64,000 nucleotides of DNA, from positions 124,001 to 188,000 of the forward strand of contig NEEC01000031.1 in the NCBI GenBank assembly GCA_002189035.1, given 5' to 3'. The position numbers and the translations under genes were made by a program. The notes beneath the pieces were generated by a model. The model had not been told where the DNA came from and ran no database searches. It worked only from the letters and a program-made list of their open reading frames with translations. Source of the DNA: Utricularia gibba (Eukaryota > Plantae > Magnoliophyta). Shown here piece by piece: positions 1-64,000 of the stretch (its first letter is position 1; every line of letters begins with the position of its first letter).

Positions 1-453
1 AAAGAATGGCGAAGTGCAGTGTACCCAATAAATTGAAGCTTATCCCTTTGTGATACTGGGTGTGAAATGAAAGTTCAAAGGTGGTAAGGTGCGTTGTACA
101 GATAAAAACCCAGGCTGGTTTTTAATTCCTATGGTCGACAGATTTTCAGTGAATCACAGTGGACTCTTATAGGGTCCATAAAACTACTAGACATTGACAT
201 AGATAGTGTTGTAAATCAAATCCAAAAAATGAAAAACGATCAAAACCTCAACCACGTAATACATTATTCTAAAGAATTTATCGATCTCATGGTTAACAGC
301 CTCTTCGAAAATATGATCTCTGATTTCCATTTTAGAAATCATCAATTGAATATATATGAGAAATGTGTAATCTCTACATCTTCTCAAATAGAAGAATTTT
401 CGACAGATCCAATGATCCCCATTACCAACATGCAAATGATTGATTATACAAAT

Positions 454-639
454 CTAATGCATGCAGAGGGCAAACATGGAGAATAAGTAGGCTCCGATGA
501 ATGACAAGGAGGCTGGCAGGGCGGTCGTAGCGGCGCTCGCCGGAGCGGGGGCCGGTGCGGGTGCCGCCTCCTGAGCAGCCACAGCGCTCACGACCGCGGA
601 TGCGAAGACGGCGAAGATGACGATCTTCTTCGTGTCCAT
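454..639 (-). CDS. AGP23: Arabinogalactan peptide (GPI-anchored AG peptide, AGP23/AGP40-like), 61 aa, intronless
   Basis: ATG at 639 lies inside track ORF 454..936: MDTKKIVIFAVFASAVVSAVAA (signal peptide), QEAAPAPAPAPASAA (AP glycomodule), then a hydrophobic C-terminal GPI signal ending LFSMFALCMH. Resembles the remembered Arabidopsis AGP23 layout. Confidence 0.85.
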   Translation of the reverse strand: MDTKKIVIFAVFASAVVSAVAAQEAAPAPAPAPASAATTALPASLSFIGAYLFSMFALCMH

Positions 640-824
640 TGCGATCGCTGTGCAGGATCTAATGTTGCTGCGATTGGAGCTGTTTGTAGCCTCTTTTTTT
701 CCTATTTTTAGGAAATCATTTCGACAAATGTCAACGGTCCATTTTTGACACGTCCTATTTTGGGCAGCATTGAGCGTCCATTTCGGGACATGGTGCCACT
801 GCTTGTCCGAGGGGCGATGGTGAT

Positions 825-968
825 TGGGCCCCAAGAAGAGAGTCTTGGGCCATATGTATGTATACTCTTCTGGGTCAAGGCCCATAATCTCTGTAAAAAC
901 ACAGTTGCCAGCGCGTGTCCGGAGAGACCAGCCCAATTAAAGTTGTCCAGATGGTCTAGTTTTGGGCC
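825..968. promoter_or_regulatory. Cluster of five site II (TGGGCY, TCP-binding) motifs upstream of the AG peptide gene
   Basis: TGGGCC at 825, 846 and 963; GGCCCA at 879; AGCCCA at 930. Confidence 0.5.
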
Positions 969-2136
969 CCCAAATGGAAGCTACTAGAAGTTACTAGAGG
1001 TTAAACTTGGAAGTGATGGGTTTGAATTCTGGGGTGGGGTTGTGGAGATAATGTGAATTGTTAAATGGTATGGATGAGGGGTATGAGTAGGGGGGGCCAA
1101 ACAAGACATGAGGGTGAGCAGACAAGTAAACATCAAGTGCTACGAGCATCAGATGAGTGATGCATCTAAGTACACGAAAGCTGGTGAAGCCCACTTATTA
1201 GTAAATGCCCAAATGGATCCTTTTCCACGGTCTGCATTCATCACACTTACCAGCAATATTGGGCACTTGAACAGAGAGTGGCACACAGAAACAAGAAAAA
1301 AAAAAAAACTAAAACCAGCAGCAGCCAAGCAGATGATGACTCATTTCTTCCTCAGAACAGGTACAGTGTCCTCCAAGGCTTTGGTGTCTTTCCTCTCACG
1401 CCCTTCTCTTAGTTTGATTACAAAGGTTATTACAGTAACCAACAGTCCAGGAAAGACAACTATAACGATAGTTACAATAAAAAAAAAAAAAAAAACAGAA
1501 GAAAGAAAGAAAGAAAGTAGGGAAGGAAATCATAAGCCACCACTGTGGAATGAAACCATGTGCTTTTGGCAGAAGGGAAAAATCTGAAGGCCTTGTGCTC
1601 ATTGACAGCACGCAGCAGCATGGATCATGGCAACACAATCATGTGCGCACTCAGTGCAGGCATGAACAGGAACGAGAACAAGAAAAATTAAACATGTACT
1701 GCCACAAGGATGGGGCCCTGCTGGTAAGTTCAGTGAGCCATGAGGCTGAAACAACAACAACAACGCGACATATACAGCACTATGTTTGCCATGCGATCAT
1801 CTCCAGCGCTCTTATTAACTTTGGCGTTATGATTTAACTGGTGTGGACTGTGGAGGAAGTGGGGTTACCTTAGTCTGTGATCGGAAAGGTAGATAGATAG
1901 ATAGATCTCTTCGTCTTCGTTAGTATAAAACATGGGAATGGGGTCTGTGCGGGGGAGATCGAACATGTACAAGGTTCCCTCCAAAACTAGGCGAGGCCCG
2001 CCACGTGCTCAAAACAAAGAAGATGCTCGATGGGAATGATTGAGCTTCGGCGTTAGATAAAGATAGCAGATGGAGATGGCTTAGCAACTCAGAAACCCAT
2101 TGAACATTTCTTAAATTTCATGCAGATTTCGTGGTA

Positions 2137-3445
2137 ATGTCGAAGAGGGCAGCCTGGTTCTGCGTGGTGAAGAGGTTCTTCGGTTTGGAGGCGCGGCCAC
2201 GAGAAGAAAAGGTAGATGATGGATTGGGCTGATGTTCGTTTTGCATCGGTATCTTAATCAAGATCCGATTTTTGAAACAGGGGAGGAGAAAATGGGTTTT
2301 CAGGTTACTGAAGATGAAGAGACTTGCACCATTGTCGGAACCATCCTCTCCGCAGAAGATAGTTGTTAAGACGAGAAAGCCCCTGTGCAGCTACGAATCC
2401 CATGACTTGTTTGCCATTAGAATTCAAGCAGCTTTTCGTGGGTATCTCGTGAGTGTTACTGGGCATCCAGATCCTTATCATTGACCACATTAGCTTGCAT
2501 TGTATTACTTTGAGAACTTGCACTGCAGGCTCGGGAAGCACTGCGAGCACTGAAAGGAGTCGTAAAGCTTCAAGCTTTGATTCGCGGGTGGATCGTCCGG
2601 AAGCAAGCCATCAACACTCTGAAGTGTTTACAGTCCATTGTGAACTTACAGTTAGAAGTGTGTGCCAAGAGAGGGCAGAAAGTGATGGAAAGGCTTCACT
2701 CTGAGGAGTTCTATTCTCAATGCTTTCCAGAAAAGGACATAAATGTGAGTGATCCCAATCTTGTTTGACTTGAAGTTCAATATGGTCACAAATGTTATCA
2801 ACACTCTGCAGGTGGACTTGAACAGTCAGAAGAATCGGGATGTTGCAAAGACAGAGCTTAATGTTCAGAAGGATAGAATCATAAGGGACTACTTGAGCCA
2901 CCGGGTCAGTTTTCCTGATTTTCTCTTTGTTTTCTGCTGAACCAAATCAATCAGTAGTAAATGAAGGATGATTCTTCAACCAGAGATCAGCAGAAACAGA
3001 GCGTGATAAGCTCTACCCAAAGCAGAGGTACTGGTTAGAGCAGTGGGTAGACACTCAGCTTGCTAAAAGTGAAGCCAATTGCAGAACGGGAAGGCAACAA
3101 CTTCATCCATCAGAGCTACCAAATTCCAATGGTGCAAGAAGATCATCACATCACTATCACCACCAGAAACAGCACTCCACCGGCGATGACATTCAGGTGA
3201 TCAGTTCTCCTTCCTTGCCGGCATACATGGCAGCCACCGAGTCCGCGAAAGCGAAAAAAAGATCAAATAGCACGCCGAGAAATCGAAATTTCAGTTTCGA
3301 TGTAGGCTTCGAGAATAATTCTCCATATATGCATGGGAAAACCTCACCAGCTTCATCGTTGCACAGCGAGGTGTCACCGAGCTCGTTTATGAGATCGCCA
3401 GGGTTGAAAGCGTTGAAGGCAACTATGAGTTTTAAGGGTGTGTAA
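2137..3445 (+). CDS. IQD: IQ67-domain calmodulin-binding protein (IQD11/IQD12-like), 5 exons
   Basis: Spliced reading: [15 protein letters not shown]...[12 protein letters not shown]|[38 protein letters not shown] (IQ67 with the typical phase-0 intron), [10 protein letters not shown], and [13 protein letters not shown] (DUF4005). All four introns are GT-AG. Confidence 0.92.
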
Positions 3446-4352
3446 TGTAAGGATGAGTTCTTCCACTTTTCTTACACGAGTTTCTTGGGCTTGTTCATGG
3501 TTCCGTAGAGCTCTGTTTCATGAAGAATACGTGAGTTTCGATAACTAAAAAAAAAAAAAGTGCACTACCTCGGAGCCTGAATCCGGGAATATAGTGAGTG
3601 AACTGAACATTGAGTACCAGAAGCTCAAGGATGAACATGCAGAAACAAACTAGTGCTCGTAGATGCCCCAATGGGGTCTCCTCAGGTTTCCTGTTCCTCA
3701 GTATTCTCAAAATATCCATTGAATCGCATGACGGTTACTGCAGGAAATTGTTTGTTTCCCATCTTCAAGCATTGTTCATCGAACCTGAAAATATCTGGAT
3801 CAGTCTCTAGATACATCAAGGGATGTACAGAAAGAGCACTTGGAGATATCACCAGAAGCCATGAGTCTTCCTCTAACGATGCAAGTGAACAATTCAAACA
3901 TGCAGGAAATTTACAAAACTGAAGAAAGAACAACAGTTGAAAGCCATCATCATACTGAAATCATATACGCATGCAAATTTGCATAGTTTCTTTCTTCTTC
4001 TCTGTTTACCTGGAGATGGAGCCAATGCAGCACAACTGTTCTTGTAATTCCCTACTGATGTATATATCTCCAAATGTTATTATGCTCACTTTTGTTTTCA
4101 AAAAATATACACTTTCCTGCTCCAAATCCTTTTTTTATGAAAAATATATCAACTTGATGAGTTATCTAAGCCTTGTAGTTGTTGTTTGAAGCACCTAAGG
4201 TTTTCAGGGGTGTTACAAGATTCCATAACAAACATCATCTTCTACAATAGCCTCAGTGTCGCCTGCTCACATGCCAGCGCCCTCTCTGCTGCTAATCAAC
4301 GAGCAACAAGAGGAGAAATGATGGTTCCCAGGAAAGCAGCGAGCCTGAAGAC

Positions 4353-7322
4353 TTACGAGGCATCATGCTTGAGTTCATGGTCCAGGGACGGAGGAGATAA
4401 TGGAGGGACTGCACGTTTTTCGAACGCGGATGATGCTTCCATGGCTTTTCTTGCTTTCGCTTGGGACTCAGCAACATGAGATGAATTGCTGATGTTGGAT
4501 GAAGGCAAATGTTTCTCCTTCGGCTCTGAAGATCCCACAGATGATGCGATGACAGATGCAAATAACCCGGAATCCCTCAACTCCTGAATGATGGTCTGGA
4601 TAAACAGCAACAAAGTTCAACATGGCTGGCAGTATATTTGAACTATTGGGTTTTGAAGCTCACCATAGGAGCATAAATTCGTGTCAGGATTCCTTTCCTC
4701 AATAGCTTCATGTTAAGAGTTTTATCCGTCCAGACGACACGCTCACGGTACCTGATGCACTAAAATCCAGTTAAAAAAATACAGAAAAAATTATGAGGCA
4801 TCATGAATGTTACCAGGCTAGCATTTCCTCCTCTGTTGCAGTGGAAGCAATAACAAACGCCTGTGAAAAGAATCAAATAAGCTTTCTTAACTGCAATATC
4901 TGAATGACAACTGAAGTGAAAGGCCATCCAACTGAATGACATTGAAAATCTGTGAAGGCTATGTATCATACAGCAAAGGAATACAAATTTTTTGAAGAAG
5001 CTACAAGCCAAGAAGAATAATTGCATAAACTAAGCTCTATGTACAGATAAAACAAACCACAGATCTATCATAAACGATTGGTGACTACAAATTCAACATA
5101 CATACAAAAGATGGAAGTGGATCACTCACTGATCTATCGAATTCCAGCATAAAGCACCGTTTCACATCTTCCTTTGTAGGCTTGCAGCCACAGCGATCCC
5201 GCCTAGAAGTCAAGTCAGAAAATTTGGCATATGTATAATGTAAAACAGCAGCCTCCTCCAACTTGACTTCACTGCCATAAACAAAACCTAATTATTCTTG
5301 AGGTCCGAAACCAAAAGAAAGGATGGATCATGAGAATATTTGGAAGTTCAGAGTTCGATGGTGAGAAAAAAAAGAATATACTTTGGGGTTTTCATGTAGT
5401 TATGCCATCGGTGTGCACCATTGGGGCGAAGGTGATCTTGTACCCTAGCAGCTGCTTTACCATTCCCATATGTCAAAAAGTAATTTGGGTTTCCACGAGT
5501 AGATTCCTTGTACATTCCGAAGTAAGTGTCCTTTGGTAAATGATCGTAATTTTTCTTGAACATGGAAACCTAGAAATCAAGAAAAAAAGAACCAAACTCT
5601 AATCAATCTTTAACTCATAAAGAAGCCATTACCATAAAAATTTACCTTCAACAACGATTCAAATGTTTCTTAAAAATGCCAGTTTAGTCGTATTTTTCAT
5701 ATCAGTCGCATTACTTGTTCACGTTTGGGAAAAAGGGCAAAGCTTACCTCCAAGAAAGGATCCTTGATATCATCTCGCTCAACACTACTCTCCTGAAAAA
5801 AGAAAATGTAATGGTAAAATTTGAAAAAAAGCTACAGAGCCCTTACTGATGACCAACTATCAGAGTTCACATTCCATATGAGGAGTGGGAAGAAACAAAT
5901 CCAGATGTTGGCTTACATAGTTCGGAAAAACAACCATATCCACATTTCCAGGAACATCAAGCAGCAATCTTCTCAAGGAATATTCTCGAGCACCAGCAGG
6001 ATGAATCAATTCATCTGTATCAAGATGCAGTATCCAATCCATTTTGGCATTCTGGGGAGTATAAAGTTTTACAATTTCAGTTTGAAACGTATTATAATTT
6101 TTCAAGGGGTTATAATGAGTCGTACCCTTGCCATAACTATCGCCATCTCCATATTCAGCGATTGTTTCACAAAAAGCTCATAGTTACAAGGCTTGTAAAA
6201 GAAATTTGCCAACCAGGTTTCTTTCCAAATCCGGCTGGCGCATCAATAATAAAAGGTGTGATGGATTAAGATAAAAATTGATAGCAAAACATGATTGCGA
6301 CTGAAAAGCAAGTCGAATAAACAAGGCCATTGGCCTTCACCTTTTAGCCTGCTGCTCCTCAAGCTGCGGGGTTCTGAATATCACCTTCACTCCCTGAAAC
6401 GGTACAACACGGTCAACATTTTTCGAACTGAAACGCAACAAAGTTGACAAACTAAAAGCAGAGTAGCACAGAATGAAGGAGCGGCTGCTATCACCATTCC
6501 CAAACTACCTCAACATGACATAACTACACGCATATTCATACAATTCATGGGTATCTTCAGCTCTACCTTCATCTCAATACAGGGATAGAAGCAGTAAAGG
6601 ATTGCAAAAATGAAATGCCTCTCCATAGTCAAGCAAGACACCACCAATTTAGCGGATGACTCACTGGGATCGATTCAAGAACTTTGGTGACAGCAGGGGT
6701 CGCCGCTTTCCCTTCTACGAATAAGAAGAAATTCGATACTCCGATAACCTTATGGTAAAACATCCATGGAAGAATCTGATCCAGGCTAGCAGATGTACTT
6801 GTTGTTATACATATCTGCAAGGGGGAAAATGAAACATGGTGGCTCATTTTGGTCTGAATGATCAACACCGGCGGTAAACAACAGATGGCCCAATCTTGGA
6901 ATTTCCAGTGAACACTTGATAAAACAACAATCCAGAAACTTCGTAATAAAGGGAAAGACTTTCGAATGAAAACAAAACCTTTGGCTTAAGGTCGGCGTTA
7001 AACTTTTGCTTCCATTCCCCCAAATGAGGGAGCGAACCAGCAGCTGCAGTTGAGTGTTCCAGAAGCGTGGAGCAATCGAAAGCCTGCAACGAGGGGTGGT
7101 CAGCAGTCGCGACAGGGGAGGGATCCATGCCGGGGAAGCTTCGAGATTCGTCAGGAGACCATCGGGAAACGGGATCGGCGACATCTCCCCCCGCCATTGG
7201 AGGAAGAAAGCGAATAGGGCGAGAGAGAGCGGAAGGGCAGCTAACAGCAGGATGAGCTTCCCCGTGAAAGACTGGCTGTTGGCCGCGGAGGAGGGCCGGA
7301 CACCGGTGAGCAACCCCGCCAT
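4353..7322 (-). CDS. KOB1: Glycosyltransferase-like KOBITO1/ELD1/ABI8, 11 exons; one frameshift in exon 1 as assembled
   Basis: Exons give [72 protein letters not shown] and [24 protein letters not shown], ending [18 protein letters not shown]. All 10 introns are GT-AG. The frame breaks at the G6 run, 7187-7192. Confidence 0.93.
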
Positions 7323-7983
7323 CGAAACGACGGGCCCGGCCAGTAGACGGCAGATCGGAGCCTTAATAAATAATTAATTCATTGAGTTCCAACTCCAACC
7401 ATTTAACCGTTTTTCGACATTTGCAGCAAATAGGTAGATTTGTTTTTATTTTTTATTTTTATAGACATGACTTTCCATTTTCCAATGAAAAAAAAGTATT
7501 TTATTATATTTACGTAGTTGAACTTTTTTAGAACAAATCTTTGACCTCTCGTAAACGCTGAGTCCAACTTTCCACACCTCTACTCGTGAAAAATTTCAAT
7601 GCTACTAATCATTGTTTAAAAAATCGTAATTGAATCACATTTAAAACTATTTAAAATTATTTAAAATAATAATTTGATTAAACTCAAATTATTTTAAAGT
7701 GTAAAAAAGTATGATTTAATCGTAGTTTTGATGATGATTTAATTATAGTTCAATCAAGATTTGATGTTTTTTTTCATACTAAACAATCGTATTGTTCAAA
7801 TTATATTTTTTTGTACGATTTAAAACATTGGCATAAAATCATAATTTTAATAATATGTATGTATAACAATTTTATGAGTCATTTATAAAAATAACCATTG
7901 TAGATTTATGTCTCAGGTACTAAAATCAATTTTTTATACATATAATGATTATTTTTTTCATATACTAAAATTATGATGGTTAC

Positions 7984-8134
7984 TTTTATAATACATCCTA
8001 ATTTTATTTAGTGACATTATTTGACAGCACTAAACCACAGACATTAGTATACGATTATTTTTAATTAAAATGATTAATTTTATAATACATCTCAATTTAT
8101 TTTAGTGACGTTATTTGACAGCAGTGAACCACGG
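7984..8134. repeat. Degenerate direct repeat (two ~57-bp copies, period ~94 bp) in an AT-rich intergenic block
   Basis: 7984-8040 ttttataatacatcctaattttatttagtgacattatttgacagcactaaaccacag versus 8078-8134 ttttataatacatctcaatttattttagtgacgttatttgacagcagtgaaccacgg. Confidence 0.8.
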
Positions 8135-8466
8135 AGTTGGGCCTACCTATAATAAAAACCATCATTAAAAAAATAGTAAAAATAGGTGAGTATTTTTTTT
8201 TTTTCTTTGTATACGTGGGTGTGTGTTAAGGTGGGCGGAGTCGGCATCAACGGAAAAAACATTGCTTAAAGGCAGGGAGTTATGAGTGATGTCAATTATG
8301 GATGGTGATGGCCTGGAGAGGGAGGGGCCTCGCCTATGCATCGCACCGCAGTGCACCCTAGATAGGTAGCACCAATGGGGGTCCGGGTCGGGTCCGGGTT
8401 TCGAATCTCTACCCGGGAGATGGGTGGTGCAATGGCCTTCCCCAGCCTGCTTTCCCTGTGCTGTTG

Positions 8467-8487
8467 CTGCTGCTGCTGCTGCTGCTG
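8467..8487 (+). repeat. (CTG)7 microsatellite
   Basis: Read directly; it produces the poly-Q, poly-A and poly-C ORFs in the track. Confidence 0.9.
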
Positions 8488-8766
8488 CACTTGGGGACAG
8501 CCATGTCATCATTTACATTAGGCATGGCAGTGTGCGTGAGCGATGGGGGCCGCATGGTAGCCGGGTAGGCCACCGCGCACGCGATAATTATCCCGCACAC
8601 CATCGCCTGCCTGCGTGTATTTAAACCTACTCCGCCTCGCCTCGGGTGCCAACAAACTCCAGAGGGGGCCAGGCCCAGGGGCAACCAGGAGAGCATAAAG
8701 TGTGCTCCGTTTCTTGTCGAGGCTGATTGGATGCCTGGGTGATTTGGAGCTACGTTGTTTGTCGAC

Positions 8767-11700
8767 ATGAGGCGCGCGCGCGCGGGTTCCGGTGACGTTG
8801 CTTCCTGCAGCGCCGGCGGGGCACTTGTGGTGGTAGGAATGAACATGGATAAACCCGGCAGGGAGTTGTTGACTTGGGCCTTGGTAAATGTGGTTCAGGC
8901 TGGGGATCGTGTCATCGCTCTTCACGTCGTCGACCCTGAAACCGGTGTGGATTTTGGGTTCTGTGTTTTTCCGTTTTTTTCCCGTCGTCTAAAAAACTTT
9001 GACCGCCAGGGGGTGTGGCGACTCTTGCGTTTGGTTTCCGTTATTGTTATTTCTCGGCTGTTTGGTGAATCCGCCGCTTTAGTTTTGAGGGTAGACTTTC
9101 CGTCGTTGCTTGTTGCCCTGCTTGAAATTTGACGACTTTTCGTTCTCTGTTGTGTGGAGACGTAGTTTCTAATCTAGCACATCCGAATTATAAGCTCGGG
9201 TGTTTCTGTTGTTTTAAGTAACTTAAATTTCTAACTTTTTCTCATTTGATTTCTGCTTCTGCGAATTAGATAAGTTGACTATGCTTGGATTGATGAAGAA
9301 TTTTGCTTCAATTCTCGATGCCTATGTGGATTTCTGCAAACTGAAACAGGTGTCTGTAATTTCGAACAGGGTGATATCCTTTTGTGTGGTCATGGAATAT
9401 CTGTTTCTTGAACTCTCCATTGTTTTGCAGGTTGACTTAAAGTTCAAGATCCGTAAAGGGCCTTCAGCTCGTAAGATACTAGTTCAGGAGGCAAAATCTT
9501 GTGGTGCAAAGTCTTTAGTTATTGGTGCGTCTGTGATCAATCACAAGATTAAGGCTAGGATTTCGGTTGCGGAGTACTGTGCCAAGAATCTTCCCAAAAG
9601 TGTATCAATTATATGTGTTGATAATGGTAAGGCTGTATTCCAGAGGAGTGCGAGTGCTTCCTATGGCTCAATCTCTGGGAGTGATGCTGATATACCTGGA
9701 AAGAAAATCGGAGTTACCTTACCCAAGAATTCTATATCTCGTGTACACAGTAGACTATTATGCTCAGCAACCGGTGAGCATGCAAGTACACTTGTTCCCT
9801 TCAGGGAACAAAAATTACTTCAATCTAAACAGAGATGGGGATTACTGCATTCGTTATTATTTGTGGCACAAAGAGCTTTTGGGATCTCATCTGCAAAAAA
9901 GGCTTTGATGGCGCAATTGGCACTGAGACTACCAATTCAACCGCATGCTTCTGCTAGTAATGCTACTCAAAATAGAATCACAGCATCTGATGGAAATGTA
10001 TGCCATCTAGATTATGGCATCTGCTATTTGAAGTCAGAAACGGATGTTAGTATATGCAAGAATTTCCTGGAAGAACTAAACTCTATTCGAGATAAGTTTT
10101 CAAGGTCATGTAAATGGTTTTCCTATCAGGAACTGCAGATAGCAACCAACAACTTTCTGCCAGGTATGCTCTCCTCCTAGAGTGTCTTCGTCTTATTGAC
10201 ACTCATTTCCCCAGCGATCCAATTGTATATTATTGTCATGTAGATAACGTAATTGGAAAAGGAGGGAGCAGTTTAGTATACAGAGGCCGTGCACCAGGAG
10301 GCAAAGCCTTGGCAGTGAAGATTCTGAAGCCGTCAAAAGATGTTCTGGAACAGTTTGTTTCAGAAGTTGAAATCCTGGCATCCATGCGGCACAGAAACAT
10401 AATTTCTTTAGTTGGTCTTTGTATTGAAGAGGAAAAACTACTTTTAGTTTACAATTTGTTATCTAGAGGAAGCATGGAAGAAAATCTCCACGGTATGCAT
10501 ATGATTCAGGATTTACCCTCTTTATGATATGGATCACAGTCAGTCAATCACTTTAGTATGGTTTTGATCCTACTCTATGGATTAGGTACCCCTACAAGGG
10601 TGTTCGGTTGGAAGGAGAGATATAAGGTGGCTGTAGGAGTTGCGAAGGCACTGGACCACTTGCATAACAGTGCAGAACCAATCATTCATCGAGATGTTAA
10701 ATCTTCAAACATTCTACTTTCAGATAATTTTGAACCGCAGGTCCAGTTTTTACCATTAAATCCTCCTCTGCCTTTTGTGTTACGTCGTCCTTACATTTGT
10801 TTCAGCATAACAGCTCTCAGATTTTGGCTTCGCAACTCGGGCTTCTAGCAGCACACATCGTTTAGATGTCATGGAAGTTGCTGGCACATTCGGGTTGGTT
10901 TATTTTTCTTACATTTCCTTGTCTGTCATTGCCAAATTCTGCCACTGAAAATTCTTTTTTTCAGCTACTTGGCTCCAGAATATTTTTTTCATGGGAAGGT
11001 GAGCGAAAAAATCGATGTCTATGCATTTGGAGTGGTACTTCTGGAGCTTTTATCTGGTCGAAAGCCAGTTGACAGTGAGTCGCCTAAAGGCCAGGAGAGT
11101 TTGGTGATGTGGGTAAGAATGCCAAGTGACTCATTTTCTCTTCATGCCATTTCCAGCAAATCCTGTGTCAAAAGAGGTCGTTTTTTGTTGATATTGTGCT
11201 GGAACACATCCAAAGACGGCCACTCACATAAGCATTTGATTTTTCTTCTGTGAATCTGCTTTCCGACAATTGTTTTTGGCGTCATGTTTCAGGCAAAACA
11301 CATCCTACGCGAGGGTAAAATTTCAGAACTGCAGGATCCCAAGTTGGCAGACTCTTGCAACTCCCATCAGTTTGAGCTAATGGCCTTAGCTGCGTCTTTG
11401 TGCATCAGATCTTCCCATCAAGCTCGCCCTGGAATCAACAAAGTATGGAATTATTTCTTCATGTTCTTTATTTATCTGATTCCCTGTGCACTCATGCAAC
11501 CTGCGAAAATCTTCCAGCAGCACTCCAACGGTACTTACATGACCACATTTCATCCCACCATAAACAGGTTCTCAAACTCCTTAAATTTGAGCAAGAAACC
11601 GTCCAATGGGCGAAGCAGGAAACAAGACAATCTTGTGAAGACTCCGATGATGTTGTTGATCATCAGTCAGCCGCCAACATCCAGTCCTTCCTTGATCTTG

Positions 11701-11804
11701 CCTTGCTCAATCTTGAAGAGGACTCCGAGTCTAGTTGCAGTGCCGAGCAAAACATCTCAGTGGAAGCTTATCTTGGAGGTAGGCAGAGCTTCTCCTCTAC
11801 ATAG
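8767..11804 (+). CDS. Receptor-like cytoplasmic kinase with N-terminal USP (adenine nucleotide alpha hydrolase-like) domain, 9 exons
   Basis: USP part: [34 protein letters not shown] and FCKLKQ|[10 protein letters not shown]. Kinase motifs: [51 protein letters not shown]. Ends [13 protein letters not shown]. Introns are GT-AG and the frame is intact. Confidence 0.92.
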
Positions 11805-12494
11805 CATTGGCACCCAAGCAAAAGTCCATGTGTTCCACGTTCTTGAGATGAAGGGAGCTGATGTCTGTACATGATTCACAGGCTTGTTCCACTCTGTAGT
11901 TCCAGGTTAGAGTCAGATGTAAATGATACGTTTACAGTTGCTTTAGGGGATTGCTTTTGGACTAGTGATAATCTTGTAATGAAACAACGAAAAAATAAGT
12001 TTGAGACAGAACCAGTATAATATTTTGAGAATGGAATTGCAAAATATTTTTATAGGAGTGAAATGGTATACATTTAAATTAGTTTAAAAAAAAAAAGAAG
12101 ATATGTGAAAATTTAAATGGAGAGCGTCGTCTGAGAAGCCAACGGACGGTTGTAAGCGCCACGCGGTGGTTGTCCAAAGATGATGGAATTCGAAGCTTTT
12201 TTGGACCGTCGGTTTTGATATGAATCGATTGTTTATGCCACAGATATTCCCATCTCTTTACTTGACAAATGGACGTCCGTATTCCGATTCTTGTGTGCTT
12301 TTGAGAAGAATCTACTTTTCCCGCCTTTAAATTTGTGTTGTCCTCATCTTTTCTATTGAAGATCTGATGAACGCAATCTCGTAATGCCGTTTTCTCGGGA
12401 AAGGTGGGATTTTAGAAAAGGCATGGAGCGTTTTAGGATGAAGGTGTGATCTTTTTTTTAGCCTGTTGAGGGAGTGCATGTCAGAAACAACAAT

Positions 12495-13956
12495 ATGGGT
12501 GATTTTCTCCAGAACGAAATCTCCAGGAATCGGAAATTGTTGCTGGGAATCGGGTTTTGGGTGCAGGGGATGAGATGCTTCCCATGGATGGTTGTCAATT
12601 TCTTCCTCAAAGATGGGCTGAGAGTGGATCCTTCCACCCTTCAAATCCTTCAGAATTCGGCTAACTTGCCCATGGTGGCGAAGCCTTTGTACGGCATAAT
12701 CTCTGATTCATGTTACATCTTTGGCCAGCACCGCGTTCCTTATCTAGCATTAGGAGGTTCGTTTTCCCCTTCTGATTCAATGCATTTCTTTGAAATATAT
12801 ATCGACTTCTGATTGCGTTTTGATAAGAATTCCGAATCAGTTTGGAATGAGCATTACAATATGTTGATGGTTCTAACTCGTTTGGGATCTGATATGAACA
12901 AGTAATACAGCCCTTTTACAGGCAGTTTCATGGATAGCAATTGCAGCTTTGGCTGGATCGGGCATTTCATTCTTTTGGATCACCTTTTATCTACTTCTGG
13001 GCAATCTTGGTGCATCCATAGTGGAGGTTGCGAACGATGCGATGGTTGCAGAGACGGCGAAGGCGCAAACTTCTTCGAAAAGCCCCGCATCAGGAGGCCT
13101 GCAGTCATTCGTTTGGATGGCCTCGTCGATCGGCGGAGTTTTGGGAAGTTTCATTGGTGGCTTCTTCATCAACCAGTTCTCTCCACGGATGATGTTTTTC
13201 AGCTACGGAATTCTGCTCTGTTTGCAGTTCTTGGTGACTTCATTCATTCGTGAGAGCACTCTAGACCTTCCCAAAAGCTCGAAAAAACTCAGCTTCGATG
13301 CACAACTTGCTGAACTCGCAGCTGCGCTGAAGCAACCAGAGATTCTAAAACCGGTGCTGTGGTTTGCTTTCTCTTATGCCGTTATCCCAGCCTTAACAGG
13401 GACCATGTTTTATTACCAAACTCAGCATTTGAAGATGGAATCATCGCTGCTCGGAATCTCAAAGGTGTTTGGGCAGGCAGCGATGCTGTCATGGGGCATT
13501 GTCTACAACCACCGTCTCAAGTCCATATCTTCAAGGAAGCTTATCACGGCGGTGCAACTCTGCATGGCGATTTTCATGATCTCTGATTACCTCTTCGTCA
13601 ACGGAGTGTTTCGCCATCTCGGAGTTTCCGATTCGGCGTATGTTATCGTCTTCTCAGGCTTGCTGGAGGTTCTCTACTTCTTCAAGATCCTCCCCTTCAG
13701 TGTTCTGATGGCAAAGCTTTGCCCTCCGGGATGCGAAGGCTCCATCATGGCATTCGTCATGTCCGCCGTGGCACTAGCGTTTATCGTAAGTGGTTATCTC
13801 GGCGTTGCCTTAGCTTCGTATGTTGGAGTCACCGGAGACGATTTCTCCGGCTTGCCTCGAGCCCTTCTGATACAGGTGGCCTGCACTCTTCTCCCTCTCC
13901 GGTGGTCGAACTGGATACCCGATGACCCTCTACCCAAAGAGAAGAAGATGGAATAG
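12495..13956 (+). CDS. Folate-biopterin transporter (BT1/MFS family, FBT7-like), 2 exons
   Basis: MGDFLQNEISRNRKLLLGIGFWVQGMRCFPW...QNSANLPMVAKPLYGIISD; exon 2 starts at 12911 (ALLQAVSW); LGASIVEVANDAMVAE and LCPPGCEGSIMAFVMSA motifs. Confidence 0.92.
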
Positions 13957-14199
13957 GAATGAAGAGAGATCTGTATGTAGTCCACACCTTGATTCCTTCT
14001 TCCATGTACATACACACCAGTCAGCATTTTCATAGAAATGATTGCATTTTTATATAAAAATTCGTTTCTAATAGAGTTCATAGCAATGCCACCCCATGCA
14101 GTCGATGGGAAATCGCCACGTGTTTGCTTCGGTGTGTTGATCGATTTGCAGGAGTATGATATCGTAATCCTGTCCTGTTGTTTGTCGCCGAATTGGAGG

Positions 14200-17041
14200 A
14201 TGAATTCAGAGGGCTTGTTAGCTTCAGCTGCCATCAACGTCGGCTTGGCTCTATTCATCCTCATACTCTTTTCCATCCTCAGAAACTACCCTTCTTTCGC
14301 TCCTATTTACCATGGCCGTCGCCTTTCCCACCACCGCCGCGCCGGCGCGGCTTCCTCCCTCCGCGGAGGGCTCGGTTTGGTGCCGTCGGTCGGGTGGATA
14401 CGCCGCGGCGTCGTCGTCACGGAGGACGAGATTCTTGATTCTTGTGGGCTTGATGTGCTCATCTTCCTAAGGCTCTTCAAGTTTGGGTGAGAACATGAAA
14501 ATTGCCATGGTGAAAATTACTAGCTCAGCTGATTGGAAGCGTCGTCCACAGGATTCGATTCTTCGTTGTATGCTCTGCGATCGGATTGTTGATATTGCTT
14601 CCACTCAACTATGCAGCTGGGCGCCCAACTGCACCGAAATGGAATTACTCCATGGATGCTTTCACCATATCGAACATCGATGAAGGCTCCAACTGGCAAG
14701 TTCTACTTGTGTTCTTGTGCCATTTTGTTTCAACTCTTTATCAGTTGATGTGCTTCAATGTCACCTTGTTTTCCGTGATCAAAAGCCTTTGGGTGCATTG
14801 TGCCTGCTTGTACGGCTTGTCTTGCTATGGACTGTACATGCTCTACAAGGTAGCTCATGTTCCTCAGCACTTGTTTGCCTCCAATATATGTTCACAGTGC
14901 CTGCATCTTCTTCTTTTGGTAATGTCTTTCGCTTAGGAATATGATGCTGCTTTGCTAGAGAGGATTCATCAGCTTCATGTTTTGCGACATGATCCGAATC
15001 AATTCACTGTTTTGGTTCGGGAAATCCCATTATGTGAGGAACACAATGCCCGTGATTGTGCGATAGACCACTTCTTCTCAAAGTATCATCCACACTCATA
15101 CCAGTCTTACCAGATCCTGTATGATGGAAGGGATGTTGACAAGCTATTGGTTGGTTCCTTGCAATTTTTCTGTTCTGGAGCTGTTTAGTCTGCCTGCTTT
15201 TCTGATAATGTAATTGATCTGTTAACAGAGCAATGCCAAGACCATTACAAGAAAAATCAAGGAGCTGAGGCAGAATTCATTCCATGAAACAACATATGGT
15301 GACCCCCCTTTGTTGGGATCCTCGAAAAATGAAGCACAGATAGAGAAGCAGAAAGAAGCTCTTCAAAGACTTGTTCGTGATCTACGGGTGTTGCAGAGCA
15401 AACAGCAGCTCCAACAGAAGGCAAAATGCCATCTTTCTTTCTCCATTTTACAGTTACAGCGGCTAACTTTCTTATACATTCTGTTTGCAGGAGTTACCTG
15501 TTGCATTCGTCACGTTTAAATCACGGTGGGGAGCTGCTCTGGCAGCTCAATCTCAGCAGATTCCTAATCCCACTGTATGGGTTACTGAGATGGCTCCAGA
15601 GCCGAGAGATGTTCTGTGGAGAAACTTATCGATTCCCTACAGATACCTCCCCCTTTGTAAACTCGGTGTGTATATAGCTGCCTCTTTGCTCACAATCTTC
15701 TTCGCAGTCCCGGTGACTGCTGTTCAGGGGATAGCGAAGTTTGAGAGCCTGAAGAATTGGTTTCCTCCTGCCATGGCAGTACAGCTTATGTAAGTAAGAC
15801 ACTGCAACCTTGCCTAGGTGCTTCATTCTACTGATAAGTGTTCCCCTCCTCCACTCTTATAAGACCGGGAGTGAGGTCTGTTGTTACAGGATATCTTCCG
15901 AGTGCTATACTGAATGGATTCGTGTATGTGGTTCCCTTTGCTATGATACAGTTGGCCAAGTTTGCAGGCTATGTATCAAAGAGCAGGAAGGATATAAAGG
16001 CATGCAACATGGTGTTCTATTTCCTCGTTGGGAATGTCTTCTTCTTAACTCTTCTGTCAGGATCCTTGCTGGATCAAATTGGTGAGACCTTCATCCACCC
16101 GAAAGATGTTCCCAGTCGTCTCGCCAGAGCAGCTTCTGCTCAAGTACATCAACACTTCTACTTGGTTGCTGCTTGTTGTATGTATGGTATGATCCACTTT
16201 GGCCACTCACTCACCTTCTTCTTACCTCAGGCAGACTTCTTCCTGACATACATCTTAACAAACGGCCTGTGTGGGTTCTCTCTGGAGATTCTTCAGCCTG
16301 GATTACTCATGTGGGATGCAATGAAGTCGCATATATGGCACCGTGGGAAGCCCAAACAGCCCTACCTCTATTCGCTGCCGTATTACCGGATTATCCCATA
16401 TGTCGCACTTTGCACTCTGATAGGGATGGTGTACGCTGTTGTTTCACCGTTGATCCTTCCCATTCTGGTAGCATATTACTGTATTGGCTACGTTGTCTTC
16501 GTTAACCAGGTAACCAGATCAAGCACAAGATGCACATCAGCCCTCGCTGCCTCTGTGATTCTGATGCTGAATCTTGCAATTTTCCAGGTTCAAGAAGTCT
16601 ACACAACTACCTACGAAACATGCGGCCAGTACTGGCCGTACATGCACCACTACATCCTTGTGTCGATCGTCATCATGCAGATAACGATGATCGGGCTGTT
16701 CGGTCTGAAGTCTAAGCCGGCGGCATCGTTTGCGATTATACCTCTCTTGGTATTCACCCTGCTCTTTGGTGAATACTGCAGAACTCGTTTCCTTCCAACG
16801 TTCTTCAAGTGCTCGGTCAAGGTAGCGTCTGGATGAATTCAGGCATGTTACTGGAACTTCCATATGGTGCTCAGAGGATGCTGTTGGCTTGTAGGATGCC
16901 AGAGACAGGGACGAGCATGATGAGAAGAGGGATTTGATCGAAGCCAATGTCCAGAATGCTCTTGATGCCTACTGCCCTCCATGTCTAAAGCCTCTGGATA
17001 TCCAACAGGAGGAGGAGGAGGAGTCACATGCTGCGTTTTAA
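14200..17041 (+). CDS. OSCA2.5: OSCA/CSC1/TMEM63 hyperosmolality-gated cation channel (OSCA2.5-like), 10 exons, two GC-AG introns
   Basis: MNSEGLLASAAINVGLA, SMDAFTISNI, QFTVLVREIP, ELPVAFVTFKSRWGAALAAQ, WVTEMAPEPRDVLWRNL, VTGYLPSAIL, GFSLEILQPG and YETCGQYWP. Last exon DARDRDEHDEK...ESHAAF, stop at 17039-17041. Confidence 0.93.
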
Positions 17042-17206
17042 ACTTGCAGGTATACTGAGATTTTCTCTAGAAGGCTTATGCACACACACACAGACGGAGG
17101 TGATTCATTACAAGGAAGCACAATTCTTCATAAAAGAGATAATGTAAGCCAAGTGAACAGCACCTCTTACTCTGAAACGACAATGGAGTTTGCTGCCATT
17201 GATCAG

Positions 17207-18034
17207 CTACAAGCAGCAAAGCGGGCACTTTACTAAGCCATTTTCGTTGCACTCGATGCATCTCCTTGGTTGCTCTTCATCTTCATCATACACTTTTCGA
17301 CTGCCATCGCAGTTTGTGCAAGGAATAAACCGGATGCCGTCGCAGGCTTCACAGGGCTTCGATGGCATCAAAGGCAGGCCTTTGATCAGTCTCACGAGCT
17401 CATCGTTCTCGTGCAATTGCCTGATCACGTCGGCGCCGCCGATGTATTTCCCCTTGATGAACACCTGAGGTAAACAGACATTGGTTTCCCCGAGGACTCT
17501 CTGCAGCTCCTTCCTGTAGCCAATGTCCATTGATATATCTCGTTCATCGAGATTCACTCGAAGCCCACGGAAAATCATGCGGATACTTTGGCAATCCTGG
17601 AACGTTTTCCTTATCCCACGGAGACTAGTGAAATAAACAACAACCCTATCCTCCGTCCCCGGCAGCCGGAACAGACACTCCGGCTGCGTAAAAATGATGC
17701 TCTTAGGCGACAACGCAGATGAACCCGGTGCCGTCAACAAATTTTTCGACGATTTGGAGAGCGAGAGCGAATCCGGAGATCTAATACTGGTATTCGGATC
17801 CTCGAAGATGGAGCATAATTGGCGTACCTTCCCCCTCAAAGTATTCCCGGCCGCGACCATGGAACCAATAGAGGAGCTGTAGAAACTCTTGAAAGAGGTA
17901 CTCCGCTGCAAGGCCGGCGAATTACACAGATCGTACAAGGGCCTACCGGTAAATTTCACCGAGGTACCGATCTCGGTTTCATCGCCTAGGGTTTTCTCTT
18001 GGTGTTGCATCAATGGTTTCTTGCCATCCGCCAT
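17207..18034 (-). CDS. Glutaredoxin-like protein with C-terminal CxxC repeats (GRX-like/GRXCR type), intronless
   Basis: VVVYFTSLRGIRKTFQDC and LPQVFIKGKYIGGAD (GRX fold), followed by CEACDGIRFIPCTNCDGS...CIECNENGLVKCPLC. Confidence 0.92.
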   Translation of the reverse strand: MADGKKPLMQHQEKTLGDETEIGTSVKFTGRPLYDLCNSPALQRSTSFKSFYSSSIGSMVAAGNTLRGKVRQLCSIFEDPNTSIRSPDSLSLSKSSKNLLTAPGSSALSPKSIIFTQPECLFRLPGTEDRVVVYFTSLRGIRKTFQDCQSIRMIFRGLRVNLDERDISMDIGYRKELQRVLGETNVCLPQVFIKGKYIGGADVIRQLHENDELVRLIKGLPLMPSKPCEACDGIRFIPCTNCDGSRKVYDEDEEQPRRCIECNENGLVKCPLCCL

Positions 18035-18711
18035 GGAGACCCAATCGCCCTCAGGAGAACAGAATCCAAAGGCTCAGCAGCGCAGCTGGGGGAAGACGAA
18101 GCGCAGGCGGGCGCACAAATCGGTCGGTCGGTTTGCTTTACGAGAAAGAAAAGTAGTCCTGAATTCCACGAAGAACGCGTCTGATCAAAATGCCTCAGCG
18201 ATTGCTCTAATGTAATGTCGAGTCTGGAGGGACGGACACGCACGAACACCGTGGGTAGGTGTTAGGGGATGTGGTCCCCGCCTACCCCCTTCTTAATGTC
18301 GTGTTAATAATTAATTGACTACTGATGTTAGTTATAACCCCCCCGCGTTAAGTCAACAATATTCTGTAGACATAATATGATTTGGGATTATTGAAAACCC
18401 TACACCTAAATTCATTGGAGCCCCCCCTCCCTTCTTATGCTTTTAATGAATTTCATTAATGAATTATTTTAATAAATTTCATTAATGAATCTTGAATGCT
18501 ACTCATAAAGATACTGCATGTTATTTAATTTTCATGATTTTATGATTTTAATTAAATGATTACCTTATTCAGTTTATAGTCAATGTGAGATTCAATATAT
18601 ATGCGTCTAGATATTTGAGTTTTCAAGCATTGGAGTTTATTGAGTAATTAAGAAAGGTGTTTTGCTGATCACCATCAATTTTGAAAATCCATGTTTGCTT
18701 CTCTATCTATT

Positions 18712-18790
18712 TGGGCTTGGGCTTTACTAGGCGTTATTTTCCTAAGCTGTCCACCGCAGAATTGGGCTTCGGGTGGTTACTCAAGGCCCA
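18712..18790. promoter_or_regulatory. Four site II (TGGGCY) elements in the rps1 promoter
   Basis: TGGGCT at 18712, 18718 and 18763; GGCCCA at 18785. All lie 113-191 bp upstream of the ATG at 18903. Confidence 0.7.
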
Positions 18791-18902
18791 TTTCCTGAAG
18801 ATAGGGCTCAAGTCACTAGTGACGATAATCGATAGCTGCCGGAAGAGGGGAGGGGGGTTTTGCCGGTGAGGGAGGGAGGGATACTTGAGGTCGTTCCGAA
18901 GG

Positions 18903-19517
18903 ATGAGTGGATACATGAGCCGGTTGTTTGCGAGGTCCAATTCGAGTGTCCTGCTTCAGAGCGGAAACGCTCTGGAAGCCAAAGTGGTGCGTTTAAAGGA
19001 TCAAATGTACCTCGTCGATGCAGGTATCGGCCGGCCAAGAATCGCTACTCAGGAAGAGCTGATCAAGCCCCCAAACGCTGACGGCGCTGCCCCGTTCAGG
19101 ACTCGGGTAGGGTACCTAAAGCCGTCGAACAAGGATTCGCCGGTGAAAAATCTTCTCTTGCAACGCTGCTTCGCGGATTTGGTCACTGGCGACCCCAGGA
19201 CTAAGCAACAGGCGGCGGTCCGGTTCGAGAACATGGTTGGGGACGAGGATGCTGCCGCCGGTGACGAGCAGCCGCTCCTCCTTCCACGGCGATTCCGAAA
19301 AACTAGGGCTTTGATGGAACTGCAGAATGCGTTCAAGGCTCATAGGAAAGTGAAGGGCTTTGTAGCTGAGAAAGTTCGTGGTGGCTATACCATCGGAATT
19401 GCAGGTTATCTTGCGTTTCTTCCCGCGCGTCAGTCGTTTATCGGAAGAGTTACCCACGATCGGTTCATGATCGAAAGCATTAAAGGGAAGAAAATCATTC
19501 TTAGCCGCGGAGGATGA
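18903..19517 (+). CDS. rps1: Nucleus-located mitochondrial ribosomal protein S1 (rps1), 204 aa, intronless CDS
   Basis: The track ORF starts at a TTG; the first ATG is 18903. MSGYMSRLFARSNSSVLLQSGNALEAKVVRLKDQMYLVDAGIGRPRI...LLLPRRFRKTRA...VKGFVAEKVRGGYTIGIAGYLAFLP...DRFMIESI is collinear with plant mitochondrial Rps1 as I recall it (MSIYLSRLFPRSNSS...SGNAL...FLVDAGLGTPRI...LLLPRRFRQ...VKGFIIEKVKGGYSVAIAGFITFLP). Confidence 0.88.
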   Translation: MSGYMSRLFARSNSSVLLQSGNALEAKVVRLKDQMYLVDAGIGRPRIATQEELIKPPNADGAAPFRTRVGYLKPSNKDSPVKNLLLQRCFADLVTGDPRTKQQAAVRFENMVGDEDAAAGDEQPLLLPRRFRKTRALMELQNAFKAHRKVKGFVAEKVRGGYTIGIAGYLAFLPARQSFIGRVTHDRFMIESIKGKKIILSRGG

Positions 19518-22500
19518 GTCGCCGATCCTTTCTTCGGTTGATCTCAGGTTAGAGGGTGAATTTATATCCCTGTTGAGCTTTGCTTTGTGCTTTCATGTTC
19601 ATACGTTGAGCAAGGTGTGGCTGTACACTGGGATTTTCTGGATGAAATGAGGATACTGCAATATGGCTTACAGTGCATCATTCATTTGATAGTTCAAATG
19701 TAATAAAAAAACTGATGATCTTAAGCACCCAGTAGTCGACTAGTCATCCTTTAGACGATACTTTTTGTAAGGGCAAAGATGATGTGTATTGACATGAAGT
19801 ACATGAAATGAACGCAGGGGTAGGTATGGATATTTCATTGTTGAAGGTTAAGTTACGATTGTCCTTAAGCTAGCTGTTCGTATTTCTCAAGTTGGATGCA
19901 TTTCTAGATGATATTGTGAATTAGACAACACTCTGCACATCTTGTTCATTCTGAGGCACTCACGTCCATAACTTGTTAAATCCTTGCAGATTGACAGGAC
20001 GAAGGAAATGAAACAGTAATTAACCGACCGTTGAATGCTTTGGTTTTGCAAGAGTACAATTTTCTGCTTCTGGGATTGTAATGACATTAATAAGCTCTTG
20101 TCCTGAGGCCTGATACAGGCCATCCTGACACGGAATGATACCTCGAAAGGAAAAATAGAAGGTTTTGATTGTGTGTTTGTTCAAATTGCCCTTCTCAAAA
20201 TCAAGTCCGACAGCAGATAGCAATGGTGTCACTGATAGCAGCAACTTGACTGTTTATCGGATTGTATGGATGAATTTGCATGTTATATCAAGTCCGCCCC
20301 AACCGTGATCGTATGGATCTTCGCCGTTCATCCGGTCCGATGGCCAAATGGGTCCATCCTCAACTTGCGCCGATGGAGAAGGGAAGCATCCAAAGGGGAC
20401 TGGCCAGCAGCAGCCCATGTGAAGGAAAGCGCCACATTCATTTTGTCAAACGTAGCTGCAGTTCTCTGCTTACACGTGTTGACTTCACCTTGAGCATTCA
20501 TAATGAACTATTTGCCTTGAAGCACTTGCCCCCACCCCACCCCATCCCTCCGCTTTAATGCTTCCCTATTCAGATCTGTACAAACAGAAAGGAGGCAGTG
20601 GAAGAAATGCATTGCAAGCAGGCAGCATAAACCCCAGCTCCACCGTAACATGGGGCACTAACCCGAGATCAGATCACTCAGGGCGGGGTTTAGTTTAATG
20701 GCGCGATGAGACTGAGAGTGCGTGTCCATGTCCAAGAGGGGAGACAAGGGTCGGTATCCAGCAGGATTCGCGGGATATGGCGGGTTTCTTAGAAGGATTA
20801 TTATTGCACTCCTCTCCTCTTCTCTTCTCCCCCATTTTGGTTCTACCCCTCTGAGTCTGCTCTGCTGCCCTATCCCTGTCCCTATCTCTATCCCTATCTC
20901 CTTCTAATATCCCATCCCACTCCCACTCCACAGTACACAGTCCACACAACAACACACACACACACCCTCCCTCCTCCACCACCATCCATCTACGCAGCGC
21001 AGGTTCCAACCTCCAACATTCCAATCCTCGCTAGTGTTACTGCATCCTTTGGGGATTGGATGGAGACTAGATGGGAGGAGGAGGGAAATGACGAGACTGC
21101 CCCATTGGTGTCTGTCTGTCTGTTTCGTCGGTCTTCCCTGCGCTGCCCTCCCTGCAGTGCAGGTGTTGTCCCTGCAGTTTCAGCTGCCTGCTTGCAGTTT
21201 CCTCTCTCTCCCCCTCTCTCCCTGTCATCACGTGCTTCCCACATGATGCCAGAGGGAGCAACCCCTCTGCCCCCTCTTCCCCGGCGGCCCCACCGGCAAA
21301 ATGGAATGCGAAGCCACTCCCCAAGCAGCCAACAAACACCACACAAATCCCATATGCATTATGATGCATCATACACAGCATATCCTGAAGCAATAATAAT
21401 AAAAAAAAAGAAATGGCACTCGCCAACAAATAGTGACAATATTCATTATTCCTGGGTCGAAGAGACAAACCAGACTTTCGTGAGGGGAAGGAAATCAGGT
21501 TACGTGCTCCTTTTCTGTTCACATTTTGCAAGTATTTTTTTTTCTTTTTATTTTTACGGTGTATGAAAATCATAAGATAAGAAAAAGGGTGGCCACGTGG
21601 CAGAGGGGGTGGGGAGGATGACGTCATCATTCCGGCAGGCAACAGCGACGGTTTTATTTGAAATAGGATTTCACCCCACAACTCCCAGTCCGAATCCTTT
21701 TTCAACTTGTGCTTTTTTCAAATCCCCCCTCTCACGTCTCTTTCTCGTCTGCCTCCACTCTTCTGTCTGTCATGTCTGCTTACCCCCACCCCCATCCCAC
21801 TCATTAATGGCTCCTACACCATCGCTACCCGCACACAAGAAAAAGAAAATCCTCTCGTACGCCTCTGCTTCAACATGTAACTCTCCTTCATCATCATTAG
21901 AAGAAAGAAAAAAGAGATGGCGTGGGGTAAATACAATTGACTGTTACTGGGAAAGAAAATGAACAAGACTGTGTTGGGGTGAGCTTACGAGTGGGTGGCG
22001 AGTGAAAGAGCTCTCCGGCCATGTGTTGCATCATGATTAGTGGGTGATTATGGGGCGTTTAATGAGCAGATTCTTGAAAAGTTTAGGTCTAGTTAATGGT
22101 ACATTGAGGGGGAGGTCAGTCACGCACTCGTGCACCCTTGGGAACATCAACGAAACCGATGACGAAGCGCCAGTCAAAGCATGGGGTACTGTTCTCCTCT
22201 GTTGCAAATTTTAAATGCGATTTCACTCGTTAATCACCAACTGGATCTTGCTTGCGTCTTCCCTTGTCCTGGGGTAGTATGTATATTTCTTCTATCTCAA
22301 ATAAGCAACACAGCTCGGGTCCTCGCCTGTCAAGATCTTACTCTGCGAGCAGCTTGCTTACTTGATGTGGTCTGAATGCATGTTGTGGCCACACATCCCT
22401 ACTTTTTTCACAGCTGAGCGCACTACGCAAACTAGTAAATCGAATTTAATTATGCACGAGGACATGGTCTGTGGTTAAAGAGGCCAACGCTTGGGCAGAA

Positions 22501-22691
22501 TAACCATTATGCTGCTTTGCCACCGGTACTCACACTCCCCCACGTCCCTATGTGTGTATATATGCTGATGTGCAGACAGTGCGGCCACAGACCGGTGAAG
22601 GGTAAACACGAAGGCAAAGAGAGCAATCATCATCTCTCACAGCACCCAAACCCGAAAATCCCAGCCTCTCTTTCTTCTCCTCCTCTGCTCA

Positions 22692-24352
22692 ATGATGAGA
22701 GACCAAGCAACATGGTTCAATTTCCTTCCTCTTCATTCCACAGCCACTTCTATTCAATCTAGAGGCTCTTTTCTTTCCCTTCAAGACAGCCATGGAGAAA
22801 CGGACCTCCAAATAGGGCTTCCTTGCCAGCAGCAGGCCTCCGATCAGGGATCTAGGGTTTCCTCCGATGATCAAACGGCTGAGAAGGATGGTGTTGATAT
22901 ACTCTCTGGGCTTCCCTTGAACAAGCTTAACATGGGAGGGCAGTACTGGATTCCCACGCCTTCCCAGATCCTCATTGGTCCTACTCAATTCTCTTGTCCA
23001 CTTTGCTTCAAGACCTTCAACAGATACAATAATTTACAGGTACGATCATTAATGAATGGAATTTGCCCTAGATTGTTGTGTGTTTTTTGGGGAGATTTGA
23101 TTATATCTGGAACTGGAAATGTCCCAATCCGGTAGTGTCTCATCAAGTCTTTTCCAAACTGCGATTCAGATCTAAGCAGTCGCTTCTTCTGTGCATATGT
23201 TTTTGTGTGTGTGTGTCATTCAGTCCCTATGTTTAGGCCTTTTCAGTCAGATGAGAATTTGACATTCACATACGCTTTGAAGCTTCATAAATTTCCTTCC
23301 CAGGCATTGTCTTCCCTATTCAAATTCCAATCAGCCCTTCCAGAAAATGATGAGTTTTCTCCTTTGAGTAGGAGGTTTTGCACAGCTCTCCATGAGTCGC
23401 AGAACCCCAGAAGTTGACTAACTTCTCTTTGAAATCCCACTTATCCAGCCTTCACCCAGATTTTGCAAGAGTTCATGATCCCTTTGTGTCTCCATACGCA
23501 TTTCATGGGAGCATAGAATTCTTTGGTCTATCAGGAGTCCGTCCATACCCAGAAAGAGAGAAGTAGAACATCATTCCATAGATCAAGATATTGCAAGAAA
23601 ATGGATAAACCCCAACAGTTGCATTAGCAACATAAAAAAGTTAGTGCATTTAGAATTACTAACTTGTTGTCAGATTAGGGTTTTAGAATAACAAAACATT
23701 TGTGTTTTTGGTAAAAAAAACATGAAGTTTGTGAATGATTTTGAGTAAAAAAGTTTTTTGATGGAAGTGATGTCAGGGGCAGCAGTTGAACGAAGCATCT
23801 TTGTTTAATGGTGTTCCTTGTCATGGTTGCCATAATTCAATTCATTGTGAAGATATGATTTTGGTGTTTTAAATTTTATTACACCAGATGCATATGTGGG
23901 GCCACGGTTCGCAGTATCGGAAAGGCCCGGAGTCTCTCCGTGGTGCTCAGCCGACGGCGATGCTCCGGCTGCCGTGCTACTGCTGTTGGCCGGGATGCAA
24001 GCACAACGTGGATGATCCGCGGGGGCGCCCGTTGAAGGACTTCCGTACACTCCAGACGCATTACAAAAGGAAGCACGGGGCGAAGCCGTTTTCTTGCCGG
24101 AGATGCTCGAAGCCGTTCGCTGTGAAAGGCGATTGGAGGACGCATGAGAAGAACTGCGGGAAGGTGTGGTATTGTTCGTGTGGATCGGATTTTAAGCACA
24201 AAAGGTCGTTGAAGGATCATATAAAGGCGTTTGGACACGGTCACGGACACGTTGCCGGTCCGGGGTCGGGGTTGGAGGGGGAGGATGAGGGCGGTGAGTG
24301 GCTGTCGGAGGTGGAGGAGCACGGCGGCGAACGGGGTTTTCTGATGGCTTGA
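22692..24352 (+). CDS. WIP: WIP-type C2H2 zinc-finger transcription factor (WIP2/NTT group), 2 exons
   Basis: [34 protein letters not shown]|[19 protein letters not shown]...[17 protein letters not shown]...[16 protein letters not shown]...[19 protein letters not shown]. Intron 23040-23887. Confidence 0.95.
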
Positions 24353-24772
24353 TGGTTATTTGCATGCAAGTTTGTGCTTTTTTTTTTCCCTAGTTGTGTA
24401 TATTTCCGAATTGCTGAAAATTTCTAATGGGCTTGTTAAGGCCCATATCCATTTTCGGGGTGCCCTTTGTCAAATGCGCATATTTCGTTGGTTCATTTTG
24501 CAAACTTCGAAAAATATTGCCCCTAATTCATAGAAGCTCCAGAAATCGTATCCGGAGCTCTGCGATTTCGTAAGAGAAGTTGTAAGGAACGAGTTTGATT
24601 TCAACGGATTAGGAAGGACTACGGTCATTTCCAATAACGTTTCCTCGGTATCAGTGAAGTTTTGGACTTTTTGACTTCTTTTACGCTGTCAAAGACGTTA
24701 TGCCTCGAAATATATAGGATACTTCGCTTTGTACGTTAAGAATACAAGATTTTCTGAAACAGAAACTCGGGA

Positions 24773-25601
24773 ATGAATTTGGGATTTGCATTGCAGGTTT
24801 CCTACCACCCAATTTCCACCGGAGCTCTCTCAAGAACCCAACACAAATCACCCTCGGCGCTCCAAATTTGCAGTGCACAGAAGAAGTGTTTGAGGTGTGA
24901 AAAGGTTTATGAAGAGAGGGATAATTCCCCTAATGCCTGCTCATTCCATGGGTATACAACCGGTATCTTCTCTCCCTTTCTTTTTTTTTTGTTCCGATTT
25001 TTTTCTGCTCTTTATTCTGGGTTTCATCGAAAGTTTGCAATTTCTTTCTCCAGTTTTCTTTCTTTTTCGCTCTGCACGATTCTTGAGAATATTGCTTCTT
25101 TTTTTGTGGAATTTGGATGTCCAAAAAAACTAGTTTTGGGGGAAATCATTCAAAAAACTAGTTGTCAACGCTTGTTGGATTGGAATTGCACGATTATTCG
25201 ATGATGGTTGTGACATTCTTTCTCCTTCTTTATCCGCTGCAATCATGTTTGAAGTTTATATTTATATTGTAAAGCTGCTGACAATGCCAACTACAAGCGA
25301 GTCTCTCTAAGATTTCAAACCAGTAAAGCATTCTCTTATTGTAATCTGCATGTATTTTATCTCGATAACAGGGGAGAAGGGACTGTTTTCATTTGCCCCA
25401 CCTCACCAAGGGATTGATGGCGAGTGGAGTGATTTATCTGGGGTGATCGTGTACAAATGGAACGAGAAAGATGAGAGGCCGAACACCGGGCAAGGAAACT
25501 GGAAAGGGAGATGGAGCTGTTGCAGTGAAAGTGATGAAAATGCTCCACCGTGTACTCAAGGTTGGCATGTCTCATATGACGATGGCTTCACCATGTATTA
25601 A
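24773..25601 (+). CDS. Small conserved Cys/His-rich protein of unknown function, probably plastid-targeted and zinc-binding, 2 exons
   Basis: Ser/Thr-rich N-terminus, then CLRCEKVYEERDNSPNACSFHGYTTG|EKGLFSFAPPHQGIDGEWSD...WKGRWSCCSESDENAPPCTQGWHVSYDDGFTMY. GT-AG intron ~24963-25371. Start codon uncertain. Confidence 0.8.
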
Positions 25602-25848
25602 TAATCTATAAGAAAGTTCAAATGAGAAGTATGCAGGAGAAGGAAACCTGTCTCTGTTTTTTGTTTGTTGATATGCATTGTAGATTGGTGTATGATGGAT
25701 TCTCGATATATTGCCTGGTGCTCAACAAATCATCATTTTGTATCATAAGAAGCACTGAATTTTCCACTAAAGCTCAATGTACAACAATTTCCTTTGCAGG
25801 AAGACAGTATTTTCAACAAAGATCTGGTTCCAAGTAGAGAAGAGATCA

Positions 25849-26544
25849 TCAGCCGACTGTCTTGAAAGACTCATGAAGGTGCCTTAGAGTTTCTTGATCC
25901 TTACCCCATTCCAGATTGGGGGCATTGACGAAATGTGCATAAAGTTTGTTCTTTGCACAGGTGACTGATATCAAGCTGTGAGCTCCAGCTCCATTAATCT
26001 CATACACATAATACACCTGCCCGTTCTCATCCTTCGTCTCTTCAGATGTAACATTTTCCGCCGTCGCGATCAAGTCCTGCAAATCTACATCAGATAAAGC
26101 GAGATTGTTGAGCACTACTTCTTTCGGAGCAAGGCGTGGGAATCCATCAAGGAATGTCAGGTACTCCTTCTCTGTCTTCTTCTTAGGATTGTAGAATTCA
26201 CTATCTGTTCCATTGGTTCCCTTCTGAATTTTCGACACCAGCCTCTCCTTCCATCCTTCCGGGACATCATACGTGTACTCCGCCGAGGCTTTCTTGTCAG
26301 CGTTGCCACCGTATCCGCCGTAATTCGCAGCACTGGCAGCGGTGCCGTAGTAGAGTTTGTAGGTGATCGGGGAGACGGCTAGAGAAGGCGCCGTGGTGGA
26401 GAGCAGTATCGCAGCGAGAGATGTGGTGGCGATTGTGGTGACTGCTTTCTGGAGAACCTTCAATGGTGGAACGGGGAGTTGGGGTTTGGGTAACGGCGGA
26501 GGCTGAGGCGGCTTTGCGACGGAGGAAGTGAACAGCGTGGCCAT
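25849..26544 (-). CDS. TL19: Thylakoid lumenal 19 kDa protein (Mog1/PsbP-like), intronless
   Basis: Bipartite transit peptide ending ...STTAPSLA, then YKLYYGTAASAANYGGYGGN...YDVPEGWKERLVSKIQKGTNGTDSEFYNPKK...HSLISVTCAKNKLYAHFVNAP. Confidence 0.88.
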   Translation of the reverse strand: MATLFTSSVAKPPQPPPLPKPQLPVPPLKVLQKAVTTIATTSLAAILLSTTAPSLAVSPITYKLYYGTAASAANYGGYGGNADKKASAEYTYDVPEGWKERLVSKIQKGTNGTDSEFYNPKKKTEKEYLTFLDGFPRLAPKEVVLNNLALSDVDLQDLIATAENVTSEETKDENGQVYYVYEINGAGAHSLISVTCAKNKLYAHFVNAPNLEWGKDQETLRHLHESFKTVG

Positions 26545-26670
26545 CGGCGAATGGAGGAGCTAGCGATCACGATTCGGAAGATTACTCTTTATCCTTATCC
26601 TCACAGGTTTCTCGCTGCCCATTTGTCAGTGGGAACAAAATACTGCGGCATGTCGCCTGGAGTCACCTGA

Positions 26671-26775
26671 TGGGCCTGGCCCAAATTATTATATTTTAGT
26701 CCAATCATCAGTCCATCAGTGTACAACAGGCCTATTAGTAGAAACCTGGGTGTGGCCTAAATTAGTTTTAGCCCA
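26671..26775. promoter_or_regulatory. Site II cluster in the TL19 promoter
   Basis: TGGGCC at 26671, GGCCCA at 26678 and AGCCCA at 26770, 127-231 bp upstream of the minus-strand ATG at 26544. Confidence 0.55.
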
Positions 26776-26944
26776 ATCATGAACGTTAGTCAGTCAGCCG
26801 GTTAAAGTGAAAACCAAGGGATAAAAATGGCGTTGCCTTCAGTTCATCCACACCGTTGATAACGAACAGTCACGCTTAAGGAGCAGAACAAACATCAATG
26901 GCGAAGAAGAGCAGCTAGCTGTATGTCCCCCGAGGCCTGATCTC

Positions 26945-26974
26945 TTCTTCTTCTTCTTCTTCTTCTTCTTCTTC
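26945..26974 (+). repeat. (TTC)10 microsatellite immediately downstream of the RER4 stop codon
   Basis: Read directly; it is (GAA)10 on the RER4 mRNA strand. Confidence 0.9.
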
Positions 26975-26975
26975 T

Positions 26976-28756
26976 CTATTCTCGTATCTTCTGGATCCCG
27001 ATCCACCGGGCGTAATCCACCCACCTTCTCGGATAGATAGATAGATAGAAGGAAAACGTCAAGGGCAGGGAGCATGACATGAATATGAACGGTCTTGGGA
27101 GGGAGAGTCTTACATCAGCGATCCCAAGAAGGTGTTTCCCGTGCGCACGGCGAAGCAGAGGATGCCGAGGAGGACCTTCTGTTCATGCAGCAAAGGCTCT
27201 AGGATGCGCTGTTCCACGACTCCAGCGAGGACTTGGTACCTGAATATGTTCGTGAGGTCAGTCTCCTGTGTTGCGGCATTACCGATTCGCGTAGCGGTAC
27301 CTCAGGTTGCTGGACACTGCCATGTACACTCCATAGGCAAGGCTCGTGGACAGGATAGGGACGTCCTCAGCTTCCACAGCGTAGGACTCATCGAGGGCCT
27401 TTCTCGCAGCGATCAGCAAGTTCGTCACCCCTGTCCCAATCTACACACACGCGCGCATAACAAAAGGGGGAGAAAGACTTGCACAAACAGGGGAAAACTG
27501 GATCGTATTTTACCAGTGATGCGCTGGTCCCGACGACGAACAGCTTCGACCCATTTCTCTGCAGTCGAGAATCACAAACTCCCTCAGATTCATCAAAATG
27601 GAGGTCAATTCATAAGTGGATGGGGGGAGTTGGTGAGCAACTGACCACAATGGCTCCGATTCTTTGAAGCAGGGAATAGGATGTGCCTGGCAGGGCAACC
27701 TGTGGCAACACAATACACGATGGCAACACGGAGAGGTAGAAATGGACTACAGATGAAGCTTAGCTTCTGTACTATACCGATCAAGACATGACCTGAAAAG
27801 CATTGTCGGGCCAGCCGTAGAAGAACTTATCAAGCCCAGCAGCTTTGATTGCTAGAGGTGGCTGAAGAGAGACGGTAGGAGCAGGCAACCAGACCAACAT
27901 GAAATCTGCGATAATGGCCATGATCTAAAGTAGGGACTGTCAGAATACACTGGAATCAAAGGTGGAAGCTGAACATAAACGATCAAGAATCCGATAAATG
28001 ATTCAGCTAAGCTGATCCCGTGTGTCAAATGCTTCATACTCAATCTATTCAGTTTGCTGAGAAAAAAAAAATCCCTACCACATCAGCGATGACGAAATCC
28101 AACTCCTTGAAGAAGTTCTCTCTTCTTCTTTCCAACTCTGCAGCTGTCTGATGCACAAGTAGCAACATTGGATCACAGATTCTGAATCGAATCCAAAAAA
28201 GATACCAAAAAGGAGATCCAATAACCTTTGTGAAAATCCCAACTCCGCACTCAATTGCAACTTTGGTCAAGAAAAGATCATCTGCGAGCAGCCTCTCCTT
28301 GAAACCTCCAAATTGAAGTAGCCACCCAAGAAATGGTGACTTTTCGAGATCGAAGAATCGACGAATGATTGCCCCTGGAATTTTCCCTCCCTCAACGGCG
28401 GCCGCTAGATCTTTCGGGATGCTGTCCAAGGATCTTCCAGCCTCCGACAATGCCAAAAACGCCTCTCCCCTGTTTCTCTCCTCAGCATCCTCATCGCCGT
28501 GATCACCTCCGCCTCCACCGCCACCTGTACCACCGTATCCATCTCCGCCTCCGCCATCCCCGGAGAAGCAGACGAAAGAATGAGAGTTACGCGATTTGGG
28601 AAAACCTAATTTCTGCCGCGAAATGCAGGAGATATCCGTCCTGCTAAAAGGCTTCGGAGCCACCGATAGGGAAACTTGGTGGAGAAAATGGTGATGACCC
28701 GCGGACGGCGACCCGCTAAATGGAGTCGCAAAGCGCAGAAACGCTACCGCTGCCAT
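26976..28756 (-). CDS. RER4: RETICULATA-RELATED 4-like plastid envelope protein (DUF3411), 8 exons
   Basis: Transit peptide plus Gly-rich stretch, then FKERLLADDLFLTKVAIECGVGIFTK|TAAELERRRENF, IMAIIADFMLVWLPAPTVSL, PDNAFQ|VALPG, RNGSKLFVVG, YMAVSSNLR|YQVLAGVVEQR and GNTFLGSLMWVDYARWIGIQKIRE. All introns GT-AG. Confidence 0.92.
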
Positions 28757-29134
28757 CGGAGTGCCTCGAAGGAAAAGTTGCCTTTTTTTTTGTGGGTTAC
28801 CCTGCTCGAGCTTAAAATGCACTCCGAAGCACACAGTTAGGAGAAAGGAAGACAATAGAGCCAAAGAAGGCTCCCGGTTGACTTTCCGGCGGAATGGGGG
28901 AGGAGGAGAATATATGAAAAGTAGATGCGGAAAAATCAGTAATGAAAAAAGCAGATCCCAGAATCCAGGTGCATGATCACCACAGATTCCGGATATTTCA
29001 GCCTGCACATTCTATGGCTGATACCTCATCACCGCAAAATACCATCGTACTCAAATCCTTCCCCCCTTCCCTTCTCTGATGATCGTTCTCAAGGGAGCAA
29101 CAAAAATATCAAAAGCATAAGCGCAGCCAACGCA

Positions 29135-31443
29135 TTAGCTTACCTCGGAATCCAAAAAAAGTCTCAACTTGTACACAAGAAGCTCGCGTGATCCATACAG
29201 AGGTTTCCCGCCTACGATCCAATCCCTTTCAAGAGCTCCAGCCTTCGCAGCATTCGCCATCTCGTCGTGGAAAGCATACACGATGCAGTATATAGAGGTT
29301 TTTAGGATGTCGGCCATTGCATATGCTTTCGCGTATAGAGGGCTGCCGCGTATCTTTCCCATTGCAGACGCTGTGGACTCTCTTCTACCGGTGTTCACAG
29401 TGGCCCATTGTATTCCGGCAGGGCCAAGATGTGCGGACTGTATGCTGGTTTTCTTTCCCATGAGCGTCTCGACGGCTAACAAGCAACACAAGAGGGTAGA
29501 TGTGACAGCTGCATTGCTCCCTGTGATCTGTGCAACACCATACTTGTCTTCCCTTCGCGATCTTGATGTCAGTGATGCAACGATGCGAGCACACCATGAA
29601 CAGCGCTGCAGCATAATAGCATGAAGATTGAATTTGAATGATCAACTCCAACCAAAGATGGCTTGAGGAGTTGTATGCAAAACCTCGAAAAGAAACAAAA
29701 GAGAAGTAGTGGACAGAAATTGAGGTTGCAAGTTTACTTGTCAAATCTCTGAAGTCAAAGGAGTACCTGGGAATCCAAGAATGGTTCATTAAGTCTTGAA
29801 ACAGAAAGTAGATCAATTGGTGACGTTAGCTGATCAGACAGCGCAATTGGCTTGCCAGATTTAGAGAGCTCCAAATCTTCAGCGAGTTTCTGAGTGAACT
29901 GCTCCAAGGGCCGCAGGCACACGACCATTACCTCTTATACGTTTCACCAGTTTCCTCAAAGAATGCCGCTCTGCGCCATGTATCAACATTGTTTTCGCAG
30001 ACCATACACAGATCCAGATAAGCAAGGTATTGCAAGAGTGACTTCGGTGTGCTTTCCTCCAGCGTCGCCAGAAGATACTCGCTTGGGTTCATTTCTGCTG
30101 CTGCTGATCCCTTTTGGGGAGCAAATACAAATCTTTTTGTATGAAGAACCTGTACAGCCAATATATTGATAAAACGCTTCAAATTCATAAAAAGCCATAA
30201 TAAATGATGCGCATGCCTACTTTGTGCTGGGAGTGAAAACATGGAAGATGGAATACCTGATGCAAACAATGACTCAATTCCCAGCAAAGAATCACCACAA
30301 AACACCCCATCGAGAAAACAAACTGCTCAATAAGAAACTTTCCAACAGAACTTGCGCTCCTCAAATCAACCAGCAAAGGAAATGCCACCACCCCTGATAA
30401 AAAACCACAAACCGAAAATATGACAGCCTGTGCAGTAGATAGAGGAAGCCCCATCTTCATGCTGAAGAAAGGAGGGCGCTGTACACAAGAAATTAAAGGT
30501 AAGATCACCTCGGAAGTCAATTTATTCTTAATAGGTATAAATAACGCAACAAAAGGCAAATACAAAAGTCTTTAAAGAATACTACTCCTTTCCTAGAAAA
30601 ATTTGGACAACAATGTGACTGACCATGAATTATTTAGAAATAGGATACTAGCCCATGCTTGGGATTCATATAATTCTACTATTCAACCAAGGAAAAACAG
30701 GATCCTATGCTCATATCAAGGTCATCTAGAGGCTAGCATTCCAGCATAATATTGACTAGAAACTTCAGCACTTAAGGCAGAACGGAAAAGAGAAGCAGTT
30801 TGCTCAGCCAAAAGTATTATAAAATCCACTAAAACAAGAGGACAGAGATTCAAGATACCTGCACAATCGGAAACCGCAGCACCCATTTCTGCTTATACAA
30901 AAAGTGCAACCCATATACCAAACCCATTAAGAAGCCTCTTAATCCCAAACGCTTCAAACCGAGAGAACCCACACTACGAAAACAATCACATGCCCAGCAT
31001 AACGAAACAGTTACTACAGCCCCAGCAATTGCACAGAGGCCTACAAACATTATAAAATTCAACGACACCCTAATCCTACTCCTCAAGGAAGTTTGGTTCC
31101 CCCGGGGAACAAAAATTACGCGGATGTACCAAAGAAGAATCTCAAACGGGGGAGCAAACGGCAATGGGTAAGGAGACGAAATAAAGAAAAGGGCAACCGA
31201 GACGGAGAGGAGCGACAGATGGAAGGAAAAGAAGGCGAAAAGCGAAGCGAGAGTGGGCGAAAATGGGTTTTTGGTGAACCCAGAGAGGAGAAGGGTTTTT
31301 GCGAGGAAGTAGAGGAAGGTTGATTGAAGGAATTGCCATATCAGAAAGCTGAGAAAGCGATGCTTGACGATGGCGGCGTGGGATCCTCCTCCACCCTCCT
31401 TATCCTTGAAGAGAGACAGACCTACAGCGGCGGAGATTGACAT
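29135..31443 (-). CDS. NDC1: Transmembrane nucleoporin NDC1, 5 exons; one frameshift as assembled
   Basis: [12 protein letters not shown]-terminus and TM segments; [76 protein letters not shown] and [16 protein letters not shown]. The frame breaks at 29931-29932. Confidence 0.88.
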
Positions 31444-31821
31444 CAGGCGAAACGTTCCTCGGAGAATCGATTGCCGGACTAAGGAGAGATTTGGCGTTTG
31501 AAAAAAGTGGACTTCACTGCACCGACCATTTTCAAAACAGTACCCAGCCCGAGACTACGCAGGTTATTTATCGAGTCAACATTCGCCATTCACGATCGAT
31601 CCCTCGTCTCCTGACGGGACTGCAACACACTTCAAAACCCAATAGAGTTTTCAACATAGCAGATTGACATACTATTCGGATCACCCATTTGCTTCCATTT
31701 TGTGTGATATCAAATGTCATTTCTAGATACACAAAAAAATCAACAAGTAGAACTAGGACGAACTAATGGTGCAATGGGTTCCGAATCATTCAGTTTGGGT
31801 TCGGAACTGCAATTCAACTAT

Positions 31822-31844
31822 GGTTTCGGTTTCGGTTTCGGTTT
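31822..31844 (+). repeat. (GGTTTC)n short tandem repeat in an AT-rich block; possible non-autonomous transposon remnant
   Basis: ggtttc ggtttc ggtttc ggttt, with related ccgaa/ttcgg words between 31780 and 31880. No terminal inverted repeats or target-site duplication identified. Confidence 0.4.
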
Positions 31845-32417
31845 GAAATCGGATTACGAAATCTTAAATTGAACCGAAATTAGAATTGATCGATTATTGT
31901 TTAAATGTATGATACGTTTTTCAGATATCTATACAAACGATTATGGATATCTGGAAATAAATATGTATTTTATAGATTATTAAACGTTGTTTGTTGCTCA
32001 TATTCCACTGTCTATGTCCAGGAAGGCGGTCCGCCTGATGACCAGAATCATGATACTTAGCTGTAAACTACATATGCATGTTGGTGAGTTAACTCAATGA
32101 AATTCCAGAGCGCTTCCAGGAGCTTCAACCTGAGCCACACTGTCACTAATTTTAAGAAAATCAGACAACAATGAGAAAGACATCCATTTCTTGATAAATT
32201 GAAACTTCACATTCCAAATCACAACACGATGCAGGTAGTAAAAATGCGAATTTGTAAATAAAATCAGCCATTCTGGTTCAGAATGGTAGGATGAGAATAG
32301 GAGAGCGAGTTCTCTAAAATGGGTGTATCGTAAGCCGGTAGGTAGCATAAGTACAATTAGAGATGGGATGAAGTATCAATCAACGTAACAGAAGAAAAGA
32401 AAAAGGGTATTGCTTGT

Positions 32418-34326
32418 TTATATTTGTAAGTTGTGTGTGAAGGCCATTTGGGAAACCCCTTCACCACACCACACATCGTCTGTGATGAACTGCATCCATG
32501 ACTCATCTTCATCCTTGTCATTTCTATCTTCTTCCTCCATATTGCAAACGTTGGATGGTGATGATGCGGAGGCCAACTCCGGCGTAAAATCGAGCAACCC
32601 CATGTTACTTGACTGACCCTGAGCTTCTTCTGCCTCCGGGCTCAGCCAGTTCTTCTTGAAAACGCGGCATAATGCGTATGAGTCCTGTGAAGGCAACAGC
32701 AAATCTCTTAATTGTGACCGCATACATTCATGGACTGATCCGATCACGAATCGTGAATTCGAGTTTCTGTTTTTTTGTACTGCTGCCAAACAGTAGTATC
32801 CACCTATGCGTTGCACATTGCCTCACAGCAGCCCTACGTTGTGTGTGTGTGTGCATGAACAAAAAAAAAGCACGACCCGGGTCTGCGGCATTTCTCTCGG
32901 ATCGAAGATGGAACTTGCAACTCATCACTACGACTAAAACCATCATGCAAAAAACAAACAAAAAAAAAATCTAAAGGCTATAGAAGAACATGGCTTGTGA
33001 GGGAGGAAACCAAGGGAATAAAGTGAAAAAGCAAGCCAACATCTTGTTACAAAAATGAAAGTGGGGTATCCTACTTTTTGGGTGCAATAGACAAAACAAT
33101 GGCAACATCTTCTGTAAAGACTACCGTATCAGAAAAGCTCAAGGAAGACTAGAGAAATTGATGGCTGAGGTAGATCACATCAGATGATTCAGTCATATGG
33201 AAGGATCACACTTTTGTCTCACTCTTTCAAAGACAAAGTGGAAACCAAGCTTTGTCACTCAAGAGATCTTTATGTAATAGTTCTTCAAGAAAAGAATCAC
33301 ACACACAACCTGCACTTTCAGGGTTTTCATGGAACGCTAAACCCTCATTTTCTCGATACCGGCGTTGCATGTTTTTTGTAGCAAACTCTCAAGCTATTTC
33401 CATGGGGAAAAGAACCATGACACCTTAAAACTCTTTAGAATACAATGAAAATGACACAGAAGGGTGTCTGAATTAGGGAAGGATGTCACATGCTAAAAGC
33501 TCAGGGATGCCGCTGCTCTTTATATCAATACTTTGATGAGAGGGGAAAAAAAGGAGTATGAAAATTTAGAGAAGCCAATTCTTTTTTACCCCTTCATAAA
33601 AAATAAAAAAAAAAGCTGTTTGAGAGTCAAATGATGACACATCAATCAAGTTATTTCAATCACAAGGGTAGACTGGCTTCTTTTATGTAAGTGAAGATCA
33701 GTTTAACCATACGGGCTACCTGGATTCCAGCAGTTGTTTCATCCGACTCCTTGTCGTCAAGACGGTACTCATGCATCACCCAATCAGTTCTGATTCCTTG
33801 AGGTGCTCTTCCCCTATAGTAAACAAGAGTTTTTTTCATGCCAATGGCCCTATTTTGGCTTGTCACTCTCCTATCCTTCCCTGTAGATTTCCAGTATCCG
33901 GCTCGAGTTGCGCGGTTCGTTCTGAATCCGTTCGGATACTTGCGGTCCCTTGGCCCGAAAAAGTACCACTCCGGATCCCTACTAGGCAAGAACGATTTTT
34001 CTACAACAATAAGAAAAAAAAACATCAGTTGATGAAATGGAAGGTTATGTTAGGTTTTTTCTTCAAATATCCTCATTGTGTGTTACCCCAGCTCAAGGTA
34101 GGTCATCCAACACAGAGGCACTGTCTCTACATATTTCAAGTTTTAGAACCAGAACATATCCCCACTCACCCACTAGTTCCCAGGGCTCGCATTTGTAAAG
34201 ATCAACTTCAGGGATGATATCAAGCTCAATCTCGAGGCCATGGATCTTCCTCTTGAGATAATAGTTCACCAGCTCCTCATCGGTGGGGTGGAACCGGAAA
34301 CCGGGTGGCAGTCCTACCGGAGACAT
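32418..34326 (-). CDS. NAC057: NAC transcription factor (ANAC057-like), 3 exons
   Basis: [72 protein letters not shown] and DWVMHEYRL|[12 protein letters not shown], with the C-terminal [12 protein letters not shown] motif. Confidence 0.93.
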
Positions 34327-35386
34327 GAGCAGAACAGCGCCTTCTCCGATGGACAGGGAACACAGAAGCAGTGGTGATGAGGCGTGCTTGTGCTGATTTA
34401 TAGGGATCCAAAGTCTCTTGTCTTTGAGTCCATTCACACCCTCTTTTTTTCTCTTTTTGAGATTCTTAGAAACGTCTCATTGAAGCCCTTGATCCCAATA
34501 CTGTTACATCCCCAAAGGCCAAATGCACGACTGTTCACTGCTAAAGGCAGATGACCATCGCACACAGTTCTAACACTTGGTTTTGTTGCCAGTTTCTAAA
34601 TTTGAAACCCACTGCTAATCTCAACCAGTGTTTGGTGTAGAACCACCTCCAAAAATAAATAAATTGGTAGTGCAATATTTTCCTCTCAAGAAAAGAGTCC
34701 CATCCATCCCTTACGTTTCTTGGTCACCAAACCAATCAACCCATCACTTACTTGTGGTAGAATATGTTGGATTTCGATCGTGATAATATCTATCAAAACT
34801 TCCAAGATCTTGATCATCAGATTAAAAGAATTTATTGTGGGGACTTAATTTTTTTTTTTCAAGAGTGGTGTTTATTAATTTTTTTGATTTAATTTCACTT
34901 TGAATGATGTATTATAAATCTGGTCACTGTATTTTGAGTGTGTAAAAAAAATGATTATCATATATGTAATTTTGGTGATAGTATATGAGAGATAATGGCC
35001 GGATGGGCCTTTTTTTATTGACCCTCAATGTGAACTATCCGACCCGATTCGGGAGGCGAACCTAAATAAGTAGGCTCGGGAAGTGGGGGACCACAGTGGT
35101 AAAGAGTTGGCTCCGTCTGGGGCGGTCACTTTCGGCTAAACCCCCCTGCCCTGCCCCGCCCCGCCCCCATGAATATTATAACATTTTTTTGTAATAATTT
35201 AAAGGTGAAGTACGTGTATATGATGAATCATTTGTTGTAATGAATAAGGTTGTTGTCCTTGTACTACACAACTCAGTCTCCTTCCCTAAGAAAGCAAGCA
35301 GGCGACGAGGGCGGTTTCATTTCCCTTTCAACGAATTAACAGGAGAAACGAAACATGTTTCACTACTTCCTGGCAGCAGAAAAAAG

Positions 35387-35447
35387 AAGTCAATGCCCGA
35401 ACCATTCGGTGTTGCAAAAGGGGCACCGGATGGTGCGTTCTTGACTC
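35387..35447 (-). promoter_or_regulatory. Conserved HD-ZIP IV 3'UTR RNA stem-loop element
   Basis: mRNA strand: GAGUCAA-GAACGC-ACCAUCCGGUG-CCCCUUUUGCAA-CACCGAAUGGU-UCGGGCA-UUGACUU, 63-123 nt after the stop codon. It contains the family motif UGGUUCGGG(Y)AUUGACUU. Confidence 0.8.
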
Positions 35448-35509
35448 CTGATATGAATCGAATTTACTGGTTTCGAAAGCATCATTTCTGCCCTCCCTGG
35501 ACGCTCCTA

Positions 35510-38363
35510 CTAACTGATGTTCAGGGATGCCTTGATCTGGTTCACCGTGCTGCTTATCAGACTGTTCACTGTGGCTACCGACTCGTGGTTCATTCTTGCT
35601 GATGGAAGGTTGCTTACCAGGATTTGGAACAAGATGGTGATCAGGGAGCCCGCAGGGAAAGCTTCGGGACCGCTGTTCGGTTTGCTCTCCGGCCGGCCGT
35701 CTGAGGAAATTGTGAAACCGTAGGGGAGTAAGGGAATGTAAGAAGGGTCCTCGCCGCTCATGGCGATGTTGATCGCCGGCAGGTCGACAGGACAGTAGAC
35801 CACCAGCGAACCGGATGCGTCGATGCAGCTCTCTTGGAGGATCAGCATGTTGTTTTGGCTCGTGTTGTAGGCCTGTGATGCAGGACATCATGCTTCTATC
35901 TAGCAGTGACAGTGCCAAAGAGAAAGTATGGAGCTTACCCTCAGGACTGAAATGCAGTTTCCAGGGTGAGAGCCATTGGCAATGTGAGCAACTTCCTCCA
36001 CAGGGTTCTGGTTGAGGACATCCCACTGCAGAAGGTAATGGCTAATGTTATCAGAAGAAGCTGATTTTTCCAGCCAATGACACGAATACTACTTGGCTGT
36101 CCAGTTACCTGAGGACGGCAACGCTCATCGCGCAAGAAGTTGAAGACGTTTAGTGGAGAAACGGGGAGCCATATCGTTGCTGAGGCACTGATGACGAGTC
36201 CATTGGGCTGGCCAGGGTCGCTGCTCCGACGAACTGTGGTTCGGACTTCAAAATCGTGGGTTGCTGAGAGTGTGTTCCACTGCTCACCATTGGAAGGGTT
36301 GATGCTTGAGCAAAAGTAGCTCACCATTCTCTGTGCAAGCTTCATCATGCTTCTTTTACCTTCCGGTGATGGAATCACTGTGAAAAAAACAGAAACAGCG
36401 CTTTTGAATTCACAATCGGAAGATACATCACAGACAAGCAGCAGTTCGAGTTTTCAGCTCTGGTTTTACCTCCTCCAAGATCCTGTGTAGAAGTTGCACC
36501 AACCATTGAACAAGCAATTCTTTCACACATTCTCTGCAGCGATGAGAGCCATCTTTCTGCACCATACGCGAATCCGCTACAAATAAGGTCTCGATAAAGC
36601 TGATGGATGGGTGTTTTATCCTCGACTTCCCAATGTTCTACCCAGGTAACCTGGAAAACGCAAAACACAATAAAACAACAAAGAAGAAGAGACAAAAGGC
36701 ACATAAAATATAAAACTAGTGCTCAATTCTGAAACCTTTGAGTAGCCATCGGGCATGTCTTGGATCAGGCAACCAGAAGGAAGCCTGAGAGCTTTGCAAG
36801 GAGAAGAAAAGTAGCCTTCTTGGTGAGCCATATCATAGGAGACATCAACAATTGCCCATGATCCCGATTCGACTTGCTGACAGAAACGGAGAAAGTAGAG
36901 CTGTCTGATGGGAACTACGGATGAGAGCACCTGAAGTTCTCCACACATCTGCAACAAATTTAAGAATCACGCCATGAAATCTTCATTTGTCAGAACAAAA
37001 AAAAAAGTACCGCAATGACGTTCTGTATATTACCAGCAACAATGTTCCACTCTGTCCAGAGGATATCACTTCAACAATTCGTGCCTTCGCCACGATTGTT
37101 GGAAAAAGTTCAATCCATTTGTTCTACAAATACGAAATTCTTTCATTGAGTTGAGTAAAAAGTCAAAACAAAACAAGGTATGCCAACTTACTGCATCCAT
37201 GAACATATCAACAAGCGCCAAACTGTTCATTATAACCACACTCGCATCCCTGGATGCTTCAATTCGAGCATTTGGATTCTTGGGCCTCGGAAACATACTA
37301 TCATAGGCTTCAAGGTTAAGCATTTCACTACCCTCCGAAGAGGGTTTCATCCAAAGAGACTCATTGCCCTGCAACAGCCTAATCAGCTCATTCAAAGCAC
37401 CACCGGCGCAATCAGCCATGACGGATTTGTCCACATCGGAAAGGCTCAACGGAGCAAAGGGTATATCGGTAACTACGCTAGACGATGTTCCTGGAAGAAG
37501 ATCAAGGTCAAGAGAAGGACCAGGGATGCCATGGCTACCGAAGTTGGACATGGATAAATCCAATGAAGAAGCGTGCATAGGCTGCATTGGAGGAAGCTGT
37601 GCAAGTGGCCTTCCCATGTATTTGGCGGCTATGCTTGAAACTCTGTCCAGCTGCAAAAACGATCGAAGCAAGTGAATATCAAATCAAAGTGGATGGAAAC
37701 CAGAACTTCTTTTCATAAAGTCATTACCTCTTGTTTTAACTGAGCATTTTCAATACGAAGTTTTTGCTCGTTGAAGAAGGGATCCTCGTTGACTGGAGGC
37801 CCTCCACAAGTTGGGCAAATCACGTTCTTGAGAGCTTCACGAATCGCTATGTTTTCACATCTGATTTTGTCATTCTCGACTCTAAGAGCACAGTTATCTG
37901 CTCTTTCGTGTTGCGCCTGAAAGAATAAAAAAATGATTTCTTTTTTTCTTTTTATAATCTGAAACAAGACAAAAACTGAGGGTTTAAAAAAGAAAGAAAA
38001 GAAGAAACCTTCATCTGGGTTCTTCTGTTCTGAAACCAGAATTTGATTTGCCGGGGATGCAGATTAAGCTCTCTACTCAATAAGTTTCTTGTTTTTTCAT
38101 CCGGGTGTGGGCAATCTCTAAACATTCTGAACAAAAAGCCCCAAAATTGACGCCATTTGCACCCCCCACAAAACCAGCAAAGAAAAGTAACAGAAAAATT
38201 TGTTCTTTGTGCATGGAGTGCAAAAAGGTTAATAAAAATTGACCAACCGTTCAAGCCTCTGAATCTGCTCAGGGGTGTGACGATGGTACCGCTTCTTTCT
38301 CCGGCGAGAATCAGCACCATCGTGGAGGTCTCCCCCTCCACCGCCACCGCTGCTGAACTCCAT
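35510..38363 (-). CDS. HDG11: HD-ZIP class IV transcription factor (HDG11/HDG12-like), 10 exons
   Basis: [48 protein letters not shown]...[14 protein letters not shown]|AQHERADN (homeodomain); CPTCGGP zipper loop; START domain ([30 protein letters not shown]|VTWVEH); SAD domain ending QIKASLNIS. All introns GT-AG. Confidence 0.94.
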
Positions 38364-40457
38364 AACCACAGCACGACGACGTTTCACACGCTGAACATAC
38401 AACTAATCAAGGCCGATTCAAAAGAGCTCCACCAGATTACAAGCTCTTCCCATAATACAGTTGGCGCAAGGCACTCCCCCGCGTTACGACACAGCTCAGA
38501 AATGCCAAAATATGGTAATAACGAAGTAAAAACCGTAGACCAGAAGAAGAATATCTGGGATTCGAGAGCAGATTTCAAGGCATAAGCCAAGTTTTCATTT
38601 TTGGAAGTTGGGCAAGTGAAACGCTCGGTATATATACAGACGCACAGAAGTTACAAAAAAAAAAGAAAAAAAAAAGAAACTTTATTATTTAATGGGAGAG
38701 AATCAAGGAAAAGGAAATGGAGGAAGGGAAGAAAGAAGAAGAAGAAAGAGTGTAGTAAAATTGTGGGTGTGTGCTATAAATAAAAGCCCTATGTTTTTCC
38801 GATCTCTACATTCAACGCGGTGGCGAGATCGTCACCGTCGGAGTTAATGGCGGTCTGATCACACGGCGAGAGACCAACGCCTTGCAATTAAGAAGACAAC
38901 CCAACAATCAAAAAGTCCTCCATATGTCCATGTGCGACTTCCTATATCTAGTTATCGAGTAGTTGCACACGAAGCATTGAGCCACACTGCCTGCAGAACC
39001 CCAAAGAAACTCTTGAATGCATGCCAAACCCAAAGCCTTATGGATGAATGATGGACTCCATCTTCAGACTCCATGGATGGAGTGTACCAGGCAGCAGCGC
39101 ATGGCATGGTGTACGGCGAGTGCGAGCGGGAGGATGGTTGACGACGGGTCCATCATTCATTGACTCCTTTTTTTCAAATTTGTTTAAAAAAAGACAGAAT
39201 TGTTTATTATTTGGGAAATAATAGTAATAAATAATAAAGGTGGGGAGAAAAAGGACAGGCAGAATTAGTTATGGGGGTGGATACAAAAATGAAAACATAC
39301 ATGCCGACGCCGTAACGTGATAGGCGGGTACGCTTCCCGCTTTTATTCCTTCCCACCAAAACAGTCGCAGTAGTTAATGCTGGTGGCTGCCACCGCCGCC
39401 GTCGCAGCAAGCAACGGGGGGGAGAGAGAAAGAGAGAGGATTGATTCCGGCGGCGAAGGCGATACCCCCCTCCCTGCTTACCCCAGCCCTAAGTCCATCT
39501 ATTTAATTAATGTGGGGCGCCTTCTTTCAAATCCCTCCCTCCCTCAAGGTCAAAAGTAGTGTATTTCTGCCCCAGATTGGGGGTTACTTTTAATTTTTTC
39601 TTTTTTTTTTACTGCGGTACGTACAACATATTTAGTTGCGACTGGGGCAGTAGTACTCGTTGTTGTGAAAGCAGGAGCAGATTTGCATCCATCCATCATC
39701 GATGCTTGCTGCTTGCTGCTGCTGTGTGTACTCTCCGATTGCGGCGAGGGGTGATGTGGATGCGGGGAGCGGAGCCTGCTGCTCCCGCTGGTGATGAATA
39801 ATAATAATTCCTTAACAAGTTGTCAAAACGACAGACGCCCGTCTAATGTAATCCTCCCACATGCACATGCTGCTGCTGCTGTTGCTGCTGTTGCTGCTGC
39901 TTTAATCTCGAGTTATTACAAGTGGAATAAAGGAGGCAGCATGTCATTAATGTTCTCGGCTGCAGGAACCAGCCCGCCCCAGCCAAGCCAAGCCCAGCAG
40001 CAGCAGCAGTAACGAGCGCCTCCTCCGTTCCATCATCCATGGGCTGGACGCACTACTGGTGCCAGGGTCGCAAGTGCAAATCCATTCTTCTCTATAAGAA
40101 GACGGGACGGGATGCCGAGCGACGGTGACGCTGACCCTGCCCTCCTCCATAATTACTACTAGTATATTATTTATGGGTGATTCGCGTGGGTAGATTTAGA
40201 TTTAGATTTAGATTTTGCCTATGCCTTTGACTTGGAAATTTATTGCGAGGCCGACTCCTCCTCTGGTTATTCCCACTCCCGCTGTTCTGTTATTATTGTT
40301 ATTGCAATTCCGAGTCCAGGCACCTGCCCCGGGCCGTTTGTCTTCCACGCCGTGGCATGTTGCGCCTTGTTCTGTTTTATAACCCAAATTATTCCAGTCA
40401 TCGGCGGAGGGGGAGTACAATTAATAATTAATGCCTGCCTGGCTAATGGCTATTCAT

Positions 40458-43400
40458 TCATTTTCCAGTGGCAGTGGCAGGTGATGGACGCTGGCCGCGA
40501 CTCATGCGCTTCTTGCGATACCTCCACGCCACTTGGATCTTCCTGGTGGCCAGTTCTCTCCAGTAGGGCGAGTCGTACCTGCATCATGGATGGATATGGA
40601 TACATACTCATGAGCTGACAGCGCATCCCAGAGTCAGGGAGGGAGGGAGGCAGGGAGAGCAGCGCACCTGATGGCGCACTGGACTTGCCGGGTCTTCAGG
40701 AATCTGTGGAATACGCTGGTGATCTCCTCCAGATCAGCGGCTCGGAGCACGAAAGCTTCCACGTTTGTGAGGCATCTCACCAGCCTGTTGCTCAGGCAAC
40801 CGTGCCCCGGAATGCGGATTCTCTTGTCCCCTGGAACAAACGCCGCATTCGAATCATTCGGAAGGCTCTACAAAGCGAGCGAAGCTGGAGTGGAGTAGAT
40901 GGATTTCGCACCTTTCCTGGCACTCGTTTGATCCAGGTACCACGTGAGGAGTTCTTCCCCACAAACATTACCTTCGGATAACAGAACCGCGTTCCGGTCA
41001 TACCCGACGCTCTCTATTTCTCCACGGATTATGAACACCATTTTGTTGATGAGGCCTCCCGGGAAGAAGATCTTTCCACCTTCGATGAAGGTCGTCGTTC
41101 TCAGGCGTTCGCAGATGACGTCTAGAACGGAATCATCCAGTAGCTTGAAAATCTGGACCTGCCAGACACTCCACTCCATTCACTTCATGGGGACTGCTAC
41201 GCAATGGGGTGAGGAGGATGACGTCAAGGACTTACTCGCTTCACGAATTTGAAGAGATGCCGCCGCACGTCCCTCTGGAGGTCCTCCGGAAGGTTTTCCA
41301 TCAGCTTCTCTTCGTTCACTCCCTGTGATGCAGCCCAGTGGAAACGTTCAGCTTCTCGAACTTGGCTGCAAGGCTCAAATCATGTTGGAGCATATTAACA
41401 AGGAATACCACGAGGTTGATGTAAGTGAGAAAGACAACCTCCGGAGGTGAGCTGGCAGTCGGCGGTGATGCATCCATCGCTCAACATCTCGATGCCGTAG
41501 CGTCATTTCTAGTCTCCTGTGAAGCAGCAGCAAGAAAGCAGTTAGCATTGTGGGTACTGATAGAGAAGACACCGGTGCACTGCTCAGAGTTCTCACACCT
41601 CCGCCCAAGAGACTGTAGAAAGTTCTGCATGTTTCCGATGAGCAAAGCAAAGAGTATCAGCCCAATTCCGATGATCGTCATGATAAAAAGAACTTCCCCC
41701 TCATAGTAACTGGGCTGTTGATTACCGGCGAGGGTACTAATTTGCTAACAGATGGACACGGACGTCAGATCACACGGATGAGGAAGCTTACTCACATTCC
41801 ATGAAGACTGAAGATTACCTGGAAACCCCAGAACAACGAGTACACATATCTTGTGACAAGACTTCGTTTTGTTGTAAGATTGACTCCAGATCTGTAGATT
41901 CCATACGGGAAGCTGCCCTCTTGTTTGAAACAATCGATCGCGTTAGTATTGTTTCTCCACTCATTCCACAGTGACTCGTTCGCGAAATCATAAACTTGAC
42001 CATGCCCACAGTCAAGGAAGTCCTCAAATTTTGAAATGTTACTGTGTCGGCAGGCATCTCTAAGGCATTCGTTCACTCTCTACAGACATACAAACAGAGA
42101 GGAAGATGGTTAAAGTCTTGTCATGTATTCAAGCAAAATCACGAAATCCAACATCCACAGACGAAGAAAGCTCATGAATCCTAGACCCCTGATTTCACAA
42201 AAATTATAACCAAATCTACGAAACTCTCCTTGTGTTTCTTCTGCTATTTTAAAACTATGAAACTGAGGAAAAGGTATGAATCCGAGAAGCAAACCTGCAG
42301 GGCCAAGAGATACCAGCAAGAGCCTACAGCATGGCCAGCCAAAACGAACATGAGAAGATTTATGATAAAATTTGACCATGCGGACTCAAATATGAACCCT
42401 GTTGGAGATTGACCAGCCAACAGAGGAAAGGATCTGCACAGCCTGGGGACATACTGCAAAATGATGCATATAACCAGAAGGTTTTTTGCCAAATTTGCAA
42501 TTTTTTCAGCATTGGAATGAGGCACAACCAGTACGATAATCTGCACATTTGAGTTGGGAGAATCAGTGATCCGACAAAAACGATAGGAGAGAAACATGTG
42601 GAAACTTTTTCATATATCGACAAGTACCTGAGGAAGAGGTAGAACCACAATGAAATCGATGATAAAACATCCAGTCATGTACCTATGAGCAATTTTTCGG
42701 GGATCGTCCACCATTGTTCCAGCTCCCACAACTTTAGAATCTGGAGCAATATACGCCATCCTAAACTGAAAATCAAGAACATTCAGTGCTTCATTTTTTT
42801 TCAGATTTTCTGAACAAAAGAACCAACCGTACATGTTCTATGGGAGAAGAAATGCTAATGATTTAATAAACATATGATTCCTCAGAGGTAATGATGTGAA
42901 AGAGTTACCTGAAGCAGTATATGGAGGAAATAAATAAAGTCACTCAAGCTTCGTAACACCACGAGTGCCTTTGTCATGGGCCAGTTTAGGACTATGCACT
43001 TGTAATCCTTCATGGAAGAATGAATTAAGGAAGCATTACTAAAAGCAGTCATCAGAAATCAGAAATCATCTTCCCATGTAGCTAGGAAGATTATTTAACT
43101 GAATGCACCCAAACAAACACAGAAGGGAAACTTGTCTGGAAAAACAGATAGAAAATGAAATGAATTGCACAAATTTAAATGTGAAAGCTGAACTAAATGG
43201 CGTACCTCCCGTGTTACCAGAAGAAAAAAGAATAGCGGATCAATGAATATAGCGAAGAGGCAGGACAATACTAAGAGCTTGTTCCACCGTTGTGTAAATT
43301 TTGAATGAGGATTGACGATGACAGGGATACAACGTTGCATAAAAGAGCTGATTCTCTCTGTAAAACCCGTTGAACCTCCATAGAGTAGATCATAGATCTG

Positions 43401-43967
43401 CAGGCAAGGTGTAGACATAAGAGAAAAATGTAAAAATTGCTGGTAATGGATCCAATATTCAAGAATTTATCACAAAACAAGCTGAGTACCTTTGCATCCA
43501 GATTTTCTGCTGTTCTTGAACGCTTATCAGGGTAAATTTTTGGACACAACGTGCAATACGGATCATTGCACGCTCCTAGTTGCCCAGATTTCATAAGATG
43601 CTCATTTTTCACCTCATTCCTGTCCGGTGGCCAGACACTGTTATGTATTCCTGTTTCGTTTTGGCGTCTGCGCATCTTCATCTAATGGCATCTGGGGAGG
43701 CTCAAAGATGAAATCACTATCACGAGTATAAAAAATAGGATTATTCATCTGCTCTGAGGAAGTTTGTCCTTGACCATAACGCCTCAGGGTCAAAGGACCA
43801 GTAAAACCTTCTCTGTAGTTTCGCTCCATTTCATCATGAGTGCTTGAATGATTAGACATTGATGCACTTCTCCCTCTTGAAAGCTTCATCCTTGGTGAGT
43901 TCTCAACGTTCAATGAATGCATGGTTTTTGCCAGTAAAACTGTTTTCTCGCCCTCTGTGGGTTGCAT
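40458..43967 (-). CDS. CNGC20: Cyclic nucleotide-gated channel, group IV-A (CNGC19/20-like), about 11 coding exons; one frameshift near the N-terminus as assembled
   Basis: HLMKSGQLGACNDPYCTLCP, FAIFIDPLFFF, GFIFESAWSNFIINL, pore QISTLAGNQ, CNBD (KMVFIIRGEIES, EGNVCGEELLTWYL), VRCLTNVEAF and the IQ motif YWRELATRKIQVAWRYRKKR; stop at 40458-40460. Confidence 0.92.
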
Positions 43968-45109
43968 TTACAGGCCTATGAATCAAAAAGATGGACAATC
44001 CAAATGAGAACAATGCCTTAACCAGTCCAAAAAATCCGATTATCGACCAGGAGTAAGTAACACAGAGTTGAGGATTTTACTGCCAGAATCTACCCTTTGT
44101 ATTAGTCTTTGATTCAATTCTACCTCAAGGAATTTATTCAAACACCCGCAACTCAATACTGGACATTCCTAAAGTCGAGCAATCCCAAGAAATCATACTG
44201 GTTTTCAACATCATGCAATCAAGATACAGAATATCCAAGAAAGAAACAAAGAAACAAAAGAAGACCTCACCTGAAGGGGGAAGAATAAAAAAAAAAAGAA
44301 AAAGAAAAAGAAAACGCGAAACTATCTCATTCCGTAAAACCAAGAAACCAGAAAGCAGCAAACTAAAACTAAACCTCAAATACTTAGCTAGCTAGGAATC
44401 AAATTTCCTGAAATGAGTTAAAAGCGCTCACCCACAACACAGATTGAGACTAGATGATCAGAGAACTTCAGGTTCACAGGCCAAGGACTTTTAAAGGAAA
44501 ATACAAAGACTCAGTAGTCAGTCAGCACCAACAAGAGGAGACTGCGTGTTTTTTTTCTCACGACTGTTGGATGATGACTAAATTGCAGACTTCCTTGACT
44601 TGCATTCAAACTTCACTTCGTATCATTTACATCACACATTCATCCGACTCCGTAGAATGTTAGATTAAAGTAGAGAATTGATGTCAATCAAAAGGAAACT
44701 TCCAATTTTGTCACGTGGGTGCTGGAATGAAATTATGATCGCGTTTCCTTATCACCTTTGTCTTGTACTACTACTTTCGCTTCCAATCCAAATTCCATGG
44801 GTAACTCTTTCACAATTCAACTGTAAACTAAAAAGACAAACTTGCCTACTGGAATTACTGCATTACAATTCAATTTTTTTTCCCTACACTAGAACCGGAA
44901 TACTGATGAATGTTGCATGGAAAAGCATCCAAAGGTGAAAAATATGTTACGGAGCCTCGGAGGTGAGGCAAGGCAATTGCTTCATAAATAATTCAATTTA
45001 AAAAAGCAGTCTTGATTACTGCAGTATTCGTCCACCCTGAAGCTGCTCAGTGCTCACTCGCATCGCCATCATCAGGGGAGGAGTAATCGAGGGAATTTTA
45101 GTATACCCA

Positions 45110-47071
45110 ATGGATTCTGCGCTCAAGATCCAGGACACAAATTTCGGTTTCATCACCAAGAAGCCTTACGTGGCCCCTTCCTGGGCTGTTAATCTTAATC
45201 CTCTGCCTCGTCACGTGATTTCTCTGGGCAATGTAAGTATTTATCAGAATAGGGTTTCGCCTTGTTTTAGGTGATTGAGTTAATGAGTGAACTGGGTTGT
45301 AGCTCCCTACCCCGATTCACAAGTGGGATCTCCCGAATTTGCCTAAGAATACCGAGGTTTATATCAAGGTAAATATTTGTGTTCTGGCATCCTGGTTTTT
45401 GTGATGTTCCTTCTTCGAACGTTTTATTCTAAGATAGATTGATTTTTTTTTTTATAAAAAATCTTGGTAGCGTGATGATCTCTCGGGGATGCAACTTAGT
45501 GGTAACAAGGTGAGGAAACTTGAGTTCTTGTTGGCAGAAGCATTGGAACAAGGAGCTGATTGTGTTATAACCATCGGTGGAATACAAAGTAACCATTGCC
45601 GTGCTACTGCTGTAGCTGCTAAATACTTGAATCTCGATTGCTATCTTATATTACGCACTTCAAAGGTACATTTTTTATTTTCGTCCTTACGCACCTAAAA
45701 TCTTTTAGACTGGTAACCACCATTTATATTAGTGTTTTCAAGTAAGGTGGTTTACTTTTGTAACGAAAACACACTGCACAATGCACAGGCTTTAGTTGAT
45801 CAGGATCCTGGATTGACTGGGAATCTGTTAGTGGAACGCCTAGTTGGAGCGAATGTTAACCTTGTTTCCAAGGAAGAGTATGCGAGTGTTGGAAGTGTGG
45901 TATGCTGAATGAACCTACATTAGTTAGTCTAGTTTGATTCGATGATGAAGTTGACTACACATCCTTTTTCTTATCCCGGTCTCAGGCACTCACAAACATA
46001 CTGAAGGAAAAATTGTTGAGCGAAGGGAGAAGACCCTATGTGATTCCAGTTGGTGGATCCAACGCATTAGGAACATGGCATGAAACTTGGATTGATTTGG
46101 TCTATTTCAGAAACCCCTCGCAATTTTTTTGTAGGATTGATGGGGCAAATTTTGTTTACATGCCTTAGGGGATATATCGAAGCAACAAGGGAGATCAATG
46201 AACAAGTGCAGAAAAATGGCGGTAGAATATTTGATGATATTGTTGTAGCTTGCGGAAGGTTATCTTTATTGTAGTTATATGCTAACATCCCAAACTCCAT
46301 CCATGTATCTATACATCATGCTTGAAATTTATTTCAGTGGTGGCACAGTTGCTGGTCTGTCTCTAGGATCTTGGCTAAGTGATTCTGGAGCTAAAGTAGA
46401 CACTTTTCTGCCCTTGTTTGATGAACACACCTGCAAAGAATATATGCAACCTTATGGTAGCATTTTTCATGGATGTAGGTGCATGCGTACTGTGTATGTG
46501 ATGATCCTGAATACTTCTACGAGTATGTGCAGCACCTGCTCGATGGACTTCATGCTGGTGTTAGCTCACGGGATATTGTCGACATTCAAAATGTGAGCTT
46601 TCTGCTCATCTCATCAAATACATGACCAGAAAACAAGACCCTGTCAGAAATCAGTTACGTTATCGTCATTTTGGACTCTGAATGCAGGCAAAGGGTCTTG
46701 GATACGCTATTAATACCACTGATGAGCTTAAGTTTGTGAAGGACATTGCTGAAACAACCGGCGTAATTCTGGACCCTGTTTACAGGTAAGGCAACATTCT
46801 ATGCACTTTATATGGGATGTATCGCTTTCTGAACCCTGAGCAGTTTTTCTGGTGGCTGGTTCTCAGTGGGAAGGCAGCACTTACAATGATAAGAGAAATG
46901 GCTGAGAATCCTAAAAAGTGGGAAGGCCGGAAAGTCATCTTCATCCACACCGGCGGCCTACTAGGCCTGTTTGACAAAACAGAACAGATGAACTCATTGG
47001 TCAGAAACTGGTGTCGAATGGATATCCATGAGTCCGTGCCCCGAAAAGAAGGTATAGGTAAAATGTTTTGA
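45110..47071 (+). CDS. DCD1: D-cysteine desulfhydrase (PLP-dependent), 10 exons
   Basis: [28 protein letters not shown] (PLP lysine), [47 protein letters not shown] and HTGG. The Ser/Thr pair in these last motifs fits DCD rather than ACC deaminase (YEGK/HLGG). Ends KEGIGKMF. Confidence 0.94.
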
Positions 47072-47487
47072 TCTCCCTTACTATTGGGACGGTACCAGAG
47101 CTTCTGTATTGCTCAAAGTGGAATGATGGTCTCCCTCTCATTATGCATTACCTATGCATGCTCTTGAACGATTTAGTGTTATTCATCTGAATGTCAATAA
47201 GGGGAATAAATGATTGAGGAGGCAGCTACAAAATGCACTGACTCGAAAAACCTAAGCAATTTTCCACAGAACATGTACATGAGTGTTCTTGACATCACAT
47301 ATGACAACTGAACAGAAATCCTACAAATTCATGATGGTTTACAGAAATACAAATTGGACGTGAGTTGAAAACAGATTCCAGCTTCAGCAATCACAATTCA
47401 CAAGGCGATCAATGATGTTCAACCTGAGGAGAATGGGGCAGCTTTGCACCATTTTCCACCCTGATGTCGGAGAACAACAATGCTTGC

Positions 47488-50400
47488 TTAGGATGATATT
47501 GGCTCATAAGGATACTGCAACCAAGGATGCTTTAGAGCTTCTGCAGCAGAGGGCCGTTTCTTGGGGTTTACTTCTAGAAGATGATCAACGAACTCGATGA
47601 AGCCCTGGTCGCCCATTGGTAGCCGATGCCTCAAGGATGACTTTTTTGGTATGAGGTATTCCAGCCTTGTAGTATCCTGAGGATGGAGTTGGAAGGAGAG
47701 GAGACAGAAATATCATAGTTAGTGGAGGACTGTTGCAGGAGCTGAGTCCAGAAGTAAATCGTATATAGCTCCACTACGCACGGCTAACTTAGGCTTAGAA
47801 ACAGTACTCTTCAGAATTCATGCCAGGCAAACTGCAAGAAGAAACGAATGAATGAAAGGGAAAAGAGATACCTGGTTTCTTTCGTAAAGCATGTGGTTTT
47901 TGGTGAAGTATTTGTGTGTATCTCGTCCTTTAGCAAGCATTTCTTGCTCAATTGGTCCAATGATCCCGATAACTCGAGCAAGCAAAGTGGCTGGAGAATC
48001 ATTTTGAAAGAGTACCTGGACATGACAAAGAACTGCCCGTATAAACACCAGCACAGTTACTGAATACATGGAAGTTGAAAAGGGAAGAACTTACATTGCC
48101 TGTGCAAAGTTCTGCCAGGATGCACCCGAGAGACCAAATATCGATTTTCTTATCATACGGAAGCCCCAAAATAACTTCTGGTGCACGGTAGGACCTAGAC
48201 TGAACATATGAACAAAGATGATCTGTCTCGAAACAGCTGCTACCAAGATCAATAACCTTGACCTCACACCGACTGTAACTTTTCACCAATATATTCTCAG
48301 GCTTCAGATCGCAATGAATGAGACCAAGACCGTGCAAGAATTGAAGAGCTTCCAAGCATTGAATAGTTATGGACTACATCATCATGAAATTGGTCAAATG
48401 GGAAAGAAAAAACACAATATGAAAAGGCAAACAATGTTGGTGGGATAACGAACCTGCAACCTGGGCATTGTAAAGTAGACCTCTCCACCTGATTCCTTGT
48501 TAAATTTGTGGAATTCGTAGAGGTTTGCTTTAAGCAATTCACATACAATCAATAAATGTTCCTGCAAATAAAAGCGAATAGGCAAAATTAGAGCTTTGGC
48601 ATACCAGCCATGACTTGCACAGTTACTGCAGATTAGACCACTTACTCGGTAGTAAAAGTAGTCATACAATCGAAGAATATGATACTTGTCACCAGGATCA
48701 TGCTTGTTCACATACTTCAGAAGCTTTATTTCATCAAGGCTCTGGTCAAAAAAATCCTTATTGTTCTTTATTATCTTGACGCAAACATCCATCCCCGTGT
48801 GCAAGTCATGAGCCTGAATAGCCTTACTAAATGCAGCAGAACCTAGATACTCAGTGACATGATACCGGCCAGCAATAACTGAGTTCAAAACAACATGGAA
48901 GTTTTTGTCCTCCTCAAATCCAGTCCTGAAAACAAGTATAGATTCATATGAAGCTTTTCGTAATCACATGCTTGTCCTAAAGGAATAATGCTTTAATGAG
49001 AAGTAGGGAAGATTAGATTTCAACAAAAGTATTTGTAGCACTAAAGTAGCGATGCCAATCTTCCTTAAAAGTTTAGTGACATTTGTGTAGTGCTCCTTAT
49101 CCGACATAAGAAAAAAAATTCATGCCTGTTTTTCCTGTGGACAATCTTCAAATTGAAGGTTTCAAATTCTTCTTCCTGTGCTTTTATCTGTTTCACTTGC
49201 TCTTGCACAGCAGCGGCTTCTTCGTCTTCCAAGGATGTTTCGGCATCAACATCTTCTGCATCCAGTTCTTTCGCATCAACATTTTTCTTTATCTTTTTAC
49301 TCTCATCATAGCCATAATTCGAAAGAGAAGAAGAGCTAGAATCCGCATATTCTCCTACATGAGCAAGGCGTTCGTCACCTGAGCTTTTATTTGCTGAAGA
49401 TGCACTGCTTTTCTGCCTCCAAGAAGCAAGCATACCATCATTAGCTATACCGCCATTACTTTCACCATTAACAGTATCATTTCCTTTTTCTAACCACATA
49501 GATTTACTGGAGCTTTCTGGAAGCAGTTGCCCATCTCTCGGGACAGGAAAGGAGAATCCACCATGTACATTGTTGTTTGCATGCGGATACACAAATTTAT
49601 CAGCATCCACCATATACTTTTCCGCATTGCGTCTCATCATGCTGTTTCCTTCTTTTCCAGAAAGATCAGTAATGGGTTTATCAGAAATATGTTGCCTGTA
49701 TCCAGATGAAATGGCATTGACGTCATGATCATTGTAATACCCTACATCCCCTTCACTACTTCCTCCAACTAAACTTTCACGCACTTCACTGCCTCTTTCA
49801 GCAGTGTCACTGTTGATACCAACGCCAATGGATCTGACTGAACCATGCTGATCATCATCGAAGAAGATATCTCCTGGGTGTAGGCCTCCACATTCATCAA
49901 CCAAGTTTCCTTCACCCATCATAATGAGATCATTTGACTGGGTGACAAAGCCCTGCCAAACAGGCTCGCTTTGCATCAAACTCAGTTCCTCACTCATCAA
50001 ATGATCATCATATTGATTCATCATGTCCTTTTCAGTGTGCTTGATATACATCTGTTTTGCTGACATGCCAGCTGAAACATCTGACTGGACAACAAAATCA
50101 ACATTTTTTGCCTGGAAACACTGCTCTCCAGAAAAGTACGATTCCTCTTCAGCAAATGACTGATCATCCTGATCATTTTTGTTCTGTGCCCTTTCTTCAG
50201 GATCAGGAATATCTCCATGCCCAGCACACTTCTCATTATCACTAGGGTAATCAATCTCATGGGCAAGAAACCATGTCTCATCTTCGATAGGCTGTCTTGT
50301 ATAGCCCACATCATCATCATCCTCATATTCATCAGAGTCCCAATATTCATTAGGGTAGTCAATTGACTCACTTACTCCATCACCTATAGTTGCAAAACCA

Positions 50401-51862
50401 GAAACAAGATCAGAAGTATCCTCAGCAATACCTTGACTTACAGAGAGCCAATTGCCTCCAAGCTTTTTCCCTGGATCATCATTAACAAAAAAAAAAAAAA
50501 TGAAAATCAACAGACAGCCATCCGAATTTCACACCAGGAAGCTTTCTAACTACATGAAGACCGGGATAAAAAAAAAGAAAAACATCATCAAAAAAGAAAC
50601 AAACACCTTCTTATGATATAACTGTAACCTTAATCCTATTTCAAATACCAATACCAACCTGAAGGGTTAATTTCTTGGCCAAGAGGCACGTCCAGGTATG
50701 ACCCTATAAGATGAGCAGTTTCAACATTCAATATCATTGGATCAGGTCCACCTTGATCATATTTTTCGTCCCAATGAATATTGAAGGACTTCTCTTCGGA
50801 CCTGAGCCTCACTGGTTTCAGTATGGGTAACTCTTCCTTCTGGTTCTGAGACAGATGCAAATGTTTTTGCTCACTTGAATAGGTCTTACGTAAATAAAGG
50901 GCTCTTCCGACCTCATCCACTTGGTCCTTTATGGCTGCCCGAATCTCGGCAAGTTCTGTTTTCCTTTTTTCATCCCTTTTTTCAATAAATGAAGCACCAC
51001 CATAACTTGTGGAAGTGCCTTCCTTGGAGAGAGGGAAAAAAGTTTTAACAGAGCATTCCTTCAGAAATCCTCTTGGATCAGTGGGGATGTCAAATTTGGT
51101 GTATGAATCATCATTAGTTTCATCTTTTAAGCGCAGGTTACTGGGTTTACCAGGCTGACCGGCCATGCCACATTCAATATCAGCACGCATTAGCCCAGAG
51201 CTTGTGTTACTCGCACTACCAGGCCAAGAAAATCTTTTTTCTCCAAGAGAAGTAGACTCCTCACATGCAATTCCATGTGCCGTACCACTACCAAAGCTTT
51301 GAGATGAATTTGATTTCGCATTTCCAGGGACCTGGAATCCCAAAAAATTGCTCCCATTGGCCCTGCCACCATCATCCTGATCCAATGCATTGGGACCGCT
51401 CATACCAACAACCCAAGGGTATAAATCCAATTCAGCATCTTCAGAACTCTGCATAAATGTGAAGTTCTTGTCACTCGTGCCAACACTCGCGTTAACCTTT
51501 CTCTGCTCACCTACAGTTTTGTAGCTCTTCCACCTATTCTCAGAACCATTTCTTCCGGTTCCACAATCCACCTCCTTCACAATTAGCTCCTTTGATACCT
51601 CTGTACCACTTGAAGTTGGTGAATCCTTTGGATTTTCACCACCATGAGCAGCGCTCTTTGTCTTACGATCGTCCACAACAGTGATCCCATTAAATTCACT
51701 TGAAAGGTTTCCGGATTCGTGATCTGAAAGCGACAGCTTTTGCAGAATTCCATTCAAGTCTGGTCTGTTACCCAATTCATTTCTCAATGCAGACTCAGCT
51801 TTGGTGAATTTATTTTTTCTAAGAAACTCCAGCACAACATCCACATGATTCGAGTCAGCCAT
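47488..51862 (-). CDS. DYRKP: Plant-specific DYRK-family kinase (DYRKP), 7 coding exons
   Basis: [24 protein letters not shown]-terminus; KIVHRKNR|[47 protein letters not shown] and [13 protein letters not shown]. Last exon ends [14 protein letters not shown], stop at 47488-47490. Confidence 0.94.
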
Positions 51863-53171
51863 TCATGAACAAAAGCTTAGAGCAACGCAGCTACACCAAT
51901 CAAGTACCCCTGAAAAGATAAAAGAAAAACATAATATCTAGAACTCTTAATTCAACCAACAAGTAAGTACAACGAACGCTAAAATTCATGGAAATACTTA
52001 GAAGAAGGCATATCCACCTTCCACTTCCTCCAAAACATAAAAAACAAGATCAAAACGCAACCCAGGAAACTATTGAAAAAAGAAAAAGCCAGCAGTACCC
52101 CCCGAAAGACAGAATGACATCAACTAATCGAAAACCCAATGCCCACTCTGGGAGCCGATGAAACAACATTTAATAAAGATCCAAGTTTTTCCAAACCCTA
52201 AAACGAACAATTCCGTTAAGACGAGCAATTGCAGCAACGCCTCGAAAATTGAATACTCACTGATCGCATAATCGGTAGTTGGTGCGCTCAGATTCAATCC
52301 CAACTGGTTTCAGCTGAATTCATCCCTGTCCCAACCCACCCCAGAAACCAGAATGAACATCAGAATCTCATTTTTTCACTTTCACGAGCGAAAACAGTTG
52401 CGTTTCTTTCTGTCCACAAGTACGCAGTTAATCCAGAGCTATACCGCTCCTTCGGTCCTACCTCCCCCCGGGGGTCACTGTGAAAATGGTCCAATTCACC
52501 CCCCAGATTTTGGTTGTGTGTCTCCGTTGTTCCATCGCATAGTATTCAAGAAAAAAAAAAGAAAAGAAAGAAAGCAGCAATTTACTCTGTAAAGATCGAA
52601 TCTTGGAAAATCTTAATAGGTGGAGGTGGGTACTTGCTTTTTTGTCTTAATTTTTTTGAGATGGACCTTAAATTAATTACGTGGAAGAGGGAAACTCGCA
52701 TCCAGATAAAGAAGCCTACGGTCTCCACATTTTAATGTAATAATAATAATAATTATTATTAAAATACTGAAATAATAATAATTATTATTATTATTATTAA
52801 CATATTATTAATATATTATTATTATCACAGCTATTGAATAAAAAAATAAAGTATTCTACACTATAATAAATATTTTATGCAATACTAAGCACAAGTAGGA
52901 ATTAGAAAATAGTCAATTATTGGAAAAGATAATATAAGATACTGAAAAATTTTTAAAATACAGTGTATGCCTCGGAAAATATAGCATATGCTTCCTCCAT
53001 GGATAGGGCCATCACAATGCTGTTTTTTTAAATAATATAAGGTGTGGAGCTATGCTTCAAAATAGATCTAGCCCATCATATCTAAGATTCGATCAACTCA
53101 ACTGATTAATTAAACACCATTCCATGTTTTTCTAATACAATATACAAGTTATACTATCATCAAGTCTCTGC

Positions 53172-53190
53172 TATATATATATATATATAT
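53172..53190 (+). repeat. (TA)9 microsatellite within an AT-rich intergenic block (52730-53550)
   Basis: Read directly. Confidence 0.85.
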
Positions 53191-53555
53191 GTTTGTATGC
53201 ATTTATGTATCAAATTTGAATTTCATCCATTTAAATCGAATCTATATTCATTAAAATCGGATTTTAAAATATGAGAAGTTGGAAAATAAAGCATGAACAA
53301 CCACTAGTTTAATTTCTTTATGCAGAATAATCATTTATATTTCTCAATATTATATTGATAATAAAAAAAATTGGGCGCAAAGTTATGTTTATTTAAATGA
53401 CCGATTACAATGTCCAAAATAAGTGAAGCAGAAAAAAGGTCATCCCTTGGATTGCACGATCCAACGGTGGACTTGGGAAGCATAATGAATGCATGCAGGT
53501 TGTTTGCTGGAATAGGAATTCTTAACTTGATGGGTTTCATCCATTTGAAAAAAAG

Positions 53556-53573
53556 TATATATATATATATATA
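53556..53573 (+). repeat. (TA)9 microsatellite upstream of the JAZ gene
   Basis: Read directly. Confidence 0.85.
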
Positions 53574-53784
53574 GACTTTTGGCGTTTCAGGTGGAGATCT
53601 ACTTCTGTATGAAGGGGGGAAATCCGAATGTGCTGCACACCCTGGCTGATCTATGCATTCCCGGTGTCAGCTTTTGTTCAAGGTAGAAGTTTTCGTCGGT
53701 GGCGCTGTAAGAATCGAGGGCGTCTCTAACTTATCAACATTGAGAAAAGTTTTGTTTTGTTTTGTTTTTTTTTGAACATTTCTA

Positions 53785-55844
53785 ATGATGGGTTTCTTCG
53801 TTGATGGTGCTGTCTGGTAAGATTTTTCCTAAAAAAATGGGTCTTCCTATTTTCCCCTTTCACCTCAAGTTACTTCAATTTCGTAACCTGCAGACCTGTA
53901 ATAAAGAATGTAGGTGGGGTGGGGTTGGTTGATCTGACTAAAATACTTGGTCCTTAGGATTTCTGGTCCAGGAGTCGATCGGACACTCACTGAATGAAAA
54001 GACTTTCGTACGACATGAATAGTGGCACAGTTATCTTCTTAATCGATTGGACAACCAGTGAACGAAACTTGAGATGATGTGCTATTTCCAAATGTCAACT
54101 TGCAGCTTCATCTTTTCGTATCTGCTTTCGTATTTCTTTTGGGGCATTGAAATGTGGAGACTTTTCTAAAACCTTGCATCATCTTATCCGGGATTGGGTA
54201 AACAATGCTATTTTCAACTTACATTGCTCCATCCCTTCAACAAAAGGACTGGAATCACTGCCCCACATGTTTTCTTTCTTTATTTCAGCCGCTGCTATGA
54301 ACACAATGCAGGATATCATATTATAATGCCTACCACAAGTATTTAATTCCCTTGATTATTTTAACTTGTTTGTTCTTCGTGTAGACTTATTCTATGTCAA
54401 CTGGGAGTTTTTAAAATCTTTTTTATCTTTTTTTTATTGGAAATGAGATTCCCCAGCTGACTTCTTATAGATGATTCAGCTTTCTTTGCCTGAGGCGTTT
54501 GAATTCTGATTGATTTCAAACTGCACTGCACCAATATTTCTGCTTGTTCTTGATCTTTAGGTGAAGCTAGTTGTATTCTCTGCTTAGAAAATTTTCAGTT
54601 TATGTGGTTTAGGATGAACTGATTCGCTGTTTCCTGAATCTGTAGTTCCACGATGCAGTGGCCATTTTCAAGCAACAGCACCGCTCCTGAGCTCCTATCT
54701 TTCAGTGCTGGTCAAGATGAAAGGCATATGATTCAGTTCGACTCTGTTTCATCAACCAGATTTGATTTTGAATTGAATCGCAACAACTATCCGGTATCGC
54801 AGGTTTGCAGATACGGTTCCCTTTTTCAGAACCTTATGTCATCATGTTCTTGGTTTCCTTTGCATTTCTCTCATTACATTGTCTTCATTGTTTCTCTAAC
54901 TCAGGTAGCATCTCTTCTTGAAAAACGGGGTCTTCCCTCGTCATCAACAACTTCACCTTCGATTCACCAGTTTGTAGAGAAATCCGGCCAGAATCATGTT
55001 GCTTCAATCAGTTCTCCGGCTCTGTGGCCTCTTGCCAGAGTGCCGGTAACAACGTGTGGTACCCCTTTTGTTGGGACCACAGATTTGAGGTATACAAATG
55101 TGGATAATCATGGATGAAAAGGCACCCATATGGCTATTTTGGAATGAATCAATGAAAAAATTTTCTTTTGTTGCAGGAGTGCTTCTAAAACCTCATCAGC
55201 TCCTTCCCAGCTCACCATCTTCTATAATGGCTGTGTGTCTGTTTACGACAACATTAGTCCTGAAAAGGTTCGCTTCACATGCCAATACTGCTCTCATAAG
55301 ATCGTTTATCCTTGACCATGGTGTACGGCTTGCAGGCTCAGGCAATCATGTTACTTGCTGGAAATGGACCGCCCCAGAAAGCTCCCGTCACCGTGCTGCA
55401 ACCTGGGCATGTTACCGTGACTGAACCATATGGCGGCACCATGAATCAGGGCTACTATTCGAGCTCCTCCAGGCCTGATCTAAATTATGTTCCTGAGTCT
55501 GATTCTGCCACACGCTTTGAAGCTCTTGACCTTCCTCAGAACGCCTTGATTTCAGGTGCAATTTCCCAGCTACGCCGCAAATCCTTGGCCCGGTTCGTGG
55601 AGAAGCGTCAGCAGAGGTACATATCAACATTTCAGCATACATTTTACAACGCTGTTTTCTAAAAACGAGTGAATTGGCAAGTAGGATCAATACTGATGTG
55701 TGATGCAGGGTAATGAGCATGGGAATGCAATATTCTGGGAAGCAAAACGAAGAAAGCAGCAGCAGCGACAGAGTAAGTTTTGTGTTGAATTCACAGGATC
55801 TGAGTTCAGTCTTTGATCCCACGCAAATAGCGGAGAGACCATAG
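53785..55844 (+). CDS. JAZ: JAZ/TIFY repressor (JAZ3/4/9 group) with a divergent Jas motif; both ends uncertain
   Basis: MQWPFSSN (54653), SQLTIFYNGCVSVYDNISPEK|AQAIMLLAGNG (ZIM/TIFY domain) and AISQLRRKSLARFVEKRQQR|VMSMGMQY (Jas). Candidate first exon 53785-53816 joins in frame (phase 2) to the acceptor at 54645. Confidence 0.82.
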
Positions 55845-56198
55845 CCGCAATTTGATCTCCTTGAAACAGGGTAGCTGTATGATCTTACTGTATAGCTATA
55901 ATTTTGCTTGTTCCTGATGTAAAAGTTGATTCTCTTCGTGTTCTTTGCGGAAATTTATCAAACAAGAAGCGCAAATCATCTCAGCCAAGGTAACTTGCAC
56001 TATATCTTCAGTCTCTCAATACAAGAATTTACACCAAAAGCCTCACTCTGGGGTAGTCGCAACATAACACTCTAAAACACTAAAGATTTTTTTTTTTCCT
56101 TTTTCTTCTCCTGAAAAAATAGTCATTTGCCATCACCTTCTCCAAGATTTCATCTTCTTTCTCCTCCACACATTCCTTCATTCATCATCTTCTCCATT

Positions 56199-58227
56199 TC
56201 ATGGACACCTGTAGTTTCTTCCAGGGCCTCCATAGTAGAAATAGTTGCCCCATACGTTGTTTTTACCTGCTCTGATATCGTAGCAATTTGGATGATCAGC
56301 CATAAAATGCAGATTGTTCATAGGGATCAAGCTGTTGTCCCAATCCACAACTTGCAAGTTCCTGAAGTACGAGGCTTTCCCAAATCCTTCACTAGCGAAA
56401 TGCCCACTTCCCATTTGAGTTGATGTATGGGAGCCTGTGGATCTGGTGTTCACTATCTCCCCTCCAAATTGTATCATGCTTGCATGCTTTTGCAGGTGAC
56501 TGAACAGGAACGACGGCCAGTATCCGACCAGAAGTCCGTTTCCGAATTCCAGCCACCAATGTCCGTGTCTCGGATCCTGAACCATGCAACATGCTAGTTT
56601 CAACCATCCATGGATCCACCAAAGAAGCAGGGGTGCTCTGTATTGTTTTAGAGCAATCAAGGGAATCATGAATCTTACCTTCCAGACCATGATACCGATA
56701 TCGAACTGTCGCCCCGAGTAGTACGACCTTGGCGATATGGCAGCTCCGATCGCTATCTTGTTGTTGATTTGAACAAATCCTGAACACAGCAAGTTATAGC
56801 ATCCCGTGGCTTGATATGCATCTGTCTGCGGTCCCAGAAGAAAGTTTCAGCATTTCATTGCAAGGAGACTGCTGTTTGTGTAGAAATTTGGGAAGCTCAC
56901 CGTCCAGTAAGTGAAGAACCTGGGATGTTTGTCTCCATACAGTTCAGGGCTTACCTGAAAATCCCACCCAAACATAAAGCATGAGAGGGGTCTGCTTCAA
57001 AAACTAAAGAAACACACCAACACCTCCAAACCTGCCAACCAGCTTCAATGGTGTTGAGATCGTTCCCGAAGGAGCCCGAGATCACCCAGATTTGGGAAAG
57101 ACTGAACTCGTAAGGATCCGTCACACTTGGTTCCCAAACGTTTATGCTGGCCTTGGCTCCATAGTACTGATCTCCATTCACAAACGCCACTGCGTGCTGA
57201 GTTACCAGACAGGAACATAACAGAATCAGTTCAAAATGTGGAATTAGTTTAGCAGGAATCTGTGAAAATGAAATGCCACACAATTATGACCAGCAGAACT
57301 GAGGCTCCTTGCTCCTTTGACTGATCGTCTAGAAAGGGACAAGACACAAAAGCTGTAGATCTAAACGGAGCGTGACAGAAGTTGTCTAAATGGAGACAGC
57401 CATAGAACCGCGGTTTGATGGCATATTCTACTATTTCAAACTACTGGTTAAAACCCCAGAATCCCCAAGGCTGCATGAGAACAACTTGTGAAGAAACTTC
57501 CACAGTAACCAACCTCATGACCAATGCTCATGGTATCACGACGAACACCACTACTGATCCTCTTCCTAGCGAATGTGCGGATGGAGTTTGCTCGTAGGAC
57601 ATCGGCTTCCGTCGTCCTTCGAATCGGAATCGTGCCCTCTGGACACGACTCACCGGCATCCATCCATGACTGAGAAACCTCTGCATTGAACTCCGAGTGA
57701 TTACGTCCCTTTGGCCTTTCTGGTGGTTCCTGGTTTTCATCAAGATGAGAATGTTTTTTTGTCATCTGAGAATTCTCCGAGAACGTCGGAAACTAACAAA
57801 TGAAACATCTAGATTGACCGAAAAGACTAGATTTTTTACACGGTACCATTGGTTTTTGACCCTTGAGCAAATGATGATCAAAAGCAGGCTGAAGATGCGT
57901 TTCAACACAATCTATGGTATCTCCATCGGAGCTCTTGAAGAAGCAAAACAGAGAAACATGTCGGCATAAGATCATTCTTTAAGCATCCAAATTAGAGAGG
58001 CCAAAAAAATCCGGAACCTGAATTGTCTTAACAGCAGGCTTGTTGATCTTTCGAAGTAAAACCTTGACTCTCTTTATCTTCAACCGCTCCTCATCCCACC
58101 GTAAAGTCTGATTCCGGCCGCCACCGCCGCCATATGCAGAAGTTGCCAATGCAGAGAAAACGAGGAAGAAACCAAGAAATAGTGGTAATCTGATTATCGT
58201 CTGGGATCGGGAAGAAGAAGAAGACAT
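56199..58227 (-). CDS. Neprosin-family glutamic peptidase precursor (DUF4409 propeptide plus DUF239), 7 exons
   Basis: Signal peptide; SSDGDTIDCV...QPAFDH; CPEGTIPIRR; YYGAKASINVWEP; NTIEAGWQ|VSPELYGD; TGCYNLLCSGFVQ; GYWPSFLF; QFGGEIVN; TQMGSGHF; FYYGGPGRNYRCP. Confidence 0.94.
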
Positions 58228-60435
58228 ATTGGTGTCTGTGGCTTTGTCTGGATATGCTAATTTCGGAGGGATCAGTGTTGTCTTGTATTGCAAACTCTCC
58301 ATGAAAACTCTGCGGCAACCACCAACTTCCTCACAAACAACAGAAGTTTAAAAAGAAAATGAAAATCCCACAAAATTTCTCACACTTTCCCCCCACTAAC
58401 GCTCGCATTTAACAATGGAGCCATCTCCTTTTTCAGTTTCTCTCTCTCAAACCATACAGAAAACTACAGAGATTCTTCTCTTTTCCAACTGAATTCTCTG
58501 CTCAATGTTATTTAAAAACGCCGTGCACTGAAACGTGCCTGAAAAATGATTTCGCAATACAACACCTTTTAAAAAAACCACTCACAATTCAAGTGGGAAA
58601 CAGAGCAGTGCAATTATTCACCGGTCGACCGGATCGGGTCTCTGGGAACAGTGATGTAATTAGTCGGTTTGTATAGCAACAAGAAAAAAGAAAAGCAGGG
58701 CGAAGCAAGGAAGCTATGACAGGTCAAGAAGCATTGATTTATTTCTTAAAGGCTGGACGGACACCAAGAAACATGTACATTTATTACAGGGGGGGCATCA
58801 GCATCACGTAGAAAACAGAAATGGCAAACCCAAAAAAAAAAGAGAAATGGGTTTGTTATTGTGTAAGAAAAGGGTCAGAAGGAGGAGTTCGGGCAGGCGT
58901 CTGGATGAGAAAATGCAGCAGGAAGGAGTGAATGCTGAAGAAGAATGGGATGGTCCTGGCTTGCGGTAACAGCAACTAAACATTGCCCCCCCAGTCCCTC
59001 ATTTTCTCCAACAAATTCATTGACTAACGCACCTGCCACATTAAATTTTCTAACACCACACTCCCATTCCCGCAACCTCCCTCCACTCCACCCTGTGCTT
59101 ATTACAACACTTTGACAAAATAATGAACTCGATGGCTAAATGATGCTGTGTTGTGTTGTGTGGTGTTTTGTCCCCTAGACATGATGAATTTTGAGCATGG
59201 TCTTTTTCTTTGACAGACATATGCGTGGTATCCAAGGAGATGGGTAGCAATGATCATGCTTTGTATGCATACGAGGACCAGAAGCAAACTGACAAGTTCT
59301 GTTTCAGGCTCAGACACAATAATAAAAATGCAAAACAAAAACTCTCAGTCTTACATGGATGGATGGATGGAGGCTTGCAATAACAGCCGCTCAACAATGT
59401 AATAAAATTTTGCACATTATTCTACTGATTAACGAGTGGACAAAACAATAGTAGCTTTTGCACCCCCAAGGGGCGGCCTTTGAGATCAACAAAATTTCTG
59501 AGTGGAGACATTCTTTTTCCTTAAAGCATGACACTGTGGGAAGATTCCTTTACCTAAATTATTGATTCTTAATGTGTGCATTATTTGATAATCGAGGAAG
59601 GAGGGACCCACTGGTGTTGCATCTGGGAAGACCATCTGTCCATGAGAGGTGTTGGCGAGGGAATCAGGAGGGAGTGGTGCTTTTCCTTTAAGCATTGAGC
59701 ATCAGTTCCTCCCTCCCCATCCCTGCCTTTAATCCACTTCAATGTGCCAAAAGCTGCTCCTGCGCGGCATGCTTTAGAATCTTTCGTTTGAACGACCACT
59801 GAGGCATGATCCAGTCCAGCCAATGCCTTGGTGGAGAAAAAGGTGAAAAGAAAGCAATGTGAATGACTTCGCCCTCGCTTTCACTCATGTCCCGGTCTCG
59901 AACCAGCAGCGATCACAAGGCTGGGCTGGTTGTATGTATGTATAATGGGGCAAACACACAAATGAAAAGCCAGCAGTGTCGTACTTGTAACAACTTTGAG
60001 TACCGCAGAAGCATGAGCTTTCCCATTATTGCACATGATGGTTGTGGAGAGCCAGAAAGTGGTAGACAAGCCTGCCCCAATTGAAGTGGCCTGCACTAAC
60101 ACCCCTTTCTGATTTTATTTTAATGAATCGCCATTGCGAGGAAAAATGAACCCCAAAACGGCCCATCGGACCAACGCCCCTACCCCAGAAACACAGTAAC
60201 ACACACGGTCCAAATTCCAACCCACTTGGGGTCATGAATCCTCGACCTTTTTTACCTTGTTGTAAGAATGGTGGGCGGACCCAAACTGCAGCTTGGGACA
60301 AAAAACTCGGCCCCAACACAATTCTGCATGCAGCCATCATGCGAGTCCGAGACGAGTTCCCGGGAGACAGTTAGGATAAATGCTGCATGCCGCAGTCACT
60401 GACAGGGCAATTAATTAATTCAGAGAAAAGAAAAG

Positions 60436-61086
60436 CTAAACATCTCCGACGAGGAAGGGGTCGACGCTGACGTGGAGCGTCCACACGAGCAGGGCGAGGC
60501 TGAAGAGAAACCCGAGCGAGGAAACTACATGCGCCGCCAAAATCTTGGTGCAGAAGGACACGAAGGTGTCGCAGATGGGACACCATCTCGTCGCTAGGTG
60601 CCCTTCGCTTATCAACTCGAAGGTCTGCCACCCCGCCCCCAGACTCCCGCCCACCAAAATATTCACCGCCTCCAAAAGAGCAAGAAAAAGGAGATTCAGT
60701 CTTCGCGATTATTTAAAACGATGAGATGTGTACATCAATTACCACGTCGAAAAGAACGATGGTTCTCCAGAGCAGGCTGCCGGGAGGGATGAACACAACC
60801 GCCAAGTTGTAGATGCATGCAATGCAATTCACCGTCGCGGACAGCCTGTGTGTATGTGTGTGTGCGTGCCTTTTTAGTCAAACAAAGGATAGATATATAC
60901 ATGTATGCAGGCATGCAAGAGTGAAACAAGTGCTCACGCAAAACCCTTCCAATAAAAATACTTCTCGGCGAAAGGCTTCGATTGCACACGAACCGTTTGA
61001 AAGCTCAGGAGTACGACAATGGCGGCCACCAGGAACAGAATGGCTGCTACTCCTCGCAATACGACGCCGCACACCGGCTTTTCCAT
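60436..61086 (-). CDS. CASPL1C: CASP-like protein (CASPL1C-like, MARVEL fold), 3 exons
   Basis: Exon 1, 61086-60938: MEKPVCGVVLRGVAAILFLVAAIVVLLSFQTVRVQSKPFAEKYFYWKGF. Exon 2, 60845-60743: LSATVNCIACIYNLAVVFIPPGSLLWRTIVLFDV. Exon 3, 60669-60436: AVNILVGG...WCPICDTFVSFC...LHVSVDPFLVGDV. Four TM segments and typical CASPL intron positions. Confidence 0.85.
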
Positions 61087-61620
61087 CGAGCCGGCGCCTC
61101 CTCCAACCACAATAACACAAGAAAAGAGGTGTTTTTCTTGGCTTTAAAAATCTATGTATTGTATGTGGCTGGGATCCATTGTAGGAAAGCGTATCCTCTT
61201 CCATTTTTACAATTCGAATCCTTTGTTGACACTGTACGGTTTACGTTCCATTCCATTGTAAGAACACATGTCAAGAGATAGGCATGGAATGTTGCCATAT
61301 TATTGATTTAATTTAATGTTGATATTTTTTCAATTATAATGAAGTTTTAATTTTTTTTACATAGTAATTATTGATGGATAACACTAAGAGAGACTAGAGT
61401 TGTATATTAACCATGGTTAAGTCTGCCCATATTGGAATATATTCGAATTTGGAAAAAATTTCGGATTTTATCCCAAAAAAACGAAATGTTGTGTTTCATT
61501 TTGAAAAAAATTTCGAAATTTAAAACGTTTATTTGAAATTGATTCGAGTTTAGCGATAGAGGATGTGAAGATGCAAATTACTTGTAAAAAATGGCAGCAG
61601 CTCGACGAATGGGTTGGTGG

Positions 61621-62359
61621 TCAGTGGGCGGCATCTTCTTCCTCGCAGAACTTGGTGTAGTCCTTCGGGTTCAGTAGGGCTTCTAATTCTGCGGCGTTGC
61701 TTGGCTTCACTTTGATCATCCATCCGTCTTCGTATGGGCTTGTGTTGATCTTCAACCCCCACGCACAACACACTTTCAAAATCATTTCTTGGTATGAATT
61801 GGCTATCATTTTAGGTGAATTCTTACCAATCCGGGAGTTTCGGAGAGTTTCGTGTTAACCTCCACGACCTCACCGGAGATCGGGGAGTTGACGTCGCTGG
61901 TGGCTTTTACGCTCTCCACCGCCCCGAAACTTTCGCCCTGGGTGACCGACTTCCCCGGCTCCGGTAGCTCCACGAAAACCACTTCTCCCAGATGATCCTA
62001 CCAGATCCGTTGGTTACGTGTTTTTGGGTTTCAGTTCGATATAATGACAGGGATTTTGAAGGGAAAAAAGAAGATGCGAAACCTGGGCATGGTCCGTGAT
62101 TCCGATGGAGGCAACAGGGCCATCGTGCTTCACCCATTCATGGGATTTGGCGTATTTCAGTCCCTCGAGAACTACAACAGAAGCCCAACAAGGAAAAAAT
62201 TTATCTTGAAGTCTTGAACAATTAGCGTTTGAAAGATCTGCAGTGGCGTTTACCGGTTGAGAAGCATCTGGAGAGTGAAAATGCGGAGGAAACTGATGCT
62301 GACTTCGCTGAAATCTTGAGTGGATTTGCTGCGGAGGAAGCCCAAATTCTGAGTGCCAT
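61621..62359 (-). CDS. GDCH: Glycine cleavage system H protein, mitochondrial, 4 exons
   Basis: [17 protein letters not shown]...RCFST|[15 protein letters not shown]...HAQ|[12 protein letters not shown]...[12 protein letters not shown] (lipoyl Lys)...|[17 protein letters not shown]...[10 protein letters not shown]. Confidence 0.96.
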
Positions 62360-62717
62360 TTTGTATGAATCTCCCAATCTATTGGAAACGTGGGAGATGC
62401 CTTCTTTTTTCAGCACTACGGTGGAATAGCACTGAAAGCCTTTTCTTTCTGGTTGGTTGTGTTGTTATCTCTGATGAATGGTGGAAAATGAATGCCTCAT
62501 CTTTCGACATCATGAGGTTCTTACACCTCACTCCAATTTCGTTCGTGCATCTTTGCAAGTTGTAGCATTTTTAAATGGCCTTTTATCAGTGGCTCTACTG
62601 TGTATTTTTAACTAAGAACATGAGAATGCCCAAATACAGTGAAGATTTGTGTATCTGTACCAAGTATACACAGTTGGAGATTTGATGCAGTTACTTGCAG
62701 TCATATCTCGGTGAGAA

Positions 62718-64000
62718 TCATTGGGTGTTCCAGTAAGAGGTGGGAAACCATTTTGACATCAGAGAATGCTTTGCCTTCATTATCAGCATGAAGATGCCGT
62801 AGCAGGGAATATGCATCAGGGCAACAACTGAGTACCTACAGAAGTTCATCTACTGACTCGTAATGGAACGAAGGAATAACATTATCAAATCAAAAGTGAT
62901 GGAGCTTGCTACCATAAGGGGGAGAATGATGATGAGAGATCAAGGAAAGGGTAAGGCCACCTGATTCAGAGCCGATTTTTTAGTAGGGATTCATCTGATT
63001 TCTATGTTACCAGTGAAATGTCAACAAACATGGCTTACCAAAGTGAGATACAGGCATGGACAATCCATTGAAAGATGACATATACTGAAGTCCAGAGGAA
63101 GAAGTAGCTGATTCTGAACCATGGGAACCTCTGCAAGGATGGGAGACTAAACTCTGTTTTTGTGCTGTTGAAATTTTTTGTGCGTAACAGATCTTTCAAA
63201 AGTACTAACCAAGCAGTTTATGGCAGTATCGCCAAGCAAAAACACCGCGTTGATGAAGTGCATGCTAGCATTCAGCTGATACAGAGATCAAATACAGCTT
63301 CAGAGAAACAGATGGTTTTCTTCTGTACGCCAAAGCTTTGATTCATCAAGACCTTTTGAGGTTTTATGGAAAGGGTATTGTTTGTGACTTACAAAATTCA
63401 GTTTGTAGTCTTTGATGGCAAGAAAGGGAACAATGATGAACCAGAAGACTATATCCGTCAATATAACAGCTCCAGCGTTCATCTTCAAGGCAACAGAAAT
63501 GCAGTCAAATATTAACTAGAGAAAAATTTCAAAATATGTCATTTACCTGGAATATGATCTGAAAGACATAAGACAAGAATCCTGCCTTTTGGTTTTCATG
63601 ATTCATGCCTTCCACCTTCTCTTCGATCTTCGACGATCCAAGGGCTCCATTTTCATGGTCAGAATGCAGGATTTCACTAATTTTATGGACATATTTGTAG
63701 CATCCATAAATGGACAGCAAAGATCCAAGCTGCAGACGCTTAACAGTCAAATTGGAAGGGTGGATTCGGAGTAAATACACTTCTTTTGAATTCTTGATAA
63801 GTATCTTACTGCGAAGTAGATGGTAACCAGTATGAAAGTCCACCTGTTGAGGAACGCAATGAAAGCTTCAGATTGGTTGAAAGATGCAGCGGAAAGGGAA
63901 TGTCATTGTATGATGTGAGGAACCAAGATGGGCCAGGAGTACTCACTGAGTGTAAAAGTAGAAGATGTTTGCTCCATCGAAGCAGACAATCAGTATCAAC
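62718..64000 (-). CDS. Uncharacterised multi-pass membrane protein (rolling stone-like plant family); 5' part lies outside the window
   Basis: Exons: FDGANIFYFYTQ|WTFILVTIYFA|LGSLLSIYGC...IIFQ|MNAGAVILTDIVFWFIIVPFL|LNASMHFINAVFLLGDTAINCL|RFPWFRISYFFLWT...|WPYPFLDLSS...|YSVVALMHIPCYGIF...WFPTSYWNTQ, stop at 62718-62720. Confidence 0.85.

Follow-up and report, generated by a model that had tools for sequence, protein, structure and literature searches.

A nuclear rps1 gene in Utricularia gibba: a probable functional mitochondrion-to-nucleus transfer with an unextended N terminus shared across the Lamiales

[quoted passage not shown] Mower et al. 2012 (PMC3381676) described the nuclear RPS1 gene of Mimulus (Erythranthe) guttatus (mgv1a014033m) as directly transferred and functional, several orthologs from this order are already annotated as 'ribosomal protein S1, mitochondrial-like' or 'bS1m-like', and the loss of rps1 from mitogenomes is routinely noted. 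In legumes, as summarized in PMC7139807 (citing Hazle and Bonen 2007), nuclear copies are present in Medicago, Melilotus, Trigonella and Trifolium, as well as in Lotus, with the mitochondrial copy eventually deleted. There, too, rps1 was transferred functionally and shows accelerated substitution in the nucleus (PMC7139807). The legume events occurred in rosids, are independent and much younger than the Lamiales transfer, and some genera keep an rps1 pseudogene beside nad5 exon 1 in their mitogenome. Further independent transfers were described in Conifer II and Gnetales (PMC8317393). In Silene conica (Caryophyllaceae), the product of yet another independent transfer has been detected in purified mitochondria, which shows that plant Rps1 made from a nuclear gene gets into the organelle (PMC13308715); the protein described here is known from sequence and RNA. 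Transferred genes without N-terminal additions form an acknowledged minority class (PMC4045975, citing Liu et al. 2009).

We analyzed a 64,000-nucleotide stretch of the Utricularia gibba genome (contig NEEC01000031.1, positions 124,001 to 188,000; referred to as the window), to which all coordinates below refer. An earlier, sequence-only reading of this window had proposed a functional rps1 gene that was moved to the nucleus without gaining a presequence, and had suggested RNA-seq, a phylogeny including mitochondrial and nuclear Rps1, dN/dS across relatives and an inspection of C-to-U editing sites as checks. We now consider it very probable that the window carries a functional nuclear rps1/bS1m gene, which derives from one transfer predating the split of the Oleaceae, replaces the mitochondrial gene and encodes a protein imported without an added presequence. 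Judged by its placement in our tree, the gene is the Lentibulariaceae ortholog, sister to that of Genlisea, and represents the same transfer event as the Mimulus gene of Mower et al. 2012. What we add to the known case is proof from transcripts that the gene lacks an upstream exon in this species, a 3' UTR intron, the finding that the transfer is common to Oleaceae, Gesneriaceae and core Lamiales, and the observation that other divergent copies also start at their native methionine.

The rps1 CDS is located at positions 18903..19517 on the plus strand and was assigned to the mitoribosomal small-subunit protein bS1m/Rps1 by its ORF, by homology and by dN/dS. It runs from an ATG at 18903 to a TGA at 19515-19517 and contains 204 codons with zero internal stops. 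In the program-made ORF list, the frame opens at a TTG at 18885 and is closed upstream by an in-frame TGA at 18867-18869. We rejected the resulting 210-aa ORF because all orthologs start at the ATG and because first-AUG initiation fits the transcript. Two antisense ORFs within the CDS (19049-19336 and 19116-19457, minus strand) were taken as by-products of a GC-rich coding sequence. The GC content of the CDS is 0.537 (GC3 0.59), compared with ~0.44-0.47 in the surrounding kilobases. The neighbors of rps1 are ordinary plant nuclear genes in a tightly packed arrangement, namely a divergently oriented glutaredoxin/GRXCR-like gene (17207-18034, minus strand), a BT1-family transporter gene, an RSN1_7TM (OSCA/ERD4-like) channel gene, a PsbP-like gene and a RETICULATA-related gene. 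A blastn search of the window with the Prunus mitochondrial rps1 locus and 3-kb flanks (word size 7, E <= 1e-3) returned no match, CDS included, and thus no flanking mitochondrial DNA was detected around the gene. This rps1 copy sits in nuclear DNA, outside any mitochondrial DNA tract. The sequence-only reading had described a GC-rich CDS among ordinary nuclear genes and free of flanking mitochondrial DNA, in agreement with these findings. Its description of an intact, intronless ORF needs to be amended: the 204-codon CDS is indeed uninterrupted, but the gene contains a 442-nt intron in its 3' UTR.

This intron is seen in RNA contigs assembled from four runs (X1, X2, X5 and X6) out of three studies, the contigs being without direction. 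The 5' ends of the rps1 contigs map to 18847 in both X1 and X2 and to 18862 in X6, where the contig ends beside an adapter-like loose end. They define a short 5' UTR of ~41-56 nt (18847..18902, plus strand), which contains the in-frame TGA at 18867-18869 but neither an AUG nor an upstream exon, making 18903 the first AUG of the transcript. Downstream of the stop codon, the first 30 nt of the 3' UTR (19518..19547, plus strand) end at a CAG/GT splice donor. The spliceosomal GT..AG intron that follows (19548..19989, plus strand; GT at 19548-49, AG at 19988-89) appears as a 442-nt skip in all four runs, and the remaining 3' UTR forms a second, non-coding exon (19990..20398, plus strand) covered by contigs from X1 and X2. 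The X1 contig joins 18847-19544 to 19987-20398, and the X2 contig extends to 20185. RNA depth is zero across the intergenic stretches that flank the gene (18192-18713 and 20454-22000), and thus the rps1 signal represents RNA rather than contaminating DNA. This copy of rps1 is expressed as a spliced nuclear mRNA, which answers the suggested RNA-seq check, and its transcription starts at a nuclear promoter of its own, ~50 nt 5' of the first AUG. A distance of 30 nt between stop codon and intron is too short for the usual nonsense-mediated decay rule, which is therefore not triggered. Both the promoter and the 3' UTR intron were gained after the transfer.

Several minor features surround this transcript. 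The intron donor in the window reads CAG/GTTAGAG at 30 nt past the stop, and donor-like motifs are found past the rps1 stop in Erythranthe (CG/GTTAGAT, ~+19) and Salvia (GG/GTTAGC, ~+28). A TCCTCTGCT motif ~50-60 nt past the stop is common to Sesamum, Erythranthe and Salvia. Going by these sequence motifs, the 3' UTR intron may date back to the ancestor of core Lamiales. At its other end, rps1 lies head-to-head with the glutaredoxin/GRXCR-like gene (17207-18167, minus strand), whose RNA contigs reach ~18167-18169. The transcript ends of the two genes are ~680 bp apart, with zero depth at 18192-18713, and the two may have a common bidirectional promoter region. X6 contigs at 16857 and 18862 both end in an identical 22-nt sequence that is foreign to the genome, TGCAGTGCTCCGATATACGGGG (or its reverse complement). 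This sequence probably stems from a library adapter or template-switch oligo at transcript 5' ends, in which case 18862 would mark a transcription start of rps1. X1 and X2 contigs also lack a 73-nt GT..AG intron at 16820-16892, downstream of the glutaredoxin-like CDS on the minus strand. After this splice, the X1 contig continues across the same CDS to 18167. The intron also runs into the end of the RSN1_7TM ORF on the plus strand, and as the contigs are directionless, it may belong to either gene.

We compared the encoded protein to known S1 proteins. Its entire length is collinear with mitochondrion-encoded angiosperm Rps1 (~200 aa), and it keeps all 15 invariant columns. In a set of 49 Rps1 sequences, nuclear as well as mitochondrial, it retains 64 of the 66 columns conserved to at least 90%. 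Matches to NCBIfam 30S S1 equivalog models cover residues ~120-185 and have E values from 1.1e-9 to 5e-7; their scores fall below the full-length cut-offs, as is to be expected when a 204-aa protein is matched to profiles of ~390-670 positions. A Pfam search (E <= 1) returned no S1 domain, and its sole match, a sub-threshold hit to Y4YQ_C, was taken as chance. Among solved structures, the best match in a single-sequence search is Chlamydomonas bS1m (7pkq chain a, E 7.5e-8), with which both halves of the plant protein align (residues 6-44 and 129-201). A plant Rps1 profile built from 50 sequences matches Polytomella bS1m (8a22 chain Ba) with an E value of 8.7e-14 and Escherichia coli S1 with an E value of ~1e-10. 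Here, residues 120-202 correspond to E. coli residues 80-169, and residues 4-47 align weakly with E. coli residues 7-50. These matches together indicate that plant Rps1 represents the first two domains of bacterial S1, counted from the N terminus. The E. coli protein (rpsA) contains six S1 motifs in ~557 aa, whereas plant Rps1 comprises only the D1-D2 part and lacks D3-D6. In bacterial S1, D1-D2 is the ribosome-binding and D3-D6 the mRNA-binding portion. The algal bS1m proteins, our best solved-structure homologs, differ in that their homology starts at residue ~66-67, behind an N-terminal extension of ~60 aa, whereas plant Rps1 begins at the conserved motif. An AlphaFold2 model calculated from the 50-sequence alignment was poor (mean pLDDT 48.3, pTM 0.25). 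By homology, the window gene encodes a plant mitochondrial-type Rps1 (bS1m). The 204-aa protein would be translated in the cytosol and would join the mitoribosomal small subunit as a short two-domain S1, similar to bacterial D1-D2.

The proteins closest to the window Rps1 are encoded by genes on Lamiales nuclear chromosomes and have 62-70% identity and a length of 200-206 aa. Near relatives include Sesamum, Rehmannia, Handroanthus, Paulownia, Striga, Genlisea, Erythranthe, Salvia, Andrographis, Buddleja and Primulina, and the most distant Lamiales relatives are Fraxinus and Forsythia, with 56% identity. Mitochondrion-encoded Rps1 proteins (Brasenia, Magnolia, Eucommia, Prunus) are mutually close, at 77-88% identity to the Brasenia protein; the window Rps1 is only ~45-52% identical to mitochondrion-encoded Rps1, a low value that is the usual result of post-transfer rate acceleration. 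In a maximum-likelihood tree of 53 Rps1 proteins, the Lamiales nuclear copies form one clade with a support of 100/98, within which the window Rps1 is sister to that of Genlisea aurea (100/99), and the suggested phylogeny thus places it in a Lamiales-wide nuclear clade. The branching order within this clade is Oleaceae, Gesneriaceae, core Lamiales, which is also that of the accepted species tree. Clade support and species-tree branching together argue for one mitochondrion-to-nucleus transfer, which would have taken place before the Oleaceae split from the other Lamiales. All nuclear Rps1 copies group together weakly (90/97). We do not read this as a single origin, because nuclear copies share 'edited' residues that are absent from genomic mitochondrial sequences.

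Microsynteny does not extend beyond the CDS. Six-frame ORFs from the 8-kb flanks of the Genlisea, Sesamum, Erythranthe, Fraxinus and Salvia genes match only rps1 in the window, and blastn comparison of the UTRs, intron and flanks of the window gene with the relatives' loci gave no match. A YqaJ-domain gene is located upstream of rps1 in Sesamum and Erythranthe and is absent from the window. Orthology hence rests on the tree. The window gene resembles the Mimulus gene and the annotated Lamiales bS1m-like genes in its membership of the 100/98 clade, its single-exon CDS of ~204 codons and its unextended N terminus. It differs from them in that it belongs to a different family and has different flanking genes, and the 3' UTR intron is demonstrated by RNA in the window copy.

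We next consider how the protein may enter mitochondria. The start of the window Rps1 (MSGYMSRLFARSNSS) aligns column by column with the start of mitochondrion-encoded Rps1 from Brasenia (MSIYFSRSFPRSNSS) and Prunus (MSIYLSRSFPRSNSS), such that residue 1 of the window protein corresponds to residue 1 of the mitochondrion-encoded form. Since positions 18847-18902 contain an in-frame stop and no AUG, this transcript cannot supply an N-terminal extension. The earlier claim that nothing was added N-terminally is thus upheld by the residue-1 alignment and by a transcript that starts at 18847, with an in-frame stop in its 5' UTR and neither an upstream AUG nor an upstream exon. Codons 1-24 (MSGYMSRLFARSNSSVLLQSGNAL; 18903..18974, plus strand) form this native N terminus, which by composition and collinearity is a candidate uncleaved or native targeting region. 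Residues 1-24 are basic, rich in Arg and Ser and devoid of acidic residues, the first of which is found at position 25. The first 30 residues contain four Lys or Arg, one Asp or Glu and six Ser or Thr. Four to five basic residues are found in this segment in the Lamiales copies and three in mitochondrion-encoded forms, with Fraxinus also having three. A presequence-like N-terminal composition is present already in mitochondrion-encoded Rps1. We searched the N terminus for an amphipathic helix and found its maximal hydrophobic moment equaled in 614 of 2000 shuffles. As this is no better than shuffled sequence, we call only the composition presequence-like.

Import likely proceeds via the native N-terminal ~24 residues, and the protein would enter the matrix with no presequence added. 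Yeast mitoribosomal proteins offer a functional analogy from another kingdom and from other proteins: they are matrix ribosomal proteins that can be imported without a classical, cleavable presequence, often using internal or unconventional signals (Bykov et al., PMC8724765). The same precedent lends some weight to a different route, in which a functional Rps1 is imported by an internal signal, by mRNA localization or by a carrier, and the N terminus is a ribosome-docking segment only. The unremarkable hydrophobic moment and the basic nature of the entire protein (pI 10.3) fit such a route. However, the first 24 residues are acid-free, Arg- and Ser-rich and presequence-like, and, Fraxinus excepted, the Lamiales copies have four to five basic residues among the first 30 versus three in the mitochondrion-encoded forms. 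We thus regard this route as unlikely, while still the most serious competitor to a native N-terminal signal. The start of bacterial S1, with which the native N terminus of plant Rps1 aligns weakly, docks on uS2. It is conceivable, although we put this forward tentatively and would not favor it over its negation, that the N terminus of plant Rps1 doubles as an uncleaved matrix-targeting signal, making rps1 pre-adapted for relocation. If correct, this would explain why long-resident nuclear copies lack an N-terminal extension. Alignments reveal a native-Met start without extension in the Lamiales, Kalanchoe and Rhodiola copies, and also in three divergent, assembly-derived Rps1 sequences of nuclear or other compartment (P0033, P0044, P0045).

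The mitogenome of Utricularia reniformis has no rps1 (PMC5516982), the gene is completely lost from that of Mimulus (PMC3381676), it is missing in Boea (PMC4045975) and in most Lamiales mitogenomes (PMC11130359), and its mitochondrial loss was reported for Cymbaria and five autotrophic Lamiales (PMC11956449). In the absence of the mitochondrial gene from relatives, a replacement is needed unless the subunit itself was lost, and the nuclear gene would provide it. At least one lineage can do without Rps1, which was lost altogether in Arabidopsis (PMC13308715). This, together with the strong divergence from mitochondrion-encoded Rps1 (~48% identity), could point to a changed or additional role of the nuclear protein, such as plastid or dual targeting or extraribosomal RNA binding. 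We consider a changed role very improbable, because family-conserved positions are retained, selection is purifying rather than positive, the divergence matches the overall speed-up of substitution that all transferred copies show in the nucleus (PMC7139807), and the mitochondrial gene to be replaced is absent in relatives.

The mode of selection was determined from pairwise Nei-Gojobori (NG86) dN/dS, with many Lamiales pairs being saturated at synonymous sites. For the window rps1 compared with Genlisea, Sesamum and Erythranthe, pN is 0.17-0.21, pS is 0.67-0.70 and omega is 0.11-0.13. Other Lamiales pairs for which dS could be computed have omega values of 0.10-0.29, and more distant pairs are saturated. 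Within the species, we found variant rps1 alleles in two RNA runs that carry the same organism label: those in X5 differ by four non-synonymous and six synonymous nucleotide changes and those in X6 by eight non-synonymous and six synonymous changes, with no indel and no stop in either. The rps1 CDS has evolved under purifying selection. The low omega values across these relatives, the near-saturated synonymous sites and the Lamiales-wide clade agree with the proposal of a long nuclear residence under selection. The idea of an expressed but functionless NUMT, with an ORF open by chance and an incidental transcript, can draw on an intronless CDS that resembles the mitochondrial gene and on the existence of younger look-alikes in Acer and Withania (dS 0.16-0.26 and omega 0.54-0.73 against Prunus mitochondrial rps1), but is scarcely credible and effectively refuted by dN/dS and clade-wide conservation. 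Synonymous sites are near saturation while pN is held to ~0.17-0.2, and no Lamiales lineage sampled has lost the open frame, which dates from before the divergence of the Oleaceae. In addition, the protein retains 64 of 66 conserved columns, blastn found no DNA similarity between the window and the Prunus mitochondrial rps1 locus, and the mRNA is spliced. The sequence-only reading was right to prefer a functional transfer over a passive NUMT, as expression, an omega of ~0.1, the conserved columns, the Lamiales clade and the absence of mitochondrial rps1 in relatives all point in this direction. The functional transfer is a clean, completed case of organelle-to-nucleus relocation, with ~50% amino-acid divergence under constraint. 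Its value lies in annotation and as a comparator for presequence-less mitoribosomal import, and no current view is changed by it.

We also inspected the editing sites. Four codons of mitochondrial rps1 have a C-to-U amino-acid effect: S8 (TCA), P42 (CCT), P53 (CCT) and, within the 'VGSL' motif, a Ser codon (TCC) that corresponds to residue 72 in the window protein. The eight nuclear CDSs in our comparison all have L, I/V/L, L and F/Y there, respectively. Two Trinity transcript sequences of the mitochondrial type (P0055 and P0079, EukProt) have L8, L42, L53 and F at 'VGSL', and these RNA-derived readings indicate that the four positions are genuine editing sites. The four C-to-U positions are thus fixed in the edited state in the window rps1, as would result from an RNA-mediated transfer. 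The pattern is consistent with such a transfer but not diagnostic, because selection following a DNA-mediated transfer leaves the same pattern. The same edited state was described for the gymnosperm rps1 transfers (PMC8317393). P0055 and P0079 are a convenient read-out of the rps1 editing sites; both contain an internal duplication (GESLIKEQILERFF twice) that resembles an assembly artifact.

Other rps1 sequences turned up alongside the Lamiales genes. The Crassulaceae proteins (P0041 from Kalanchoe, P0042 from Rhodiola) form their own long-stemmed clade with a support of 100/100 and a stem of 0.66. The Rhodiola gene is located on a 54-Mb contig, and the Kalanchoe entry has no recorded contig. 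The Crassulaceae gene looks like an independent old transfer that is also presequence-less. A Withania somnifera chromosome (L006, 6001-6744) carries a nuclear rps1 whose single exon also encodes a 47-aa extension at the N terminus (MALTYIRSLRKMNIAKELIQ...). This copy has diverged little from mitochondrial rps1 (dS ~0.2, omega ~0.55-0.66), and Nicotiana, like Withania a member of the Solanaceae, retains the mitochondrial gene (PMC3381676). The Withania sequence is either a young transfer that acquired a leader resembling a presequence or a NUMT whose ORF was lengthened by chance. Finally, five gene models from Sesamum, Rehmannia and Erythranthe (P0035, P0013, P0046, P0048, P0050) contain rps1-like sequence that is joined to an unrelated N terminus, out-of-frame across the start or truncated, and in a Sesamum radiatum model such sequence is found behind an ATP synthase subunit O leader. 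These models look like artifacts over damaged paralogs or homeologs rather than presequence gains.

Follow-up and report, generated by a model that had tools for sequence, protein, structure and literature searches.

The window, by which we mean the whole 64-kb stretch of the Utricularia gibba contig analyzed here, carries on its minus strand a run of exon-sized ORFs (~38402–35510) in which we detected the Pfam domains Homeodomain (E 7.6e-14), START (E 2.9e-12), and PDF2_C (E 1.8e-43 and 2.9e-31). Because all three domains are present, we assigned the host to the class IV HD-Zip (HD-ZIP IV, C4HDZ) genes, bearing out the family named in a first-pass annotation of this DNA. Epidermal identity is specified in a dose-sensitive manner by HD-ZIP IV proteins (ATML1, PDF2, GL2, ROC, OCL). 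The coding span (35510..38402, minus strand) comprises ~10 exons, with boundaries that are approximate upstream of 36109. The last coding exon (35510..35872, minus strand), which yields the PDF2_C match at E 1.8e-43, follows an acceptor AG at 35874-35873 and closes with a TAG stop at 35512-35510; the two introns preceding it on the same strand occupy 35938-35873 and 36108-36026. Exons of the host gene were searched singly, with no joined protein. Among named cluster representatives, those closest to the last exon were ROC8 (Acorus, 72–74% identity), HDG12 (Cucurbita), and an HDG11-like protein (Apium), and in a local tblastn of 35000-38600 the full-length Acorus ROC8 protein matched exon after exon across 38134-35519. 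Farther upstream, we observed a purine-rich region, including 38645-38692, ahead of the first coding exon, as well as ORF pieces at ~40800-42100 on the minus strand (e.g., FIEGGKIFFPGGLINKMVFIIRGEIESVG) that, by eye, resemble a cyclic-nucleotide-gated channel gene.

Downstream of the stop codon lies a putative 3′UTR of 310 nt (35200..35509, minus strand), the 3′ end of which is approximate (~35200-35230) but fits the word shares of two sequencing runs. Within it, a 61-nt stem-loop (35387..35447, minus strand) starts 63 nt after the TAG, with 62 nt between the stop and the first of its two conserved motifs. Sampled 31-mers of 35200-36400 were recovered at shares of 0.79 and 0.78 in two sequencing runs (X1 and X2) from the same organism, which are RNA only by guess. 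The expected share is 0.81-0.78 for a spliced mRNA extending to 35200-35230, 0.59 for one ending before the stem-loop, and 1.0 for fully covered genomic DNA (sampling sd 0.037). Together with the position of the element 63 nt past the stop, these shares fit transcription through the stem-loop, although they do not amount to proof of it.

Two further features were noted in the same region. A second predicted hairpin of 41 nt (35314-35354, minus strand; GUUUCGUUUCUCC...GGGAAAUGAAAC) lies ~30 nt downstream of the stem-loop and is present in the minimum free energy (MFE) structures of both a 221-nt and the 310-nt context. Just past the probable end of the 3′UTR, at ~35135-35170 on the minus strand, is a G-rich run, GGGGGCGGGGCGGGGCAGGGCAGGGGGG, a possible G-quadruplex tract or simple repeat.

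Predicted fold of the stem-loop

On the mRNA strand, the letters of 35447..35387 read GAGUCAAGAACGCACCAUCCGGUGCCCCUUUUGCAACACCGAAUGGUUCGGGCAUUGACUU; we number them such that element position p equals window coordinate 35448 − p. The ends of the element are formed by two conserved motifs: motif 1 (CNS1), GAGUCAAGAACGCACCA, at 35431..35447 on the minus strand (positions 1–17), and motif 2 (CNS2), UGGUUCGGGCAUUGACUU, at 35387..35404 on the same strand (positions 44–61). Between them lies a variable distal part (35405..35430, minus strand; positions 18–43), which consists of a stem, UCCGGUG/CACCGAA with a C19.A42 mismatch, capped by a 12-nt apical loop (35412-35423, minus strand). The basal helix is extended by two flanking pairs, A-1/U63 and G0/C62, to 35385..35449 (minus strand), and both of these pairs covary in the family.

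All of the pairs drawn in the first-pass annotation were recovered in the fold: those of the 7-bp outer stem GAGUCAA/UUGACUU, the single wobble of which is G1.U61, and those of the inner stem ACCAUCCGGUG/CACCGAAUGGU, with 10 bp and the C19.A42 mismatch. The apical loop of 12 nt was also as drawn. The asymmetric internal loop between the two stems, drawn as GAACGC/UCGGGCA, likewise exists but is smaller than proposed, with G8-C53, C11-G50, and G12-C49 paired and A54 bulged. As drawn, the structure evaluates to -18.6 kcal/mol, against an MFE of -23.9 kcal/mol for the 61-nt hairpin (RNAfold). An alternative GAAC/GUUC register, raised as a further possibility, fared poorly: at -14.4 kcal/mol it is 9.5 kcal/mol worse, and it was picked in 0/43 of the family members that we folded.

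When the hairpin is folded within the 310-nt 3′UTR, all of its pairs have a probability of at least 0.92. Its stability exceeds that expected from dinucleotide shuffles (z = -3.26; 2/200 shuffles as stable) and places it in the top 0.5% of 61-nt windows on both strands of the 64 kb, among which 90/18,270 are equally stable. The hairpin is thus stable but not unique in this respect, and it is conservation, rather than stability, that provides the decisive evidence. Rfam 15 covariance models run over 34800-36000 at E values up to 10 returned no relevant family, including miRNA and riboswitch families; elsewhere, they gave only weak chance matches to snoRNAs or lncRNAs.

Membership in the HD-ZIP IV 3′UTR family

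Class IV HD-Zip genes of lineages ranging from liverworts to angiosperms have been described as carrying two conserved 3′UTR motifs of 17 and 18 nt, which are conserved as a stem-loop across land plants (Zalewski 2013, PMC3773374); that study credits the first sightings of the motifs to Ingouff 2003, Nakamura 2006, and Javelle 2011. The first-pass annotation had named such a motif, UGGUUCGGGUAUUGACUU, together with a complementary partner. To avoid choosing sequences by motif, we selected loci by protein only. The last exon was searched against 1.84 billion representatives, leading to genome loci from Acorus (L001) and Physcomitrium (L002), and eight aligned C-terminal domain sequences were then used to search metagenome contigs, which yielded 80 plant loci. 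Sequence extended 800 nt or more past the stop in 65 loci, and 64 of these carried motif 1 (GAGTCAAGARCGMACCA) and, 3′ of it, motif 2 (TGGTTCGGGYATTGACTT), so that the motif pair named in the first-pass annotation is real in protein-selected loci as well as in the literature.

In total, we recovered 43 distinct elements, including that of the window, with lengths of 43-280 nt and a median of 134. The window's copy had been described as long; it is instead among the shortest, its 61 nt placing it fourth from the bottom by length class, behind a pair of 43-nt copies (L029 and L030) and one 55-nt copy (L042). It is also the closest to the stop, since motif 1 starts 119-517 nt past the stop in the sampled loci. 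Position in the 3′UTR and a single orientation are constant across the family loci.

The motif 1 consensus derived from the 42 other distinct elements, GAGUCAAGARCGMACCA, is matched at 17/17 positions at 35447-35431, and the motif 2 consensus, UGGUUCGGGYAUUGACUU, which lies 3′ of motif 1, at 18/18 positions at 35404-35387. A covariance model (R1) built from 36 distinct elements (alignment A4), with the window excluded, returned a single match in the 64-kb window, which scored 62.9 bits (E 3.7e-16) and covers 35453..35381 of the minus strand. The covariance-model match and the exact motif matches settle the identity of the element: the window's stem-loop is a member of the published class IV HD-Zip 3′UTR motif pair, an already known element and no new kind.

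The expanded collection also contains several variant copies. The 43-nt minimal copies (L029/L032/L034 at 2211-2253; L030/L031/L033 at 2234-2276) consist of motif 1, UA-UGYG-UA, and motif 2; in L029 and L030 the apical part reads ACCAUA-UGYG-UAUGGU, with a 4-nt loop. The outer stem is weakened in these copies (UUGGCAU or UUGACAU), and a related locus (L028) retains motif 1 with no recognisable motif 2, suggesting a decaying copy. Many metagenome-derived copies (e.g., L057, L065, L082, L035, L002) carry the CCUUGC/GCAAGG and GGUG/CACC sub-motifs that have been described for non-angiosperms (PMC3773374), which fall in columns ~45-60 and 300-312 of alignment A3. Of these, the window's stem-loop keeps only GGUG/CACC, which adjoins the apical loop; the loop itself contains a CCUUUUGC remnant. 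This pattern is consistent with deletion of the distal stem.

L083 and L084 carry ordinary long copies of 155 and 132 nt, respectively. In L084, a Logan contig, the stem-loop (1841-1972, minus strand) and the HD-ZIP IV fragment that retrieved the locus are on opposite strands. This stem-loop is part of a different gene and adjoins a truncated 28-aa gene where the contig ends. This arrangement could represent either a tail-to-tail HD-ZIP IV pair or an assembly chimera.

A conserved core with covariation at its edges

The two motifs pair in one register in the MFE structures of 43/43 elements, and RNAalifold applied to 37 distinct sequences recovered the same 16-pair core. Covariation was assessed from RNAalifold counts combined with our own pair counts and shuffles; alignment A5, obtained from the model search, was left out because antisense and truncated matches were mixed into it. 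Across the 37 sequences, the outer helix of the core joins positions -1..7 with 55..63, and its pairs 2-7/60-55 are essentially invariant. Toward its base, pair 1/61 occurs as G.U in 21 sequences, G-C in 10, A-U in 1, and C.A in 5; flanking pair 0/62 as G-C in 25, U.G in 6, and U-A in 3; and flanking pair -1/63 in five standard pair types, being paired in 78% of sequences versus 49% after shuffling. Above the outer helix, G8 faces Y53 (G.U in 26, G-C in 11), A9.G52 is invariant, position 10 (A, G, or U) lies opposite an invariant G51, and A54 forms an invariant bulge. These are followed by the invariant pairs C11-G50 and G12-C49, a variable pair 13/48 (C.U 21, A-U 16), and an invariant ACC/GGU helix that continues into pair 17/44 (A-U 27, G.U 8, U.U 2) and pair 18/43 (U-A 16, C-G 14, U.G 4, broken 3). 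Altogether, ~35 nt have been sequence-invariant over the whole of land-plant evolution.

Since the core is invariant, it gives no covariation of its own. Compensatory changes occur only at the core edges, at pairs -1/63, 0/62, and 18/43, and in per-pair shuffles 0/2000 reached the observed pairing at -1/63, 0/62, 1/61, or 18/43. These changes are real, but they represent few independent events, because related genes and gene clades share states, and they are confined to the edges of a frozen block. Columns past position 18 pair no better than shuffled ones because the helix register differs between genes. The distal part is conserved neither in sequence nor in length across the family, and the interiors are nevertheless more stably folded than dinucleotide-shuffled versions of themselves (mean z -2.4; 22/43 below -2). 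The division proposed earlier, with conserved bases in the outer stem and internal loop and a structural inner stem, holds in part: the outer stem and a small internal loop are conserved, and the distal part is variable (43-280 nt overall) yet tends to fold, but conservation also extends 4-5 bp into the inner stem (ACCA/UGGU plus 18/43).

Pairing also favors the sense strand. The core is more stable in the sense than in the antisense orientation in 17/17 distinct cores, and the whole element in 32/43 (Wilcoxon p 0.0006, for sequences that are not independent); likewise, covariance-model scores are 51-96 bits in sense and 28 or less in antisense. The full hairpin of the window is an exception to this energy asymmetry (-30.2 antisense vs -23.9 sense), because its C19.A42 mismatch becomes a G.U pair on the opposite strand.

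This strand dependence bears on whether the conservation might act at the level of DNA, through a transcription-factor site in a downstream enhancer or silencer. The outer stem, read as AGTCAA ... TTGACT, does contain the W-box core TTGACY, the WRKY site, twice in inverted orientation and resembles an inverted pair of W-box-like TTGACT sites. The motifs are, moreover, listed among conserved non-coding sequences (Burgess and Freeling 2014, as cited in PMC8133684). However, conservation reaches well past the hexamers, and the wobbles G1.U61 (21/37), G8.U53 (26/37), and G17.U44 (8/37), together with the U-A/C-G swaps, keep pairing on the sense strand only. The element is also always in the 3′UTR and in one orientation, and nuclear run-on in rice showed transcription unchanged in a CNS2 point mutant (PMC8133684). 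We consider a DNA-level explanation hardly credible and favor an element that is conserved as a structure on the mRNA.

The invariant unpaired bases invited comparison with known RNA motifs. The sarcin-ricin or loop E (bulged-G) motif places AGUA opposite GAA in a 3x4 loop flanked by Watson-Crick pairs. The internal loop of the family, with G8 A9 A10 opposite G51 G52 Y53 A54, is likewise 3x4, so that a sarcin-ricin-like form is possible; its first base, however, is G rather than A, and the C at position 53 in 11/37 sequences fits a plain G8-Y53 pair better. A kink-turn does not fit, as the 3′ strand of the loop lacks a GA.

The same bases could in principle form a ligand-sensing aptamer, and the first-pass annotation had named ligand binding as one option for a candidate post-transcriptional switch. 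Unpaired A9, G51, G52, A54, and U48 are indeed invariant in 37/37 distinct sequences, from moss to angiosperms, and feedback through the lipid-binding START domain of the host protein is conceivable, if speculative. Yet only ~6-7 nt are both invariant and unpaired, and they include neither a multi-helix junction nor an architecture able to form a pocket, while the length of the remaining stem ranges from 8 to 245 nt. No Rfam riboswitch matched, and a switch would depend on the alternative register, which lies 9.5 kcal/mol higher and is never chosen. The same reasons against a riboswitch were given by Zalewski 2013 (PMC3773374). We found no support for a ligand-binding switch, and a riboswitch-like role appears very improbable.

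A probable cis-repressive function

Small RNAs, a riboswitch, and a protein site have all been weighed as functions of the motifs, with arguments against the first two (PMC3773374). Direct evidence comes from rice, in which the URL1/ROC8 mutation C679T in CNS2, which changes a G-C pair to G.U, leaves nascent transcription unchanged and slows mRNA decay (Fang 2021, PMC8133684). The mutation raises both reporter mRNA and luciferase activity, with transgenics in agreement, and causes a leaf-rolling phenotype (PMC8133684). In addition, a 50-bp 3′UTR deletion covering the conserved 20 bp, crm1-D, raises ROC8 protein (Sun 2020, PMC7680540). In maize, OCL1 is reported to be repressed via its 3′UTR by small1, a 24-nt RDR2-dependent small RNA (Klein-Cosson 2015, as cited in PMC8133684 and PMC7680540). 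Published mechanisms differ: mRNA decay and translational repression have both been put forward, as has the 24-nt small RNA of maize. The first-pass annotation had described the mechanism as largely unresolved; it is less open than that, given that mutation or deletion of the element in rice ROC8/URL1 stabilises the mRNA and raises the protein.

The maize finding speaks for reading the motifs as a small-RNA target or source, that is, as a miRNA-like hairpin or siRNA target through which Argonaute would repress the host. Such a reading could also draw on the RLM-RACE ends mapped in rice, which fall in or adjoin CNS1 and CNS2 (PMC8133684) and may be taken as cleavage sites, and on an earlier prediction of the hairpins as miRNA precursors (Adai 2005, as cited in PMC3773374). 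Against it, however, no small RNAs were found from the Arabidopsis loci, the most variable sites lie in the middle of the complementary stretches (PMC3773374), and no complementary miRNA or siRNA was found for ROC8 (Sun 2020, PMC7680540). In our own data, no Rfam miRNA family matched at E values up to 10, the 43-nt copies with a 4-nt loop (L029/L030) cannot be Dicer substrates yielding 21-24-mers, and both arms are conserved and show compensatory changes, as would suit pairing within one molecule. We therefore regard a small-RNA mechanism as unlikely and return to a stem-loop that is probably itself recognised on the mRNA.

On this evidence, we consider it very likely, by homology to ROC8/URL1 and OCL1, that the window harbors a compact, cis-repressive member of the known class IV HD-Zip 3′UTR stem-loop. 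CNS1 and CNS2 pair with each other on the mRNA, producing a conserved core composed of the outer helix, the small asymmetric loop, the G-C pairs 11/50 and 12/49, pair 13/48, and ACCA-N/N-UGGU, with the remainder probably serving as a variable spacer. In U. gibba, as in rice, the stem-loop would then act in cis to lower the stability and/or the translation of its mRNA and may thereby maintain a low level of a dose-sensitive epidermal regulator. The most likely means would be a trans-acting factor, presumably a protein, that recognises the invariant loop-plus-helix; specific recognition is favored over bulk stability because the mild G-C to G.U change in rice suffices and because the unpaired bases are invariant. 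Our literature search returned no paper naming a trans-acting factor for the HD-ZIP IV 3′UTR stem-loop.

More tentatively, we propose, as a possibility slightly less likely than not, that the invariant loop and its flanking helices constitute the whole functional unit and have served as the docking site of one RNA-binding factor since the first land plants. Such a unit would comprise G8-Y53, A9 N10 / G51 G52, the bulged A54, and N13.U48. If so, the minimal copies (61 nt in the window; 43 nt in L029/L030; 55 nt in L042) would define the minimal bait for that factor, and the joint dosing of all HD-ZIP IV epidermal regulators would be explained.

Significance and comparison with known systems

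Few non-coding RNA structures of land plants are as deeply conserved as this element, for which Rfam nevertheless has no family, and a change of one base within it rolls the rice leaf. By-products of our survey include a covariance model for this family absent from Rfam, a map of invariant unpaired bases versus covarying pairs, and a set of short natural versions (43-61 nt) that are handy for pull-downs, structure probing, and structure determination.

Relative to the published class IV HD-Zip 3′UTR stem-loop (CNS1 of 17-19 nt and CNS2 of 18-21 nt), the window's copy shares the host family, motif letters, order, strand, and register, and ROC8, in which the rice element was tested, is among the nearest named relatives of its host protein. 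The two nonetheless differ in dimensions: the window's copy spans 61 nt versus ~200 nt in rice ROC8 (a length read from RACE fragment sizes), and its motif 1 begins 63 nt past the stop, whereas motif 2 lies at +679 in rice. The copy also lacks the CCUUGC/GCAAGG sub-motifs of non-angiosperms (PMC3773374).

Among animal systems, the Roquin constitutive decay element and the histone stem-loop bound by SLBP offer an analogy, as they are likewise short 3′UTR hairpins whose integrity lowers mRNA stability (PMC8133684). Those stem-loops, however, are read via their apical loops, whereas the apical part of the HD-ZIP IV element is variable and its invariant bases lie in the basal internal loop. There is no similarity in sequence or shape between them, and the HD-ZIP IV element is not a member of either group. 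To our knowledge, no plant reader of such an element has been described.

Another parallel is provided by highly structured plant 3′UTRs, in which structure correlates with lower mRNA accumulation, with decay proceeding through SOV and XRN4 (Zhang et al. 2024, PMC10885604). That effect is independent of sequence, whereas the HD-ZIP IV element contains sequence-invariant bases and a single base change in rice abolishes repression. With ~35 invariant nt and with repression lost upon a single G-C to G.U change, the comparison points to specific recognition of the HD-ZIP IV stem-loop rather than to an effect of bulk structure.
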